Assembly: GCA_965204745.1 (NCBI GenBank)
Contig: OZ242010.1
Coordinates: forward strand, 4,640,001-4,704,000
DNA from: Candidatus Latescibacterota bacterium
Lineage (GTDB): Bacteria; Latescibacterota; UBA2968
DNA: 64,000 bases
Direction: 5' to 3'
The stretch's first letter is position 1, and every line of letters begins with the position of its first letter. Under the pieces are notes generated by a model. The model searched no databases. It had not been told where the DNA came from and saw only the letters and a list, made by a program, of their open reading frames with translations. The translations under genes were made by a program, and so were the position numbers. Shown one piece after another: positions 1 through 64,000 of the stretch.

Positions 1-361
1 ATACGCGGTGGATGATTCGGCAGGCACGCACGTCAGAGTGTACGATGCAAAAGGCGAGTTGCTGACCCACGCGGTATTCGGCAGGTCGAGCACGGATTGG
101 GCGCGCAATTACGTGCGTATCGGCGCAGGCCCCGAGGTGTATTTGACGGACCGTAGCATCGTCTATCAAGTCAGCACAGACGCGACCTTCTGGGGCGAGA
201 AACCACCCGAACCCGCGCCCGCGGATTCCTCTGCGTCAGAAGCATCTGCGAGCGGCGATCCGCCGGATTCTTCTGCATCGGGAAAACCCACAGCTACCGA
301 GAACCCGTCAACGCCCGCGCCTGCGGCGATGGATTCCACCAAAGCGGAAAACGAGGAATAG
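1..361 (+). CDS. 3' end of probable DUF4340-type protein (Gld-like ABC accessory) with low-complexity Pro/Ser/Ala tail; 5'-truncated by window edge
   Basis: ORF open from the window start; FGRSSTDWARNYVRIGAGPEVYL resembles DUF4340 C-termini; followed by a terminator. Confidence 0.55.
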   Translation, partial: YAVDDSAGTHVRVYDAKGELLTHAVFGRSSTDWARNYVRIGAGPEVYLTDRSIVYQVSTDATFWGEKPPEPAPADSSASEASASGDPPDSSASGKPTATENPSTPAPAAMDSTKAENEE

Positions 362-384
362 CCGTGCGGGGTTACACATAGCGA

Positions 385-432
385 AAAAAGAAAAAGGGTC
401 GCGGTACATTTGTACCGTGACCCTTTTGTTTT
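385..432. terminator. Bidirectional intrinsic terminator
   Basis: AAAAGGGTCGCGGTAC-ATTT-GTACCGTGACCCTTTT stem with A/T tracts between convergent genes. Confidence 0.8.
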
Positions 433-449
433 GGAGATGGCTGTTGGCG

Positions 450-722
450 TTAAGAAGTCAGCACCGGTTCTTGCAGGTACCAATTCCGCGCATTATCCGT
501 CAGCGACACCGCGTCGATACCGCCGAGACGGATAGCGTATTTTGCCCGTTCATCGCCTGTAATAATAAAAAATTGGGGATGGCTTCTGACGATTTTGCTG
601 ACCGTTTCAGAGGGGATATTTGTATCTCTCGAAATGCCCCCAAACGTGCGCCATTTCCCTCTAGAGTGATAGATCACTCTGACAATATCTCTGATCGTTT
701 CTCGATCATTCAGATCCTCCAT
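450..722 (-). CDS. Hypothetical protein, possibly winged-HTH-like (90 aa)
   Basis: ATG preceded by GGAGGAAGAAA; RTFGGISRDTNIPSETVSKIV looks HTH-like; AT-richer than flanks. Confidence 0.6.
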   Translation of the reverse strand: MEDLNDRETIRDIVRVIYHSRGKWRTFGGISRDTNIPSETVSKIVRSHPQFFIITGDERAKYAIRLGGIDAVSLTDNARNWYLQEPVLTS

Positions 723-759
723 TTTCTTCCTCCTTTGATTGTGACCGCCGGCGAATATA

Positions 760-1211
760 ATACCAATTTGATTTTAAGTTGTCCGCATCCCGCTTCACAT
801 CAGAGATGAATGAGGAACAGACATTGCTTGTGCCTCAAGCGTTTGGCCCTACAGCATCGTTTGTTGCCTTTGATGCCTTCGGCGACTTACTTTTTTTCAA
901 CAGCAAAAAAAAGTAAGCGAGCGGGGTACAACTGCCCCAGCAGTTCAAAAATGCCGCTCTCAAACGCCGAGAGGCTTGCACAGCGCAAATCGCTTTTGTA
1001 ACAGAACGATATACGCCAGCCTGCAAGGTGGGTTGCAATATGGACATTGGTTGCGAAACGGACTTGCGTGCTGTGCGTGATGGTTTTAGCTGATGGGCTT
1101 TTGCGATGGCATGGGTGCCATGACTTCTCTGAATGACTGTGTAACGTCAAGAGGATCAATCGCTGGTAGCATATCGCATCACATCAAGTCAGCAGAAAAG
1201 CAATTTGGTAT
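760..1211. mobile_element. Non-autonomous MITE-like element, family B
   Basis: Ends ATACCAATTTG (760-770) and CAATTTGGTAT (1201-1211) are 10/11 inverted; left 70 bp recurs at 10036-10106; internal 835-1105 recurs inverted at ~24046-24315. Confidence 0.6.
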
Positions 1212-1297
1212 AATCAGCTACGAGGTCGGTAACAGCATCTCTATCGGATGTCGAGAATTGCTACGGCGACTGGCTATTCCTTTCCGCTATGTTGCTG

Positions 1298-1681
1298 TTA
1301 ATGCGTCAATTGTTGCACCTGTTCCAGCAGTGGTTCGACATGCGCGAGGGCAGCTTGCCGATCAATGGGGTCGGTATCTATGTCGATCCCTTCATAGCGA
1401 AACTCGACAGCGTAGGCGGTGTATCCAATCAATTCCTGGAAGGGCATGGTATCGATCCCTTTATCGGCGAGGAGATTCAGCAACACTGCGAGGTTGTGAG
1501 TCAGCGGGTACGTCTGACCGAGCAACGCGAGCCACGCCTTGAACAATTTTTCAGCCGCTTGCTGTACGTGGAAGCCAAAGATCTCATCGGCAAAAACAGA
1601 GGCGTTTTCCATCCCTCGAAGGGCTTCAATATCGCGCTTGGCGGCTTCCATCAGCCTGCACGCGCATTTAAGGTCTTTCAT
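1298..1681 (-). CDS. HEPN domain protein (toxin of MNT-HEPN pair)
   Basis: FHVQQAAEKLFKAWL, YPLTHNL and EFRY motifs; start MKDLK overlaps the upstream MNT gene. Confidence 0.88.
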   Translation of the reverse strand: MKDLKCACRLMEAAKRDIEALRGMENASVFADEIFGFHVQQAAEKLFKAWLALLGQTYPLTHNLAVLLNLLADKGIDTMPFQELIGYTAYAVEFRYEGIDIDTDPIDRQAALAHVEPLLEQVQQLTH

Positions 1682-2003
1682 AGAGCACCTTTCCCTCTCG
1701 CAGGGCGCGGGCCAAGACGTGGTTGAGCGAGTCGCGCCAGTACGCGACATCGTCTTGGGAATAAACCAGGACATCGGCGGCGATGGGAAAACGCGCCAAG
1801 GCGTGGTAGAGTTTGACCATTTCCCCGTGCCGACTTCGGCCCGCGCCGAACGGTTCGGATTCCACGACCATGAGATCGACATCTGAATCTGCCCGGTCGT
1901 CGCCGCGTGCGCGAGAGCCAAAGAGGATCACCTGCTCGGGATCGACTTCATCGACAATGGCGTTTACCATCTGCTGGAGAAGCGTGTCGGTAATTTGTGT
2001 CAT
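1668..2003 (-). CDS. Minimal nucleotidyltransferase (MNT) antitoxin
   Basis: ILFGSRARGDDRADSDVDL motif; coupled to HEPN gene. Confidence 0.92.
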   Translation of the reverse strand: MTQITDTLLQQMVNAIVDEVDPEQVILFGSRARGDDRADSDVDLMVVESEPFGAGRSRHGEMVKLYHALARFPIAADVLVYSQDDVAYWRDSLNHVLARALREGKVLYERP

Positions 2004-2111
2004 CGCAACGGAGAGGGGAGATGTTCTTTCCCCTTGTATCTTTAGGCGAGCACGGGAACTTCGCCCCTACACACACTACACACTGCTCGCCTTTTGTGTT
2101 TTTGTGCTTTT

Positions 2112-2144
2112 GAACTGGCTATCGCCAGTTGTACCCCGCTCGTG
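2112..2144 (+). repeat. Hairpin repeat family C (GAACTGGC-N4-GCCAGTTGTACCCCGCTCGTG)
   Basis: Related copies at 917-946, 16574-16645 (x2), 21270-21300, 24206-24235, 46836-46862, 47000-47040, 55979-56000, 56046-56070. Confidence 0.85.
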
Positions 2145-2186
2145 GCTAAAATCCCATCTTCCTCGTAGGCACAGGCGTAGCCCATT

Positions 2187-4724
2187 CTAAAGATCAAACG
2201 TGTATTTCCCGTACCAGAACGCGCCGCCAAAGCCGTAGGGGCTGTGTTCGCCGAAGGGTCTGCCGAGGCCGGTTGCGGGGTCCTCGCCTGAGATCGCGTT
2301 CTCGTAATTCGTCGGCTCGGTGTTGAGGGCATTTTGAACGCCGATAGTGAGTGTCGATCCCAGGCCGAGTGACAAACTCGATTCGAGGTCGAGCAAGATC
2401 GCGCTGCCAAAAATTTGGTGGCCCCAGTTCCACTCGTCCCACGAACCGTAATAACTGACCCGGCCCAACGCGCGCCAGTTGTCGGTTGGAGATTGGGTCA
2501 AGGTCACGTTCCCGCGGTGCCGGGGAAGTCCTCTTTCCAAGAGGGTGATGCGTTTTTGGTTGACCAAGTCTTCATCGTATTTGGTCACTTCGGTTTGCGT
2601 GAAATTGTACGCGAGGCTCAGTTCTCCCTTAGCGAACGGCGCGGTGAGCACGATGTCGATCCCTTGGGTGCGCGTTTCAAAATTGTTGGTGAAGAAGCGG
2701 AACTCTTGCAGGTTGGTGATGCCCGCTACGCGCAGTTGTTCTCTTTGCACGGCGTCGAGTTCGTCCAACTTGAAGTCCTGCGACGTGGTCAGGCGGTCTT
2801 TCACCACGATGTTGAAATAGTCGAGGGTGACGCTGACCGGGGCGAGGGTGACAACCGTGCCGGCCGAAAAATTGATCGATTTTTCCGGCAGTAGCACATC
2901 GCCGCCCACCAGTGCCGCGGCCGGGTGCGTGGAGGGAATCGTGGCTTTGTTGATCAAGATGAGATTGCCTTCGTCATCCTCGCCGGGCTCTGTGGTCTCG
3001 TTGTACGCGTTTTGTTGCCCGGGCGTGGGTGCTCTGAAGCCGGTGCTGAACGAGGCGCGCACTTTCACATTTTCGTTGACCCCGTAGTTGGTCGCCAATT
3101 TGTAATTGATCGTGGAGCCAAACCCCTCAAAATTTTCAAACCGCAACGCGACGCCGACCAAATAGTTGTCCTGTGGATTAAATTCCGCATCGCCGTAAAT
3201 CGCCCAGTTGGACCGGCGCCACGCTCCTGCGGCGACATTGCTGAATCCCGGAAACCCATTGGAACTCGGCAAAAAACCGTAGCGCGCCAACGGGCCCACT
3301 TCGTAGGACTTCGGCTCGCCGCTTGCGATCTCAAACTTTTCAAAGCGATATTCCAGCCCGGTTGCAAAAAAGAACCGCTCGCTAAACGGATAGGTCACAT
3401 CGAAATTGAAATTGGTATCGGTTTGGATGTACGCGCCCGGATCAAATGACATCGGCGTGTCAGGCCCTAAAGACGCATTGATGGTGCGGTTGATGAAGAA
3501 ATCGGTTTCGTGCCGCCCATAAGACGCGCTGAGGTCCCATGACAGCAGCGATTTCGCGCCCTTGATGCCGGCCAACAGGGCGCGGTCTTGCGTGGTCGCG
3601 CCAAACCGGGGCGTGAACCCATTGGGAAACAGTTCTTGGAATGTGAACAGATCCGGATCGTCGAAAACCCGTCGCAGGGAATCCGGCTGCGGCACGTCCT
3701 TGTCGATGGGCACGACCGGGACCTCGCCGCCGCTCAAACTGCCGATGAGCAGGGTCTCGCCCTTGTCAATGCTGTACACGCCGTGCCGCTCATTGGGATT
3801 GCGGAAGTAGAACCCGCCCTCCACTTCCTTGCTGGCAAAGTTGCCGTGCCCGTAAAATTCGACATTGTCGTTGATGGACGCGCTGTAATTGGCAAAGAGT
3901 TTCAGGTCATTGCGAACGATGGGCTGCCCCCAGGGTTGGGCGGGATCGGGGATGTCCTTGCCCAGCGCGATCAGGCGTGCGGCATCGGCGCGTTGCACAG
4001 CGCGGTCCGTCTCATCCGCGTTGCCGTACTCCGCGCTGAGGTTTATCCAAGTCCGATCATTGCCCAAGCCGACATTGCCCGCGACGCTGTAGGTAAATCC
4101 ATCGCCGGCTTGAAAAATGCCGGGTTTGAGTTGAAAAGACGCGCCTTTGTGGTTGTCCTTGAGTTGGAAGTTCATCACCCCGGCAATGGCGTCAGAGCCG
4201 TATTGCGCGGACGCGCCGTCGCGCAGGACTTCCACGCGCTTCAATGCAAGGGCCGGGATCGGGGATATGTCTGGCCCTTGCGCCGCGTCGGATACGCCCG
4301 TGGGCCACCACGAGATCACGGAGCCGCGGTGGCGGCGTTTGCCATTGACGAGCACTAAGGTGTGATCGGGTGCCAGGCCGCGCAGGTTGGCCGGGCGGAC
4401 AAAGGTGGCGGCATCGCTTATCGGCTGGATGTTCACGTTGTAAGACGGCACGACGTTCCGCAACAGGTCCGGCAAGTCCGCGCCGCCCTGGTTGACGAAA
4501 TCCTCGCCTGAAACCACGTCAATGGGCACGGCGGATTCGGCGACTGAACGCGGTCGCGCACGCGAACCGGTCACCACCAATTCTTCGAGCACGACCACGT
4601 CAGAGAGGATATCCGCGAACTCGACCGAAGTGGTATCCGCGCTTGCCGGCGGATTTTCCTGCGCGATAGCAAGGCTGCTCATGGCGAGCGCGATGACGAG
4701 GGCGATGAGATACTTGTGCGGCAT
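2187..4724 (-). CDS. TonB-dependent outer membrane receptor
   Basis: Signal peptide, EELVVTGSR TonB box, NLRGL..LVLVNGKRRH, RVEVLRDGASAQYGSDAIAGVMN plug motifs, C-terminal YTFDL. Confidence 0.95.
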   Translation of the reverse strand: MPHKYLIALVIALAMSSLAIAQENPPASADTTSVEFADILSDVVVLEELVVTGSRARPRSVAESAVPIDVVSGEDFVNQGGADLPDLLRNVVPSYNVNIQPISDAATFVRPANLRGLAPDHTLVLVNGKRRHRGSVISWWPTGVSDAAQGPDISPIPALALKRVEVLRDGASAQYGSDAIAGVMNFQLKDNHKGASFQLKPGIFQAGDGFTYSVAGNVGLGNDRTWINLSAEYGNADETDRAVQRADAARLIALGKDIPDPAQPWGQPIVRNDLKLFANYSASINDNVEFYGHGNFASKEVEGGFYFRNPNERHGVYSIDKGETLLIGSLSGGEVPVVPIDKDVPQPDSLRRVFDDPDLFTFQELFPNGFTPRFGATTQDRALLAGIKGAKSLLSWDLSASYGRHETDFFINRTINASLGPDTPMSFDPGAYIQTDTNFNFDVTYPFSERFFFATGLEYRFEKFEIASGEPKSYEVGPLARYGFLPSSNGFPGFSNVAAGAWRRSNWAIYGDAEFNPQDNYLVGVALRFENFEGFGSTINYKLATNYGVNENVKVRASFSTGFRAPTPGQQNAYNETTEPGEDDEGNLILINKATIPSTHPAAALVGGDVLLPEKSINFSAGTVVTLAPVSVTLDYFNIVVKDRLTTSQDFKLDELDAVQREQLRVAGITNLQEFRFFTNNFETRTQGIDIVLTAPFAKGELSLAYNFTQTEVTKYDEDLVNQKRITLLERGLPRHRGNVTLTQSPTDNWRALGRVSYYGSWDEWNWGHQIFGSAILLDLESSLSLGLGSTLTIGVQNALNTEPTNYENAISGEDPATGLGRPFGEHSPYGFGGAFWYGKYTFDL

Positions 4725-4751
4725 GGGATGCCTCCTTTGAGGGTGAGATGA

Positions 4752-5205
4752 GGTTGTGTTGACATTTCATTTTTTTCACGTTACGCACAGATTAGCAAAT
4801 GTGTTGCTTGCTCATTTAAGGCGTTTGGTCCTTTGATGGCTTAGGTTGCTCTGATGGCGTTGACCAAGGGGACCTATCCCCCGGCCCCTTTCCTACGAGG
4901 AAAGGGGAGTAAAGCTCCTTTGATGGCTTCTCGCTCTAGTTGCTCTGATGGCGTTGCGCGAGGGCATAAAGCGATTAAATATCCCTCATCAATCCCCTCG
5001 CAAAACCGCTCACCGTTCCCCCCTTCCTCAAAGGCACAGGCGTAGCCTACAACGAAGCGAAGCGAGTAACGGGGTTAGGGGGGTAGGTCCCGATAAGGAG
5101 CGACTGTTCCAGTTTCTCAAATCGAGAGCATATTCTGCGATAGGGCTTGATTTTCTCGATAAACCGCTCAAGCCAGTTGCTTTGCTCGTAAATGTCAACA
5201 GAACC
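4752..5205. mobile_element. MITE family A carrying an inverted pair of REP-A hairpins
   Basis: TIRs GGTTGTGTTGACATTT / AAATGTCAACAGAACC; internal REP-A at ~4869-4908 (fwd) and ~5018-5091 (rev); no transposase ORF. Confidence 0.85.
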
Positions 5206-5425
5206 TAATAAAATAAGGGAATTATATACTTAACTAAACGAGTCTATGTTATTATATTTTTTTCTTAAGACAATGAATGAGAGTATTGTTTTTTGGAGGA
5301 ATTTGCAATGGCTACCGTGCCCACAGACAAGGATTTGACGTTAGGAGAAGCTTAAAAGGGATGCAAAGGGCATTGGGTTTATTCAAGTATATAATTCCCT
5401 AAAATTAAATGCGAAAGGAGATGCC

Positions 5426-5710
5426 GTGCAAACCATAACTGTATCACAACTCAAAACGTCGTTGCGGGCGTGCTTGCGCCAGGTCAAAACCGGTGAAGAA
5501 GTGATCATTACTGAACAGGGTCGTCCCATTGCGCGTTTGCTGCCCATCGCGCATCCTATATCCTCACCCGAGTATTTGAAAGACATGGAACAAAAAGGTC
5601 TGCTCAAGCGCGGGGCAAAGCCCTTGCCCGCGGATTTTTGGGACCTGCCTCGCCCCGCAGACCCCCATGCAACCGTGCGCTCGGCTGTCTTGAAAAACAG
5701 GGAAGAATGA
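5426..5710 (+). CDS. Phd/YefM family antitoxin
   Basis: ITVSQLKTSL..LRQVKTGEEVIITEQGRPIARL; GTG start after AAGGAG. Confidence 0.9.
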   Translation: MQTITVSQLKTSLRACLRQVKTGEEVIITEQGRPIARLLPIAHPISSPEYLKDMEQKGLLKRGAKPLPADFWDLPRPADPHATVRSAVLKNREE

Positions 5711-6141
5711 AATTTTGGGATACATCGGCGATTGTGCCGCTTTGTGTGCAGGAACCTACCTCGGTCACGGGATAAGAGATCCTCATTGCGGATCCTTCTG
5801 CTGGCGTGTGGTGGGGCACCCGCATTGAGTGTATTTCTGCCCTGATGCGTCAAGTGCGCGAGGGTAGCTTGACGCCTACGGACGAACAGGCCGCTCGCCA
5901 TGTGTTGCATATCTTAACCCAAAGCTGGACGGAGATACAACCGAGTGAGGCATTACGCGATACAGCCGAACGGTTATTGGCTCTGCATCCATTGCGGGCC
6001 GCGGATGCGTTGCAACTCGCTTCGGCGATCTTGTGGTGTCAGGGGATTACAGCGGAACAGAGTTTTGTCGCGTTTGATCGGCGCCTGCGTGATGCGAGTT
6101 ATCGAGAAGGCTTTACCGTGCTTCCGGATATGGAGCTATAA
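5707..6141 (+). pseudogene. VapC (PIN) toxin with in-frame nonsense codon
   Basis: ATG at 5707 overlaps the antitoxin stop; MKFWDTSAIVPL...; TAA at 5773-5775; frame resumes to LRAADALQLASA and FDRRL. Confidence 0.85.
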
Positions 6142-6196
6142 CAACACAATGGCGTGTCTGAATACTGCGTAACGTCAGAGAGTAATTGCAACACGC

Positions 6197-6258
6197 CTCT
6201 CTGCGTTCGGTTGATTCGTAAGCCCCCAAGGTCGTGCGATTTTTCGTACGACCCTTTT
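6197..6258 (+). repeat. ~60-bp direct repeat containing an intrinsic terminator (second copy 7963-8027)
   Basis: CTCTCTGCGTTYSGTTGATTCGTAAGCCCCCAAGG..CGTGCGATTTYTCGTACGACCCTTTT at both sites. Confidence 0.8.
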
Positions 6259-6313
6259 CTTTTTTCTCCTTCCCTTGCCTTCCACCTTGTCTCTTTCCTC
6301 AAGCCGACCAGCC

Positions 6314-6724
6314 TTACCGCCGCGCTCCAGCTTCTTCTTTTTTGCCCCGCCCGACCAACTCGTCTATCGCCACCTCGAGCACATCCGCGAGACGGCGGAA
6401 CAGGTCGAGCGTTCCGGGTTTTTGACCGTTCTCAATTTGCGCTAGATATCCCTTGGAGACCCCTACGCCCTCGGCCAGCTGATCCAGCGTAAGCCCGCGG
6501 TATTTCCGCCACACGCGCAAGGGCGGCACGCCCTCCAAAATGGCCTTCACGACGGCGCCTGGGATCGTCTCACCTGCCGCGTCCTCGGCCCATGCCCGCT
6601 CGATAGCCGCCGCATCTGCCGCGTCTTCGAGGGCCGCCACCATGCGGCGATACTCCTCAATCGGAACGACGACATATTCGGGCTTGCCATCCTTCTCAAT
6701 GGTCTGTACGCCTTGTTCATTCAT
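6314..6724 (-). CDS. XRE/HTH antitoxin with N-terminal Phd-like segment
   Basis: GKPEYVVVPIEEY; LRVWRKYRGLTLDQLAEGVGVSKGYLAQIENG HTH. Confidence 0.88.
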   Translation of the reverse strand: MNEQGVQTIEKDGKPEYVVVPIEEYRRMVAALEDAADAAAIERAWAEDAAGETIPGAVVKAILEGVPPLRVWRKYRGLTLDQLAEGVGVSKGYLAQIENGQKPGTLDLFRRLADVLEVAIDELVGRGKKEEAGARR

Positions 6725-6870
6725 CGGTATACCTGTCCTCTCTGATCAATTTTTGCCACCAGCAACACCTCGCTCTCGTCGTCGAGCGAGTAGATCACGC
6801 GCCAGTCACCTACTCGGAGCCGGAAGTCGGCCCCCCGTCCCCGCAACCGCGTCGCGTTCGGTTGAGGCAA
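6721..6870 (-). pseudogene. RelE/ParE toxin, 5'-truncated remnant
   Basis: RLRGRGADFRLRVGDWRVIYSLDD...IDQRGQVYR is a RelE C-half; upstream sequence is unrelated. Confidence 0.8.
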
Positions 6871-6990
6871 CCAGCAAATGTCCAAAACAGGCCATACACA
6901 ATTGACAATACCCATCTCACTATATACATTCAACCCAACCCGACAACAGTAGAAGATACAGCGAAGACTTCAGAGAAGGAGGGAACGATC

Positions 6991-7266
6991 ATGCAGACGC
7001 CAACAAGAGAATGGATACATAAGACCGTGGATGGGCTTCCAGATAGAGAGGCGGAACAACTGAAAGAGTACCTCGAATTTCTAACATGGAAAGCCAAAGG
7101 GCAAGAGCCATTGTCGGAACAATCCCCCAAAAATCCGATTGCCCAACGCATCATCAAGGCAATGGAAAAACCGCCCCATGTCACCCATGAGGACATCAAA
7201 TCACTTTTGCAAGCTATAAAAGAAGCAAAACAACCGGCGCGTTTTGAATCGCCTTTTGACTCGTAG
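6991..7266 (+). CDS. Putative antitoxin (DUF2281-like) upstream of VapC
   Basis: AAGGAGGG RBS; VDGLPDREAEQLKEYLEFL; precedes a PIN gene. Confidence 0.7.
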   Translation: MQTPTREWIHKTVDGLPDREAEQLKEYLEFLTWKAKGQEPLSEQSPKNPIAQRIIKAMEKPPHVTHEDIKSLLQAIKEAKQPARFESPFDS

Positions 7267-7281
7267 AGGAACAGAAGACCA

Positions 7282-7701
7282 ATGGGCAAGTATCTGTTAG
7301 AAACCACAACTTGTAGCCATCTGATGCAAAATAATCCCGTCGTCAAGAGGCATTTGAACGCGCTGACCGATTCGGATGACCTCTTCACCATTCCCATTGT
7401 TCAGGGCGAGATATTATATGGGATTGAACGGTTGCCGACAGGAAGAAAACAGCGAGAGCTTTTGCAGAGAGCGAATAATCTGTTTGCCGAAATTCAATGC
7501 GACCCCATTCCGAAAGATACTGGCATCCACTACGCAAGACTCAAACGACAAGCCGAGAAGCAGGGAACCCCCGTCGCTGAAAACGACCTTTGGATCGCTG
7601 CGACTGCTCTGGCATTAGATGCGATTCTGGTGACTGCTGACAGCGATTTTCAGAAGGCGCGAGGCGTGTTCGACTTGCAGTTGGAAGATTGGACTATTTG
7701 A
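7282..7701 (+). CDS. VapC (PIN) toxin
   Basis: YLLET, GEILYG, ENDLWIAATAL, LVTADSDF, LEDW motifs; first acidic residue is Glu rather than Asp. Confidence 0.9.
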   Translation: MGKYLLETTTCSHLMQNNPVVKRHLNALTDSDDLFTIPIVQGEILYGIERLPTGRKQRELLQRANNLFAEIQCDPIPKDTGIHYARLKRQAEKQGTPVAENDLWIAATALALDAILVTADSDFQKARGVFDLQLEDWTI

Positions 7702-7728
7702 CAAAAAATAAATGCGAAAGGAGATGCC

Positions 7729-7851
7729 GTGCAAACCACAACTGTATCACAACTCAAAACGTCGTTGCGGGCGTGCTTGCGCCAGGTCAAAGCCGGTGAA
7801 GAAGTGATCATTACTGAACCTGGTCGTCCCATTGCGCGTTTGCTGCCCATC
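7729..7851 (+). pseudogene. Truncated duplicate of Phd antitoxin 5426
   Basis: 7702-7851 nearly identical to 5400-5548, then breaks off. Confidence 0.85.
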
Positions 7852-7892
7852 ATCACGTTGGGATTGATTTCAATGCGGTCTAAGTTGTGCAT
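7844..7892 (-). pseudogene. N-terminal remnant of DUF433 antitoxin
   Basis: GGAGG RBS then MHNLDRIEINPNVMMG, a typical DUF433 start; TTGACA..TATATT promoter upstream; fused head-on to the Phd remnant. Confidence 0.75.
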
Positions 7893-8108
7893 CGCCTATC
7901 CTCCAGTTCCTGTTTTTTAAGCCAGAATATATCCAGATGGCTTCGGGCTTGTCAATCGCGTTCTCTCTGCGTTTCGTTGATTCGTAAGCCCCCAAGGGGC
8001 GTGCGATTTCTCGTACGACCCTTTTTTGAGGATGGGTATCCTTGACTCAAGCATGCATTGTCAATCGCAATGCCCGCGGCGGGGGTGCAGGATTGAAAAA
8101 TGACATGA

Positions 8109-8137
8109 TTGACTTCACTGGGGCAAGGCGGTATATT
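8109..8137 (+). promoter_or_regulatory. Sigma70 promoter of lepA operon
   Basis: TTGACT-17 nt-TATATT. Confidence 0.7.
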
Positions 8138-8181
8138 CCCACTTGTTTTCGCATTCATTTTTCGCCATTTCAATTCGCACA

Positions 8182-9978
8182 ATGAACCTCCAGAACATCC
8201 GAAATTTCTCCATCATCGCGCATATCGACCACGGCAAATCGACCTTGGCGGACCGCTTGCTCGAGCAGACGCAAACCCTGAGCAAATTCCAGATGCAAGA
8301 CCAAGTGCTCGACAGCATGGACCTCGAGCGCGAGCGGGGCATCACCATCAAGTCGCACGCCATTCGCATGGATTACAGCGCGCCGGATGGGCGGGTCTAT
8401 GAACTCAACCTCATCGACACGCCCGGGCACGTGGATTTTTCCTACGAAGTCTCGCGTAGCCTGACCGCGTGTGAAGGCGCGCTGCTCCTCGTCGATGCGG
8501 CGCAAGGCGTGGAGGCGCAAACCGTCAGCAATGTCTTGCTCGCGTTGGAACTCGACTTGGTCATCATTCCGGTCATCAACAAAATCGACCTGCCCGGCGC
8601 GGAAATCGACCGCGTGGTGATGCAACTCCACGACTTGCTCGGGGTGGAAGAAGAGGAAATCGTCAAAATCAGCGCGAAAGAAGGCATGGGCATCGACGCG
8701 CTCTTGGCCGCCATCATCGCCGACATCCCGCCGCCAAAAGGCAATCCCGACGCGCCGCTCAAGGCCCTCATCTTCGACTCGGTCTTCGACCAGTACCGCG
8801 GCGCCGTGGCCTACTTGCGCGTGGTTGACGGGGTTCTCAAAAAGCACATGCCCATCCGCATGTTCTCGACCCGGCAAACGTATAGCGCGGAAGAAATCGG
8901 CACCCTCAAACTCAAGCGCGTCCCGCAAAAAAGCCTGCGTGCAGGCGAAGTCGGCTATCTGATCGCGGGCATCAAAGACCTCGAAGACGCACGCGTGGGC
9001 GACACGGTCACCGGCGTAGCCAACCCCGCATCTGCCCCTTTGCCCGGGTACCAAAAAGTCAAACCCATGGTTTTTGCCGGGCTGTATCCCGTCTCGTCAG
9101 ACGACTTTGAAAACCTCCGCTCCGCGCTGGAAAAGTTGCACCTCAACGACGCGTCCTTGCACTACGAACCCGAAACATCGACGGCCCTCGGCTTTGGGTT
9201 TCGATGCGGCTTTCTCGGCCTGTTGCACATGGAAATCATCCAAGAACGCTTGGACCGGGAATTTGACATCGACATCATCACCACGGTTCCCAATGTCGAA
9301 TATCAGGTGCGCCTGACCAATGGCGAATTGGTACATGTGCAAAATCCCGCCCAGATGCCCCCTGCGGGACAAATCCAAGACATTGCCGAACCCGTGCTCG
9401 ACGCGCAAATCCTCGTGCCATCTGACTACGTGGGCAACATCATGCGGATCGCCCAAGACCGTCGGGGATCCTACCGCACCACCGAATACATCGACCCCAC
9501 CCGCGCCCTATTGCGCTACGACCTGCCCCTGTCCGAAATCGTGCTCGATTTTTACGACCGCCTCAAATCCGCGTCTCGGGGGTACGCGTCGTTTGACTAC
9601 GAATACAAAAAACACGCCACAGCGGACTTGGTCAAACTCGACCTGCTCATCAACGGCGACCCCTTAGACGCGCTCTCGGCCATCGTCCACCGCGACCACG
9701 CGTACGACTGGGGCCGCGCCTTGTGCCGCAAGCTCAAAACCCTGATCCCGCGCCAACTCTACGAAGTCGTCATCCAAGCGGCCATTGGCGCGAAAGTGAT
9801 CGCCCGCGAAACCGTGCGCCCCTTCCGCAAGAACGTCACGGCCAAGTGTTACGGCGGCGACATCACGCGCAAGCGCAAATTGCTCGAGCGGCAAAAAGAG
9901 GGCAAAAAGCGCATGAAGCAAGTCGGCGCCATCGAAATCCCCCAAGAGGCATTCCTCGCGGTTTTGAGGATGGAATGA
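8182..9978 (+). CDS. lepA: Elongation factor 4 (LepA)
   Basis: [44 protein letters not shown]. Confidence 0.99.
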
Positions 9979-10147
9979 TGAAGGTAAGAGGGGAGAGGTA
10001 AGAGGCAAGAGGTGAAAGGCGAAAAGCGACCACATAATACCAATTTGATTTTAAGTTGTCCGCATCCTGCCTCCCATCCGAGATGAATGAGGAACAGACA
10101 TTGCCTTGAGGTGGAAGGGTGGGGGACTGACCACTGACCACTGACTA

Positions 10148-10680
10148 GATTGTGTTGACATTTCATTTGGTCCTTTGATGGCTTCTAACTCTGGTTGCTC
10201 TGATGGCGTTTTGCGAGGGTACCTATCCCCCGGCCCCGTTATTCGCTTCGCTCATTGTAGGCTACGCCTGTGCCTACGAGGAAAGGGGAGTAAAGTGCCT
10301 TTGATGGCTTCTCGCTCTAGTTGCTCTGATGGCGTTTTGCGAGGGTACCTATCCCCCGGCCCCGTTATTCGCTTCGCTCATTGTAGGCTACGCCTGTGCC
10401 TACGAGGAAAGGGGAGTAAAGCACCTTTGATGGCTTCTCGCTCTGGTTGCTCTGATGGCGTTTTGCGAGGGCATAAAGCGATTAAAAATCCCTCATCAAT
10501 CCCCTCGCAAAACCGCTCGCCATTCCCCCCTTCCTTGTAGGAAGGGGGGCCAGGGGGGTAGGTCCCGATAAGGAGCGACTGTTTCAGTTTCTCAAACCGA
10601 GAGCATATTCTGCGATAGGGCTTGATTTTCTCGATAAACCGCTCAATTCAGTTGCATGGCTCGCAAATGTCAACACAACC
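10148..10680. mobile_element. MITE family A inserted in a CTGACYA heptamer tract with TA duplication
   Basis: CTGAC[TA]GATTGTGTTGACATTT ... AAATGTCAACACAACC[TA]CTGAC; internal ~126-bp tandem duplication of a REP-A unit. Confidence 0.88.
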
Positions 10681-10723
10681 TACTGACTACTGACCACTGA
10701 CTACTGCTTCTCACGCTTTTGAT

Positions 10724-11401
10724 ATGTCGAAAAAATCCGTGACTGTCGAATATATCAAGGTCATTTTGCTCGCGTTTGCCATCGCGCTTTTTCTTCGTAC
10801 CTTTGTCGTGCAGGCGTTTCGCATTCCGTCTGGGTCGATGGAAGACACGTTGTTGATCGGCGATTTTTTGCTGGCAAACAAGTTCATCTACGGCGCGCGC
10901 ATTCCGTTTACCGGCATCCGCTTGCCGGCGGTTCGAGCGCCAGAGCCTGGGGACATCGTCATCTTTCAATACCCGCGAGACCCGTCCCGCGACTATATCA
11001 AGCGCATCGTGGCAGGGCCTGGGCAAAGCGTTGAAATCAGAAACAAAAAACTCTATGTCGATGGCGAGAGCATCCCCAATCCGCCGCGGGCAAAACACGC
11101 GGATCCCTTTGTCCGCAAATCCGCCCACACGCGCGACAACTCTCCCCTCCAAGTCGTGCCCGAGGGCAGTTATTTCGTGTTGGGCGACAACCGGGACAGA
11201 AGCGAGGACAGCCGATACTGGGGCTTTCTCGAGCGCGATCTCATTCGCGGCAAAGCGTTCGTGCTCTACTGGTCTTGGGCAACGGATACCCGCGTCCCCA
11301 AATACGACAACCCGTCCTCTCTGCCGGGCATCGCGCTCTACAACCTGCTCCATTTCCCAAGCCGCACGCGCTGGGGGCGCATCGGCATGCTCGTGGAGTG
11401 A
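10724..11401 (+). CDS. lepB: Signal peptidase I
   Basis: IPSGSMEDTL..GD, DYIKRIV, GDNRDRSEDSRYWG; follows lepA. Confidence 0.97.
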   Translation: MSKKSVTVEYIKVILLAFAIALFLRTFVVQAFRIPSGSMEDTLLIGDFLLANKFIYGARIPFTGIRLPAVRAPEPGDIVIFQYPRDPSRDYIKRIVAGPGQSVEIRNKKLYVDGESIPNPPRAKHADPFVRKSAHTRDNSPLQVVPEGSYFVLGDNRDRSEDSRYWGFLERDLIRGKAFVLYWSWATDTRVPKYDNPSSLPGIALYNLLHFPSRTRWGRIGMLVE

Positions 11402-11407
11402 AAACCC

Positions 11408-12517
11408 ATGCACCTCGGTCTTTACATTCACATCCCATTTTGCCACTCGCGGTGTCCGTATTGCGATTTTGATTTTGTCGTGGGGAAGGCGCACATGGCG
11501 AAACGCTATGTGGATGCGGTGATCGCCGAGTTGCAAAACCGCATGTTGAGCATGGACGTGCGGCCCGTGTTCGATACGATCTACTTTGGTGGGGGCACGC
11601 CCTCGGCAATTCCGCCTGAGCAACTAGGGCGCGTCCTGACAACTGTGAAAGACGCCATCTCTGCGGACGCGGAAATCACCGCAGAGGCCAATCCCAATGA
11701 TTATGCACAGCTCGAAGCATTGCGCGCCCTCGGCATCAACCGCTTGAGCTTGGGCATACAGGCATTTGCTGACCGCGCACTCAAGGCACTCGGGCGATTC
11801 CACACGGCGATTGATGCGACCGCCGCGGTTGACGCAGCGCGAGACGCGGGGTTTGAGAACATCGGCATCGACCTCATGTTTGGCGCGCCCGGGCAAACCC
11901 GGGACGAGTGGGGAAGGAGCCTGCGCCGTGCGATTGACCTGCGTCCCGAGCACATCTCGGTGTACGGCCTCACCATTGAACCGCGCACAAATTTTGCCCG
12001 CCGCTTGCAAAAAGGGCGATTGGACTTGCCGCCGGAATCAACTCAAGCCGCGATGTACTCGAAGGCGATAGACCGACTCGAAGGCGCGGGGTACGCGCAG
12101 TACGAAATCTCGAATTTCGCCCGCCCGGGATTTGCATCTCGGCACAACCGCAAGTACTGGCATGGCCGCGCTTATTGGGGCGTTGGCATGGCCGCGCATT
12201 CCCATTCCGACAACCGGCGCGCGTGGAACTCGCGCGATCTCGCAACGTACATCCACCGCGTTGAAACGACCGGACGAGCGGTTGAACGCGAAGAAACCCT
12301 CACCCCCGCGCAACGCATGATCGAGCGCGTCATGCTCGGCTTGCGCCAGCGCAGGGGGTTGCGCGCCGAGATTTCGCAGCATCCAAAAATCCGCGAGCAC
12401 TACTTGGCACTGGCAAAGCACAACCTCATCGAACAAACCGACGGCCGCATTCGCCTGACGCGCAGGGGCCTCCTCCTCGCGGACTGGGTTTGCGCCGAAC
12501 TCGTGCGAGAACTCTAA
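11408..12517 (+). CDS. hemW: Radical SAM heme chaperone HemW
   Basis: LYIHIPFCHSRCPYCDF, YFGGGTPS, YEISNFA, HNRKYW. Confidence 0.93.
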   Translation: MHLGLYIHIPFCHSRCPYCDFDFVVGKAHMAKRYVDAVIAELQNRMLSMDVRPVFDTIYFGGGTPSAIPPEQLGRVLTTVKDAISADAEITAEANPNDYAQLEALRALGINRLSLGIQAFADRALKALGRFHTAIDATAAVDAARDAGFENIGIDLMFGAPGQTRDEWGRSLRRAIDLRPEHISVYGLTIEPRTNFARRLQKGRLDLPPESTQAAMYSKAIDRLEGAGYAQYEISNFARPGFASRHNRKYWHGRAYWGVGMAAHSHSDNRRAWNSRDLATYIHRVETTGRAVEREETLTPAQRMIERVMLGLRQRRGLRAEISQHPKIREHYLALAKHNLIEQTDGRIRLTRRGLLLADWVCAELVREL

Positions 12518-13416
12518 TGGAATTTCGCCTTCGCCTGCCCGGCTCCACATCCAACTTAGGGCCTGGGTACGACGCCTTGGGCATGGCCTTGTCCATTTAC
12601 AACGAGGTCGCGGTACGCACCCGAGCGCGCCCGGGCGCGTCATTCACCATTGCCGGAGATGGGCGGGACAACTTGCCTGCGGACGAGGAAAATCTGTTTT
12701 ATCGCGCGGCCCGAGTCGCGGCGCAACGGGCGGGCAACGCCCTGCCTGGGATGGACATCCGCATGCAAAACAACATTCCGCTAGCCCGAGGGTTGGGTAG
12801 CAGTTCAACCGCGATTGTCGGCGGGGTCGTCGCGACCAACCGCTTGTTGGGCGATCCCTTTTCCCAGCAGGAGATGCTCGACATTGCCACGGCTATCGAA
12901 GGCCATCCGGACAATGTCTCGCCCTGTTTGCTCGGCGGGTTGACCGCCTCTGTGATGGACGGGCCGCGCGTGGCCTGCGTGCGCGCCGTGCCCCCTGCTG
13001 ACCTGCGCGCTGTGGTCGCCATCCCGGAATTTGAACTCAAAACCCAAGACGCCCGCGATGTGTTGCCACGGGCTATCGCCCACCGGGATGCGGTCTTCAG
13101 CGCGAGCCGCGCGTGCTTGGTAACCGCCGCGCTGATCGCGGGCGAGTTTGACCTGCTCGCGGTTGGCATGCGAGACCGCCTGCACCAGCCCTATCGCGCA
13201 AAGCTCATCCCCGCCTTTGATCAGATCTGCGAGGCCGCGGTCAAGGCCGGGGCATGGGGCGCCGCGCTATCGGGGGCAGGGCCGACCCTCATCGCGCTGA
13301 CCGCGCAAAATGCAGACGCCATAGGCCGCGCCATGACCGGCTTGTGGGCATCAAAAAACATCGCGTCGCGCTATCGCATTCTCAAAATCGACCCCCATGG
13401 AGTGACCATCACATGA
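12517..13416 (+). CDS. thrB: Homoserine kinase
   Basis: PGSTSNLGPGYD, PLARGLGSSS, EGHPDN, LSGAGPT. Confidence 0.96.
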   Translation: MEFRLRLPGSTSNLGPGYDALGMALSIYNEVAVRTRARPGASFTIAGDGRDNLPADEENLFYRAARVAAQRAGNALPGMDIRMQNNIPLARGLGSSSTAIVGGVVATNRLLGDPFSQQEMLDIATAIEGHPDNVSPCLLGGLTASVMDGPRVACVRAVPPADLRAVVAIPEFELKTQDARDVLPRAIAHRDAVFSASRACLVTAALIAGEFDLLAVGMRDRLHQPYRAKLIPAFDQICEAAVKAGAWGAALSGAGPTLIALTAQNADAIGRAMTGLWASKNIASRYRILKIDPHGVTIT

Positions 13417-15131
13417 GCCACGCAACTTTGAACCTGTGGACGCGCCTGTGTTGCATCGCGCTCGCGGGCCTGCTCGTCTTCGACTTCGCGCTGTATCCCA
13501 TCGCGGCATACGCGCAATCTCGCCGCGACCCGCGCCAAACCGAGGAAAAGCCCGACCGCCGGGAATCCACGCGGCCCTTTTCCGCGCCATCGCTCGAAGA
13601 AGCGGAAAAAGACGCGCTCCTGATCGACGTCAAAAGCATTGGCAAAGCGGCGTACGACGCGGTGATTCGCTCGGGTCGCTACGTTGTCGGGCCGGGCGAT
13701 ATTTTCGCCGTGGTGATCGATCAGGGCGAGAAGATCGAGACCTTTGAAGTGCCCGTGGGCGCGGGCGGCAACTTGCTCATTCCGGCTGTCGGCCCTGTTC
13801 CGGTTGCGTTTTTACCGCTTGCAGAGGCGAATCGCACGATCCAAACCGCGATCAAAAAACGCTTTCAGCACCTCGACATTTCCATCAGCCTGGCGCGCTT
13901 GCGGATCTTTCCGGTCAATGTGGTGGGCGAAGTACACGTCCCGGGCGCAGTCGGCGTCCACGGCGTAGAGCAAGCGTCTCAACTCATCCTCAAAGCCGGG
14001 GGCATCCTCGACGACCCCGACCGCAGGGGATCTAGCCGCAATATCCAAATCGCACGCCATGAAAACGGGCGGTGGCAACACACCGGGCGCGGGGTCGATC
14101 TCGAACTGTGGAACCGCACGGGCGACGAACAGTACAATCCCTTTCTGATCGACGGCGAACAAATCGTCGTACCCACTGCCAATGGCGATTCCATTTCCGT
14201 CACGGGCGCGGTGCAACGCCCCGGCACCTATGAATACGCGCCAGGCGACCGCGTTGCGGACCTCATCGTTTTAGGCCATGGCCTGCGTGCCCACGATCCG
14301 CCCAACCGCGCCCAACTGTTGCGCTTGTCCAAAGACGGTAACTGGACGCCCATCGCCATCGATCTGCCCCGAGCACTCGCGGGCGACCCCAGCGCGAACC
14401 TGCCCGTGCAAGCGGGCGACAAACTCTACGTCATCGGCGAAACGGCATTTGTGCGCGTTGAGGGCGAAGTGCAATTCCCAGGGCCTTTTCCCCTCAAGGA
14501 GGGGCTCCGCCTCAGAGAATTGTTGCGCCATGCCAAACTCACCCCCAAAGCCTCTGTGGTTCAGGCGTCTCTCATCCGCGAGGTCAATTTTGAAGACCAG
14601 CTCGAGGACGATCCCGCGCTCGACCGCTTGCTCGGCATTGACCGCACGCAACGCACGGACGCCGAAGAAGCCCTCGTCACCCTCAAAACCCAGCAACTTT
14701 CCGGGCGGTTGCCCATCGATTTTGCGGACCTCATGGCAGGCGACGACGAGCACGATATCCTCCTGCAAGATGGCGATGTGATCCGCATTCCCCGATTCGT
14801 GCCCTCCGTGCGCGTGACCGGCGCCGTCATTGCACCGGCGAATATCCCCCACAACCCGACCCTGACGGTGGGCGGGTATATCGACCTCGCAGGCGGTTTT
14901 AATACGCGCGCAAAGCGGAAAGACATCATCCTCGTGGAGGGCAACACGGGCAATCCCATCCGCGTTAAAGCGACCGCGTCCGTGCGACCCGGCGACGCGA
15001 TAGTGGTTCCCGCACGCGAAAGCACGCCAGGGCAAGGCTATCGCATCGCCCGCGAAACCATTGCCATGCTCGGCTCTGTTGCCTCGCTCGTCCTGACGAT
15101 CTTTTTGATCAATCGAGAACGTGGGCAGTAG
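13413..15131 (+). CDS. Polysaccharide export protein with multiple SLBB domains (Wza/KpsD-like)
   Basis: YVVGPGD, VNVVGEVHVPG, VTGAVQRPG, LQDGDVIRIP, LAGGF repeats. Confidence 0.85.
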   Translation: MSHATLNLWTRLCCIALAGLLVFDFALYPIAAYAQSRRDPRQTEEKPDRRESTRPFSAPSLEEAEKDALLIDVKSIGKAAYDAVIRSGRYVVGPGDIFAVVIDQGEKIETFEVPVGAGGNLLIPAVGPVPVAFLPLAEANRTIQTAIKKRFQHLDISISLARLRIFPVNVVGEVHVPGAVGVHGVEQASQLILKAGGILDDPDRRGSSRNIQIARHENGRWQHTGRGVDLELWNRTGDEQYNPFLIDGEQIVVPTANGDSISVTGAVQRPGTYEYAPGDRVADLIVLGHGLRAHDPPNRAQLLRLSKDGNWTPIAIDLPRALAGDPSANLPVQAGDKLYVIGETAFVRVEGEVQFPGPFPLKEGLRLRELLRHAKLTPKASVVQASLIREVNFEDQLEDDPALDRLLGIDRTQRTDAEEALVTLKTQQLSGRLPIDFADLMAGDDEHDILLQDGDVIRIPRFVPSVRVTGAVIAPANIPHNPTLTVGGYIDLAGGFNTRAKRKDIILVEGNTGNPIRVKATASVRPGDAIVVPARESTPGQGYRIARETIAMLGSVASLVLTIFLINRERGQ

Positions 15132-15319
15132 TCAGTAGTCAGGGTCAGGCCCCGTAAAACCTCTCGCATAATCCCTCGCAAAATCGCTCCTCGTTCCCTC
15201 CTGTATCTTCCTGCCAGGAAGAGGGCCAGGGGATAGGTCCCTCACCACCCAATATTTCCCGTCTTGCCTCTCCCGTCTTGCCTCTCCCCTCTTGTTTTTG
15301 GCCAGGGGGGGTAGGTCCC

Positions 15320-16393
15320 TCACCCAATATACCCTTCTCGCGTTAGGAGTTCGGCCATGAGGATGGCGCCGCCGGCTGCGCCGCGCACGGTGTTGTGGCT
15401 CAAGGCGATGAATTTGTAGTCAAAAATGGGGTCTTCGCGCAGGCGGCCCAAGGTGATGCCCATGCCATTGCCCGCGTCTCGGTCTCGGCGCGTTTGCGGT
15501 CGGTCCGGGTCTTCGAGGTACTCGAGGAATGTTTTGGGCGACGAGGGCAGGCCCGCGGTTTTGGGGTGGCTCTCCTGCCAGCGTGCGAGGATGTCTTGGA
15601 GGTCGGGCGTTTTGTCGAATGAGACGGATACGGCGGCCATGTGTCCATCGGTGACCGGCACGCGAACGCATTGGGCGGAAATGACGGGCGTGCGCGTGGG
15701 CACGATTTGGTCTTTGACGACGCGGCCCCAAATTTTGAGGGGTTCGCGCTCGCTTTTCTCCTCTTCCCCGCCGATGTAGGGGATGACGTTGTCCACCATT
15801 TCCGGCCATGATGCAAAGGTTTCGCCCGCGCCGGAAATGGCCTGATAGGTGCAGACAGAGGCTTTGGACGGGCCAAATTCCGACAAGGCGTGCAAGGCCG
15901 GGACATAGGGCTGGATGGAGCAGTTGGGTTTGACGGCGATAAAGCCGCGTTGGGCGCGGAGGCGTTTGCGCTGCGCCGGGATGATTTCCGCGTGTTGCGG
16001 GTTGATTTCCGGCATGAGGATGGGCACGTCCGGGGTCCAGCGGTGCGCCGAGTTGTTGGAGATGACCGGGGTTTCCGCTTTGGCATAAGCTTCTTCCAAA
16101 ACGCGGATGTCCTCTTTCTCCATATCGACAGCGCAACAGACAAAATCCACCTGCGCGGCAATGGCGTCAATTTCCCGCACGTCTTGGATGACGAGAGACG
16201 ATACGGCGGCGGGAATGGCACTGTCGCCTTGCGTCCACCGGCCCGCCACGGCTTCGCGGTACGTTTTGCCGGCAGAACGCGGGCTGGCTGCCACCGCGGC
16301 AATTTCGTACCACGGATGATCCGCGAGCAAGGTGACAAAGCGTTGCCCGACCATGCCGGTCGCGCCGAGCACGCCTACTTTGAGTTTGGACAT
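15320..16393 (-). CDS. asd: Aspartate-semialdehyde dehydrogenase
   Basis: VLGATGMVGQRF, KPNCS, YQAISGAG, SHNTVRGAAGG. Confidence 0.97.
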   Translation of the reverse strand: MSKLKVGVLGATGMVGQRFVTLLADHPWYEIAAVAASPRSAGKTYREAVAGRWTQGDSAIPAAVSSLVIQDVREIDAIAAQVDFVCCAVDMEKEDIRVLEEAYAKAETPVISNNSAHRWTPDVPILMPEINPQHAEIIPAQRKRLRAQRGFIAVKPNCSIQPYVPALHALSEFGPSKASVCTYQAISGAGETFASWPEMVDNVIPYIGGEEEKSEREPLKIWGRVVKDQIVPTRTPVISAQCVRVPVTDGHMAAVSVSFDKTPDLQDILARWQESHPKTAGLPSSPKTFLEYLEDPDRPQTRRDRDAGNGMGITLGRLREDPIFDYKFIALSHNTVRGAAGGAILMAELLTREGYIG

Positions 16394-16731
16394 GGATTTT
16401 CCTTTGGCAATGCAACTAGCGATCAGCAAAACGAGCGATGGATTCGATAAACGGGCAAAAACTTCACAGATTCCCCATAGTTTGTCAACTTGAAAATGGA
16501 ACCGCACCGGCGGTTGACACGCGGGGAATTGTGGATTATCGTAAGATCAATCACAACTTTCCGATTCTCCTTTGAACTGGCTGTCGCCAGTTGTACCCCG
16601 CTCGTGCCTTTGAACTGGCTGTCGCCAGTTGTACCCCGCTCGTGCCTTTTGTGCCTTTTGTGCCTTTTGTGGCTATCAAAAAATGTCCAAATCATTGTCA
16701 TACCCATTCATCATTTGACGAGGAGGATACT

Positions 16732-18141
16732 ATGAATATGGTGGTGATTTGTTGCGATACGTTTCGCGCAGATCTCGTCGGCGAGGGAAAGAAGTTGAGC
16801 CATGTGAAAACCCCGCATTTGGATCAACTCGCGGCAGATGGCCTGATGTTTGACCGCTGTTTTGCCGAGGGCTTGCCCACGATTCCGTTTCGGCGGTGCG
16901 TGTTCACGGGCATTCCGTCTTTTCCATGGCGGTTCGACACGCCCAACGAGGGGCTTCAGCCCGCGGGCGGCGGTTGGCATCCCATTCCGCCAGAGCAGGA
17001 TACCCTGGCCGAACGCCTGCACGATGCGGGCGTGGTCACGGGCTTGGTCGCCGACACGTATCACATGTTCAAGGCCACGCAGAATTTCACGCGGGGCTTT
17101 TTGTCATGGCGATTCATCCGCGGGCAAGAACAAGACGGGTACCGCTCCGGCCCCATGTCGCGGATCGACCTCGCCGCGCATGTGCGGGATGGCGATGCGG
17201 ATCCCAAAAAGCACGCGGTGATCGTGCAGTACTTGCTCAATATGCTGGATAGGCAGGAGAGCGAGGAAAATTATCTCGCGGCGCAGGTGTTCCGCACGGC
17301 GTCGCAATGGGTGGAGGACAATGCGCGCAACAAGCCGTTCTTCCTGTGGATCGACAGCTTCAGCCCACACGAATTGTGGGATCCGCCCCGACAATATGCG
17401 GATGCGTATTTTTCCGATCCCTCGGTGAAGGATTACATCCACCACAGCGCGTTGCATGTGCCCGATGCCACGGATGCGGAAATCGAGCGCACCAAGGCGT
17501 TGTACATGGGCTATGTCACGTTTGTGGATCGCTGGATCGGGCATTTGCTGGAGACGATTGATCGGCTGAATTTGCGAGACGATACTGTGGTGATGTTCCT
17601 GTCCGACCACGGCACGCAGTTGATGGACAGGGGGCGATTTGGCAAGGGCGGCAACGCGCTTTATCCCTTTAATACGCAGATCAACTGGATCATCCGGCAT
17701 CCAGATGGACCGCGCGGGCAACATTCGGGGATTTGGACGCAGAATCAGGACATCACCCCGACCATTCTCAATTTGCTGTCCGTGGAACACGAGGAGATGG
17801 CCGGGTTCGACGCATGGGCATGTGCGACGGGCAAGGCTGAACCGGCGCGGGATCACATCACAACCGGGTGGAGCAAAAATTTCAATGTGCGGGATGATCG
17901 GTACAGCATCCACCTGGACGTGGGGACAAAAGACCCGGTGCCCGTGGTGTACGACCTGCACGCGGATGCAGACGAAGAACACCCCCTGACGGATCCGCCC
18001 GCAGACGTGGTTGCCCAAGCCATCCAACGCACGCGCCGCGCCATCGGGGATTTCCCGGATGTGTTCGTGGAATACAAACAACGCCACACAGCCCGCGCCA
18101 TGCGGACGTTTATGGAGAAGTACAATTTGGGGAAGCAGTAG
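16732..18141 (+). CDS. Sulfatase / alkaline-phosphatase superfamily hydrolase
   Basis: GAGGAGG RBS; DTFRAD, TPHLD, PTIPFRR, FSPHELWDPP, SDHG. Confidence 0.88.
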   Translation: MNMVVICCDTFRADLVGEGKKLSHVKTPHLDQLAADGLMFDRCFAEGLPTIPFRRCVFTGIPSFPWRFDTPNEGLQPAGGGWHPIPPEQDTLAERLHDAGVVTGLVADTYHMFKATQNFTRGFLSWRFIRGQEQDGYRSGPMSRIDLAAHVRDGDADPKKHAVIVQYLLNMLDRQESEENYLAAQVFRTASQWVEDNARNKPFFLWIDSFSPHELWDPPRQYADAYFSDPSVKDYIHHSALHVPDATDAEIERTKALYMGYVTFVDRWIGHLLETIDRLNLRDDTVVMFLSDHGTQLMDRGRFGKGGNALYPFNTQINWIIRHPDGPRGQHSGIWTQNQDITPTILNLLSVEHEEMAGFDAWACATGKAEPARDHITTGWSKNFNVRDDRYSIHLDVGTKDPVPVVYDLHADADEEHPLTDPPADVVAQAIQRTRRAIGDFPDVFVEYKQRHTARAMRTFMEKYNLGKQ

Positions 18142-18204
18142 TCAGTAGTCAGTAGTCAGTAGTCAGTAGTCAGTAGTCAGTAGTCAGTAGTCAGTAGTCA
18201 GTAG
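18136..18204 (+). repeat. (CAGTAGT) heptamer microsatellite, 9 full copies plus a partial
   Basis: Read directly; first unit contains the sulfatase stop codon. Confidence 0.95.
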
Positions 18205-18580
18205 GTTCTGTTGACATTCACGAGCCATGCAACTAGCTGAGCGGTTTATCGAGAAAATCAAGCCCTATCGCAGAATATGCTCTCGGTTTGAGAAACTTGG
18301 AACAGTCGCGCCTTATCGGGACCTACCCCCCTAACCCCCCTTCCTGCGAGGAAGGGGGGAACTGTGAGCGGTTTTGCGAGGGGATTGATGAGGGATTTTT
18401 AATCGCTTTATGCCCTCGTAAAACGCCATCAGAGCAACCCTTGAGATAAGCCATCAAAGGAGCTTTACTCCCCTTTCCTCGTAGGAAAGGGGCCGGGGGA
18501 TAGGTCCCCTCGCGCAACGCCATCAGAGCAACCAACGAGGCTGTAGGACCAAACGCATTAAATCAGCAAGCAACACATTT
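18204..18580. mobile_element. MITE family A, inverted, one TIR missing
   Basis: [TA]GGTTCTGTTGACATT start; REP-A pair at ~18318-18360 and ~18469-18508; homology to the 4752 element ends at CAACACATTT. Confidence 0.82.
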
Positions 18581-18626
18581 AACCCACCCCACAATGTAGG
18601 GGCGCGGCACGTAGAAAGGAGAGACA

Positions 18627-19547
18627 TTGAACTACGCGATTGAACAACATCCCGATCACCATCGCCTGCATCACATCACCATCGGTGCCGATGCTGTGGC
18701 GCGGTTTGTGCGCGAGGTCGCGGATTTGTCTGAGCAACGCTTGACATACGTGCCCTATTTGCGATTGATCGCCGCCGATAGCTTGCAACAAACCGTCGGG
18801 GGGGATTTTGCCGCGCAGATCAACGCGCTGGTGCGGGATCGCGCAAGGGGTGGGTTCACCATCGCGGTCGAAGGCGGATTCGAGACCCAGGATCAGCGCG
18901 TGGCGTTTGGCACAGGGGTTTCGCATCTGATCGGGATGCCCAATTTTGACGATATGACCGGGAATTATTACGCCTGCTTTGAGGTGCGGGATACGGACAG
19001 CAGCGATTCGTATTTGCGCCAAGCGTACCGCCTGTTCACGCTCCACACCGATGGCACGTACGTACGCGAGGTTACGGATTGGATTTTGATGATGAAAATG
19101 GCCGAGCGCGACGCGATGGGCGGGGAGTCGCGCTTGCTACATTTGGACGATTGGGAGGCATTGGCGCACTATGCCCTACATCCGATGGCCTCGTTGCCCA
19201 TGACCTACCAATCGCCGCCGAGCAAGAATTATCCCGTATCCGTTGAAAAGACCACGTTTTACGAGCGGGATGGCAAAGCCTGCGTGTGTTTTATCGATCA
19301 GTTTGTGTATCCCAAAACCATCGCGCAAGGCCGATACCTGCGCGACCTGTCCGATTCAATGGAAGCATCCGCAGTCTCGCTCCCACTGCCGCCGGATCAC
19401 CTCGTGGTGCTCAACAACCACTTCTGGCTGCACGGCCGCGAACCATTCAAAAAACACCCCAATCTCTACCGCCTTCTGATGCGCCAACGGGGACATTTTA
19501 GAGCGGAAAATGCAGAGGATGAACCATGCCGAAAATCAACGATTTGA
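18627..19547 (+). CDS. glaH: Glutarate 2-hydroxylase (CsiD/GlaH)
   Basis: YVPYLRL, DSSDSYLRQAY..LHTDGTY, GGESRLLHLDDW, NNHFWLHGR, LMRQRG; TTG start after AAGGAG. Confidence 0.9.
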   Translation: MNYAIEQHPDHHRLHHITIGADAVARFVREVADLSEQRLTYVPYLRLIAADSLQQTVGGDFAAQINALVRDRARGGFTIAVEGGFETQDQRVAFGTGVSHLIGMPNFDDMTGNYYACFEVRDTDSSDSYLRQAYRLFTLHTDGTYVREVTDWILMMKMAERDAMGGESRLLHLDDWEALAHYALHPMASLPMTYQSPPSKNYPVSVEKTTFYERDGKACVCFIDQFVYPKTIAQGRYLRDLSDSMEASAVSLPLPPDHLVVLNNHFWLHGREPFKKHPNLYRLLMRQRGHFRAENAEDEPCRKSTI

Positions 19548-20386
19548 ACTTGAAGAATTGGAAGCAATACGGCGATATCATCACCGATAGCCTGTGGTTG
19601 ATTGGCGAGCGCGACAAATCCGGGGCGCACAATAACGCTTACCACGGCAACTTTATCCCCCAAATCCCGAATCAGATGATGAAGCGGTTCACGCAAAAAG
19701 GCGATGTTGTTTTGGATGCGTTTTTGGGGCACGGCACGACCCTCATCGAAGCGAAGCGGTTGGGCCGGCACGGCATCGGCGTTGAGTTGATCCCCGAGGT
19801 GGCGGAATACGCGAAACAAAATATCAGCCAAGAGGAACTGTCTTTTGAACAGGCAGGTGCTGAAGTCAGTGGCGACAATGTTTTGACAGAAGTCATCGTC
19901 GCAGACAGCACGACAAAATCTGCACGCACCGAGGTTTTGGAAGCCCTGGACAAAATGGGCAAAAAGCACATCCATTTAATTTTGCTACATCCCCCGTATC
20001 ACGACATCATCAAGTTCAGCGACCAAAAATCAGATCTGTGCAATGCCGCAAGCGTTGAAGAATTTGCCGCGAAGTTCGGCGAGGTGATTGAAAATTTTAC
20101 CGATTTATTGGCGCGGGACAGATACTTGGCGGTTGTGATTGGCGACAAATACACCAATAGCGAGTGGGTGCCACTCGGGTTTTATCTGATGCAAGAAACC
20201 CTGAAGCGCGGGCATGGCCTCATGCTGAAAAGCATTCTCGTCAAAAATATGGTGAACAACCGCGCAAAGCAGAATCGGGAAAATCTGTGGCGTTATCGCG
20301 CACTCGGCGGCGGGTTCTACATTTTCAAGCACGAGTACATTTTCGTTTTCAAAAAAGTATCACGCAAGATATGCTCGTCAACATGA
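19526..20386 (+). CDS. DNA amino-methyltransferase (N4/N6, Trm11-like)
   Basis: YHGNFIPQIP, LDAFLGHGTT (motif I), HPPY (motif IV), HEYIFVFKK. Confidence 0.88.
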   Translation: MPKINDLNLKNWKQYGDIITDSLWLIGERDKSGAHNNAYHGNFIPQIPNQMMKRFTQKGDVVLDAFLGHGTTLIEAKRLGRHGIGVELIPEVAEYAKQNISQEELSFEQAGAEVSGDNVLTEVIVADSTTKSARTEVLEALDKMGKKHIHLILLHPPYHDIIKFSDQKSDLCNAASVEEFAAKFGEVIENFTDLLARDRYLAVVIGDKYTNSEWVPLGFYLMQETLKRGHGLMLKSILVKNMVNNRAKQNRENLWRYRALGGGFYIFKHEYIFVFKKVSRKICSST

Positions 20387-20658
20387 TCGCCGATGGGAGT
20401 CGGGTTAGACAGGGAGACCAAATCATTACAGAACTTTGCAGAGAAATTTATGACTGAAAGCAGTTGAAGCGGACGCAAATAACGTCATACAAATTCAAAG
20501 ATATGTGGAATTGAAATTTGTTGAATACTCGGTCAAAGATAACTTATATTTTGAAGTGGTCCATTATTGATGAAATCCGAAAAATAAATCAGTCAACTTT
20601 CACTATCTCCTCACCCCATCGCACATCCTTGTGTATCGAAAAAAAAGAAAGGAACCGC

Positions 20659-20889
20659 ATGCCCATTCCCATCATTGACCCATCACAAGCCACCACGAAC
20701 GAAAGGCTGACAAGGCTTGAAGCGATTGCGGAACAGCACACACTCGCCTTGGCCGAGATCAAAGCACATATCGCAAGAGTTGAAGATCGCGTGGACAAGT
20801 CTTTTCGTTGGCTTGTTGGGATTCTCTTCACAATTCTCCTGGCCATCTTGGGCGCGACGGTGACGATTTTGTTGAATTTGCCCAAGTAA
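20659..20889 (+). CDS. Small coiled-coil protein with C-terminal TM helix, copy 1
   Basis: AAAGGA RBS; ERLTRLE..VEDRVDKSFRWLVGILFTILL. Confidence 0.75.
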   Translation: MPIPIIDPSQATTNERLTRLEAIAEQHTLALAEIKAHIARVEDRVDKSFRWLVGILFTILLAILGATVTILLNLPK

Positions 20890-20941
20890 TCTCCCTTCAC
20901 CCATCGCACCTCACTGTAGTCACAAAAAAGAAAGGAACCGC

Positions 20942-21208
20942 ATGCCCATTCCCATCATTGACCCGTCACAAGCCACTACCAACGAAAGACTAGCAAGGCT
21001 TGAAGCGATTGCTGAACAACACAAGCAAAATTTGATCAGTCTTGAAGATCGCATCACAAGAGTTGAAGATCATATCGCAAGAGTTGAAGAGCGCATAGTT
21101 GCAGATCGCATGGACAAGTCTTTCCGTTGGCTCGTTGGGATTCTCTTCACAATTCTCCTGACCATCTTGGGCGCGACGGTGACGATTTTGTTGAATTTGC
21201 CCAAGTAA
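20942..21208 (+). CDS. Small coiled-coil protein with C-terminal TM helix, copy 2
   Basis: Tandem paralog of 20659 with extra heptads. Confidence 0.8.
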   Translation: MPIPIIDPSQATTNERLARLEAIAEQHKQNLISLEDRITRVEDHIARVEERIVADRMDKSFRWLVGILFTILLTILGATVTILLNLPK

Positions 21209-21233
21209 TCCCCCTTCGCCCTATCGACATGAC

Positions 21234-21270
21234 AAAAGGTCTCATTCCAAATGCAGGAATGAGACCTTTT
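21234..21270. terminator. Bidirectional intrinsic terminator
   Basis: AAAAGGTCTCATTCC-loop-GGAATGAGACCTTTT. Confidence 0.85.
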
Positions 21271-21346
21271 AACTGGCTATCGCCAGTTGTCCCGCTCGTG
21301 GCTAAATTTCCATCGCCCCTCTGTGTTCATTCGCCCTTCATTCGCG

Positions 21347-23878
21347 TCAAAAATTCGGCGCGGGAAATGGTGGCAGGGGCGTGTTGCGGAAGGTGTCCCA
21401 TTCTGTGCGGAGGGTGTTGAGCCACGGAGGGAGGGTTTGGAGGCGGGATTCGAGTTGGGCTTCAAAGAGCGATTCCGGCATGACCGGGCTACCATTGGAT
21501 TCGAGCACTTGGAGAGTACCCGTATTAAACGTGGCGGGGTCCCCGTGAAAGCCGACGATGATGGGTTGCACAAATCGGTCGCGCGCGTCGCCCGGGCGCC
21601 AAAAATCGTAGTGCCTCTGATTGCCGCGATGTTTGAAATTCCAGAGGACGTAATGCTTGAGGTGATTGGGGTAATTGGCGAGGGACGCGCCGCTGCCGTA
21701 CAAAATCCCGCCATTGACCCGGTCGAGCAGGTTGGCATAAGGTTGCGCGCCGTGCGCGTCGATGCGCTGATCGGGCAACATGTCGTACCGCCAATACACC
21801 GTGCCGACGGATCGACTGCTCGTGCCCGGCCCGTGCCAATGGCCCGATAGGTCTTCGGAAAGCCCGATCCACACGCCGTAACCGCCATTGCTCGCAATGG
21901 ACGAATGCCCCAGGTTGCCCGCTTGCGTGACGTGATAAACAGAGACCGCAGAACTCGACCCGATGTGCAGAGCGCGGTTGCTGTTGACAAAAGAAACGCG
22001 CCGAATCCATGAATTGACGCATCGGTCGAGTTGGACCAAACTCCAGCCGCCGTCGTGAATCGCGTTTTTGTGGTGGACAAATTCCTCGTACCACGACCCG
22101 TGAAAACCGATGTCCTCTATGCCGATTTCCTCGAGGTGCTGGTATTCGCGCACGGTCCAGTTATACGTGTGATTGACGTTTGTGTGCAGGGGTTCGTTGA
22201 GGCGAATCCGATTGCCCTGAATGTCGGCGATGCTGTGCTTTTCGCGCACTTGGATGCCATTGGTGGTCATGGTCGTCCAGATCGGTTCCGCAGGGTACGG
22301 CGCGAGGAACTCGGCGATGGCCGCGGTGCTGTTTGCATAGAGCGTAATCCATTGTCCGGGCGTGAGGTTGGCCGCGTTGTCCAAGGTGAGGTAAAAGGTT
22401 TCTCTGCCCGCGCTTGCCGCGATGTTCGCCAAGCGTCTGTCGCTCGTATTCGCGGGTTGGAAGATGAACATGTAAGGCGATGTCCACAGTTGATCGGGAT
22501 TGGTCGGCGGCATGTAATTGACCTGCCGAATGATCGTGCCCCCTGCGCGGCTGCCGCTTCCTCTGAGGACGATATTGCTGCCGCGGATGTAGATGGACTG
22601 GTTGTCGTCTGCGTGGGTGTTGACCAAAAATTCCCCGGGCGGAAAGAAGACGATGCCGCCGTTGTTTTGCTCGGCTGCGCGAATGGCGCGTTGGATGGCG
22701 GGTTGGTCAGACAGGTCGTCATTGGGAATCGCGCCGTAATCCGCGACATTGAAGACGTCGGCGCGGATATCCGGAACGGGTTTGGCAAAGTAGTGATAGC
22801 CCGCGTAGGAAAAATCGGGCAAAATGGGTTCTGTGTCGTTCTGTTTGGCGGTTACAAATTGTCGCCATGTGCGCGACGGGCCGGTTTGCGGGACGTAAGC
22901 AGTCCACTTGTTGCGCGTTTGGACATATCCCGCGACCTGCGCCCAAATTGGGATCGGGTATATCTCGGTCGGATCGCGTTCGGCGAGGAGCGTCTGCGGG
23001 ATGGACACGCGAACCCGCGTCGTCCCCGCGGGGATCGTGTGCGTGGATAAAACCCGTGCGGCCGTTCCCACTTCGATGCTCAACGGGTCTGCGGTGTGGT
23101 TCTCAAATGCGATGGGAATGTGCGTGCGGATACCCGAGCCATATCCCCTTGCGAAAACCAGGAAATCGCCAAACCCAATGTTGCCATCCGCATCGAGGTC
23201 GTAGATCGGATCATAGACCGCGTCGCCCCGCGCTGCGCCGAATTTCGGGGCGAAGAGAAGGAAATCGCCAAAGCCGACAGTATCGTCGCCGTTGAAATCG
23301 AGACGGGCACGGCCTTCTGTTCCGCGCACAGGCGCATCGACTTGCCATGAAAAGGTCTGATCGACCGTTGCGATGTGATCGATGAACAGGCGTGCGTTTG
23401 CATTTTGCCCGGTTTCGGTTCTAAAGGTGATGTACCGCCTGTTGTGATCGGGTTGCCCGCCCCAGTCGTCGTATTGCGGTTTGTCCAGTTCCACAACCGA
23501 GAGTTGCCAGCCCCGCGGCGGCGTTTGCCCCTCCCAGATCGCATAAACCGCTTCCATGCCCCCCACCAAGGGGTAGTTGCGAACCTTGATTTTCAAATCT
23601 TGCAGGCCCGTGCCCTCCACCTTCCACCAGAAACTCAAGCTGTGCTTGTCTGCGACATTCTGCCCGGTGCTACGAAAATCATAAGTCACAAACCCGGTCT
23701 TTCCCGCAGGTACAGAAGCCACAATGGCAAATCGCCCCTCGCGTGCATCTGTCGATAACCGCACGCTATTGGGCCATCCCGAGACACTTTCGCAAAGCGT
23801 CAAGGTGTGAACCGGCTCGTTGGCAAAGCCCGCGCTGGCGTATAGCACTGTCAAGGCGAGGATTAAAATTGATCGCAT
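21347..23878 (-). CDS. Secreted DUF4955 / pectate-lyase-3 beta-helix protein with internal EF-hand (dockerin-like) module
   Basis: Signal peptide; DFNGDDTVGFGDFLLF..DLDADGNIGFGDF; ILPDFSYAGYH; VADYGAIPND; VFFPPGEF; PESLFEAQL. Confidence 0.8.
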   Translation of the reverse strand: MRSILILALTVLYASAGFANEPVHTLTLCESVSGWPNSVRLSTDAREGRFAIVASVPAGKTGFVTYDFRSTGQNVADKHSLSFWWKVEGTGLQDLKIKVRNYPLVGGMEAVYAIWEGQTPPRGWQLSVVELDKPQYDDWGGQPDHNRRYITFRTETGQNANARLFIDHIATVDQTFSWQVDAPVRGTEGRARLDFNGDDTVGFGDFLLFAPKFGAARGDAVYDPIYDLDADGNIGFGDFLVFARGYGSGIRTHIPIAFENHTADPLSIEVGTAARVLSTHTIPAGTTRVRVSIPQTLLAERDPTEIYPIPIWAQVAGYVQTRNKWTAYVPQTGPSRTWRQFVTAKQNDTEPILPDFSYAGYHYFAKPVPDIRADVFNVADYGAIPNDDLSDQPAIQRAIRAAEQNNGGIVFFPPGEFLVNTHADDNQSIYIRGSNIVLRGSGSRAGGTIIRQVNYMPPTNPDQLWTSPYMFIFQPANTSDRRLANIAASAGRETFYLTLDNAANLTPGQWITLYANSTAAIAEFLAPYPAEPIWTTMTTNGIQVREKHSIADIQGNRIRLNEPLHTNVNHTYNWTVREYQHLEEIGIEDIGFHGSWYEEFVHHKNAIHDGGWSLVQLDRCVNSWIRRVSFVNSNRALHIGSSSAVSVYHVTQAGNLGHSSIASNGGYGVWIGLSEDLSGHWHGPGTSSRSVGTVYWRYDMLPDQRIDAHGAQPYANLLDRVNGGILYGSGASLANYPNHLKHYVLWNFKHRGNQRHYDFWRPGDARDRFVQPIIVGFHGDPATFNTGTLQVLESNGSPVMPESLFEAQLESRLQTLPPWLNTLRTEWDTFRNTPLPPFPAPNF

Positions 23879-23892
23879 GGTGGGTTCTCCTA

Positions 23893-24382
23893 GCTCGGTT
23901 TATCGAGAAAATCAAGCCCTATCGCAGGATATGCTCTCGGATTGAGAAACTGGAACAGTCGCCCATTTGGATTTCTCGCTTTTGCTACCACGCTCATTGT
24001 ATTCACGGACGTTATGCACTTCAAATAAATCACACCAAGTAGCCCTTGCAAAAGCCCATCAGCGAAAGCCATCACGCACAGCGCGCAAGTCCGTCTCGCA
24101 ACCAACATCCATCTTGCAACCCACTTTGCAGGCTGGCGCATATCGTTCTGTTACAAAAGCGATTTGCGCTGTGCAAGCCTCTCGGCGTTTGAGAGCGGCA
24201 TTTTTGAACTGCTGGGGCAGTTGTACCCCGCTCGCCTACTTTTTTTTGCTGTTGAAAAAAAGTAGGTCGCCGAAGGCATCGGAGGCAACCAACGAGGCTT
24301 TAGGACCAAACGCCTTAAATGAGCAAGCAACACATTTGCTAATCTGTACGTAATGTGAAAAAAATAAAATGTCAACACGACC
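23893..24382. mobile_element. MITE family A variant with alternative internal cargo
   Basis: Family A subterminal sequences at both ends, one TIR AAATGTCAACACGACC[TA]; interior matches 835-1105 inverted. Confidence 0.75.
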
Positions 24383-24541
24383 TAATATATCCATCCACAC
24401 GCGATTGGACAAGGGCTTTGCCAGAGTGTCTGTTTGTGCAGACAGGCAGGCAGGGCGGTCAATGTCAAAATGGGCGGGTTTGTGGCGATATGTCAGCGGG
24501 GGCGATGGAACATAAAATCGTTCTAAGAGAAGCCAAAATGA

Positions 24542-24608
24542 TAACGCCTTGATTTACAGCGAGTTACAAAAATATAAAAAAATCACAGCATTTGGCACGG
24601 GGATTGCA
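24542..24608 (+). promoter_or_regulatory. Sigma54 (-24/-12) promoter with upstream IHF site for hsp20-clpB
   Basis: TGGCACG-GGGA-TTGCA at 24593-24608; AATCAAGGCGTTA (WATCAAN4TTR) on the minus strand at 24542-24554. Confidence 0.8.
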
Positions 24609-24665
24609 AATAAAAGGGGCGAGAGAAACAATCAATCGTTCCACAACTCATCAAGGAGGTCGGAG

Positions 24666-25073
24666 ATGGCACTGATTCGTTGGCAACCCCGTGAGTCCTT
24701 CGCGCTTCAGCGCGAGTTGGGCAATTTGCTCGATACTTGGACGGGCTGGCATCCCCGCGTGGACGTGGCCGAATCGGAGCACGCCTTCACGGTTCACGCC
24801 GAATTGCCCGGGCTTCGCAAGGAAGACATCCAAGTGACGCTCGAAGACGACATGCTCACTATCGCGGGCGAGCGGAAGTACGAAGACGCGCAGAAGGACG
24901 AGCAGTTCTACCGTCGGGAGCGCGCGTACGGGACGTTCAGACGCTCTTTTGGCTTGGGCACAGAAGTCGATGCCGACAAAATTGCCGCGAACTACAAGGA
25001 TGGGATTTTGACCCTGACCTTGCCCAAGTCCGAAGCCGCAAAGCCCCGTCAGATTGATGTCACCGTATCTTAA
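24666..25073 (+). CDS. Hsp20 / alpha-crystallin small heat shock protein
   Basis: AAGGAGGT RBS; WHPRVDV, AELPGL, ERAYGTFRRSF, ANYKDGILTLTLPK. Confidence 0.96.
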   Translation: MALIRWQPRESFALQRELGNLLDTWTGWHPRVDVAESEHAFTVHAELPGLRKEDIQVTLEDDMLTIAGERKYEDAQKDEQFYRRERAYGTFRRSFGLGTEVDADKIAANYKDGILTLTLPKSEAAKPRQIDVTVS

Positions 25074-25181
25074 AGGCGGGAGACGTAAGACGTAAGACGT
25101 GAGACGCGAGAGGGTTGGGCGGTTGTTCCACCTCTCACGTCTTACGTCTCACCTTTTACCACTGACAACTGGAGACCCAAA

Positions 25182-25680
25182 ATGGACATGAACAAATTGA
25201 CTGAAAAATCGCGCGAGGCCGTGCAACAGGCGCAGAAGATCGCGTTGCGCTCTGGGCATTGGGAAGTGGAAGGGGAACATCTGCTCGCCAGTCTGATCGG
25301 TCAGGAAGATGGCTTGTCGCGCCACCTGCTCTCGCGCATGCAAGTGCCGGGCGATGCCCTCAAATCGGAGGTCGAAAAAGCACTGATGGTGCTGTTGCCC
25401 AAGGTGCCTGGCCCCGGTGTTGAGCACGGCAAAGTGTACGCGTCACAGTGTTTTCAAAAGTTGCTTTGCGCGGCCCAAGAGGAAGCGCGCAGGCTGAAGG
25501 ATGAGTACGTCTCGGTCGAGCACCTCTTGTTGGCCCTCATCGACGAGGGCGAGCAAACGCAGGCGGGTTGCATTTTGAAGCAGTTCAACATCACGCGGGA
25601 CAATTTTCTGTCCGTGCTGATGCAGGTGCGCGGCAATCAGCGCGTGACGAGTGTCCATCCCGAAGGGGCGTATGAAGCCC

Positions 25681-25697
<17 letters not shown>
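25182..25697 (+). CDS. Stand-alone Clp N-terminal (double Clp-R) domain from partial clpB duplication
   Basis: 25188-25680 is a diverged copy of 25681-26170; own RBS; stop overlaps the clpB start. Confidence 0.75.
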
Positions 25698-28314
<2,617 letters not shown>

Positions 28315-28431
28315 TCCCGTGACTTTTGTCTTTGCCCCGCCAGACTCGTTTTCCCCCTTGCCATTGCCTGCAAAATAGGATACATTTGTGAACCGAGAGA
28401 CGGTCTTAACCACAACGGAAAGGGCGGGAAG

Positions 28432-28716
28432 ATGGCAGGAGAAGTTTCCAAACTCGCGGAGCGGCAAGCCAAGCTAGAAGGCGAGAACAAACAGATCGGT
28501 CAACGCGTTTCCAATGTGGAACACGACCAGCGCAACCTGGCGGGTCGAATGGACGACAAGTTTGAGATTTTGCTTTCTCGCGTGGACAACACGCTCAGCG
28601 AATTGAGGCAGGACAACAAGGATTTGTCCAACCGGATGCACCGAGACTTCAAATGGCTGATCGGTGCGATTTTAGGGACCGGGATTCTGTTGAAAATCAT
28701 CGACAAGGTTTGGTGA
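28432..28716 (+). CDS. Small coiled-coil protein with C-terminal TM helix
   Basis: ERQAKLEG..DFKWLIGAILGTGIL; same architecture as 20659 and 20942. Confidence 0.75.
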   Translation: MAGEVSKLAERQAKLEGENKQIGQRVSNVEHDQRNLAGRMDDKFEILLSRVDNTLSELRQDNKDLSNRMHRDFKWLIGAILGTGILLKIIDKVW

Positions 28717-28751
28717 ATCTCGCAGAGACCGGACGCGCTCCAAACTATTTC

Positions 28752-28787
28752 AACCCCACAGAATGAATTGATTTTGTGGGGTTTTTT
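28752..28787 (+). terminator. Intrinsic terminator
   Basis: AACCCCACAGAA-loop-TTTTGTGGGGTT followed by T-tract. Confidence 0.8.
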
Positions 28788-28800
28788 CATCAATGACAGA

Positions 28801-30552
28801 ATGCGTTACGCCAATTTCACAACGGTGTTGTTCGCCGCGTTGTGGTTGATGCCCACGCAGATCCGCGCCCAGCCCGCGGCCAGCGCGCCTATCGTGAGGT
28901 TGCTCCATATTTCGGGCAATGAGGGGATTGCCACGGGCGAACTCAAGGCTTTGATGGTCACGCGATCCTCGGCCTGGTACGATTTTCTGCCCTATATCCA
29001 CGCGCGCAGGTACGATTCCGCGACCTTTGTCGCTGATTTGGAACGGTTGCGAGCGCATTACCGCAATCTGGGATATTTGGATGTGGAGGTCGATTCTGCG
29101 ATTGAACGCTTGGGCGCGGATGAGATTCAACTCGGTGTCCGCATCGCAGAGGGCCCGTTGACGCGCATTGCGCGGGCGTCCGTGATGGGCGGAGAAGATG
29201 TCGAGCAGGCGTTTGGGCAACTCGAGGGCGCGCCCTTGTCGCGCGATCTCATCGGCGCAAGCGTCTCGCGGGTTCTCCGTGCGTTGCGCGATAGGGGCTA
29301 TGCGTTTGCCCGCGGCGAGGTCGAGACCGAGATTTTGGAAGATCGGGCCGACCTCGTTCTCCATCTCGCGCCCGGCCCGGTGTGTAGCGTGCGTGCGATT
29401 CGCATCTCCGGCAACGATGCCGTGCCCGAGCAAGTCATTCTGCGCGGGTTGACTTTCAAAGCCGGGACGCGATTTCGAGAACGGGCCTTGCGAAACAGCC
29501 AGCACCAACTCTACCGTGCAGGCGTGTTTCGCTCCGTGGTTTTGGACCTTGCGGACAGCGTCGCGGCGACAAATCAGGTGGATGTGCGCGTGCGCGTGTC
29601 TGAGCGGCCCTTTTGGGTTTCGCGCTTGGGCGCGGGATACGATACGGATGAAGATTTTTGGGCATCGGGCGAGGTGACGCACCGCAATTTTGCAGGGGGC
29701 GCACGCCAACTCCAGTTGTCCGGGCGCGTTTCGGAGAAGAACCGAGAAGCGACCCTCGGCGTGCGGCAGCCGTATTTCTTCAGCAGCCGCAACTATTTGC
29801 ACGTCAGTGGATTTGTGCAGCGCGAACGCCAAGCCGCGTTCAGCCAAGACGAGGTGGGGGTCAATTTTTCGTTGGAGCGAAATATCACGCCGACCAATAA
29901 TTTGATCGCGCAGTTCAGTGGGGGCGTGGTGGATTTTTCAGCGGACAGCGCGTTTGCCGAAACCAAGGTGCGATGGCTTTGGGACACGCGAGACGATATT
30001 TTCGATCCGCAGTCGGGCGCGCTCACGCAACTCACCGTGCGCGAGCGGGGGCGGTTTTTCAGAGCCGATAGCGAGTTCTTGCAGGCGACTGCCGAAGGCC
30101 GCTGGTTTCACCCCATCCCCTGGCGGAGTGTTTTGGCGTTGCGCGTGCAAGGGGGCGCGATTTTTGAACTGGGCAACCCGGGCAACGTGCCCAATGTCGA
30201 GCGGTTTTTTGCGGGCGGCCTGAACAGCGTGCGCGGATGGCGGTTGAACGATTTGGGGCCAAAAGACGCCCAGGGCGAACCCACCGGCGGGTTGAGCCGC
30301 GCAGAACTGAGCGTGGAGATCAGGACGCAGATGTTCTTTTCCTGGGGCACGGCCATTTTTTTGGACGCGGGCAATGTCGATCCCGGTCTCCATGCGTTCA
30401 ATCCCCAAAATCTGAAATGGGCTATCGGCGCGGGCTTGCGCTACTTAAGCCCCATCGGCCCGGTCAGACTCGACATCGCCTACCGCCTGTCAGAAGACCC
30501 AACTGCCGGGCAACGCCTGCAATATCACATCAGCTTGGGACAAGCGTTTTGA
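28801..30552 (+). CDS. Omp85 family protein (TamA-like)
   Basis: POTRA-like repeats, RFFAGGLNSVRGW, GAGLRYLSPIGPVRLD, C-terminal SLGQAF. Confidence 0.9.
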   Translation: MRYANFTTVLFAALWLMPTQIRAQPAASAPIVRLLHISGNEGIATGELKALMVTRSSAWYDFLPYIHARRYDSATFVADLERLRAHYRNLGYLDVEVDSAIERLGADEIQLGVRIAEGPLTRIARASVMGGEDVEQAFGQLEGAPLSRDLIGASVSRVLRALRDRGYAFARGEVETEILEDRADLVLHLAPGPVCSVRAIRISGNDAVPEQVILRGLTFKAGTRFRERALRNSQHQLYRAGVFRSVVLDLADSVAATNQVDVRVRVSERPFWVSRLGAGYDTDEDFWASGEVTHRNFAGGARQLQLSGRVSEKNREATLGVRQPYFFSSRNYLHVSGFVQRERQAAFSQDEVGVNFSLERNITPTNNLIAQFSGGVVDFSADSAFAETKVRWLWDTRDDIFDPQSGALTQLTVRERGRFFRADSEFLQATAEGRWFHPIPWRSVLALRVQGGAIFELGNPGNVPNVERFFAGGLNSVRGWRLNDLGPKDAQGEPTGGLSRAELSVEIRTQMFFSWGTAIFLDAGNVDPGLHAFNPQNLKWAIGAGLRYLSPIGPVRLDIAYRLSEDPTAGQRLQYHISLGQAF

Positions 30553-30584
30553 TCCATAATGACGCTGGGCTGACCGCTGATGGC

Positions 30585-30770
30585 TTTGCGCGAGGGGACC
30601 TATCCCATCACCGCCCCACCGTGTCTGAATCGCGGATTAAACGGATTAGGGGATTACGCGGATTACCCCACATCCCCACCGCCACTTTACCGTTTCCCGC
30701 CTCCATCCCTCGCAGGCACAGGCGTAGCCTACAACGAAGCGTAGCGAGTAACGGGGCCAGGGTTTAGGTC
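30585..30770. repeat. Composite repeat block (REP-A fragments plus CGCGGATT repeats)
   Basis: GGGGACCTATCCC; TCTGAATCGCGGATTAAACGGATTAGGGGATTACGCGGATT (related copies near 43084 and, inverted, 59822). Confidence 0.75.
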
Positions 30771-31062
30771 ACAATTCCCTTGACTAGAAAGACATAGTAT
30801 CTTAATTTGTCTTCAGCATCGTTATTTTTTTCACGTAGGCAAAAGCCATGCCTGCACAACTCGTTCTATTTTCAAGAGAGTTCACATGTTGACCACCATT
30901 TTTCGACGTTGTTCAAACCTGTTTGGAGGCCACCGTTCCCCTGCGAAAAGAGGGGTTCATATCGCCCATCCCCGCCTTGGAATGTGGTTCTATTTCATTG
31001 CAAAACAGTCTGTTAGGATGATCAGTACAGTGTACCCCCCCCCCCCTCGAGAGGAGGGTAAA

Positions 31063-34023
31063 ATGATGCCCCGCTACGCTCACTTGTTGGCCCTGGTCGC
31101 GCTGGTCATGCTGGTGGCATCGGGGCCGGTCAACGCGCAGAACGTGACGATTCCCGACGCCAACCTGCGAGCGAAAGTTAATCAGAGACTGAATAGGGCA
31201 ACGACTAGCACTTTGCCGATTACCGTTAGTGATATGGCGAGTATAACCATCCTTCAAGGGATTAGATCGAATATCAGTAATCTAACCGGGCTTGAACATG
31301 CAACCGGACTGCAAAGATTGCAGTTACTCGGCAACAACATCACAAATATCGACTCCCTATACGCCTCAACTAACCTGCATACCCTGGACTTAAGCGAAAA
31401 CAACATCACAAATATCGGCGTCCTATCGAAATTAACCGGCCTGAGAATAAGCCTGAACTTAAGCCGAAACAACATCACAAATATCGACTCCCTATACACC
31501 CTAACTAACCTGAGAAGCCTGAACATAAACGAAAACAACATCACAAATATCGACTCCCTATACACCCTAACTAACCTGAGACAACTGCAAGCAACCCATA
31601 ACAACATCACAAATATTGACTCCCTATCGAACTTAACCGAACTGAGATTGTTGCGTCTTAACAACAACCGCATCTCGGATCTCTCGCCTCTACGGAACTT
31701 AACCCGTCTGGAATCTCTGGGTCTTGACAACAACAATATCACGGATCTCTCGCCTCTCATGCACTTAACCAGCCTGACATATTATGTGACCCTTAACTAT
31801 AACAACATCACAAATCTCGACTCTCTATCGACCTTAACAGATTTAGACCGTCTCGGGCTTATAGCAAATGTGAATCTCTCGGATATCTCGCCTCTATCGA
31901 CCTTAACCAACTTGAAAAGGCTGAATATATACAGCAACCCAAGTCTCTCGGATATCTCGCCTCTATCGACCTTAACCAACTTGGAATCTATTGATGCTAG
32001 ATTCTCCAACATCTCGGATATTTCGGCTCTATCGAACTTACCCCTACTAAGGTGGGTGTATCTTAACACCAACCGCATCACGGATCTCTCGCCCTTGATT
32101 TCAAATACGGGAGTGGGCTCAGGAGACTTTGTTCGCGTATATGCAAATCCGCTGAGTGCCACGTCGCGGAACACGCACGTTCCCGCCCTTCGGAACAGAG
32201 GGGTAAATGTAACACTTTCGCCAGTCATAACGCTGTCGCTGTCGTCCTCCGCGATTGGCGAAAACGGTGCAACCGCGACCATCACGGCAACGTTGGACCA
32301 AGCGCATCGCACTTTTGCAACGACGATCACCGTCGCGGCTGCTCCGGGCGCAAACGCTGTGTCGGCCGATTTCACGTTGAGCAACAACCCCGTGCTGACT
32401 ATCGCGGTCGGTGCAACGACGAGCACCGGCACTGTAACGATTACAGCAGTGGACAACTCGGTCAGTGCAAGCGATAAGACGGTCACTGTGTCGGCCACCT
32501 CACTGGGCCGTGTTCTAAGATCAGGTAGAGCTGTCCCCGATGTAACGCCCCCTTTACCTGTGCCCCTGACCATCCTAGACGATGAATCCCCGGTCACAAC
32601 GCTAGTGCTGTCGCGATCCGAGATAGACGAAAGCGGTGCAACCAATCAGACGACTGTGACAGCGACCTTGACCCGGGCATCGACCGCGGCAACGACGATC
32701 ACCGTCGCGGCTACTCCGGGCGCAAACGCTGTGGCGGGCGATTTCACGTTGAGCAACAACCCCGTGCTGACTATCGCGGCTGGCGCAACGACGAGCACGG
32801 GCACCGTAACGATTACAGCGGTGGACAACTCGGTCAGTGCAGGCGATAAGGCGGTCACTGTGTCGGGCAACGCGCAGAACAGCGCCGGCGTCGCCTCCCC
32901 CTCAGATGTGACCCTGACCATCCGAGACGATGAACCCCCCTCCCGAGCTGAAGATCCGGTTGAAAATCCGGCGGCTACAAATCAAGTGCCCGAATTTACA
33001 GATGTGGTGGATTTTCAACGCTATCAACAAGGCACACCTATTGCGCCGCTGACATTCCCCGTGGCCCAGGGTGGCGACGGAGCACTGACCTACACTTTGT
33101 CCTCACTTCCTCCGGGCCTGACCTATACCCCGCCGAGCGAAGAGGACGCGCATGGCGGCGTCTTGTCCGGCACGCCGACCGAGACACAGGCCAAAACCCT
33201 GTACACCCTGACCGCAACAGACGAAGACGAAGATGTGGCGCGTGCGTTATTCTACATCGTCGTCATGGTAGCTACATCGTCGGACGTCGAGGCAGATAGG
33301 ATGCCGTCTTTCGGCGATGCGACGGTCGCCGCGCAAAGCTATGTACAAAACCGAGAGATCGAAGCGATAACCCTGCCGCAAGCGACCGGTGGCGATGGCG
33401 CGCTGACCTACGCGCTGACCCCCGATCTGCCCGAGGGCTTGACCTTCAACACCGAGACGCGGGTGCTGTCGGGTCTGCCGACCGAGGCGCTAGGCGAAAC
33501 GACCTATACGCTGACCGCAACAGATGGCGATGGCGACGAGGCGACCCTGCGATTCGCCCTCGCCGTGGCGGAAGATCTCATGCCCTCATTTGCCGATACG
33601 GTCGTCGCCCACCGCTATCTGGTGAAAACAGAGGTCGAGATAACTTTCCCCGAAGCCACGGGTGGCGACGGGGTGCTGGCCTATATCCTCTTGCCATTCC
33701 TGCCCGATGAGTTGGAATTTGACCACGAGACGCGGGTGATATCCGGCACGTTGCTTCAGGCGATACTCGAGACCGAATACACGCTGAGCGCGTTGGACGC
33801 GGATGGCGATGTGGCTTCGCTGGTCTTCACCCTTGAAGGGCTCACGCCCGACTTCGATGGCAATGGTCGGGTCAATTTCGCGGATTTCGCGCTTTTTGTC
33901 GTCAGGTATGGAACGCGGCATGGCGAAGAAAGATATAACTCGCGCTACGATCTCAATAGCGATGGTGCGGTTGGCTATGACGATTTTTTGATCTTCCGTC
34001 AGTATTACGACACGGAGATTTGA
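31063..34023 (+). CDS. Secreted internalin-like LRR protein with Calx-beta/Ig-like repeats and C-terminal EF-hand (dockerin-like) module
   Basis: GAGGAGG RBS, signal peptide, VTIPDANLRA cap, about a dozen 22-aa LRRs, duplicated Thr-rich beta domains, GGDGALTY putative-Ig repeats, PDFDGNGRVNFADF. Confidence 0.92.
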   Translation: MMPRYAHLLALVALVMLVASGPVNAQNVTIPDANLRAKVNQRLNRATTSTLPITVSDMASITILQGIRSNISNLTGLEHATGLQRLQLLGNNITNIDSLYASTNLHTLDLSENNITNIGVLSKLTGLRISLNLSRNNITNIDSLYTLTNLRSLNINENNITNIDSLYTLTNLRQLQATHNNITNIDSLSNLTELRLLRLNNNRISDLSPLRNLTRLESLGLDNNNITDLSPLMHLTSLTYYVTLNYNNITNLDSLSTLTDLDRLGLIANVNLSDISPLSTLTNLKRLNIYSNPSLSDISPLSTLTNLESIDARFSNISDISALSNLPLLRWVYLNTNRITDLSPLISNTGVGSGDFVRVYANPLSATSRNTHVPALRNRGVNVTLSPVITLSLSSSAIGENGATATITATLDQAHRTFATTITVAAAPGANAVSADFTLSNNPVLTIAVGATTSTGTVTITAVDNSVSASDKTVTVSATSLGRVLRSGRAVPDVTPPLPVPLTILDDESPVTTLVLSRSEIDESGATNQTTVTATLTRASTAATTITVAATPGANAVAGDFTLSNNPVLTIAAGATTSTGTVTITAVDNSVSAGDKAVTVSGNAQNSAGVASPSDVTLTIRDDEPPSRAEDPVENPAATNQVPEFTDVVDFQRYQQGTPIAPLTFPVAQGGDGALTYTLSSLPPGLTYTPPSEEDAHGGVLSGTPTETQAKTLYTLTATDEDEDVARALFYIVVMVATSSDVEADRMPSFGDATVAAQSYVQNREIEAITLPQATGGDGALTYALTPDLPEGLTFNTETRVLSGLPTEALGETTYTLTATDGDGDEATLRFALAVAEDLMPSFADTVVAHRYLVKTEVEITFPEATGGDGVLAYILLPFLPDELEFDHETRVISGTLLQAILETEYTLSALDADGDVASLVFTLEGLTPDFDGNGRVNFADFALFVVRYGTRHGEERYNSRYDLNSDGAVGYDDFLIFRQYYDTEI

Positions 34024-34046
34024 TGCCGCAGAACGATTACGCGCAC

Positions 34047-34090
34047 AAAAGAAAAGCCCGGGGGTGCAATGACTCCGGGCTTTTCTTTTT
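34047..34090. terminator. Intrinsic terminator
   Basis: AAAAGAAAAGCCCGG-loop-CCGGGCTTTTCTTTT. Confidence 0.9.
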
Positions 34091-35028
34091 GGGACCTACC
34101 CCCCTAACCCCCGTTACTCGCTTCGCTTCGTTGTAGGCTACGCCTGTGCCTGCGAGGAAGGGGGAATGGCGAGAGGGTTTGCGAGAGGAATGGCGATAGG
34201 TCTTGCGAAGTGGGACCTACCCCCTGGCCCCCTTCCTACGAGGAAGGGGGAATGGCGAGAGGGTTTGCGAGAGATTTACGCGAGAGGTTTTTGGGGTTCA
34301 TGGCGTGATCCATTCGCCCAAAGCCATCAGAACAGCCAAGGAAACAAACTTCAAAAAGCCATGTGCTCCCCCTTTCCTTGTAGGAAAGGGGGCCGGGGGG
34401 ATAGGTCGCTTTTTCATGGCGCGATCCATTCGCCCAAAGCCATCAGAACAGCCAAGAATACAAACCATCAAAAAGCCATGCGCTCCCCCTTTCCTTGTAG
34501 GAAAGGGGGCCGGGGGGATAGGTCGCTTTTTCATGGCGTGATCCATTCGCCCAAAGCCATCAAAACAGCCAAGGATACAAACCATCAAAAAGCCATGCGC
34601 TCCCCCTTTCCTCGCAGGCACAGGCGTAGCCTACAATGAGCGAAGCGAATAACGGGGGCCGGGGGGATAGGTCGCATTTTCATGGCGCGATCCATTCGCC
34701 CAAAGCCATCAGAACAGCCAAGGATACAAACCATCAAAAGAGCTTTTCTCCCCTTTCCTCGCAGGAAAGGGGCCGGGGGATAGGTCCCAAAAGCCATCAA
34801 AATAGCCCTTGCATTCATCTATCAAGAAACCCATGCTCCCCCTTTCCTTGTAGAAAAGGGGGCCGGGGGGATAGGTCGCATTTTCATGGCGCGATCCATT
34901 CGCCCAAAGCCATCAGAACAGCCAAGAAAACAAACCTTCAAAAAGCCATGTGCTCCCCCTTTCCTCGCAGGCACAGGCGTAGCCTACAATGAGCGAAGCG
35001 AATAACGGGGGCCGGGGGGATAGGTCCC
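34091..35028. repeat. REP-A array (8 hairpins) upstream of DUF559 gene
   Basis: Two forward units (34091, 34212) and six reverse units ending ~34407, 34524, 34673, 34788, 34877, 35028; basic period 117 bp. Confidence 0.92.
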
Positions 35029-35052
35029 ATAAAAAAATCTAAGCGAAACATC

Positions 35053-35427
35053 GTGATTGGGCAACGTGTTATGGCCGAGAAAGTGGCACAAGCGCGGCGG
35101 TTGCGAAAACAGATGACCGAGGCGGAAAAACGGCTTTGGGAACGGTTGCGTGGAAACCGGGTTGATGGGGTTCACTTTCGCCGCCAGCAAATCATTGACG
35201 GTTTTATTGTCGATTTCTACTGCCATGCCGCTGGCTTGGTCATTGAAATTGATGGTCAGATTCACGCTCATCAGGTTGGTTATGATGCCCAACGCGATGA
35301 GGTACTCAAAGCCCACGGATTACAAATCATCCGCATATCGAATGAGAAAATCTACGCGGATATAGAGGGCGTTGTTCAAATGATCAGAGCGCATGTCAAG
35401 GGCATGATCTGTCCTCCTAACCCCTAA
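35053..35427 (+). CDS. DUF559 (Vsr-like / PD-(D/E)XK) endonuclease domain protein
   Basis: ARRLRKQMTEAEKRLWERLR, FRRQQIIDGFIVDFYC, LVIEIDGQIH, YDAQRDEVL. Confidence 0.92.
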   Translation: MIGQRVMAEKVAQARRLRKQMTEAEKRLWERLRGNRVDGVHFRRQQIIDGFIVDFYCHAAGLVIEIDGQIHAHQVGYDAQRDEVLKAHGLQIIRISNEKIYADIEGVVQMIRAHVKGMICPPNP

Positions 35428-35458
35428 AAGGAGGAACTTGTGAGCGGTTTTGCGAATC

Positions 35459-35778
35459 GGGACCTACCCCCCTAACCCCCCTTCCTGCGAGGAAGGGGGA
35501 ATGGCGATGGGTCTTGCGAGGGATTTGCGCGAGAGGTTTTTGGGGTTCATGGCGTGATCCATTCGCCCAAAGCCATCAAAACAGCTAGGGATACAAACCA
35601 TCAAAAGAGCTTTTCTCCCCTTTCCTTGCAGGAAAGGGGCCGGGGGATAGGTCCCAAAAGCCATCAAAATAGCCCTTGCGTTCATCTATCAAGAAACCCA
35701 TGCTCCCCCTTTCCTCGTAGGCACAGGCGTAGCCTACAATGAGCGAAGCGAATAACGGGGGCCGGGGGGATAGGTCCC
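35459..35778. repeat. REP-A array (3 hairpins) downstream of DUF559 gene
   Basis: One forward unit (35459) and two reverse units (ending 35655, 35778) with the same linkers as the upstream array. Confidence 0.92.
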
Positions 35779-35837
35779 CTCGCGCAACGCCCGCATCGCC
35801 TACTTGTTTTTTTATTACTGACCACTGACCACTGACC

Positions 35838-38800
35838 ATGACACTCAAAAAATCAATCTACATCACTATCGGAACAGCCAGTGTGCTGCTGATCGCGTTG
35901 TTGCTGATCGCTGGTGGCTATGTCAATGGGATCGTGCGCGGCTTGGCGCAGCGCGTTCTGGTGTGGCAACTGGCGGAGGACGCTCGGATCGGCGCGATTC
36001 GGGGCAATCCATTGCGCGAGTTTCGCGTGGTAGATGTGCAAATCGGCGATTGGGTGCGCGTGGATACGCTCGATGTGGCGTACGATATTTGGGGCATGCT
36101 GAGAGGGCGGGCGATTGTGCATCGGTTGAAGGTGATCGGGGCCGAGGTGCTGATCAAAGGGTCGGACGGCGCGTTTTCGCAGATAGCCCTGCCCGTGGAG
36201 ATCGAGTCGCTGGAGATCGCAGGGGCCGAGGTCGTGATCGACAGCACGCGAGTGCGGGACATCGCACTCTCTGGCGCGCTTGTCGCAGAGGATCAGGGCT
36301 ATCGCGCGGTTTTGAAGCGGTTTCGCTCCGTGCAGTTCACCCCGCCGTTAGAGGTGACCAATTTGTCTGGCGTCGCGGTGTTGCAAGGCGGACGGGTGCA
36401 GTTGAACGACATCGCGTTGCACACGCACAACTCTCGGGTTTTGCTCAGTGGCACAGTGCGGCAGTTGGACGATCCCGTGCTGGATATCGGCGTAGAGGCC
36501 GACTCCCTGTGGCTGGCGGATATCCGAGGGATCGGCGAGCTGCCAAAGCGCGCGGTGCGGTTGCGCGGCAAGGTGCAGGGCGGGCTGGATTCCCTGGGCG
36601 TGGAAGCACTTGTCGCGCGTGGCGCGTCCGATTCCCTGGTATTTCACGGCGTTTTGGGCGTTTCGCTATTTGCCCTGCGCGGCGATGCGGCTTTCGAGAT
36701 CGCGGTGGAGGATCTGTCCGATTGGGGTGTCCCACTGGAAGATGCGGTCGGGTTCGATTTGAAAGGACAAGGCAACATCCAGGTCGATTCCTCGGGCGTG
36801 CGCGAAGGCCATGTCGAGGGCGTTTTGCAGCGCGTGCGCGTGGGCGATGCGCGGTTTGATTCCGTGGATTTTTCCGGCACTTTGGCAGATGGCCTGTTCC
36901 GAGCACAGGTCGCTGTGGCCGGGCCGAGCGGCGAGATAAAAGGCGGTGGGCGAGCGCGGTGGGCGGATTGGCGCGGGGACTGGGCGATCCGGTTCAGCGA
37001 TGTGCATGCGGGACAATTCCCCGGCGTGCCCAAAAATGTCGGGCGAACGAACGGGCGCGTCGATATTGCACGCGATTCCGTGTGGCGCGTGGGCATTGCG
37101 CTGGACAAAGTGCAAATGCCAGATGGCGAGATGCGAGACGCGACTGCCCAGGCCCGATATGGGGATCAGCGGCTCGTTGTCGATCACTTTGCGGCGCGAT
37201 TGCCGCATTGGGGAATGCGCGTTGTGGGCAATGGGCAGGGGGTGATCGATCTCGAACCCGCGATTGCAGGCAGTCTCCGCGCAGAGGTCGCGTTGCCCGA
37301 TTTGCTGCGGACGGACAGGTGGGGCGATTCCCTGACGGTTGCGGGCCGCGTCGATGGCATTGTGGGCCGCGCGCTGAAAGTGGCGTTGTCGGGCGCGATT
37401 GCGGGCAATGCCGCAGCGGATCGCTTTCGCATGTCCGGTGCGGTCGATTCCATATTGCGGACGGAATTTTACGCGGAACTGTTAGGCGATGCCGGGATGT
37501 TGTCCACCGAGGGGCACGTCGATGTGCGCGAGATGGCACTGTCGGGCGCGTGGCAGCTAGATGTCTCGCAGTTGGCGGCAGTCGGCGAGGTGATCGGCGT
37601 GGATTTGGCCGGGGCGATGAAATTGTCCGGCGCGTTGTCCGGCGATTTGACCGCGCCCGGTTTTTCCGCCAAGGGCCACGCGGATAGCCTCTTGGTGGCG
37701 GGCGTTTTGGTGCAAAATGTCGATCTCGATACCCGCTGGGCGCGGCCGGATTCGGGTGCTGTGATGTTGCGAATCGATCACTTGATTTCGAGCCGCCGCG
37801 CGTTGCGGGCCGTGTTTCTCGACGCGGTGTACGTGCGCGGCAAAACGTCTTTTTGGTTTGGCAGCGCGGCGCGGGCGCAGGACGGGATTTTCTTGATGGG
37901 CAGCGCGCAACAGGTCAAAGACGAGGTGCGAGTGGCGGTGGATTCGTTGCACATTCAGGTCGATGAGGTGGCGTTGAACAACGAGGGGCGGATTCGATTT
38001 GCGTACGCGCCCGGGCGGGGCATTCACATCGGGCAGTTGGTTCTCTCCGGGCCGGCCGGCCGGCTCATTGCGCGGGATCAGCGGGATTTTCAGGCGACTG
38101 TAGAAGTGGTGTTGAAAAATTTGGATTTGCGCCCGTGGGCATTCGTGGCGGGCGTTTCCGGTTCTGGCGGCATTCTCAATGGCGAGATGCTTTTTGCCGG
38201 TACCCTGACGGACCCGCTCGTTTCCGGCGCGTTCACATTTGCAAATGCCAAGGTCATGGGGGTGCGATTTGGCGATGCCACCGCAGAGATGTCGTTTGGC
38301 AATGGCAAGATGCTCGCAGAGGCACAGATCGCGCCCACAAAAGACGAGGTGATCGACGTGGTCGGCAACGTTCCCATTGCAGTGCCCGGGGACATGCACC
38401 TGCGCGTTCGGTCAAAGGGAATCGCGCTCCGCACGCTTTTGGATGTGGCGGATGAAAAAACGAAATTGGCGGGGATAACGCGGTCAGAAGGCTTGGGGAT
38501 CAACACGGCTTTGAACGCGCTTTTCGACGCGTCCGAGGGGATTTCGGGAAAACTATCGCTGGATTTGGACGCGCGCGGGCGTTTTGATGATCCCGATCTT
38601 CGCGGGGTGATTGAACTCGAAGAGGGGGCGATTAACCTGTCGAATCTGAATCGGTCTTATGCCCCGGTTTCTGGTCGCGCCGTGATTGGGGATGGCAAAA
38701 TTCGGATCGACAACTTTGTGGTCGGGCCTGCGGCGACCCTGTCTGGCACGGTGACGCTCGCGGGATTTTTGCCGACCCGGTGGGATTTGTCCGCACACTT

Positions 38801-39725
38801 GAACGCATTTGAACCCGTGGCCCTGCCGGAACTGCAACTCGTAGCAGATGGGCAGTTGCGATTTTCAGGCACGCCAGAAAGCTCGCAACTCGAGGGCGAG
38901 GTGGCATTGAAACAAGCCGAGATCCGCTTGGCAGAATTGCTCAAAACCCCGGGCCAGGAAGCGGGGTTGCTAGATGCGTTGAATATCCATGTGCAAGTGT
39001 CTGCGGCTAGACAGGTGTGGATACGCGATCCGACTTTTGAGGTGGAAATCGCGGGAGATGTGGATGTGATCCAAGGTCGCGACGGCCTGCGGATTTACGG
39101 CACGCTGACCAGCCGCAGGGGAAATTACATTTTGCAAAACCGTCGCTTGCGGATTACGCAGGGCGAGATTCAGTTTCAGGGCAGGCCCGGGGGGAATCCG
39201 AATCTGAATATCCGCGCCGAGACGCGCATCCGCGCTGTGATTGCAGAAGACGCGGAGCCGGTCGATATTGCGGTCGCAGTGGGCGGCACCCTGACGCATC
39301 CGCAGGTCGAGATGACGAGCGATCCGCCACTGGAAGGGGATATGGGAGATATGCTCGCGCTGTTGCTGACGGGCAGGTCGGTCAGCCAGTTTAAGTTTTC
39401 CCGCGAGGGCACGCTGGATCTCGTTTTGGGCGTTGCCGCAAACCGCTTGGGCCAGCATATCGGGCAAAAATTGCGCCTGGATTTGGTAGAGATCGATGTC
39501 GGACAGGGCAATATCTCTCGGGTTCGGCTGGGCAAGTACATCGGCACGCGGCTTTTCATGAGTTATGCCCGCGACATTTCGAGCACGGCCAATGAGCTGG
39601 CAATGGAGTTTGAAGTGTTGCCGGGCGTGACATTTGAAGCGCGTCAGGTAGGGGACGTGGATGAAGACACCAAGAACCAGCGGACGCGGGAATCGGTCGG
39701 GCTGTTTTGGAAGAAGGAGTGGTAG
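35838..39725 (+). CDS. Translocation/assembly module TamB-like protein (DUF490)
   Basis: N-terminal anchor, long beta-rich body, C-terminal ITQGEIQF..NPNLNIRAE..VGGTLTHPQV..LGKYIGTRLF. Confidence 0.88.
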   Translation: MTLKKSIYITIGTASVLLIALLLIAGGYVNGIVRGLAQRVLVWQLAEDARIGAIRGNPLREFRVVDVQIGDWVRVDTLDVAYDIWGMLRGRAIVHRLKVIGAEVLIKGSDGAFSQIALPVEIESLEIAGAEVVIDSTRVRDIALSGALVAEDQGYRAVLKRFRSVQFTPPLEVTNLSGVAVLQGGRVQLNDIALHTHNSRVLLSGTVRQLDDPVLDIGVEADSLWLADIRGIGELPKRAVRLRGKVQGGLDSLGVEALVARGASDSLVFHGVLGVSLFALRGDAAFEIAVEDLSDWGVPLEDAVGFDLKGQGNIQVDSSGVREGHVEGVLQRVRVGDARFDSVDFSGTLADGLFRAQVAVAGPSGEIKGGGRARWADWRGDWAIRFSDVHAGQFPGVPKNVGRTNGRVDIARDSVWRVGIALDKVQMPDGEMRDATAQARYGDQRLVVDHFAARLPHWGMRVVGNGQGVIDLEPAIAGSLRAEVALPDLLRTDRWGDSLTVAGRVDGIVGRALKVALSGAIAGNAAADRFRMSGAVDSILRTEFYAELLGDAGMLSTEGHVDVREMALSGAWQLDVSQLAAVGEVIGVDLAGAMKLSGALSGDLTAPGFSAKGHADSLLVAGVLVQNVDLDTRWARPDSGAVMLRIDHLISSRRALRAVFLDAVYVRGKTSFWFGSAARAQDGIFLMGSAQQVKDEVRVAVDSLHIQVDEVALNNEGRIRFAYAPGRGIHIGQLVLSGPAGRLIARDQRDFQATVEVVLKNLDLRPWAFVAGVSGSGGILNGEMLFAGTLTDPLVSGAFTFANAKVMGVRFGDATAEMSFGNGKMLAEAQIAPTKDEVIDVVGNVPIAVPGDMHLRVRSKGIALRTLLDVADEKTKLAGITRSEGLGINTALNALFDASEGISGKLSLDLDARGRFDDPDLRGVIELEEGAINLSNLNRSYAPVSGRAVIGDGKIRIDNFVVGPAATLSGTVTLAGFLPTRWDLSAHLNAFEPVALPELQLVADGQLRFSGTPESSQLEGEVALKQAEIRLAELLKTPGQEAGLLDALNIHVQVSAARQVWIRDPTFEVEIAGDVDVIQGRDGLRIYGTLTSRRGNYILQNRRLRITQGEIQFQGRPGGNPNLNIRAETRIRAVIAEDAEPVDIAVAVGGTLTHPQVEMTSDPPLEGDMGDMLALLLTGRSVSQFKFSREGTLDLVLGVAANRLGQHIGQKLRLDLVEIDVGQGNISRVRLGKYIGTRLFMSYARDISSTANELAMEFEVLPGVTFEARQVGDVDEDTKNQRTRESVGLFWKKEW

Positions 39726-39792
39726 GTCAACGAAAATATCGCAAAAAAATAACAGCGGTTGACAATATTATTTTATCGGATTAGGTTTGGGG

Positions 39793-40074
39793 ATGATCAA
39801 GACATTCAAGGATAAAGAGGCACAAAAAGTATTTCAGGGCCGTTTTTCCAGAAAATTGCCGCACGATATTCAGCATGTTGCGGAACGCAAATTGATTTTA
39901 CTCCATCAATCAGCGAACTTGAATGATTTGCGCGTTCCACCATCCAACCGGTTAGAGGCATTAACAGGAAATCGGAGAGGGCAACACAGTATCCGCATAA
40001 ATGACCAATGGCGAATTTGTTTTGAATGGGCCGAGGATGGTGTTTATGCTGTTGAAATCGTGGATTATCATTGA
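39793..40074 (+). CDS. higB: HigB (plasmid maintenance killer family) toxin
   Basis: MIKTFKDKE, DLRVPPSNRLEAL, HSIRINDQWRICF, VEIVDYH; upstream TTGACA-17 nt-TAGGTT. Confidence 0.93.
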   Translation: MIKTFKDKEAQKVFQGRFSRKLPHDIQHVAERKLILLHQSANLNDLRVPPSNRLEALTGNRRGQHSIRINDQWRICFEWAEDGVYAVEIVDYH

Positions 40075-40082
40075 GGTGCGTT

Positions 40083-40379
40083 ATGAGAGACAGATTCCCG
40101 ATTCATCCGGGTGAGATTTTGCAAGAAGAATTTTTAGGGCCAATGGGCATCAGCCGCGCTCGTCTCGCTCGTGATATTGGCGTTCCTGCAAAGCGGATTG
40201 ACAAAATTGTTCGCAAAGAAAAGGGTATTAGCGCGGATACCGCCCTGCGACTCGCACGTTATTTCGGCATGTCAGTTGAATTTTGGACAGGCATTCAAAC
40301 ACATTATGAAGTCGAGAAAGCAAAAATGACATTGGCAGATCGAATAGAAGATGAGGTCAAAGTTTTTGCAACGGCGTAG
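40083..40379 (+). CDS. higA: HigA antitoxin
   Basis: PIHPGEILQEEFLGPMGIS, ISADTALRLARYFG. Confidence 0.93.
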   Translation: MRDRFPIHPGEILQEEFLGPMGISRARLARDIGVPAKRIDKIVRKEKGISADTALRLARYFGMSVEFWTGIQTHYEVEKAKMTLADRIEDEVKVFATA

Positions 40380-40387
40380 GTTCTGTT

Positions 40388-40542
40388 CCGTGCGTTCCCC
40401 GCCGCCGTGTGCGTCCCTTCCGCCCAATCCCCGCCGCCGAGTGCGTTCCCCGCCGCTACGACCCCGCCCCGTGTGCGTCCCCATCCCCACGACCCTGCCG
40501 CCGTGTGCGTCCCTTCCGCTCAATCCCCGCCCCGTGTGCGTT
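40388..40542 (+). repeat. Degenerate CCGTGTGCGTYCCC repeat tract
   Basis: About six copies; inverted relatives (ACGCACGGGCGG) at ~59710-59820 and ~61250-61290. Confidence 0.7.
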
Positions 40543-40661
40543 CTACCATCCAACCGGTTAGAGGCATTAAAAGGAAATCGGAGAGGGCAATACAGTATCC
40601 GCATAAATGACCAATGGCGAATTTGTTTTGAGTGAGCCGAGGATGGTGTTTATGCTGTTGA
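40538..40661 (+). pseudogene. Duplicated 3' half of higB
   Basis: Near-identical to ~39932-40055; TGG to TGA change at 40633-40635. Confidence 0.88.
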
Positions 40662-40773
40662 GAAATTCGGCAAAAGTCATTAACGTTCATGCAGAGCAAC
40701 CCAAAATCCAAATAGGCGTATAATGATTGACCTATCCCCTGTCAAAACCGCATCCACACAAAAGGACTATCCC

Positions 40774-43077
40774 ATGTCTCGCATCCTCTGTTCGGCGTTG
40801 CTCATCACTTGTCTCGCGAGTGCGGGATTCGCGCAGAACCGCGACCTGCGCGACATCATCCACCGCTTGAAAGCCGATCTGCCCATCGCATCCGATTCAG
40901 CGGCGACTTATGCGCGGATGGGCCTGCTCTACACGCGCCTCGAAGAAGCCGACAGCGCGGAAGCCGCATTTCAAAACGCCATTGCCCTACGGCCCGACCT
41001 CACTATCGCCCACATGGGCTTGGGCCGCGTGGATGCGGACCTGCGCGGCAAGCCCGAGCGCGCCTTGCCGCATTTTGAAAAAGCCGTGCAAAGCGACACC
41101 ACAGACGCCGATGCCCATGACCGCCTCGTGCAAACCCTGATCGCCCTCGAACGCACCGGCACTCGTGCGCGAAAAGCCGCGTCCCAAACCATTGCGCGAT
41201 TTCCGGACTTGGCCTCGCCCTATTTGTTGCTCGCCCGCGCCCATCGCAAAGAAGGCAGCGCGCACCAAGTCGCGCTCTACTACTTCAAAAAATACCTCCA
41301 ATACAACCCGGAAGATCGCGAAGCCGCGTACCAATTCGCGTTCGCGCTCTACGAAGCCAACGCGTACTCGGACCTCGAAGACCTCGCAGCGCGCATGCAA
41401 GACCCGCGTGCCCTGCCCTTGCTCGCCCAAGCCCTCATTCACCGGCGCGACCACGAAGGCGCGTTGACCGCCTTTCAACGCTACATCCAAACCCTGCCCA
41501 AAGAAGAACGCCCCTTGTATGACGACATCTCGTACATCGGCTCAAAAGCCGAAAGCCGCGCGTACCGCCTCGCGTCTGCCTCGGACGACCCCACGCAGCG
41601 CGACCGCTTTCTCGCCCGGTTCTGGCTGCAAAAAGATCCGTTCAAAACCTCGGCTGGCGCGTTGCGTCGCGCCGAACACTACCGCCGAGTGTGGCATGCG
41701 CGAACCCACTTTGGCAAGAAATGGCCGTGGGATCGCAGGGGCGAAATTTTCATCCGATACGGCGAACCCGACTACATCTCGACCTCCCGCAAACTCAACG
41801 CGGTCGTCCCCCTCGACATCCAGCGCGTGCAAGAACAACGGGCGTACGCGATTTACGGCGAGGCGGGCGTTGAAGCCAATTTCGTCGGCCCGGTCTATCC
41901 CATCCGCACGTCAGAGGCCGGTAGCGCGGCGCAGGCATTGCCCGGGAATTTGGGCTTTACCGACTACCGTCCCGTCACCACGAGCAGTGGGTGGGCATCC
42001 GTGCCGTGGGAAGTGTGGATTTACAAAAACCTCGGCAATGGCGCGGAATTTACATTCACCGACGAATTTTTGAGCGGGAACTACGATTTTGCCCCGGTGC
42101 CGTCTCTGACCGAGGGAGACCTCGCCAGTGCCGAGTCCTCTGGGCGCTCGTACATGAGCGTCATCCAACGCCTCAACGAATTTAACTCCGCCACGCTCGC
42201 GCAATCCCTCTCCGCGACCGAACCCGAATTGTACAGCATCGAAGCCCTCGAGCCCTTGGACTTTTACTTTGACGCCCTCACATTCCGCGGGCCAAATGAC
42301 AAAACCGAGTTGCAGGTCGTATTCGGCCTGCCCTTGGACAATGTGGCCCTGACCACGGATCCAGACACCACCGTAGTGGTCGAACGCCGCACCGCGCTCA
42401 TCTATCCGCGCGCCCTGGATTTTCAAAACACCAAAGACATCTTGGGCATCGACATCACGGATGCCACGCGCGACCGGGGGTTGCAAGCCCTTAGCGGCGT
42501 GCGCCACCTCGCGCCTCCCGGCGAATACGAATTAGCCGTGGAAGCATGGCGGCAAAACACCGACCTCGTGGGCGCGTACCGCCAGCCCAATCTGCGCTTG
42601 CCCGCGTACCACGACACCACCCGCCTGATGATGAGCGACATCCAAATCGCCTCCCGCATCACGGATGCCAGCCTCGCCCCCGACACCTCTTTTGTGCGCG
42701 GCGACCTCTACATCCAACCGCAACCCTCGGCCTCCTTCATCCCCGGCATGTCCATGTTCGTCTATTTTGAAATCTACAACCTCAAACCCGATGAATTTGG
42801 GCAGACGCGCTACACGATTTCCTACGAAGTGCAAAAACGCCGGGAAACGGGTTTTGCCCTGGTCTCCTTGCTCGCCAAATTGGGCAAAAAAAATGCCGAA
42901 GCCGTCGGCCTCAGCTTTGACCAAGTGGGACGCGCCCCGGACGAAAACACCTACCTCGAAATGCCCCTCGCCAACCTCGCCCCCGGCCGCTACACCCTCA
43001 AACTCACCATCGCGGACCAAACCACCGATCAACACGCGAAAAAAGACGCCGTCTTCTTCGTCGCCGGCGCGCGGTGA
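40774..43077 (+). CDS. TPR + GWxTD domain protein
   Basis: Signal peptide, TPR helices, FWLQKDP, EHYRRV, WDRRGEIFIRYGEPD, WEVWIY, YFEIYNL. Confidence 0.85.
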   Translation: MSRILCSALLITCLASAGFAQNRDLRDIIHRLKADLPIASDSAATYARMGLLYTRLEEADSAEAAFQNAIALRPDLTIAHMGLGRVDADLRGKPERALPHFEKAVQSDTTDADAHDRLVQTLIALERTGTRARKAASQTIARFPDLASPYLLLARAHRKEGSAHQVALYYFKKYLQYNPEDREAAYQFAFALYEANAYSDLEDLAARMQDPRALPLLAQALIHRRDHEGALTAFQRYIQTLPKEERPLYDDISYIGSKAESRAYRLASASDDPTQRDRFLARFWLQKDPFKTSAGALRRAEHYRRVWHARTHFGKKWPWDRRGEIFIRYGEPDYISTSRKLNAVVPLDIQRVQEQRAYAIYGEAGVEANFVGPVYPIRTSEAGSAAQALPGNLGFTDYRPVTTSSGWASVPWEVWIYKNLGNGAEFTFTDEFLSGNYDFAPVPSLTEGDLASAESSGRSYMSVIQRLNEFNSATLAQSLSATEPELYSIEALEPLDFYFDALTFRGPNDKTELQVVFGLPLDNVALTTDPDTTVVVERRTALIYPRALDFQNTKDILGIDITDATRDRGLQALSGVRHLAPPGEYELAVEAWRQNTDLVGAYRQPNLRLPAYHDTTRLMMSDIQIASRITDASLAPDTSFVRGDLYIQPQPSASFIPGMSMFVYFEIYNLKPDEFGQTRYTISYEVQKRRETGFALVSLLAKLGKKNAEAVGLSFDQVGRAPDENTYLEMPLANLAPGRYTLKLTIADQTTDQHAKKDAVFFVAGAR

Positions 43078-43198
43078 AAACCGGATCGCGGATTAAACGG
43101 ATTAAGGGATTACGCGGATGAAAGGCGAAAGGCGAAAGGCGAAAGGCGAAAGGCGAAAGTAACCACGCCACTGACAACCGACAACCGAAAACTGACTC

Positions 43199-43945
43199 AT
43201 GATTCCCAACAACCTCACAAACCGAACCGCCATCGTCACCGGTGCCGCGCAGGGCATTGGCAAAGCCATTGCGTCTCGCCTTGCCAATGCGGGTGCGCGC
43301 GTGGCTATCGCGGACCTCAATTTGGACATGGCCCGAGAAACGGCTCGGCAAATCCATGCAGACGCACTCGCCCTGCTTCTCGATGTTGCCAATGCCGAGA
43401 GCGTGCAAAACGCGGTCGATGCATGTCTCAACGCCTGGGGCCGTGTCGATATCCTCGTCAACAACGCGGGCATTGTAGGGCGCGATGTGCCGGTCAAAGA
43501 CCTCGCGGAAACGGACTGGGATCAGGTGCTCGACATCAACCTCAAGGGCACGTTCCTCTGTTCGCGTGCGGTACTCCCGCCGATGCTCGCGCAAAAAAAA
43601 GGCACCATCGTCTCGGTCGCCTCCATATCTGGCAAAGAAGGCAACCCGAGCATGGCGCCCTATTCGGTCTCCAAAGCGGGCATCATTTGCTTTACCAAAG
43701 CCCTGGCCAAAGAGCATCTCCACGACAACATCCGCGTCAACTGCGTCTCGCCCGCCCTGATCGAAACCCCCTTGCTGGCAAATGTCGAGGCCGAGCAACT
43801 CGCGTACATGACCTCCAAAATCCCCCTCGGCCGCTTGGGCCAACCCGAAGAAGTCGCCGCGGTTGTTCACTTCCTCGCCTCAGACGACGCCTCATTCGTC
43901 ACGGGTCAATGCTACGACATCAGCGGCGGTAGGGCGACGTATTGA
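43199..43945 (+). CDS. SDR family oxidoreductase (FabG-like)
   Basis: TGAAQGIG, NNAG, YSVSK. Confidence 0.95.
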   Translation: MIPNNLTNRTAIVTGAAQGIGKAIASRLANAGARVAIADLNLDMARETARQIHADALALLLDVANAESVQNAVDACLNAWGRVDILVNNAGIVGRDVPVKDLAETDWDQVLDINLKGTFLCSRAVLPPMLAQKKGTIVSVASISGKEGNPSMAPYSVSKAGIICFTKALAKEHLHDNIRVNCVSPALIETPLLANVEAEQLAYMTSKIPLGRLGQPEEVAAVVHFLASDDASFVTGQCYDISGGRATY

Positions 43946-44053
43946 AAAGCAACCCCCGCTGAACGCGGATGAAAGGCGAGCAGTGTGTAGGGGCGATGCC
44001 CATGTGCTCGCCCAAAGATACGAGAGGCAAAAGTCAGTAGGCAGTAGGCAGTA

Positions 44054-44510
44054 GGTTCTGTTGACATTTACGAGCAAAGCAACTGGCTTGAGCGGTTTAT
44101 CGAGAAAATCAAGCTCTATCGCAGGATATGCTCTCGGTTTGAGAAACTGGAATAGTCGCTCCTTATCGGGACCTACCCCCCTAACCCCCGTTACTCGCTT
44201 CGCTTCGTTGTAGGCTACGCCTGTGCCTGCGAGGAAGGGGGAACAGTGAGCGGTTTTGCGAGGGGATTGATGAGAAATTTTTAATCGCTTTATGCCCTCG
44301 CAAAACGCCATCAGAGCAATCAGAGCGAGAAGCCATCAAAGGAGCTTTACTCCCCTTTCCTCGTAGGAAAGGGGCCGGGGGATAGGTCCCCTCGCGCAAC
44401 GCCATCAGAGCAATCAGAGCGAGAAGCCATCAAAGGCACTTTACTCCCCTTTCCTCGTAGGAAAGGGGCCGGGGGATAGGTCCCATAGCGATAAGCCATC
44501 AAAGGACCAA
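44054..44510. mobile_element. MITE family A, inverted, one TIR missing
   Basis: Follows CAGTAGG heptamers: [TA]GGTTCTGTTGACATTT; three REP-A hairpins. Confidence 0.82.
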
Positions 44511-44516
44511 GTGCCT

Positions 44517-44681
44517 TCATCCCAACGGCCGTGCGCTGAATACGTCTCGCAAATACAGGATCACCCATCCGAGAGCCGTCACGGCGAGCGCCACGCCCAC
44601 GGCGATCAGACACAGCAGCCAGCCCGGAGGCCGAGCGTCTGAATTGTGATAGGGGTTTCTTCGGGGGTCGTCCCAGCGCAT
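44517..44681 (-). CDS. Small membrane protein (54 aa), absent from ORF track
   Basis: MRWDDPRRNPYHNSDARPPGWLLCLIAVGVALAVTALGWVILYLRDVFSARPLG; one TM-like helix. Confidence 0.5.
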   Translation of the reverse strand: MRWDDPRRNPYHNSDARPPGWLLCLIAVGVALAVTALGWVILYLRDVFSARPLG

Positions 44682-44772
44682 GGCAGTGTTCCAAAGTTGA
44701 GAAATTGTTCACAGCGGCAATATACCTCAAAGCCTCGGGTTTTGAGGTTTTTTATTTTTTTCGATTTAGGGC

Positions 44773-44816
44773 TTGACATCGGCATTGGTTTAGTGTATTA
44801 TTTACATAGAACACTA
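44773..44816 (+). promoter_or_regulatory. Sigma70 promoter with overlapping YtrA-type operator
   Basis: TTGACA-17 nt-TATTAT; inverted repeat TAGTGTATTA-N6-TAGAACACTA (44791-44816). Confidence 0.82.
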
Positions 44817-44845
44817 AAACACTACGACAAAAGGGATGATCCACA

Positions 44846-45217
44846 ATGGCTACTTTTGAGTTTGACCCGAACCAGCCGATTTATTTGCAGATTATCGCCG
44901 AGATCAAAAAGCGTTCCGTGCGTGGGGTCTATGCGCCGGGCGCGAAGTTGCCCTCGGTGCGGGATATGGCGCGAGAGATGGGCGTGAATCCCAATACGAT
45001 GGCGCGTGCGTATGCCGAACTCGACCGAGAGGGCTTTGTGTTCACCCGGCGCGGGCAAGGCTCCTTTGTCACGGAAAAGCAAAAGACCATCGAGGCCGAG
45101 CGGCAAAAGTTGGCGCGAAAAGCGGTGGCGCGATTCGTCGCGGAAGCGGGCGAACTCGCGCTTTCCAAATCACAACTCGCAACCCTGTTGCAAAAAATTG
45201 AGGAGGGCTTGTCATGA
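44846..45217 (+). CDS. GntR family regulator, YtrA subfamily
   Basis: PIYLQI, KLPSVRDMA, VNPNTMARAY, RGQGSFV. Confidence 0.95.
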   Translation: MATFEFDPNQPIYLQIIAEIKKRSVRGVYAPGAKLPSVRDMAREMGVNPNTMARAYAELDREGFVFTRRGQGSFVTEKQKTIEAERQKLARKAVARFVAEAGELALSKSQLATLLQKIEEGLS

Positions 45218-45906
45218 TGATCGACGTTCGCAGTCTGTGGAAGCGATACCCGGGCACGTGGGCCTTGCGGGGGATTTCCTTTCGGGTTGCGCGTGGGCGC
45301 GTGCAAGGCGTGTTGGGCGAAAATGGCAGCGGCAAGAGCACCTTGTTCCGCATTCTGGCCGGCACGACCCGACCGTCCCGGGGCATCGCCGAGGTGATGG
45401 GGCAAAAGGTCGGCGCGAAGACCCGGCAACATGTGGCGTATTTGCCCGAGATCAATCCGTTTTACGATTGGATGAAGGTGATGGAGCAAATCGAGTTTCT
45501 GGCGACCTTTTATCCTCTGTGGGATTTGGACAAGTCGCGGGCCTTGCTCGATTTTATGGGCTTGGATGCCGACAAGAAAGTGGGCGCGCTTTCCCGAGGG
45601 CAAAAGGGACGGCTCAAGGTGGTGTGCGGGTTTTCATGGCCGAGCGATCTGGTCTTGATGGACGAGCCGCTCTCCGGCATCGATCCGCCATCGCGCAAGC
45701 GCATCGTCCAAGCGTTGTTCAACGAGTTTCGCTTTGGCGAGCAAACCATTCTGATTTCGACCCATCTGGTTCACGAAGTGGGCGAGTTTATCGAGGACGT
45801 GATGTTCCTCAAAGAAGGCGAGATCGCGCTTTCCGGCAATGCAGATGCCCTGCGCGAGGAACGCGGCGAATCGCTTTCAGAGATGTTTGAACAAGTGGCG
45901 ATGTGA
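45214..45906 (+). CDS. ABC transporter ATP-binding protein
   Basis: GENGSGKST, LSRGQ, LMDEP, ISTH. Confidence 0.95.
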   Translation: MMIDVRSLWKRYPGTWALRGISFRVARGRVQGVLGENGSGKSTLFRILAGTTRPSRGIAEVMGQKVGAKTRQHVAYLPEINPFYDWMKVMEQIEFLATFYPLWDLDKSRALLDFMGLDADKKVGALSRGQKGRLKVVCGFSWPSDLVLMDEPLSGIDPPSRKRIVQALFNEFRFGEQTILISTHLVHEVGEFIEDVMFLKEGEIALSGNADALREERGESLSEMFEQVAM

Positions 45907-46007
45907 CCATTGCCCAAATCGCGTGGCGTGAAGGGGGGCAAAGTAGCGAGGCTTCCCCATGCCCGGCCGAATCGACGCATCGACAATCCTCAACAAGGGA
46001 GCGCGAC

Positions 46008-46784
46008 ATGAAACAGTTTTTTGCACTGTACGTGAAAGAACTCAAGGCGAACAAGGCCATCTTCCTGTTCCTGATCATTCTGATTGCGGGCAGCAGTGCC
46101 TACGTTCATCTCGGGCCAGGTGGAGATAATCCAGAGGGGATGATCGAATTTGCTTTTTTGCATAATCTCCGCCAAGCTATGGTTGGAATCCTTCTCCCTG
46201 CTTTTACCCTCATTCTCAGTCTGCCCTTTTTGCTCGCCCATGCCTTCAATGCCGAGTGGAAAGGAGAAACGCATTACCAGATGTTTGCCCTGCCCGTGTC
46301 GCAATACAGCGTGATTCTGGCGAAGATCGCTGCGGTGGCGAGTCTGGGCTTGGTCAGCGGTGGGATTGCAACTGTCAATGTGTATTTCTGGGTCGTGAAG
46401 ACGATGGACTCGCAACACGTCGCTGTCTTCAGAATTGATGACATAAAAATTACGTCCTTTTTTGATGTGGCTCTGATCATCGGTCTGTCATTTGTGACGT
46501 ATGTGGTTTTCATTTTGGGCCTCGTGACCGCGATAGAGGGGGTGAAGTATGCGGTTAAGCGGTACCGGGGATTGACCGCGGTGGTGTTCTTTCTAATCTC
46601 CATGTATTTGTACATTCGAGTAGCCGATTTCGGAAAGATGGTCTTTGAATTTTCAGAGCACCTGCCACTGCCTCATCTCGTGGACACCATAATTGATGAA
46701 CCCTCTTTGGTCTATACCACCCTGGCGGGCATCATCTTTTTGATCATCGGGCTTGTGGCATACGAAAAACGCGCTGAAATTTGA
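46008..46784 (+). CDS. ABC-2 type membrane permease
   Basis: About six TM helices, LYVKELK, ALPVSQYSVILAK; operon context. Confidence 0.82.
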   Translation: MKQFFALYVKELKANKAIFLFLIILIAGSSAYVHLGPGGDNPEGMIEFAFLHNLRQAMVGILLPAFTLILSLPFLLAHAFNAEWKGETHYQMFALPVSQYSVILAKIAAVASLGLVSGGIATVNVYFWVVKTMDSQHVAVFRIDDIKITSFFDVALIIGLSFVTYVVFILGLVTAIEGVKYAVKRYRGLTAVVFFLISMYLYIRVADFGKMVFEFSEHLPLPHLVDTIIDEPSLVYTTLAGIIFLIIGLVAYEKRAEI

Positions 46785-46864
46785 ATTTGACTCCGTCCCG
46801 AGCGGATAGCCACAAAAGGCACAAAAGGCACAAAAGGGGTACAACTGGCGACAGCCCGTTCAAA

Positions 46865-47008
46865 GGCACAAAAGGGGTACAAGGCACAAAAGGGGTACAA
46901 GGCACAAAAGGGGTACAAGGCACAAAAGGGGTACAAGGCACAAAAGGGGTACAAGGCACAAAAGGGGTACAAGGCACAAAAGGGGTACAAGGCACAAAAG
47001 GGGTACAA
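46865..47008 (+). repeat. 18-bp VNTR (GGCACAAAAGGGGTACAA) x8
   Basis: Eight perfect copies between two family C hairpins. Confidence 0.95.
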
Positions 47009-47232
47009 CTGGCGACAGCCCGTTCAAAGGCACGAGCGGCAGGTGTAGGGGCGATGCCCCGTCTCGTCCAAAGACCTCAACGATATTATCGGATCGCACC
47101 TTAGAACTTGTCTTAAAACGAACGATGGATGCCCCTCCGCCGGCTCCTCCCCGCAACGGAGAGATGTTATTCCCCCCTTCCTCACAGGAAGGGGGGCTAG
47201 GGGGGTAGGTCCCAATAATAGGAGCATGGATT

Positions 47233-49623
47233 ATGACAACGCGATTCGGATGGCTCTTTGTCGTTCTTCTTTTTTCTGCGCCAGCACAGGCAGATGTGAT
47301 TCGGGGCACGGTGACCGACGCGGCGACCGGTGATCCGTTGCCCGCTACGACAGTGCGGGTTCTCGGCACGTATCACGGCGCGATCTCAAATGCCGAAGGC
47401 CAGTACGAGGTCGAATTGCCCGCCCTGCCCGCGGTGGTGGAAGTGCGTTATATCGGCTACCGGTCACAGCGGATCGAGATAACCGAAGACGCGACCGATG
47501 TACACAATTTCGCCCTGGAACTCGTGCCCCTTGAAATGGAAGAGATCGTAATTACCGCAGAAGATGGGCCGCGTATTATGCGTAAAGTCCTCGCGCAAAA
47601 GCAAACGTGGTGGAACGCGCTCGAGACATTTCGCGTTTCGGCTTATTCGCGGTTTGTGTTTCGCAGAGAATCCGAGATCGTGGCGATGACCGAGAGTTTG
47701 TCCGAGGGGTATTGGGACCATCAAAACGGGTGGCGGGAGGTCGTCATAGACAAGCGCGTGACCGAGAACTTGGATTTTGAATTTGGAGAACTCGTCTTGC
47801 CCGCGGCGCAAGGGGTGAATTTGTACGCGGATGAAACCGAACTCGGCGGGCACCATCTCGTCGGCGTCACGCATCCCGATGCGTTGGATCACTACGATTT
47901 TGTGCTCGCGGGACAGCGCAAAATGGACGACCGCATCATTTACGATATCGACGTGCGACCCAAACACCGCCTCAAGACCGCTTTTCAGGGGCGCGTAGCC
48001 GTGCTCGACAGCGCGTATGCCCTCGTGGAGGTGGAACTGACCCCCAATCAGGCGTTTTTGTTTCCGCCGCCCATTCGCGGATGGACGAGCACCATGCGCC
48101 AGCAGTTTAGCAATTTTGGCGGGGATTTCTATTTGCCCGTGGGTTGGCAGTCGGATGATAAAGTTGGGATCGGGATCATCGGCTTGCAATTTCCGCCGAT
48201 AGAAGTCCAGCGCGTTTCTCGCCTAACCGGGTATGAGGTAAATGTCGCCTTGCCCGATTCGCTTTACGAACAACGCGAGTCTCTATTGATGGATTCCGTG
48301 CGGGTGGCACAGGACAGTTTATTGATGCGAACCGCGCTTGCCGTGCCCTTGGATGCGAGCGAGCAAGCGGCTTATGCACGCATTGATAGCGCGATGACGC
48401 TCTACGAAGCGTACAAGCCCAAGGGATTCTTGGCGCGCTTTATCGAGGATGATGCAAAAAAAGAGAAAGAGAAAAATGAGAGAAAGGGAAAGAAGGGGCC
48501 GCGCAAATGGCCGGTTCGGCTCGATTCCGACCTGCGGTTCAACCGCGTGGAAGGCGGGCACCTGAGCTTAAAATTGTCCGCGGGATCGGGCCGAGCGGCT
48601 ATTGTCGCAGGAGGCGCGTACAATACCGGGTTGAGACGATGGGCGGTTGACAGCGAAGCGACGGTGCGTTGGGGGCCGAGCGAGCGGGGATGGATCTCGC
48701 TTGCGGGATTTCGCGGCACAAAGACGCGCTATCGGTCGAGGCTGTATGGACAGATGCAAACGAGCGCGCAACAGATTTTCGGGTTTGAAGATTATTTTGA
48801 TTATTTCTGGCGCGAAGGCATCAGTGGAAGTCTGGGCTATCGGTTTGGGCGACCGCATGGGCCGGGCGTGCAGGTGAGTGGCGGGATGAATATCGCGCAA
48901 CACGAATCGGTGAACAAGACCACGGATTGGCATTTGCTCGGGGACAGAGACGAGCAACGGCCGAATCCGCACATTGACCCGGGGAATTTGCGGTCGGTAT
49001 TCTTTCGCGTAGCCTTCAAGGGCGAAGGCGCGGGGCCTCCGCTCCTTTTTGGACAGCGCGAAGTCGCGTTGGAGGTCGAGCACAGCGGCCCGGGGTTTGG
49101 TAGCGCGTTCGCCTTTACCCAATTTCGGCTCGCATTGGATTGGCGAATCGAGACCCTATTCAAGCGGCGTTTGTTGCCCAACGTGCTCGACGTGCGCGTC
49201 GTTGGCAGTGCGTTTGCGGGAACGCTGCCCCGGCAACGCTTTGAGATTTTGGATTCCGGGATTCTGCTCGGCGGGTTCTCGACCTTTGGCGGATTTCGCA
49301 CGCGCACGGGCCGCCCGTACGAAGGCGAGTATGTGCTCGGCGCGTTTTGGGAGCACCATTTTCAAACCGTGCCCTTTGAGTTGATCGGCTGGCAATGGGC
49401 TGCTGAACGCAATATCGGGTTGATACTCCACGGCGGGCACGGGCGCACTTGGCTTGGGGATCGCACCTTGGCGAACTTGGATTACGAACCGCAGTATCTC
49501 GACGGATTTCACCACGAATTGGGCGTGTCGATCAACGGGTTGTTTTATCTCTTGCGCGTGGATTTCACCGTGCAATTGGATGCGCCGGGCTTTTATGTCA
49601 GCGCGGGCATAGCGCGGTTTTGA
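47233..49623 (+). CDS. Carboxypeptidase-regulatory-like domain + DUF5686-type outer membrane protein
   Basis: IRGTVTDAATGDPLP..RYIGY; HPDALDHYDF; LRFNRVEG; C-terminal Phe. Confidence 0.78.
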   Translation: MTTRFGWLFVVLLFSAPAQADVIRGTVTDAATGDPLPATTVRVLGTYHGAISNAEGQYEVELPALPAVVEVRYIGYRSQRIEITEDATDVHNFALELVPLEMEEIVITAEDGPRIMRKVLAQKQTWWNALETFRVSAYSRFVFRRESEIVAMTESLSEGYWDHQNGWREVVIDKRVTENLDFEFGELVLPAAQGVNLYADETELGGHHLVGVTHPDALDHYDFVLAGQRKMDDRIIYDIDVRPKHRLKTAFQGRVAVLDSAYALVEVELTPNQAFLFPPPIRGWTSTMRQQFSNFGGDFYLPVGWQSDDKVGIGIIGLQFPPIEVQRVSRLTGYEVNVALPDSLYEQRESLLMDSVRVAQDSLLMRTALAVPLDASEQAAYARIDSAMTLYEAYKPKGFLARFIEDDAKKEKEKNERKGKKGPRKWPVRLDSDLRFNRVEGGHLSLKLSAGSGRAAIVAGGAYNTGLRRWAVDSEATVRWGPSERGWISLAGFRGTKTRYRSRLYGQMQTSAQQIFGFEDYFDYFWREGISGSLGYRFGRPHGPGVQVSGGMNIAQHESVNKTTDWHLLGDRDEQRPNPHIDPGNLRSVFFRVAFKGEGAGPPLLFGQREVALEVEHSGPGFGSAFAFTQFRLALDWRIETLFKRRLLPNVLDVRVVGSAFAGTLPRQRFEILDSGILLGGFSTFGGFRTRTGRPYEGEYVLGAFWEHHFQTVPFELIGWQWAAERNIGLILHGGHGRTWLGDRTLANLDYEPQYLDGFHHELGVSINGLFYLLRVDFTVQLDAPGFYVSAGIARF

Positions 49624-50116
49624 AAACGAATGCACGAATCTCCCGCCTTACGTCTCGCCTCTCCCGTCTCCCGTCTTGCCTCTTGCCTCTCGCCTCTCCC
49701 GTCTCACCTCTCCCGTCTCACCTGTGGATGGGTTGTTGGGCGGGGATTGACATACGTGTTCATTTTCGGACACCACTGTCTCATAATCGGACACTTTTTT
49801 GTGGCAACAAAGAGAGGCAATTTTTTTAGCTCTCAAAAAACAAATAATTCTAAAATTTTATCTCTTTGTTTTTCAAAAGGTTAATCACATTCAAATGCCT
49901 TTTTCAATTTTTGAGTAATTTTTGGCACACATCTTGCAATTAAAAAAGGGCGAGTGCAAAATTCGTTGCCTGTCTGTTGTGCCCGAGATACTTGAGGAGC
50001 ATAAACGACACACCTCGCAACGCGAGCGCGTATCATGCTCGAGAAAGGAGGCAGTATGTTTGACTCTGGTCGAAACGATGCTGTTCGTTCACCTTTCAAT
50101 CGAGGAGGGTAGTATC

Positions 50117-51295
50117 ATGACTCATATTACGATGACCGCGAATAAAGGTCAAACCCAGGTGCGGGATGCTGTGTCTAGCGCGACCCGCTTGCTTTTCATT
50201 GTGTCGCTGTGTCTGATCATCGCGCCTTCGGCGTGGAGTGGCTATCAAGAGGGCAAGGATGCGTACAATCACAAGGACTACGCGACGGCACGCAAAGAAC
50301 TGCAACCCGTCGCCGAGCAAGGCGATGCCGAGGCGCAGTATCTCATCGGCTATATGTATTACAAAGGCCAAGACGTGAAGAAAGACTGTACAGAGGCCAC
50401 AAAATGGCTTCGCATGGCCGCAGAGCAGGGCCATCTCAAAGCACAAGTGCGCCTTGGCATGATGTATCGCCTCGGCTATTCGGGCGTGTCGAAAAACTAC
50501 GCAGAGGCCGCAAAGTGGCTTCGCAGGGCCGCAGACCAAGGCGATGCCAAAGCCCAGTATAGCCTCGCCTTGATGTATTCCAGGGGCCAAGGCGTAGATA
50601 GAGACGAAGAGGCGTTTGTGGATTGGCTTCACAAGGCTGCCGAGCAAGGCTATGCCCAAGCCCAAACTCGACTTTTCAAGATGTATTTCTATGGGCAGGG
50701 CGTTCCACAAGACCCTGAGGAGGCCGCAAAATGGCTTCGCAAAGCCGCAGACCAAGGCGATGCCGAATTACAGTACACCCTTGGCCAGATGTATTCCAAA
50801 GGAGTGGGCGTTCCGAAAGACTATGCGGAGGCCATGAGGTGGGGTCGCAAGGCCGCAGACCAAGGCCATGCCAAAGCTCAATTTGGCCTTGCTGAGATGT
50901 ATTACAAAGGGTGGGGCGTTTCGAAAGACTATGCGGAGGCCATGAAGTGGGGTCGCAAAGCCGCAGAGTCAGGTCATCCGATGGCTCAAGTTGCTCTGGC
51001 TTCAATGTATTACAGAGGGCAGGGCGTTGAAAAAGACGATGTGGAGGCCGTGAAGTGGGTTCGCAAAGCCGCAGAGCAAGGAGAAGCCATGGCCCAATTC
51101 GCCCTTGGTGAGCTCTATGCCGAAGGTAATCTGGGCGTGTCAAAAGACATTGTGGAGGCCCACAAGTGGTGGCACTTGGCCGTGGCACAGGACTACAAAA
51201 AGGCCCGCAAAAATCTCGATAAAATTGCCAGACAGATGACCCCTACTCAACTCGCCCAAGCCGAGCAACGGGCACGCGAATGGAGGAAAAAGTGA
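50117..51295 (+). CDS. Sel1-like repeat protein 1
   Basis: GAGGAGG RBS; repeated AAEQG.A.AQ..LG.MY..G.GV..D..EA.KW. Confidence 0.95.
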   Translation: MTHITMTANKGQTQVRDAVSSATRLLFIVSLCLIIAPSAWSGYQEGKDAYNHKDYATARKELQPVAEQGDAEAQYLIGYMYYKGQDVKKDCTEATKWLRMAAEQGHLKAQVRLGMMYRLGYSGVSKNYAEAAKWLRRAADQGDAKAQYSLALMYSRGQGVDRDEEAFVDWLHKAAEQGYAQAQTRLFKMYFYGQGVPQDPEEAAKWLRKAADQGDAELQYTLGQMYSKGVGVPKDYAEAMRWGRKAADQGHAKAQFGLAEMYYKGWGVSKDYAEAMKWGRKAAESGHPMAQVALASMYYRGQGVEKDDVEAVKWVRKAAEQGEAMAQFALGELYAEGNLGVSKDIVEAHKWWHLAVAQDYKKARKNLDKIARQMTPTQLAQAEQRAREWRKK

Positions 51296-51449
51296 GCGAT
51301 GAGTATCCGCAGTGGTCAAGGCCGCTCATCCTGTTTGTCGAGATATGTGGCCTTGACCCGTCCCGTATTATTCCTTTGTGCAACCAAATTGTGCAACAAC
51401 CTGTCGGGCTTCTTCCACTTTCCCAACCCACAAAATGAAGGAGATTATC

Positions 51450-52742
51450 ATGACCAAAATCACGATGACCGCGAATAAAGGTCAAACCCATGTGCAACGC
51501 GCTGTGTCTGGCGCGACCCGCTTGTTTTTCGTTCTGGTGCTGTGTCTGATCATCGCGCCCGCGGCGTGGAGTGGCTATCAAGAAGGCAAGGATGCGTACA
51601 ACCGCAAGGACTACGCGACTGCGCGCAAAGAACTGCAACCCGTCGCCGAGCAAGGCGATGCCGAGGCGCAGTATCTCATCGGCTATATGTATTACAAAGG
51701 CCAAGGCGTGAAGACAGACGGTGCAGAGGCCACAAAATGGCTTGGCAAGGCCGCAGAACAAGGCCATCTCAAAGCACAAGTGCGCCTTGGCATGATGTAT
51801 CGCCTCGGCTATTCGGGCGTGGCGGAAAACTACGTGGAGGCCGCAAAGTGGCTTGGCAAAGCCGCAGATCAAGGCGATGCCAAAGCCCAGTACAATCTCG
51901 CCTTGCTGTATGTCAGAGGCCAAGGCGTCAATAAAAACATAGAGGAGGCCGTGGATTGGATTCACAAGGCCGCAGAGCAAGGCTATGTCCAAGCCCAACT
52001 CGCTCTTGTTGATATGTACTCCAAAGGGCAGGGCGTGCCGCAAGATCCTGTGGAGGCCGTAAAGTGGCTTCGCATGGCCGCAGAACAAGGCGACGGCAAA
52101 GCCCAATTCGCTCTTGCTGAGATATATTACAAAGGGAAGGGAGTAGATAAAGACAATGCGGAGGCCGCAAAGTGGCTCCGCATGGCCGCAGAACAAGGCG
52201 ATGCCGAAGCCCAGTTCCAACTTTTCGAGATGTATTTCAAAGGGCAGGGCGTTCCGCAAGATCCTGTGGAGGCCGTAAAGTGGCTCCGCATGGCCGCAGA
52301 ACAAGGCCACGACAAAGCCCAAGTTGTTCTTACACTGATGAATGACAATGGGCAGGGCGTGCCGAAAGACAACGCGGAGTTTGTCAAAAGGCTTCTCAAG
52401 GCGGCCGAGCAAGGCGATGCCAAAGCCCAACTTGTTCTTGCAGAGAGGTATTACAAAGGAGAGGGCGTTGAAAAAGACGATGCGGAGACCGTAAAGTGGG
52501 TTCGCAAATCCGCAGACCAAGGCTATGCTCACGCTCAATTCTCTCTCGGTGGGCTATATGCTCAAGGTGCGTTGGGCGTGCCGAAAGACATTGTGGAGGC
52601 CCACAAGTGGTGGCACTTGGCTGCGGCACAGGGTCACGAGGATGCGCGCAAAAATCTCGATAAAATTGCCAGACAGATGGCCCCTTCTCAACTCGCCGAA
52701 GCGGAGAAACGGGCACGCGAATGGAGGAAAAGTGAGCGATGA
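51450..52742 (+). CDS. Sel1-like repeat protein 2
   Basis: Paralog of 50117; AAGGAG RBS. Confidence 0.95.
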   Translation: MTKITMTANKGQTHVQRAVSGATRLFFVLVLCLIIAPAAWSGYQEGKDAYNRKDYATARKELQPVAEQGDAEAQYLIGYMYYKGQGVKTDGAEATKWLGKAAEQGHLKAQVRLGMMYRLGYSGVAENYVEAAKWLGKAADQGDAKAQYNLALLYVRGQGVNKNIEEAVDWIHKAAEQGYVQAQLALVDMYSKGQGVPQDPVEAVKWLRMAAEQGDGKAQFALAEIYYKGKGVDKDNAEAAKWLRMAAEQGDAEAQFQLFEMYFKGQGVPQDPVEAVKWLRMAAEQGHDKAQVVLTLMNDNGQGVPKDNAEFVKRLLKAAEQGDAKAQLVLAERYYKGEGVEKDDAETVKWVRKSADQGYAHAQFSLGGLYAQGALGVPKDIVEAHKWWHLAAAQGHEDARKNLDKIARQMAPSQLAEAEKRAREWRKSER

Positions 52743-52888
52743 GTATCCGCAATGGTCAAGGCCGCTCATCTTGTTTGTCGAGATATGTGGCCTTGACCCG
52801 TATTATTCATTACTTTGTGCAACCGAATTGTGCAACAACCCGTCGGGCTTCTTCTATTTTCCCAACCCACAAAATGAAGGAGATTATC

Positions 52889-53959
52889 ATGACCAAAATC
52901 ACGATGACCGCGAATAAAGGTCAAACCCATGTGCAACGCGCTGTGTCTGGCGCGACCCGCTTGTTTTTCGTTCTGGTGCTGTGTCTGATCATCGCGCCCT
53001 CGGCGTGGAGTGGCTATCAAGAGGGCAAGGATGCGTACAACCGCAAGGACTACGCGACGGCGCGCAAAGAACTGCAACCCGTTGCCGAGCAAGGCGATGC
53101 CGAGGCGCAGTATCTCATCGGCTATATGTATTACAAAGGCCAAGGCGTGAAGACAGACGGTGCAGAGGCCATAAAATGGCTTGGCATGGCCGCAGAGCAG
53201 GGCCAAATCAAAGCACAAGTGCGCCTTGGCATGATATATCGCTTCGGCTATTCGGGCGTGCCGAAAAACTACGCAGAGGCCGCAAAGTGGCTTGGCAAAG
53301 CCGCTGATCAAGGCGATGCCAAAGCCCAGTACAATCTCGCCTTGCTGTATTCCAGGGGCCAAGGCGTAGATAGAGACGAAGAGGCGTTTGTGGATTGGAT
53401 TCACAAAGCCGCAGACCAAGGCTATGCCCAAGCCCAGGTCCAACTTTTCCAGATGTATCGCAAAGGGCAGGGCGTTCCACAAGACACGGAGGAGGCCGTA
53501 AAGTGGGTTCGCAAAGCCGCAGAACAAGGTCATCCCCAAGCGCAACGCAACGTTGCTTATATGTATTACATAGGGGAGGGTGTTCCGAAAGACGATGCGA
53601 AGTCTGTAAAGTGGATTCGTAAAGCCGCAGAGTCAGGTCATCCGGAAGCCCAACTTGTCCTTGCAGAGAGGTATTACAAAGGGCAGGGCGTGCCGAAAGA
53701 CGATGCGGAGGCCGTAAAGTGGGTTCGCAAAGCCGCAGACCAAGGTTATGCTCTCGCTCAATTCTCTCTCGGTGGGCTATATGCTCAAGGTGCGTTGGGC
53801 GTGTCGAAAGACATTGTGGAGGTCCACAAGTGGTGGAGCTTGGCCGCGGCACAGGGTCACGAGAAGGCCCGCGAAGAACGCGATAAGCTCGCCCAAGGTA
53901 TGACCGCAGATCAAATTGCCGAAGCGGAGAAACGGGCACGCGAGTGGAGGAAAAAGTGA
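52889..53959 (+). CDS. Sel1-like repeat protein 3
   Basis: Paralog of 50117 and 51450. Confidence 0.95.
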   Translation: MTKITMTANKGQTHVQRAVSGATRLFFVLVLCLIIAPSAWSGYQEGKDAYNRKDYATARKELQPVAEQGDAEAQYLIGYMYYKGQGVKTDGAEAIKWLGMAAEQGQIKAQVRLGMIYRFGYSGVPKNYAEAAKWLGKAADQGDAKAQYNLALLYSRGQGVDRDEEAFVDWIHKAADQGYAQAQVQLFQMYRKGQGVPQDTEEAVKWVRKAAEQGHPQAQRNVAYMYYIGEGVPKDDAKSVKWIRKAAESGHPEAQLVLAERYYKGQGVPKDDAEAVKWVRKAADQGYALAQFSLGGLYAQGALGVSKDIVEVHKWWSLAAAQGHEKAREERDKLAQGMTADQIAEAEKRAREWRKK

Positions 53960-54122
53960 GCGATGAGTATCCGCAATGGTCAAGGCCGCTCATCTTGTTT
54001 GTCGAGATATGTGGCCTTGACCAGTATAATTCATTACTTTGTGCAACCGAATTGTGCAACAACCCGTCGGGCTTCTTCCACTTTCCCAACCAACAAATCA
54101 TTCTCACTCGAAAGATACTCCG

Positions 54123-54857
54123 ATGCGTTTCATAAAAGTATTCCTCCTTCTCATCATCAACCTTTTGGCATTGCACTCAACGGTGGTCGCGAAAAAAAAA
54201 CACCGAATCAGTGTGGATGTAGGGTTGGCGAATTACACAAACCGCGATGACCTCGCATCGCCATTGCTGTATAAGGGGCGTCAAAAAACTTATAGACTTT
54301 CATATACTTACAAAGGGATGAAGACTTGGCACTGGGTGCAAGTAGGGATTATGACAGGCGAATTAAAAACGAGTTCAAGAAGTTCGGCTGACCATTATTA
54401 TGGGCGCATCCAATACGGCTATGCGCGTCTATTGGGGCCGAGGGCAAACATGACTTTTTGGTTGGGAGGCAGTTGGGATAATCTGCTTTCTGCAAGAGAT
54501 TATTCTTTTATGGAGTCTGTTGGAACAACGGGAACAGCGGCGTCAACCCTCAATGTAGCTCTTTTGTGCGAGCTATTATTCTTCCAAAAACAAAGGGTTG
54601 TTCTCGCCCTGTCCGCTCCGGTTTTAGGATATTTGGTACGCAATGGTTATGCCGTAACACCGCTGGAAATAACGAATCGGTTGACTACTCTAAACAGTTA
54701 TCAACGCGGTCGGTTTTCCTCCCTTTATGAACACACCCTTTCTGCACGTCTCAAATTGCGCCTGACCTATTGGTTCATCTACCAACGGTTTTCTCACCCT
54801 CGAAAAACAATTTCCGTCTTTCACGGCTTGAATGGGGGCATCTCGTTCCACTTTTGA
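54123..54857 (+). CDS. Putative outer membrane beta-barrel (DUF3316-like)
   Basis: Signal peptide, RDDLASPLLYKG, alternating aromatic strands, C-terminal ISFHF; adjacent to S41 peptidase. Confidence 0.65.
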   Translation: MRFIKVFLLLIINLLALHSTVVAKKKHRISVDVGLANYTNRDDLASPLLYKGRQKTYRLSYTYKGMKTWHWVQVGIMTGELKTSSRSSADHYYGRIQYGYARLLGPRANMTFWLGGSWDNLLSARDYSFMESVGTTGTAASTLNVALLCELLFFQKQRVVLALSAPVLGYLVRNGYAVTPLEITNRLTTLNSYQRGRFSSLYEHTLSARLKLRLTYWFIYQRFSHPRKTISVFHGLNGGISFHF

Positions 54858-54868
54858 AAGGGATCGCC

Positions 54869-55900
54869 ATGCGTTTTGTAACTCGAACAGTTGGCCTCAT
54901 ATTGTTGCCCATGTTGCTCTCTTGTGGCAAAACCTTAGTCGGTTCTGACCCTGCCAACACGCCGCAGAACAATTTCCAAATTTTATGGGATGAATTTGAC
55001 CGCTATTATGCTTTATTCGAGGTCAAAAACGTCGATTGGCAAGCCCTGTATGACCTCTACGCGCCGCAGGTCACGGATCAGACAGATGACCACACGCTCT
55101 TTGATATTATGGCCTCAATGTTGGCTCATTTAGACGATGGTCATGTCGGTCTCATCGCGCCGTTCAAGGGCGTTAACACACGCTATGCAGACGGGCGATC
55201 ACGGCCTGAAAGTACGCTCAATTTAGATCTTGTGAAAAGCAAATACTTAAACTCTGAATTTCAAACCGCAGGGAATGGTTTTTTCACTTCTGGTCAAATT
55301 TCTGATACAATAGGCTATTTACATATTGCGTCTTTTAGCAGTAGGAATGGGAGTGCGTGGGTAGAAACAATAGATCCCATTGTGAACAAATTTTTTGATC
55401 ATAGCGGCTTAATTATAGATGTAAGAAACAATTCTGGTGGAAACGCCGACAACACCGATGCAATTGCGGGACGCTTTGCAGACCAGAAGAGAGTATCCGC
55501 GCTTCTTCAAACGCGCAATGGGCCTCGGCATTCAGATTTTACCCCCATTCGAGAAAGATATGTCGAGCCTATAGGAAACAAACAATTTACCAAACCCATT
55601 GTCGTGCTCACGGATAGACGGACAGTAAGTGCTGGTGAATATTTCGTCTTAGCGATGAAGCAACTTTCTTATGTTACAACAGTCGGAGACGTTACGGCCG
55701 GGAACCTATCACATAATATCTCTCGAGAACTTCCCAATGGTTGGACATATCGAATCTCCATCGGAAAATGGTTTTCGGTTGACAATGTTTCGCATGAAGG
55801 CGTTGGCATTCCCCCGGATATTCGCGTTGCGGTCTCGCCTTCAGATGCAGACATGGAAAAAGACGCGGTGATTGAGATGGCGATACAAGTACTCCGATAA
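54869..55900 (+). CDS. S41 family peptidase lipoprotein
   Basis: LLSC lipobox, LDDGHV, IIDVRNNSGG, TVSAGE, EGVGIPPD. Confidence 0.92.
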   Translation: MRFVTRTVGLILLPMLLSCGKTLVGSDPANTPQNNFQILWDEFDRYYALFEVKNVDWQALYDLYAPQVTDQTDDHTLFDIMASMLAHLDDGHVGLIAPFKGVNTRYADGRSRPESTLNLDLVKSKYLNSEFQTAGNGFFTSGQISDTIGYLHIASFSSRNGSAWVETIDPIVNKFFDHSGLIIDVRNNSGGNADNTDAIAGRFADQKRVSALLQTRNGPRHSDFTPIRERYVEPIGNKQFTKPIVVLTDRRTVSAGEYFVLAMKQLSYVTTVGDVTAGNLSHNISRELPNGWTYRISIGKWFSVDNVSHEGVGIPPDIRVAVSPSDADMEKDAVIEMAIQVLR

Positions 55901-56087
55901 TTTCTTCAAAGCAATCAGGCCGTATCTGAATCAGACGGACAACAAATAATCACAGCGCTATGGTTTCTGAATGCTGATGAACTGCTGTCGCAGTTGTACT
56001 CACCTCTTGCATCTCACCTCTTGCCTTTTGTATCTGTCCGTTGACGAACTGCTGTCGCAGTTGTACCCCGTTCCATGGAGGTGTTTT

Positions 56088-58511
56088 ATGCTTTGGAATT
56101 ATCTCATCATTGGATTGCGGCATTTGCGCCAATCCACATTTTATTCCCTGCTGAATATCCTGGGACTCGCCGTGGGGATTGGATGCGTGTTGTTGGCGAT
56201 GTTGTATGTCGAGCATCAGTTTCGGTTTGACCAGCACCACGAAAAGAGCGACCGCATTTACCTGTTGATGCGAAAACTCGAAGATGCGGGCGGCACGCAC
56301 TACGATCTGGGAACAAAGCCAGTCGCGCCGCATCTGCGCGGCAGGTTTCCCGAAGTCGAAGCCGTGACCCGCACGCTCATGCGATCCATGTGGGCGTCTC
56401 GGGGGAATCGCGGGTCGAGTGCGCGCGTTTGCGTGACCGATGCAGAGATGTTCGACATTTTTACGCTGCCGATGGTGGCGGGCGATCCCCAAACCGGGCT
56501 GAACGCGCCCAACACGGCTTTTCTCTCGCAAGCCCTGGCGCGCAAGTTGTTCGGCGAGGAAGACCCCATAAACAAAACGGTCAAGATCAAATACAAGTGG
56601 CTGGAAGGCTATTTTACGATCACGGGGATAATGAAGAACCAACCCAAGACCTCAAACGACAAATTGCGCTTCGACTTTCTCACCACCACGTATCCGCCCA
56701 ATCCGCAATGGCGACCCAGGGTGTGGGAAATCTGGCCCTCGGCTTGGCCCCTCGGCCCCTTGCGGACGTACGTCCTCCTGCGCGAGAACGCCGATGTCGC
56801 TGAACTGAAGCAGAAATTGCGCGATTTTGCAGCAGAGCACCAATCGGATGCGGGCGATACGCGCTACGATTACGATTTGCAACCGCTCGACCGCGTGCAT
56901 TTGTATTCCATGCAAAATTACGGCACTGCCGAGGCCAATGCGGGCGACATTACGCGCTGCTACATCCTGCTCGCTGTCGGGTTGCTGGTGCTGTTGATCG
57001 CGTGCATCAACTACGTCAACTTGGTGACCGCGCGATCCGCCAATCGGGTGCGCGAAGTGGGCCTCCGCAAGGTGGTGGGCGCGACCCGGTTGCAACTGAT
57101 GGGTCAATTTTTGGGCGAATCCCTGCTGCTGGTGTTGCCCGCAGGTGTGCTGGCCGTGTTGTTCGCGTCATCAGCCCTGCCCTTTTTCAATGATATTTTG
57201 GAGGTCGATCTGAACTTGACAGACGCGGGCTTGGCATTTGCCGCGCTGTTTTCCCTGCTCACTTTGTCGAGCGTGGGCCTGGCCGCCGGAACCTATCCGG
57301 CCTTTGTCTTGTCCGGGTTCGACCCGGTTCGAGCGTTGAAAGGCGCCTTGCGGTTTCGGCGTGCGGGGTTGAACCAAGTGATGGTCATTTTGCAATTCGG
57401 CGTGTCTGTGATCTTGATCATCTGCACGTTGGTGGTGTACCTGCAACTGGTGTTCGTGCGGTCCAAAGAACTGGGGTTTGACAAGGAACAGATCGTCATC
57501 CTCCCGTTCTTTTTGAAAGACCGCGACCTACGCCCCAAGGTGGGCGCCATCCTCAATGAATTGCGCGGTCAGCAGGGGGTGTTGAACGCGTCGGCGTTTC
57601 ACCTGCCGCCCGGGCAAATCGCTGTGGATGCGAAAACCATGCGCGCCGAAGGGCATGGCAATGAGAAATTCAAGCTGTATTGGAACGCCATTGACGACGA
57701 TTATTTGGCGTCGTTCGGCTTGTCTCTCGCCGCGGGCAGGGACTTGGCAGGCATATCGCCTCGCCCGCGCAAAATTGGCCCGAACAAGTGGGAATCAGCC
57801 ACCTTGATCAACGAGACCGCAGCGAAAATGCTCGGCTGGGACGAGCCTGTGGGCAAGTTTCTCACCGAGTATGGTGGCCGGCTTCAGGTTCGCGTGATCG
57901 GCGTGGTGAAGGATTATCACAACCAGTCGTTGCACTACGGCATCGAGCCGATGATGTTGCAAAATTCCACCAGTTTGAGCAGGGTTGCCGTGCGCTTGGC
58001 ACCGGGGGATCTCCAGGCGCGACTGGCCGGGCTGGAAAGCGTGTGGAAGCAATTTTTGCCCATGCGGCCGTTTGAGTATGAATTTCTCGACGAGCGCCTC
58101 GACGCGTATTACAAGGCGGAACTGACCCTGCAAGAGGTGACCGGGGTGTTTGCCGCGCTGTCCATTTTCATTTCCTGCTTGGGGATGCTCGGCTTGATCG
58201 CATTTGCCGCCCAACAGCGCACCAAGGAAATCGGCATCCGCAAAGTGCTCGGCGCGTCGACGGCTGCGGTCATCCTGTTGCTGACCCGCAATTTCCTGTG
58301 GCTGGCTGCTATCGCCAACCTCATCGGCTGGCCCGTGGCGTATTACGTCATGTCCGCGTGGCTCGACAATTTCGCGTACCGCATCTCCCTCGGGCCAATG
58401 GTATTCCTCGTGACCGGCCTGGTCTCTTTGGGGATCGTGTTCATCACCGTCGGCGGTCAAGCCTATCGCGTGGCCTCTGCCAACCCCGCCAATGCCCTGC
58501 GGGATGAATAA
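56088..58511 (+). CDS. MacB/FtsX-like ABC permease (duplicated architecture)
   Basis: NILGLAVG, IACINYVNL, REVGLRKVVGA, RTKEIGIRKVLGA, NPANALRDE. Confidence 0.93.
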   Translation: MLWNYLIIGLRHLRQSTFYSLLNILGLAVGIGCVLLAMLYVEHQFRFDQHHEKSDRIYLLMRKLEDAGGTHYDLGTKPVAPHLRGRFPEVEAVTRTLMRSMWASRGNRGSSARVCVTDAEMFDIFTLPMVAGDPQTGLNAPNTAFLSQALARKLFGEEDPINKTVKIKYKWLEGYFTITGIMKNQPKTSNDKLRFDFLTTTYPPNPQWRPRVWEIWPSAWPLGPLRTYVLLRENADVAELKQKLRDFAAEHQSDAGDTRYDYDLQPLDRVHLYSMQNYGTAEANAGDITRCYILLAVGLLVLLIACINYVNLVTARSANRVREVGLRKVVGATRLQLMGQFLGESLLLVLPAGVLAVLFASSALPFFNDILEVDLNLTDAGLAFAALFSLLTLSSVGLAAGTYPAFVLSGFDPVRALKGALRFRRAGLNQVMVILQFGVSVILIICTLVVYLQLVFVRSKELGFDKEQIVILPFFLKDRDLRPKVGAILNELRGQQGVLNASAFHLPPGQIAVDAKTMRAEGHGNEKFKLYWNAIDDDYLASFGLSLAAGRDLAGISPRPRKIGPNKWESATLINETAAKMLGWDEPVGKFLTEYGGRLQVRVIGVVKDYHNQSLHYGIEPMMLQNSTSLSRVAVRLAPGDLQARLAGLESVWKQFLPMRPFEYEFLDERLDAYYKAELTLQEVTGVFAALSIFISCLGMLGLIAFAAQQRTKEIGIRKVLGASTAAVILLLTRNFLWLAAIANLIGWPVAYYVMSAWLDNFAYRISLGPMVFLVTGLVSLGIVFITVGGQAYRVASANPANALRDE

Positions 58512-58571
58512 CTCGTGCAACGGCGTTCACGCCAATCGCACCAAATCGACGCCACACTTCGGAGACGCGCC

Positions 58572-59459
58572 ATGGTCATTCGCATTTCAAACCTGACGAA
58601 AACGTATCGGCGCGGGGACGTGCCCGCGTTGGACGACGTCACCTTGAGCATCCCACACGGCACATTTGGCTTGCTGGGCCCCAACGGCGCCGGCAAAACC
58701 ACCCTGATCAAAATTCTCTCCACGCAGATGGACGCCTCCCACGGCAGCGTGGCGATGGACGACCTCGATCTGGTCAAAAACCGTGCAGAAATCCGGCGGC
58801 GCATGGGGTATTTGCCGCAACATTTTGGCACCTATCCCCAACTCACGGGCTGGGAATTTCTCGATTACATGGGCATTTTAGGCGGCCTGCACAACAAGCG
58901 GGAACGGCGCACGCACGTGGAAGAGGCCCTCGACGCGGTCGGGTTGTACGATGCGCGCAATCGGCGTTCCGGCAAATTTTCTGGGGGCATGATGCGCCGC
59001 CTCGGCATCGCGCAAGCCATCTTGACGGACCCGGAATTTCTGATTGTCGATGAACCCACTGTGGGCCTCGACCCGGAAGAACGCATCCGGTTTCGGGGCA
59101 TCTTGGGCCGCTTGAGCAGTGACCGCGCCATTTTGATCTCCACGCACATCGTAGGCGATATTTCGAGCACCTGCGAAAACCTCGCGGTCTTGCACACCGG
59201 GCACCTGATCTTTCGCGGTTCGCCCGCGGACCTCATCTCAAAAGCCGATGGCAAGACCTGGGAAACCAAGGTCGACGAGCCGCGCTTTGAAACCCTGTCG
59301 CAAGCGTTCCATGTGGTGACGGTCAACGTGGAAGGCGATCAAATGCACGTGCGAATGGTCGGCGACGACGATCCCCCGCCCAACGCCCAACCCGTCGCGC
59401 CCAACCTCGAAGATGCGTACGTCTATTTCATGGGCGACGACATCGAAGACAAGCACTAA
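58572..59459 (+). CDS. ABC transporter ATP-binding protein
   Basis: GPNGAGKTT, FSGGM, VDEPTVGLDP, STH. Confidence 0.95.
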   Translation: MVIRISNLTKTYRRGDVPALDDVTLSIPHGTFGLLGPNGAGKTTLIKILSTQMDASHGSVAMDDLDLVKNRAEIRRRMGYLPQHFGTYPQLTGWEFLDYMGILGGLHNKRERRTHVEEALDAVGLYDARNRRSGKFSGGMMRRLGIAQAILTDPEFLIVDEPTVGLDPEERIRFRGILGRLSSDRAILISTHIVGDISSTCENLAVLHTGHLIFRGSPADLISKADGKTWETKVDEPRFETLSQAFHVVTVNVEGDQMHVRMVGDDDPPPNAQPVAPNLEDAYVYFMGDDIEDKH

Positions 59460-59461
59460 AA

Positions 59462-59912
59462 GGCGTGAGAGGGGAGACGCAAGAGGTGAGAGGTAAGGGG
59501 AGTAAAGCTCCTTTGATGGCTTAATCTATGGTTGCTCTGATGGCATTGACCGAGGGCATAAAGCGATTAAAAATCCCTCACGCCATCCCCTCGCAAAACC
59601 GCTCGCCATTTCCCCTTTCTCGTAGGCACAGGCGTAGCCTACACCGAAGCGGAGCGAGTAATGGGGCGTCCCCCTCGCAAACCCCAACCGCAGGATACAA
59701 GACAGGGCTAACGCACACGGTAGGGCGGTGATGGGATGGGAACGCACGGGCGGAGAGGTGGCGTGGTGAGGCCGCACGGGCGGTTGGGCAGAGCGGCTGG
59801 GCACGCACGGGCGGAGAGGGGTAATCCGCGCAATCCCCTAATCCGCGCAAATCCGCGATTCAGACACGGCGGGGCGGTGGGTGGATCTTACCTCTTACCT
59901 CTTACCTCTTAC
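59462..59912. repeat. Composite repeat block (REP-A linker, insert module, ACGCACGGGCGG and AATCCGCG repeats, heptamers)
   Basis: Pieces match 4905-5070, 30620-30665 and 40388-40542. Confidence 0.75.
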
Positions 59913-60037
59913 TTGGGGATAGGGCTTGCGGTGGGGCGGAGCAGATGGGAAAATCACTTGACATCGCGAGCGGGATTGCGGATTATTTATTCTTGTTCCG
60001 CAAGTCGTTCAAACAATAGCACGTCAGGAGGCGTCCC

Positions 60038-61123
60038 ATGGCAGAATACGATACGATTCCCAAGCAGTTGATGCACCTCTACCCGCAAGACCTCATCCGC
60101 TTGGCACTCGGACGCGAGGATGTCGAAATTGAAGTTGAAGAAATCCTCGACACCGAACTCCCCAAGGTGGAAACGCGCCTGGTCGATAGCCTCCTTCGCG
60201 TGCGGATCGATGGCAAGGAAGCCTTGGTTCACATCGAATTTCAAACCGACGACAGCGCGAATATGGCTCGTCGCATGGCTTCCTATATCATCCGTCTCAT
60301 CGAGCAGTATGACTTGCCGGTCTATTCCTTTGTCATCTATCTGCGTCCCAATGCCGGGCGGAGCGATAAGGGATTTTTCCGCCAAGATCATGCCGACTTT
60401 CCCGTGCTGGTGCGCTACAAGGTGATTCGGTTGAGCGAGTTGGACGGGCAGGGCATTCTTGAAGGCGACCAGGCCGGCTTGCTTCCTTTCGCGCCATTGA
60501 TGAAGCCGCCTGTGGGGATGGGTTCCGAGGACTGGTTGCGTGCGTGTGTTCGCAAGGGCGATTCGGTTTCGTTGGATGAGGCAGACAAGGCGAATTATTT
60601 GGGTAGCTTGGCGGTCTTGAGTGGGTTGGCGTATGATCCTGCCACCATCAACCGAATTTTTTCACAGGAGGGTTTTATGGACGCGATTATGCGTGAGTCA
60701 TCGTTTGCCCAGTACCTCGAGAAACAGTTCAAGGAACAGTTTCTCGAGCAGGGAATCGAGCGCGGCATTGAGCAGGGAATCGAGCAGGGAATCGAGCGCG
60801 GCATTGAGCAGGGAATCGAGCAGGGAATCGAGCGCGGCATTGAGCAGGGAATCGAGCAGGGAATCGAGCAGGGAATCGAGCAGGGAATCGAGCGCGGCAT
60901 CGAGCAGGGAATCGAGCGCGGCATCGAGCAGGGAGTCAGAGAACGAGCGGTTGAAGACATCCTCGACGTGTTGGAGATTCGCTTTGATGTGGTCGTTGCC
61001 GGTCAGTTCGCCGCTCGCATTGCGACCATCGACGATTTGCAACGGCTCAAGCGGTTGCATCGTGCGGCGGTGCAAGCGGATGATCTGGCGGCCTTTCAGC
61101 GCGTGTTGGATGCGGAGATCTGA
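60038..61123 (+). CDS. Rpn/YhgA-like PD-(D/E)XK nuclease (recombination-promoting nuclease family)
   Basis: YDTIPKQL, VDSLL..LVHIEFQT..MARRMASY, LLPFAPLM, (E[QR]GI)n tail, LEIRF. Confidence 0.88.
   Translation: MAEYDTIPKQLMHLYPQDLIRLALGREDVEIEVEEILDTELPKVETRLVDSLLRVRIDGKEALVHIEFQTDDSANMARRMASYIIRLIEQYDLPVYSFVIYLRPNAGRSDKGFFRQDHADFPVLVRYKVIRLSELDGQGILEGDQAGLLPFAPLMKPPVGMGSEDWLRACVRKGDSVSLDEADKANYLGSLAVLSGLAYDPATINRIFSQEGFMDAIMRESSFAQYLEKQFKEQFLEQGIERGIEQGIEQGIERGIEQGIEQGIERGIEQGIEQGIEQGIEQGIERGIEQGIERGIEQGVRERAVEDILDVLEIRFDVVVAGQFAARIATIDDLQRLKRLHRAAVQADDLAAFQRVLDAEI
60746..60937 (+). repeat. 12-bp coding tandem repeat (EQGI/ERGI) x16
   Basis: GAGCAGGGAATC / GAGCGCGGCATY units. Confidence 0.95.
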
Positions 61124-61304
61124 CGCGCTTCCCTTAACGATACAAGCCCTCGCATGCTGACCCTGAACGAATCGTTCGGGGCCAGGCTATGCGAGGGCTT
61201 GTGCGTACATAGGACAATGGCGGGCGATAACCGCAGGAGATAAGACGGGGCTAACGCACCCGGCAGGGCGGGGACGAGTTGGGCACGCACTATCGGAGGT
61301 TGTC

Positions 61305-62684
61305 GTGAAATCCTTCAACAAAATTCTCATTGTCGATGACGACCGCGATGTTTTGTTGGCCGCGCAACTGTTTCTCAAACAGCACGCCGAGCGCGTGGAT
61401 ACCGAGGCCGATCCCAACCGGATTCCCCATCTGCTGCAAAATGAGAGCTATGACGTGATCTTACTCGACATGAATTTTGCGCGAGACGCCACGTCGGGCA
61501 AAGAGGGGTTTCACTGGCTGAGTCGCATTCTCGAAATCGATCCGGCGGCGGTGGTCATTCTCATCACGGCGTATGGCGGCGTTGAAACTGCGGTGCAGGC
61601 CATCAAAGAAGGCGCGACCGATTTTGTGCTCAAGCCCTGGCAAAATGAAAAATTGCTCGCCACGCTCTCCGTTGCTGCGCGGTTGCGCCGAACCCAACTC
61701 GAAGTGGATCAGTTGCGCGTGCAACGAGAACAACTCCGCGCGGACCTCGACGGTCAATTTCCCGACATGGTCGGCACGTCGCAGGCCATGCGCGCGGTGT
61801 TTGATGCCATTCAAAAGGTGGGGGCGACGGACGCCAATGTGCTCATCTTGGGTGAAAACGGCACCGGCAAAGATGTCGTTGCCCGCGCTTTGCACCGCCG
61901 GTCTGCCCGCGCCTCAGAGGCGTTTATCCGCGTCGATCTCGGCGCAGTGCCCGAAAGTCTTTTTGAAAGCGAACTCTTTGGACACCAAAAGGGCGCCTTT
62001 ACCGACGCAAAAAAAGACCGTGCAGGGCGGTTTGAAATCGCGTCGGGCGGCACGCTTTTTTTGGATGAAATCGGCAATCTTTCGCTGTCGCTTCAGGCCA
62101 AGTTGCTCACCGCGCTCGAAAACCGCACGGTGACTCGATTGGGGAGCAACCGGACGGTTGCCATCGATGTGCGCTTGATTTGCGCCACCAACCTGGCCAT
62201 TCACGACATGGTCGCCAGCAATGCGTTCCGGCAAGACCTCTTGTATCGCATCAACACGGTTGAAATCCACCTGCCGCCCCTGCGCGACCGCATTGAGGAT
62301 ATTCCCCCGCTCGTCGCCGCGTTTTTGGAAACGCACGGTCGGAAATACAACAAACCGGGCATTGTCATTCAACCCGCAGCATTTGAGCACCTCAAAAATT
62401 ACAACTGGCCGGGCAACATCCGCGAATTGCAACACGCCATTGAACGGGCCGTGATCATGAATGAGAATGGCGTGCTGCAACCGTCCGATTTTCCACTCGG
62501 GGTTTCTGACCCCGGCGCGAGCGGCGGCGATATTCACTTTGACGACTACAATCTCCAGCGCGTGGAAAAGACCGTGATTCGCAAAGCCATTGAAAAACAC
62601 CACGGGAACATCAGCCACGCTGCACGCGAACTCGGGCTCACGCGCAGCGCGCTTTATCGCAGGCTGGAAAAACATGGCCTATAA
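61305..62684 (+). CDS. Sigma54-dependent response regulator (NtrC family)
   Basis: Receiver ILIVDDD..LLDMNF, GENGTGKD, GAFTDA, WPGNIREL, Fis HTH. Confidence 0.96.
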   Translation: MKSFNKILIVDDDRDVLLAAQLFLKQHAERVDTEADPNRIPHLLQNESYDVILLDMNFARDATSGKEGFHWLSRILEIDPAAVVILITAYGGVETAVQAIKEGATDFVLKPWQNEKLLATLSVAARLRRTQLEVDQLRVQREQLRADLDGQFPDMVGTSQAMRAVFDAIQKVGATDANVLILGENGTGKDVVARALHRRSARASEAFIRVDLGAVPESLFESELFGHQKGAFTDAKKDRAGRFEIASGGTLFLDEIGNLSLSLQAKLLTALENRTVTRLGSNRTVAIDVRLICATNLAIHDMVASNAFRQDLLYRINTVEIHLPPLRDRIEDIPPLVAAFLETHGRKYNKPGIVIQPAAFEHLKNYNWPGNIRELQHAIERAVIMNENGVLQPSDFPLGVSDPGASGGDIHFDDYNLQRVEKTVIRKAIEKHHGNISHAARELGLTRSALYRRLEKHGL

Positions 62685-64000
62685 AAACTTTCGCCTGATT
62701 TGTCTGTTGCGCGTGGCCCTGTTGTGCGCCACCATCTACCTTTGCTTTTACCTGTTTTTTGCCACCGAGTACCATGCCACTGTGATCTTGGTCGGCGCGT
62801 GCGCGCTCTATCAGGCATGGGCACTCATCCACTATGTGGAGCGTGCGGACCGCGACCTTGCGCGCTTTTTGCAGGCGATTCGGCATGAGGATTTTTCCCT
62901 GTCTTTTACCGGGGCCGGATTGGGGTCGGCTTATGAGGATCTCAAAAATGCCTTTAATGAGGTTTTGGATGCGTTTCGCAAAACGCGCGCGGAAAGAGAG
63001 GAAAATTTTCAGTATCTCCAGACCGTCGTGCAACATGTGGGCATCGGGCTGATTTGCTACACGCCCGACGGTCGCGTGGAGTTGGTGAACAGCGCGGCGC
63101 AACGCTTGCTCCGCCGGCCCCATCTGCGCGACGTGCGCGAGTTGGAAGGGATCAGCAAGCCCTTTGCCGAGACATTGCTCAAACTCCGCTCGGGCGACAA
63201 GGCCCTGGTCAAGGTGCAGGACGAGGACGAATTGCTCCAGATCATCGTCTATGCCACGGAACTTCGGATGCGGGGCGAATCGTTTATTTTGGCGTCGATT
63301 CAGAATATCCAGAGCGAACTCGAAGAACAGGAAATGGAGGCGTGGCAAAAACTCATCCGCGTTTTGACGCATGAAATCATGAACTCCATCACCCCGATTT
63401 CTTCGCTCGCCTCTACGGTGCGCGGTCTCTTGCCGGATGCGGAGCGGGCCGCGGCAGTCGATTCCGAAACCCTGTCCGATGTTCATGTGGCTCTGCAAAC
63501 CATTCAGTCGCGCAGCGAGGGCCTGCTCCACTTTGTCGAAACCTATCGCCAACTCACGCGCATCCCGCGCCCGGATTTTCAAATTTTTCAGATCGCCGAA
63601 CTCTTTGCCCGGGTTGTTTTTCTGATGCAGGCCGAATGCGACGAGCACAATGTGGGCGTTCACACGGCCATCACCCCCCAAACCCTCGAACTCACTGCGG
63701 ATCCGGATCTCGTGGAACAGGTGTTGATCAACTTGATGCGGAATGCGGTGCAAGCCCTTGCAGGTCGCCCCGATGCCCGCGTGGATCTCACGGCCCACCT
63801 CGATGATCGCGGGCATGTGATTATCCGCGTGCGGGACAATGGCCCCGGGATTTTGGAAGATGTGCAAGAGCACGTCTTCATCCCCTTTTTCACCACCAAA
63901 CGCGATGGGTCGGGCATTGGCCTTGCCCTGTCCCGCCAGCTCATGCGCGTGCATCGCGGCAACATCCGCGTGCAATCCAAGCCAGAAGAAGAGACCGCGT
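62674..64000 (+). CDS. Sensor histidine kinase (NtrY-like), runs off window
   Basis: ATG 62674 MAYKNFRL..; two TM helices; THEIMNSITPI, NLMRNA, DNGPG, FTTK..GSGIGL. Confidence 0.92.
   Translation, partial: MAYKNFRLICLLRVALLCATIYLCFYLFFATEYHATVILVGACALYQAWALIHYVERADRDLARFLQAIRHEDFSLSFTGAGLGSAYEDLKNAFNEVLDAFRKTRAEREENFQYLQTVVQHVGIGLICYTPDGRVELVNSAAQRLLRRPHLRDVRELEGISKPFAETLLKLRSGDKALVKVQDEDELLQIIVYATELRMRGESFILASIQNIQSELEEQEMEAWQKLIRVLTHEIMNSITPISSLASTVRGLLPDAERAAAVDSETLSDVHVALQTIQSRSEGLLHFVETYRQLTRIPRPDFQIFQIAELFARVVFLMQAECDEHNVGVHTAITPQTLELTADPDLVEQVLINLMRNAVQALAGRPDARVDLTAHLDDRGHVIIRVRDNGPGILEDVQEHVFIPFFTTKRDGSGIGLALSRQLMRVHRGNIRVQSKPEEETA

Follow-up and report, generated by a model that had tools for sequence, protein, structure and literature searches.

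A lone DUF559 nuclease gene among triplex-type repeats in a Latescibacterota genome: a candidate nuclease-only mobile cassette

We analyzed a window of 64,000 nucleotides from a complete 5.48-Mb Latescibacterota genome, which carries the only DUF559 gene of that genome (35029 to 35427, forward strand). From its first canonical start, a GTG at 35053, the open reading frame (35053 to 35427) encodes 124 amino acids and matches PF04480 with E=4e-35 and 120.3 bits, against a curated cut-off of 20.6. The encoded protein keeps 23 of the 23 columns that are invariant in an alignment of 22 homologues, including the core residues D54, E65, D67, and H71 (numbered from the GTG at 35053), and its sequence matches the solved DUF559 structure 3hrl (E=1e-28) and the homing endonuclease I-Bth0305I (3r3p; E=4e-4). 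On these sequence matches it is a Vsr-like PD-(D/E)XK nuclease. A homology search against clusters at 50% identity finds 23,015 clusters at E <=0.001 and 10,802 at E <=1e-10. The codon at 35029 to 35031 is ATG in relatives and ATA in the assembly; position 35031 is G, giving ATG, in contigs from two metagenome runs, and one metagenome contig has a 4-nt insertion inside the gene. These population variants come from four public runs, whose short-read contigs break at repeats and leave only point differences in the gene readable; the joints recorded in them run from repeat to repeat and carry no usable signal.

The original prediction placed eight copies of a hairpin repeat upstream of the gene and three downstream, and our unit listing gives the same count. 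The upstream series begins with two L-type ends on the forward strand, at 34091 to 34164 (outer segment GACCTAC plus a C-run, loop TAA, and an insert of ~38 nt in the hairpin) and 34212 to 34250 (loop TGG). Six R-type ends follow on the reverse strand, at 34368 to 34409 (GACCTAT, loop GG, stem TTTCCT), 34485 to 34526, 34602 to 34675 (with an insert of ~38 nt), 34750 to 34788, 34838 to 34879 (stem mutated), and 34955 to 35028 (with an insert, its outer tip abutting the ancestral start codon). A tandem array of period 117 and 2.7 copies (34297 to 34612) has one R-type end in each copy. Downstream are an L-type end on the forward strand (35459 to 35499) and two R-type ends on the reverse strand (35617 to 35655, and 35705 to 35778 with an insert). 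None of the L..R pairs encloses the gene, and the outer tips of the ends point toward it. It had also been claimed that the repeat directly precedes an in-frame ATA-AAA-AAA-TCT-AAG-CGA-AAC-ATC-GTG and sits at the ribosome-binding site; that stretch does stand immediately 3′ of the unit ending at 35028, and the G-run of the unit at 34955 to 35028 falls at the expected position. A decayed repeat suspected at the end of the gene was likewise recovered by eye: the forward-strand segment 35412 to 35457, covering the last codons, the stop, and ~30 nt beyond, matches the start of an L-type unit.

All ends share one architecture, an outer segment of GACCTA plus a C-run, a 2- to 3-nt loop, and a GC-rich hairpin with a C-arm that is the mirror image of that segment (at 9 of 11 positions in L and R types alike, by manual count on the locus units). 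Outer segments with Y=C are paired with the stem TTCCT (184:1) and those with Y=T with TTTCCT (227:1). The 11 units at the locus all fit a three-block layout of block, N3-6, complement, N3, and mirrored block plus GTC, which is the layout described for BoxC/PIT/TMECO repeats (block, N3-6 loop, complementary block, N3 loop of TTA/CCG type, mirrored block ending in GTC; PMC4666352). TMECO forms an intrastrand triplex in vitro by CD and NMR (Holder et al. 2015, PMC4666352); the parts of that paper considered here tie triplex motifs to genome rearrangement and instability, with no link to mobile elements and no enzyme named. REPs, by comparison, are described as simple palindromes of 20 to 40 nt with a conserved GTAG or CGTC head (PMC3733652), whereas the ends here are 38 to 42 nt long, start with GACCTA, and consist of two like blocks and a complementary one. 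The suggestion of a new REP therefore does not stand; the architecture is that of known BoxC/PIT/triplex-motif repeats, which are likewise intergenic, multi-copy, and widespread, including in E. coli and cyanobacteria. The literal TMECO consensus has no match in the window, because the block sequence differs, and no Rfam family reached its gathering score there. BoxC/PIT repeats have been known since the 1990s and occur in E. coli K-12, in cyanobacteria, and in hundreds of further genomes; to our knowledge, neither an origin nor an enzyme has been assigned to them. What differs at this locus is that a gene cassette is bounded by the motifs.

Beyond the locus, the 14-mer GGGACCTAYCCCCC occurs 24 times in the window with at most one mismatch, against 0.02 expected from shuffles. 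The further copies noted earlier are there, intact at 4869/5091, 10218-10566, 15228-15319, 18318/18508, 44168-44484, and 47200-47213 and decayed at 30594-30770 and about 59500-59680. Genome-wide we counted 603 ends in 290 clusters, the DUF559 locus being the largest cluster (11 ends). The predicted inverted pairing is common, as 177 of 192 adjacent "+ then -" ends are spaced 150 to 240 bp apart and form MITE-like pairs; 36 of the 177 match a partner over the full length with at least 98% identity, and 9 have an identical partner. The expectation that neither a RAYT nor another transposase is flanked by the repeat also held, with no PF01797 (Y1/RAYT) match in the complete genome and no insertion sequence bearing these ends; insertion sequences that are abundant in the genome end differently. 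Candidate coding elements between inverted ends came down to two long intervals, both holding only ordinary genes. Of the 177 pairs, 66 have, within 350 bp, the terminal repeat that bounds an 818-bp IS427-type element (23 are flanked by it left and right, 41 have it on a single side, and 2 stand between it and the IS982-like repeat), which indicates that at least part of the repeat expansion is hitch-hiking on a DDE transposase; those 66 pairs were probably moved by the IS427-type enzyme, travelling with MITEs. The ~430-bp IS427-type MITE is a separate element with an L-R pair as passenger, and only its outer shell has a parent, the 818-bp element. Repeated flanking modules are frequent even around otherwise isolated pairs. 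The genome as a whole is extremely repeat-rich, with several unrelated repeats sharing intergenic hot spots.

That richness, the hot spots shared by unrelated repeats, and rearrangement upstream of tamB relative to congeners would suit a coincidence, in which an intergenic hot spot collects mosaic repeats and the gene is a bystander. This is contradicted by a comparison of DUF559 flanks across genomes, which bears out the predicted enrichment: at least one end lies within 300 bp of the gene at 59 of 80 homologous loci from many phyla, with ends on both sides at 37 of the 80, and end density is about 17-fold higher near the gene (136 in 51,067 bp) than further off (56 in 369,313 bp). Among the 21 loci that lack a strict match, 17 show variant ends by eye, and these by-eye listings argue against an artefact of the regular expression used for flank motifs. 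Even in E. coli K-12, ycjD has one match to the literal TMECO motif 167 bp downstream, and as a control, 10 loci encoding Y1 transposases in repeat-rich genomes were examined, none of which has an end within 300 bp. With both the cross-phylum pairing and E. coli against it, we consider coincidence very improbable. On the further proposal that ends covary with the protein, protein distance and end distance show a weak correlation (Mantel r=0.17, with 6 of 999 permutations as high). A literature search, supplementary motif tables aside, returned no paper linking DUF559 to these repeats; the DUF559-repeat pairing is new, and the repeat class itself was already known.

Close relatives show gain and loss of both gene-bearing and gene-less units at given sites. 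The DUF559 gene is missing from 17 of the 21 genomes of the genus, and where present it occupies non-orthologous sites, with three chromosomal places within one genus (G000, G018, and G008/G009). An L-gene-R unit of 546 bp is inserted in G008 and G009 at a site that is empty in 12 congeners, where the empty allele matches one tip over no more than 7 nt; G014 carries the same unit with the gene deleted. In G008 and G009, as in G036 and G029, the gene is inside the L..R pair. Gene-less units of 86 to 89 bp were found at four sites in G008 only, with clean or near-clean empty alleles and flanking repeats of 3 nt, 3 to 4 nt, about 10 nt, and none, and the unit in G036 is surrounded by a 14-nt duplication. 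Across six events with heterogeneous junctions, target duplications thus measure 0, 3, 3 to 4, about 10, or 14 nt, and units measure about 550 bp with the gene and 86 to 230 bp as gene-less L-R pairs. Empty sites for the elements of G000 itself were sought in 400 kb each of G016 and G001, where junctions were undefinable because the intergenic DNA is too diverged and too crowded with other repeats. The tamB orthologues of G018 and G016 have neither ends nor DUF559 upstream, and their upstream neighbour differs, leaving no clean empty site for the window locus. The region upstream of tamB is rearranged relative to congeners.

This pattern of gain and loss bears on whether DUF559 instead serves the host as a Vsr-like repair nuclease, acting in very-short-patch repair for a cytosine methyltransferase or trimming hairpins or triplexes, with the repeats gathering for unrelated reasons. 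The genome does have 10 C5-methyltransferase genes and no canonical Vsr, and a DUF559 protein of Caulobacter, VsrA, is reported to damage DNA once a solitary methyltransferase is deleted (PMC12907096). VsrA belongs to the same Pfam family and has genotoxic nuclease activity in vivo, but it is functionally linked to a methyltransferase, and flanking repeats are not mentioned in the parts of that report considered here (PMC12907096). All 10 methyltransferase genes are far from our locus, the closest at a distance of about 245 kb. A host role also sits poorly with the gene's absence from most of the genus, with its changing site together with its ends, and with the start-codon loss and the frameshift in related populations, which look like decay of a dispensable gene. 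We judge a repair role quite improbable.

Copy number was measured as the excess of the end pattern over a backwards-read control, counting overlapping matches, and was compared with gene presence; the phylum-level part of this comparison covered 56 of 168 rows (families f1-f3). In genus g1, genomes with the gene have excesses of 39, 53, 169, and 633; those without it have at most 6 in 15 genomes, plus 24 in G014 and 44 in G016. Genus g6 shows 31 to 134 with the gene versus 33 to 45 in the six genomes without it, and g13 shows 230 versus 55. End-rich genomes without the gene are thus G016 (44), G014 (24), the six of g6 (33 to 45), and G078 (55), and among cyanobacteria G214 (109), G256 (29), and G260 (17); a weak PF04480 match in G214 turned out to be a different PD-(D/E)XK protein with no ends nearby. 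Among the 58 gene-bearing cyanobacterial genomes, 47 show no excess of the pattern used, and the association there is weak (excess in 11 of 58 with the gene versus 3 of 43 without; Fisher one-sided p=0.07). Gene/end tests of this kind overstate, since genomes within a group are related.

Repeat-rich genomes without the gene are also what one would see if DUF559 were a selfish gene of the homing type that settles within or next to existing triplex-hairpin repeats, a parasite rather than their spreader, with gene-less units multiplying otherwise (for instance as passengers in DDE-driven MITEs or by recombination). Its nearest solved relative of described role is a homing endonuclease, a single gene copy faces hundreds of ends, gene-inside and gene-outside layouts both occur, and some pairs are nested in IS427-type MITEs. 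Yet the 546-bp unit of G008 and G009 came in complete with its two ends, and the empty allele of that site offers only the 7-nt tip match; the ends are conserved with the gene across phyla; and the 86- to 89-bp gene-less units, which have no MITE shell, were gained in a cassette-bearing genome. We therefore regard such a parasite as unlikely, though it is the alternative we take most seriously.

The reading we lean toward, with slightly better than even confidence, is that the locus is a copy of a widespread, tiny, nuclease-only selfish cassette that spreads, together with miniature copies, through host repair. The cassette would consist of a gene for a DUF559 (Vsr-like) nuclease and, linked to it, two inverted ends that differ from each other. 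The nuclease may recognize the conserved ends, whether in duplex, extruded-hairpin, or triplex form, and nick or cut there; host repair would then copy the unit from another copy, the ends serving as homology, and gene-less units would use the nuclease in trans. Occasional copying into a new site by microhomology would explain the target duplications of variable length. A hydrolytic PD-(D/E)XK nuclease cannot join DNA and cannot by itself do the job of a RAYT, so we infer every step after the cut. More tentatively, and with somewhat less than even confidence, we suggest that BoxC/PIT "triplex" repeats in general may be the ends and miniature derivatives of mobile elements whose sole gene is a DUF559 nuclease, which would cut at the folded or duplex ends for host repair to copy.

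Such a cassette resembles several known systems in part. A REPtron is a RAYT (Y1 HUH transposase) gene flanked by its cognate REPs, and the original prediction of a REPtron-like system holds for the lone enzyme gene amid a dispersed repeat with inverted doublets, and fails in that there is no Y1 enzyme and the ends are not REPs. REP/RAYT systems likewise have one single-copy enzyme gene flanked by a dispersed hairpin repeat of its own genome, frequent inverted pairs of 100 to 200 bp, and copy numbers that differ strongly between close relatives; here, however, the enzyme is a predicted hydrolytic Vsr-like nuclease, presumably without a covalent intermediate, and junctions carry variable duplications. 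Bacterial MITEs are similarly short and non-coding with inverted ends and many copies, some recent, but here no transposase gene has these ends and target duplications vary in length. Vsr-like "EDxHD" homing endonucleases (I-Bth0305I) appear to share a related nuclease core and are described as selfish, nuclease-only elements that spread via host repair, some in free-standing form (PMC3239194, PMC2677866). The present protein differs as a single domain of 124 to 132 aa outside any intron or intein. Its gene has inverted ends of its own and is accompanied by gene-less miniature versions, and a defined cognate empty target is not known for the cassette.

The very large orphan family DUF559 and these long-known repeats may thus each be the partner that the other has lacked. 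If the two are cognate, both DUF559 and the BoxC/PIT/triplex repeats would gain a function, and the catalogue of bacterial mobile DNA would gain a nuclease-only element type whose transposase-free spread is intermediate between that of homing endonuclease genes and that of REP/RAYT systems. A direct test system is at hand in E. coli K-12, which has ycjD and 23 motifs. Cognate ends would also explain Pro/Gly-rich "hypothetical proteins" as mis-annotations and N- and C-terminal extensions as translated ends. The R end is the source of the purine run ahead of the start codon, and in many relatives the stop codon comes from the L end; in cyanobacterial homologues this stop codon is the TAA of an intact unit.

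The complete G000 genome (5,482,115 bp, G+C 56.5%), which holds the window, contains a single DUF559 gene. Among named genomes, those nearest to it are Candidatus Latescibacterota MAGs. The gene lies between an LRR/He_PIG/dockerin protein gene on the left (30886-34023, 1045 aa) and tamB on the right (35838-39725), in a region with 11 repeat copies and a 124-aa DUF559 ORF (35053-35427; PF04480, E = 4e-35), and the stretch is also present in runs labelled sponge or marine metagenome. As originally observed, eight repeat units lie upstream of the gene (2 +, 6 −) and three downstream (1 +, 2 −); the core 14-mer, allowing ≤1 mismatch, occurs 24 times in the window versus 0.02 expected. The ORF matches the solved DUF559 protein 3hrl (E = 2e-17), with a 22-member DUF559 profile as query the E-values are 1e-28 for 3hrl and 4e-4 for the homing endonuclease I-Bth0305I (3r3p), and all 23 columns invariant among the 22 homologues are retained in the window's protein. 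It is distinctly unlikely that this protein is a host repair nuclease, a role for which G000 leaves room (10 C5-methyltransferase genes, no canonical Vsr gene) and for which the accessible text on Caulobacter VsrA (PMC12907096) offers a precedent.

The unit ending at 35028 is followed at once by ATA AAA AAA TCT AAG CGA AAC ATC GTG. The codon homologous to this ATA is ATG in G018, G008, G009, and G039, whose proteins begin MKKSKRNIV or a near variant, and position 35031 is G in contigs from two public metagenome runs (X14 and X1, giving ATG rather than ATA) and A in a third (X13). The true start therefore lies at 35029 and is mutated in the G000 assembly. Counted from there, an end of the R type occupies the ribosome-binding-site position, and a decayed unit of the other type, L, comprises the gene's last codons plus ~30 nt beyond (35412-35457), both as proposed from the sequence; homologues from cyanobacteria and elsewhere terminate at the TAA within an intact L end. 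The ends are shown to overlap the translation signals of the gene. The gene varies among related populations in a further respect: the X1 contig carries a 4-nt insertion after 35227.

From outside to inside, each unit consists of GACCTA(C/T) plus a C-run, a 2-3-nt loop, a C-run plus TTCCT or TTTCCT, a 4-nt loop, and the complementary AGGAA(A) plus a G-run. L ends have C at the variable base, loop TAA, TGG, or TAG, and stem TTCCT; R ends have T, loop GG, and stem TTTCCT, and the linkage of base to stem is nearly perfect (184:1 and 227:1 among 547 parsed ends). Nine of 11 outer-segment positions mirror the hairpin C-arm in L and R alike, as counted on the locus sequences. This layout, including two loop types and a terminal GTC, agrees with the BoxC/PIT/"TMECO" intrastrand triplex motif, described in the accessible portion of Holder et al. 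2015 (PMC4666352) with loop types TTA and CCG and terminal GTC, although the literal E. coli consensus has no match in the window. The repeat class is therefore already known, and the window repeat is a sequence variant of it. In 134 of the 547 ends, both L and R, a ~38-nt segment takes the place of the hairpin 5′ arm (in the window at 34113-34150, 34625-34662, 34978-35015, and 35728-35765); the segment, whose 18-nt core is present 190 times in G000, has the look of a very small secondary insertion directed at the hairpin.

The pairing of gene and ends extends across phyla. Among the best 80 of 452 confirmed DUF559 relatives, drawn from Cyanobacteria, Chloroflexota, Planctomycetota, Armatimonadota, Bipolaricaulota, Leptospiraceae, and others, a strict end regex found at least one end within 300 bp in 59 loci, bearing out the expected enrichment, and ends on both sides in 37. 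Near the gene there are 2.66 ends per kb, versus 0.15 per kb in the remainder of the loci. Inspection by eye of the 21 loci lacking a regex match revealed variant ends in 17 and no ends in four (L123, L142, L151, and L163). Among simple layouts, end-gene-end is the most frequent (10 loci); Anabaena and others share the window's own arrangement, [L R]-gene-[L R]. Across phyla, the ends are conserved to a degree well beyond what would be expected of host intergenic DNA. In E. coli K-12, a literal TMECO motif lies 167 bp downstream of the DUF559 gene ycjD; with the 23 motifs that the accessible text of Holder et al. 2015 (PMC4666352) gives for that genome, the computed chance of one falling ≤250 bp from a given gene is ~0.4%. 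Around Y1 transposases in four repeat-rich genomes, used as a control, 0 of 10 loci have an end within 300 bp. That gene and repeat are paired by coincidence is highly improbable. Between ycjD and its TMECO motif (L176, the E. coli locus, 5240-5420) come first an incomplete second copy of the gene's final ~45 nt and then a decayed motif. Many DUF559 matches also fall in stop-free frames of 480-1400 aa (e.g., G028:C14:311636-311950, G026:C1:2300084-2300398, and in G175 and G203), where the cassette appears to be seated in frame inside larger genes.

Two further expectations, that the flank hairpin is also a dispersed repeat of its own genome and covaries with the nuclease, held in part. The hairpin is dispersed in one Anabaena genome (40 versus 1 in the control) and one Ktedonobacterales genome (230 versus 4) and not so in an Anaerolineae genome (15 versus 8) or a Planctomycetota genome (15 versus 5), and covariation with the protein is weak (distance correlation r = 0.17, 6 of 999 permutations as high, 59 loci). 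The repeat class and the DUF559 family are each already known; their pairing was not found in the literature searched, and the accessible part of Holder et al. 2015 (PMC4666352) reports finding no association of triplex motifs with mobile elements.

Comparison within genus g1, to which G000 belongs, contributes gain and loss and a set of junctions with variable duplications. Only G008, G009, and G018 of 20 same-genus relatives have a stand-alone DUF559 gene. In G018 a complete L..R pair adjoins the ATG exactly as in the window, and the block sits at another chromosomal place, whose flanks map to G000 1,882,239-1,883,062 and 1,884,325-1,885,698; G000 has no ends and no DUF559 gene there. The neighbours upstream of tamB differ between G018, where the preceding gene's frame ends just upstream, and the window, where the preceding adhesin gene (LRR/He_PIG/dockerin) has many paralogues; the region has therefore been rearranged. 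In G008 and G009 the gene and the L and R ends enclosing it form a 546-bp insertion, at a site that is empty in 12 congeners (G002-G007, G011-G013, G017, G019, and G020) and has other content in G010 and G015; its anchors were not found in G000, G001, G016, and G018. G014 retains the ends of this unit and has lost the gene through a deletion running from the L hairpin loop to a point 30 nt short of the stop codon. Gene and ends have been inherited and moved together.

The empty allele of the 546-bp site already has the R-end 7-nt tip AGAGGTC, and G008/G009 show no direct duplication relative to it. Four sites with gene-less L-R units of 86-89 bp, found in G008 alone, were set against their empty alleles: one has TAA at both flanks, one has CTTT at both flanks with extra DNA beyond the ends, one has an imperfect ~10-nt repeat of the downstream gene's Shine-Dalgarno region, and one takes the place of 15 nt with no repeat. 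Gene-less units exist and turn over. In G036, 14 nt from the end of the upstream gene are duplicated, flanking an L-gene-R unit; the congener G026 has only a 23-nt L-end relic at the same site. These variable junctions do not look like transposase action and fit microhomology-based break repair. The same small intergenic sites in G009, G014, G015, and G017 (L192-L194, L197-L199, and L201-L204) hold another hairpin repeat, core CTGGATCGCGGC...GCCGCGATGAC, sometimes in ~70-bp tandem arrays; such sites are hot spots for several unrelated repeats.

The original prediction cast DUF559 as the hairpin-cutting enzyme of a REPtron-like, non-HUH system. We propose that the nuclease would recognize the conserved ends and may nick or cut at them, by analogy with I-Bth0305I (in the accessible text of PMC3239194 and PMC2677866, a homodimer that cuts a pseudopalindrome), and that host recombination or end joining would then copy a unit. 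A homing-type gene that simply targets the repeats is a somewhat unlikely alternative to such a cassette. Orphan repeat families, with ends and without the gene, do exist, as is also the case with MITEs and REPINs.

The DUF559 gene is present in 37 of 168 genomes of the phylum (E ≤ 1e-15). Copy number was measured with one end pattern minus a backwards-read control, and overlapping matches inflate every end count (26 matches in the window represent 19 sites). In genus g1 the end excess is 39, 53, 169, and 633 with the gene versus ≤6 in 15 genomes, plus 24 and 44, without it; the corresponding values are 31-134 versus 33-45 in genus g6 and 230 versus 55 in g13 (Mann-Whitney p = 9e-5 over 56 rows, covering families f1-f3 only, with kin not independent). 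In a cyanobacterial order sample of 101 genomes, 58 carry the gene, and an end excess of at least 10 occurs in 11/58 with it versus 3/43 without (Fisher one-sided p = 0.07, Mann-Whitney p = 0.04); the genome richest in ends (109) lacks the cassette. On these counts, the genome-level link is clear in g1 and weak elsewhere.

G000 contributes a complete genome with one DUF559 gene and ~600 ends. The 11-mer core GACCTAYCCCC is found at 603 positions grouped into 290 clusters, of which that of the DUF559 locus is the largest (11 ends). Adjacent ends are mainly "+ then −", and 177 of 192 such neighbours are one L and one R spaced 150-240 bp apart, making them MITE- or REPIN-like pairs; best-partner identity has a median of 95.5% (≥98% in 36/177, 100% in 9). 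The complete genome has no Y1/RAYT gene, both long intervals flanked by inverted ends contain ordinary genes, and the abundant insertion sequences checked have other termini (an IS110 type, ~53 copies; a DDE_Tnp_1_5 type, ~17; two further DDE_Tnp_1 types, ~13 and ~15).

G000 also contributes a nested route of spread through an IS427-type insertion sequence (818 bp, 8 copies, e.g., 1353974-1354791). Its ~430-bp MITE (e.g., window 4750-5210 region), with terminal repeat GGTT(C/G)TGTTGACATT, harbours an L-R pair placed exactly 116 bp from either tip. Within 350 bp of the 177 pairs, IS427-type terminal repeats stand on both sides of 23 and on one side only of 41, IS982-like ones on one side only of 22, one of each at 2, and neither at 89. 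Since L-R pairs are nested in or beside IS427-type MITE ends, part of the repeat expansion in G000 is probably hitch-hiking on a DDE transposase. Other repeated modules are often found in the flanks of 41 "isolated" pairs. G000 is very rich in repeats, including many multi-kb paralogous adhesin gene segments, and short tandem arrays of 7-nt units (e.g., TGACCAC and CAGTAGT) adjoin many of them, as at window 35816-35837 and in many MITE flanks.
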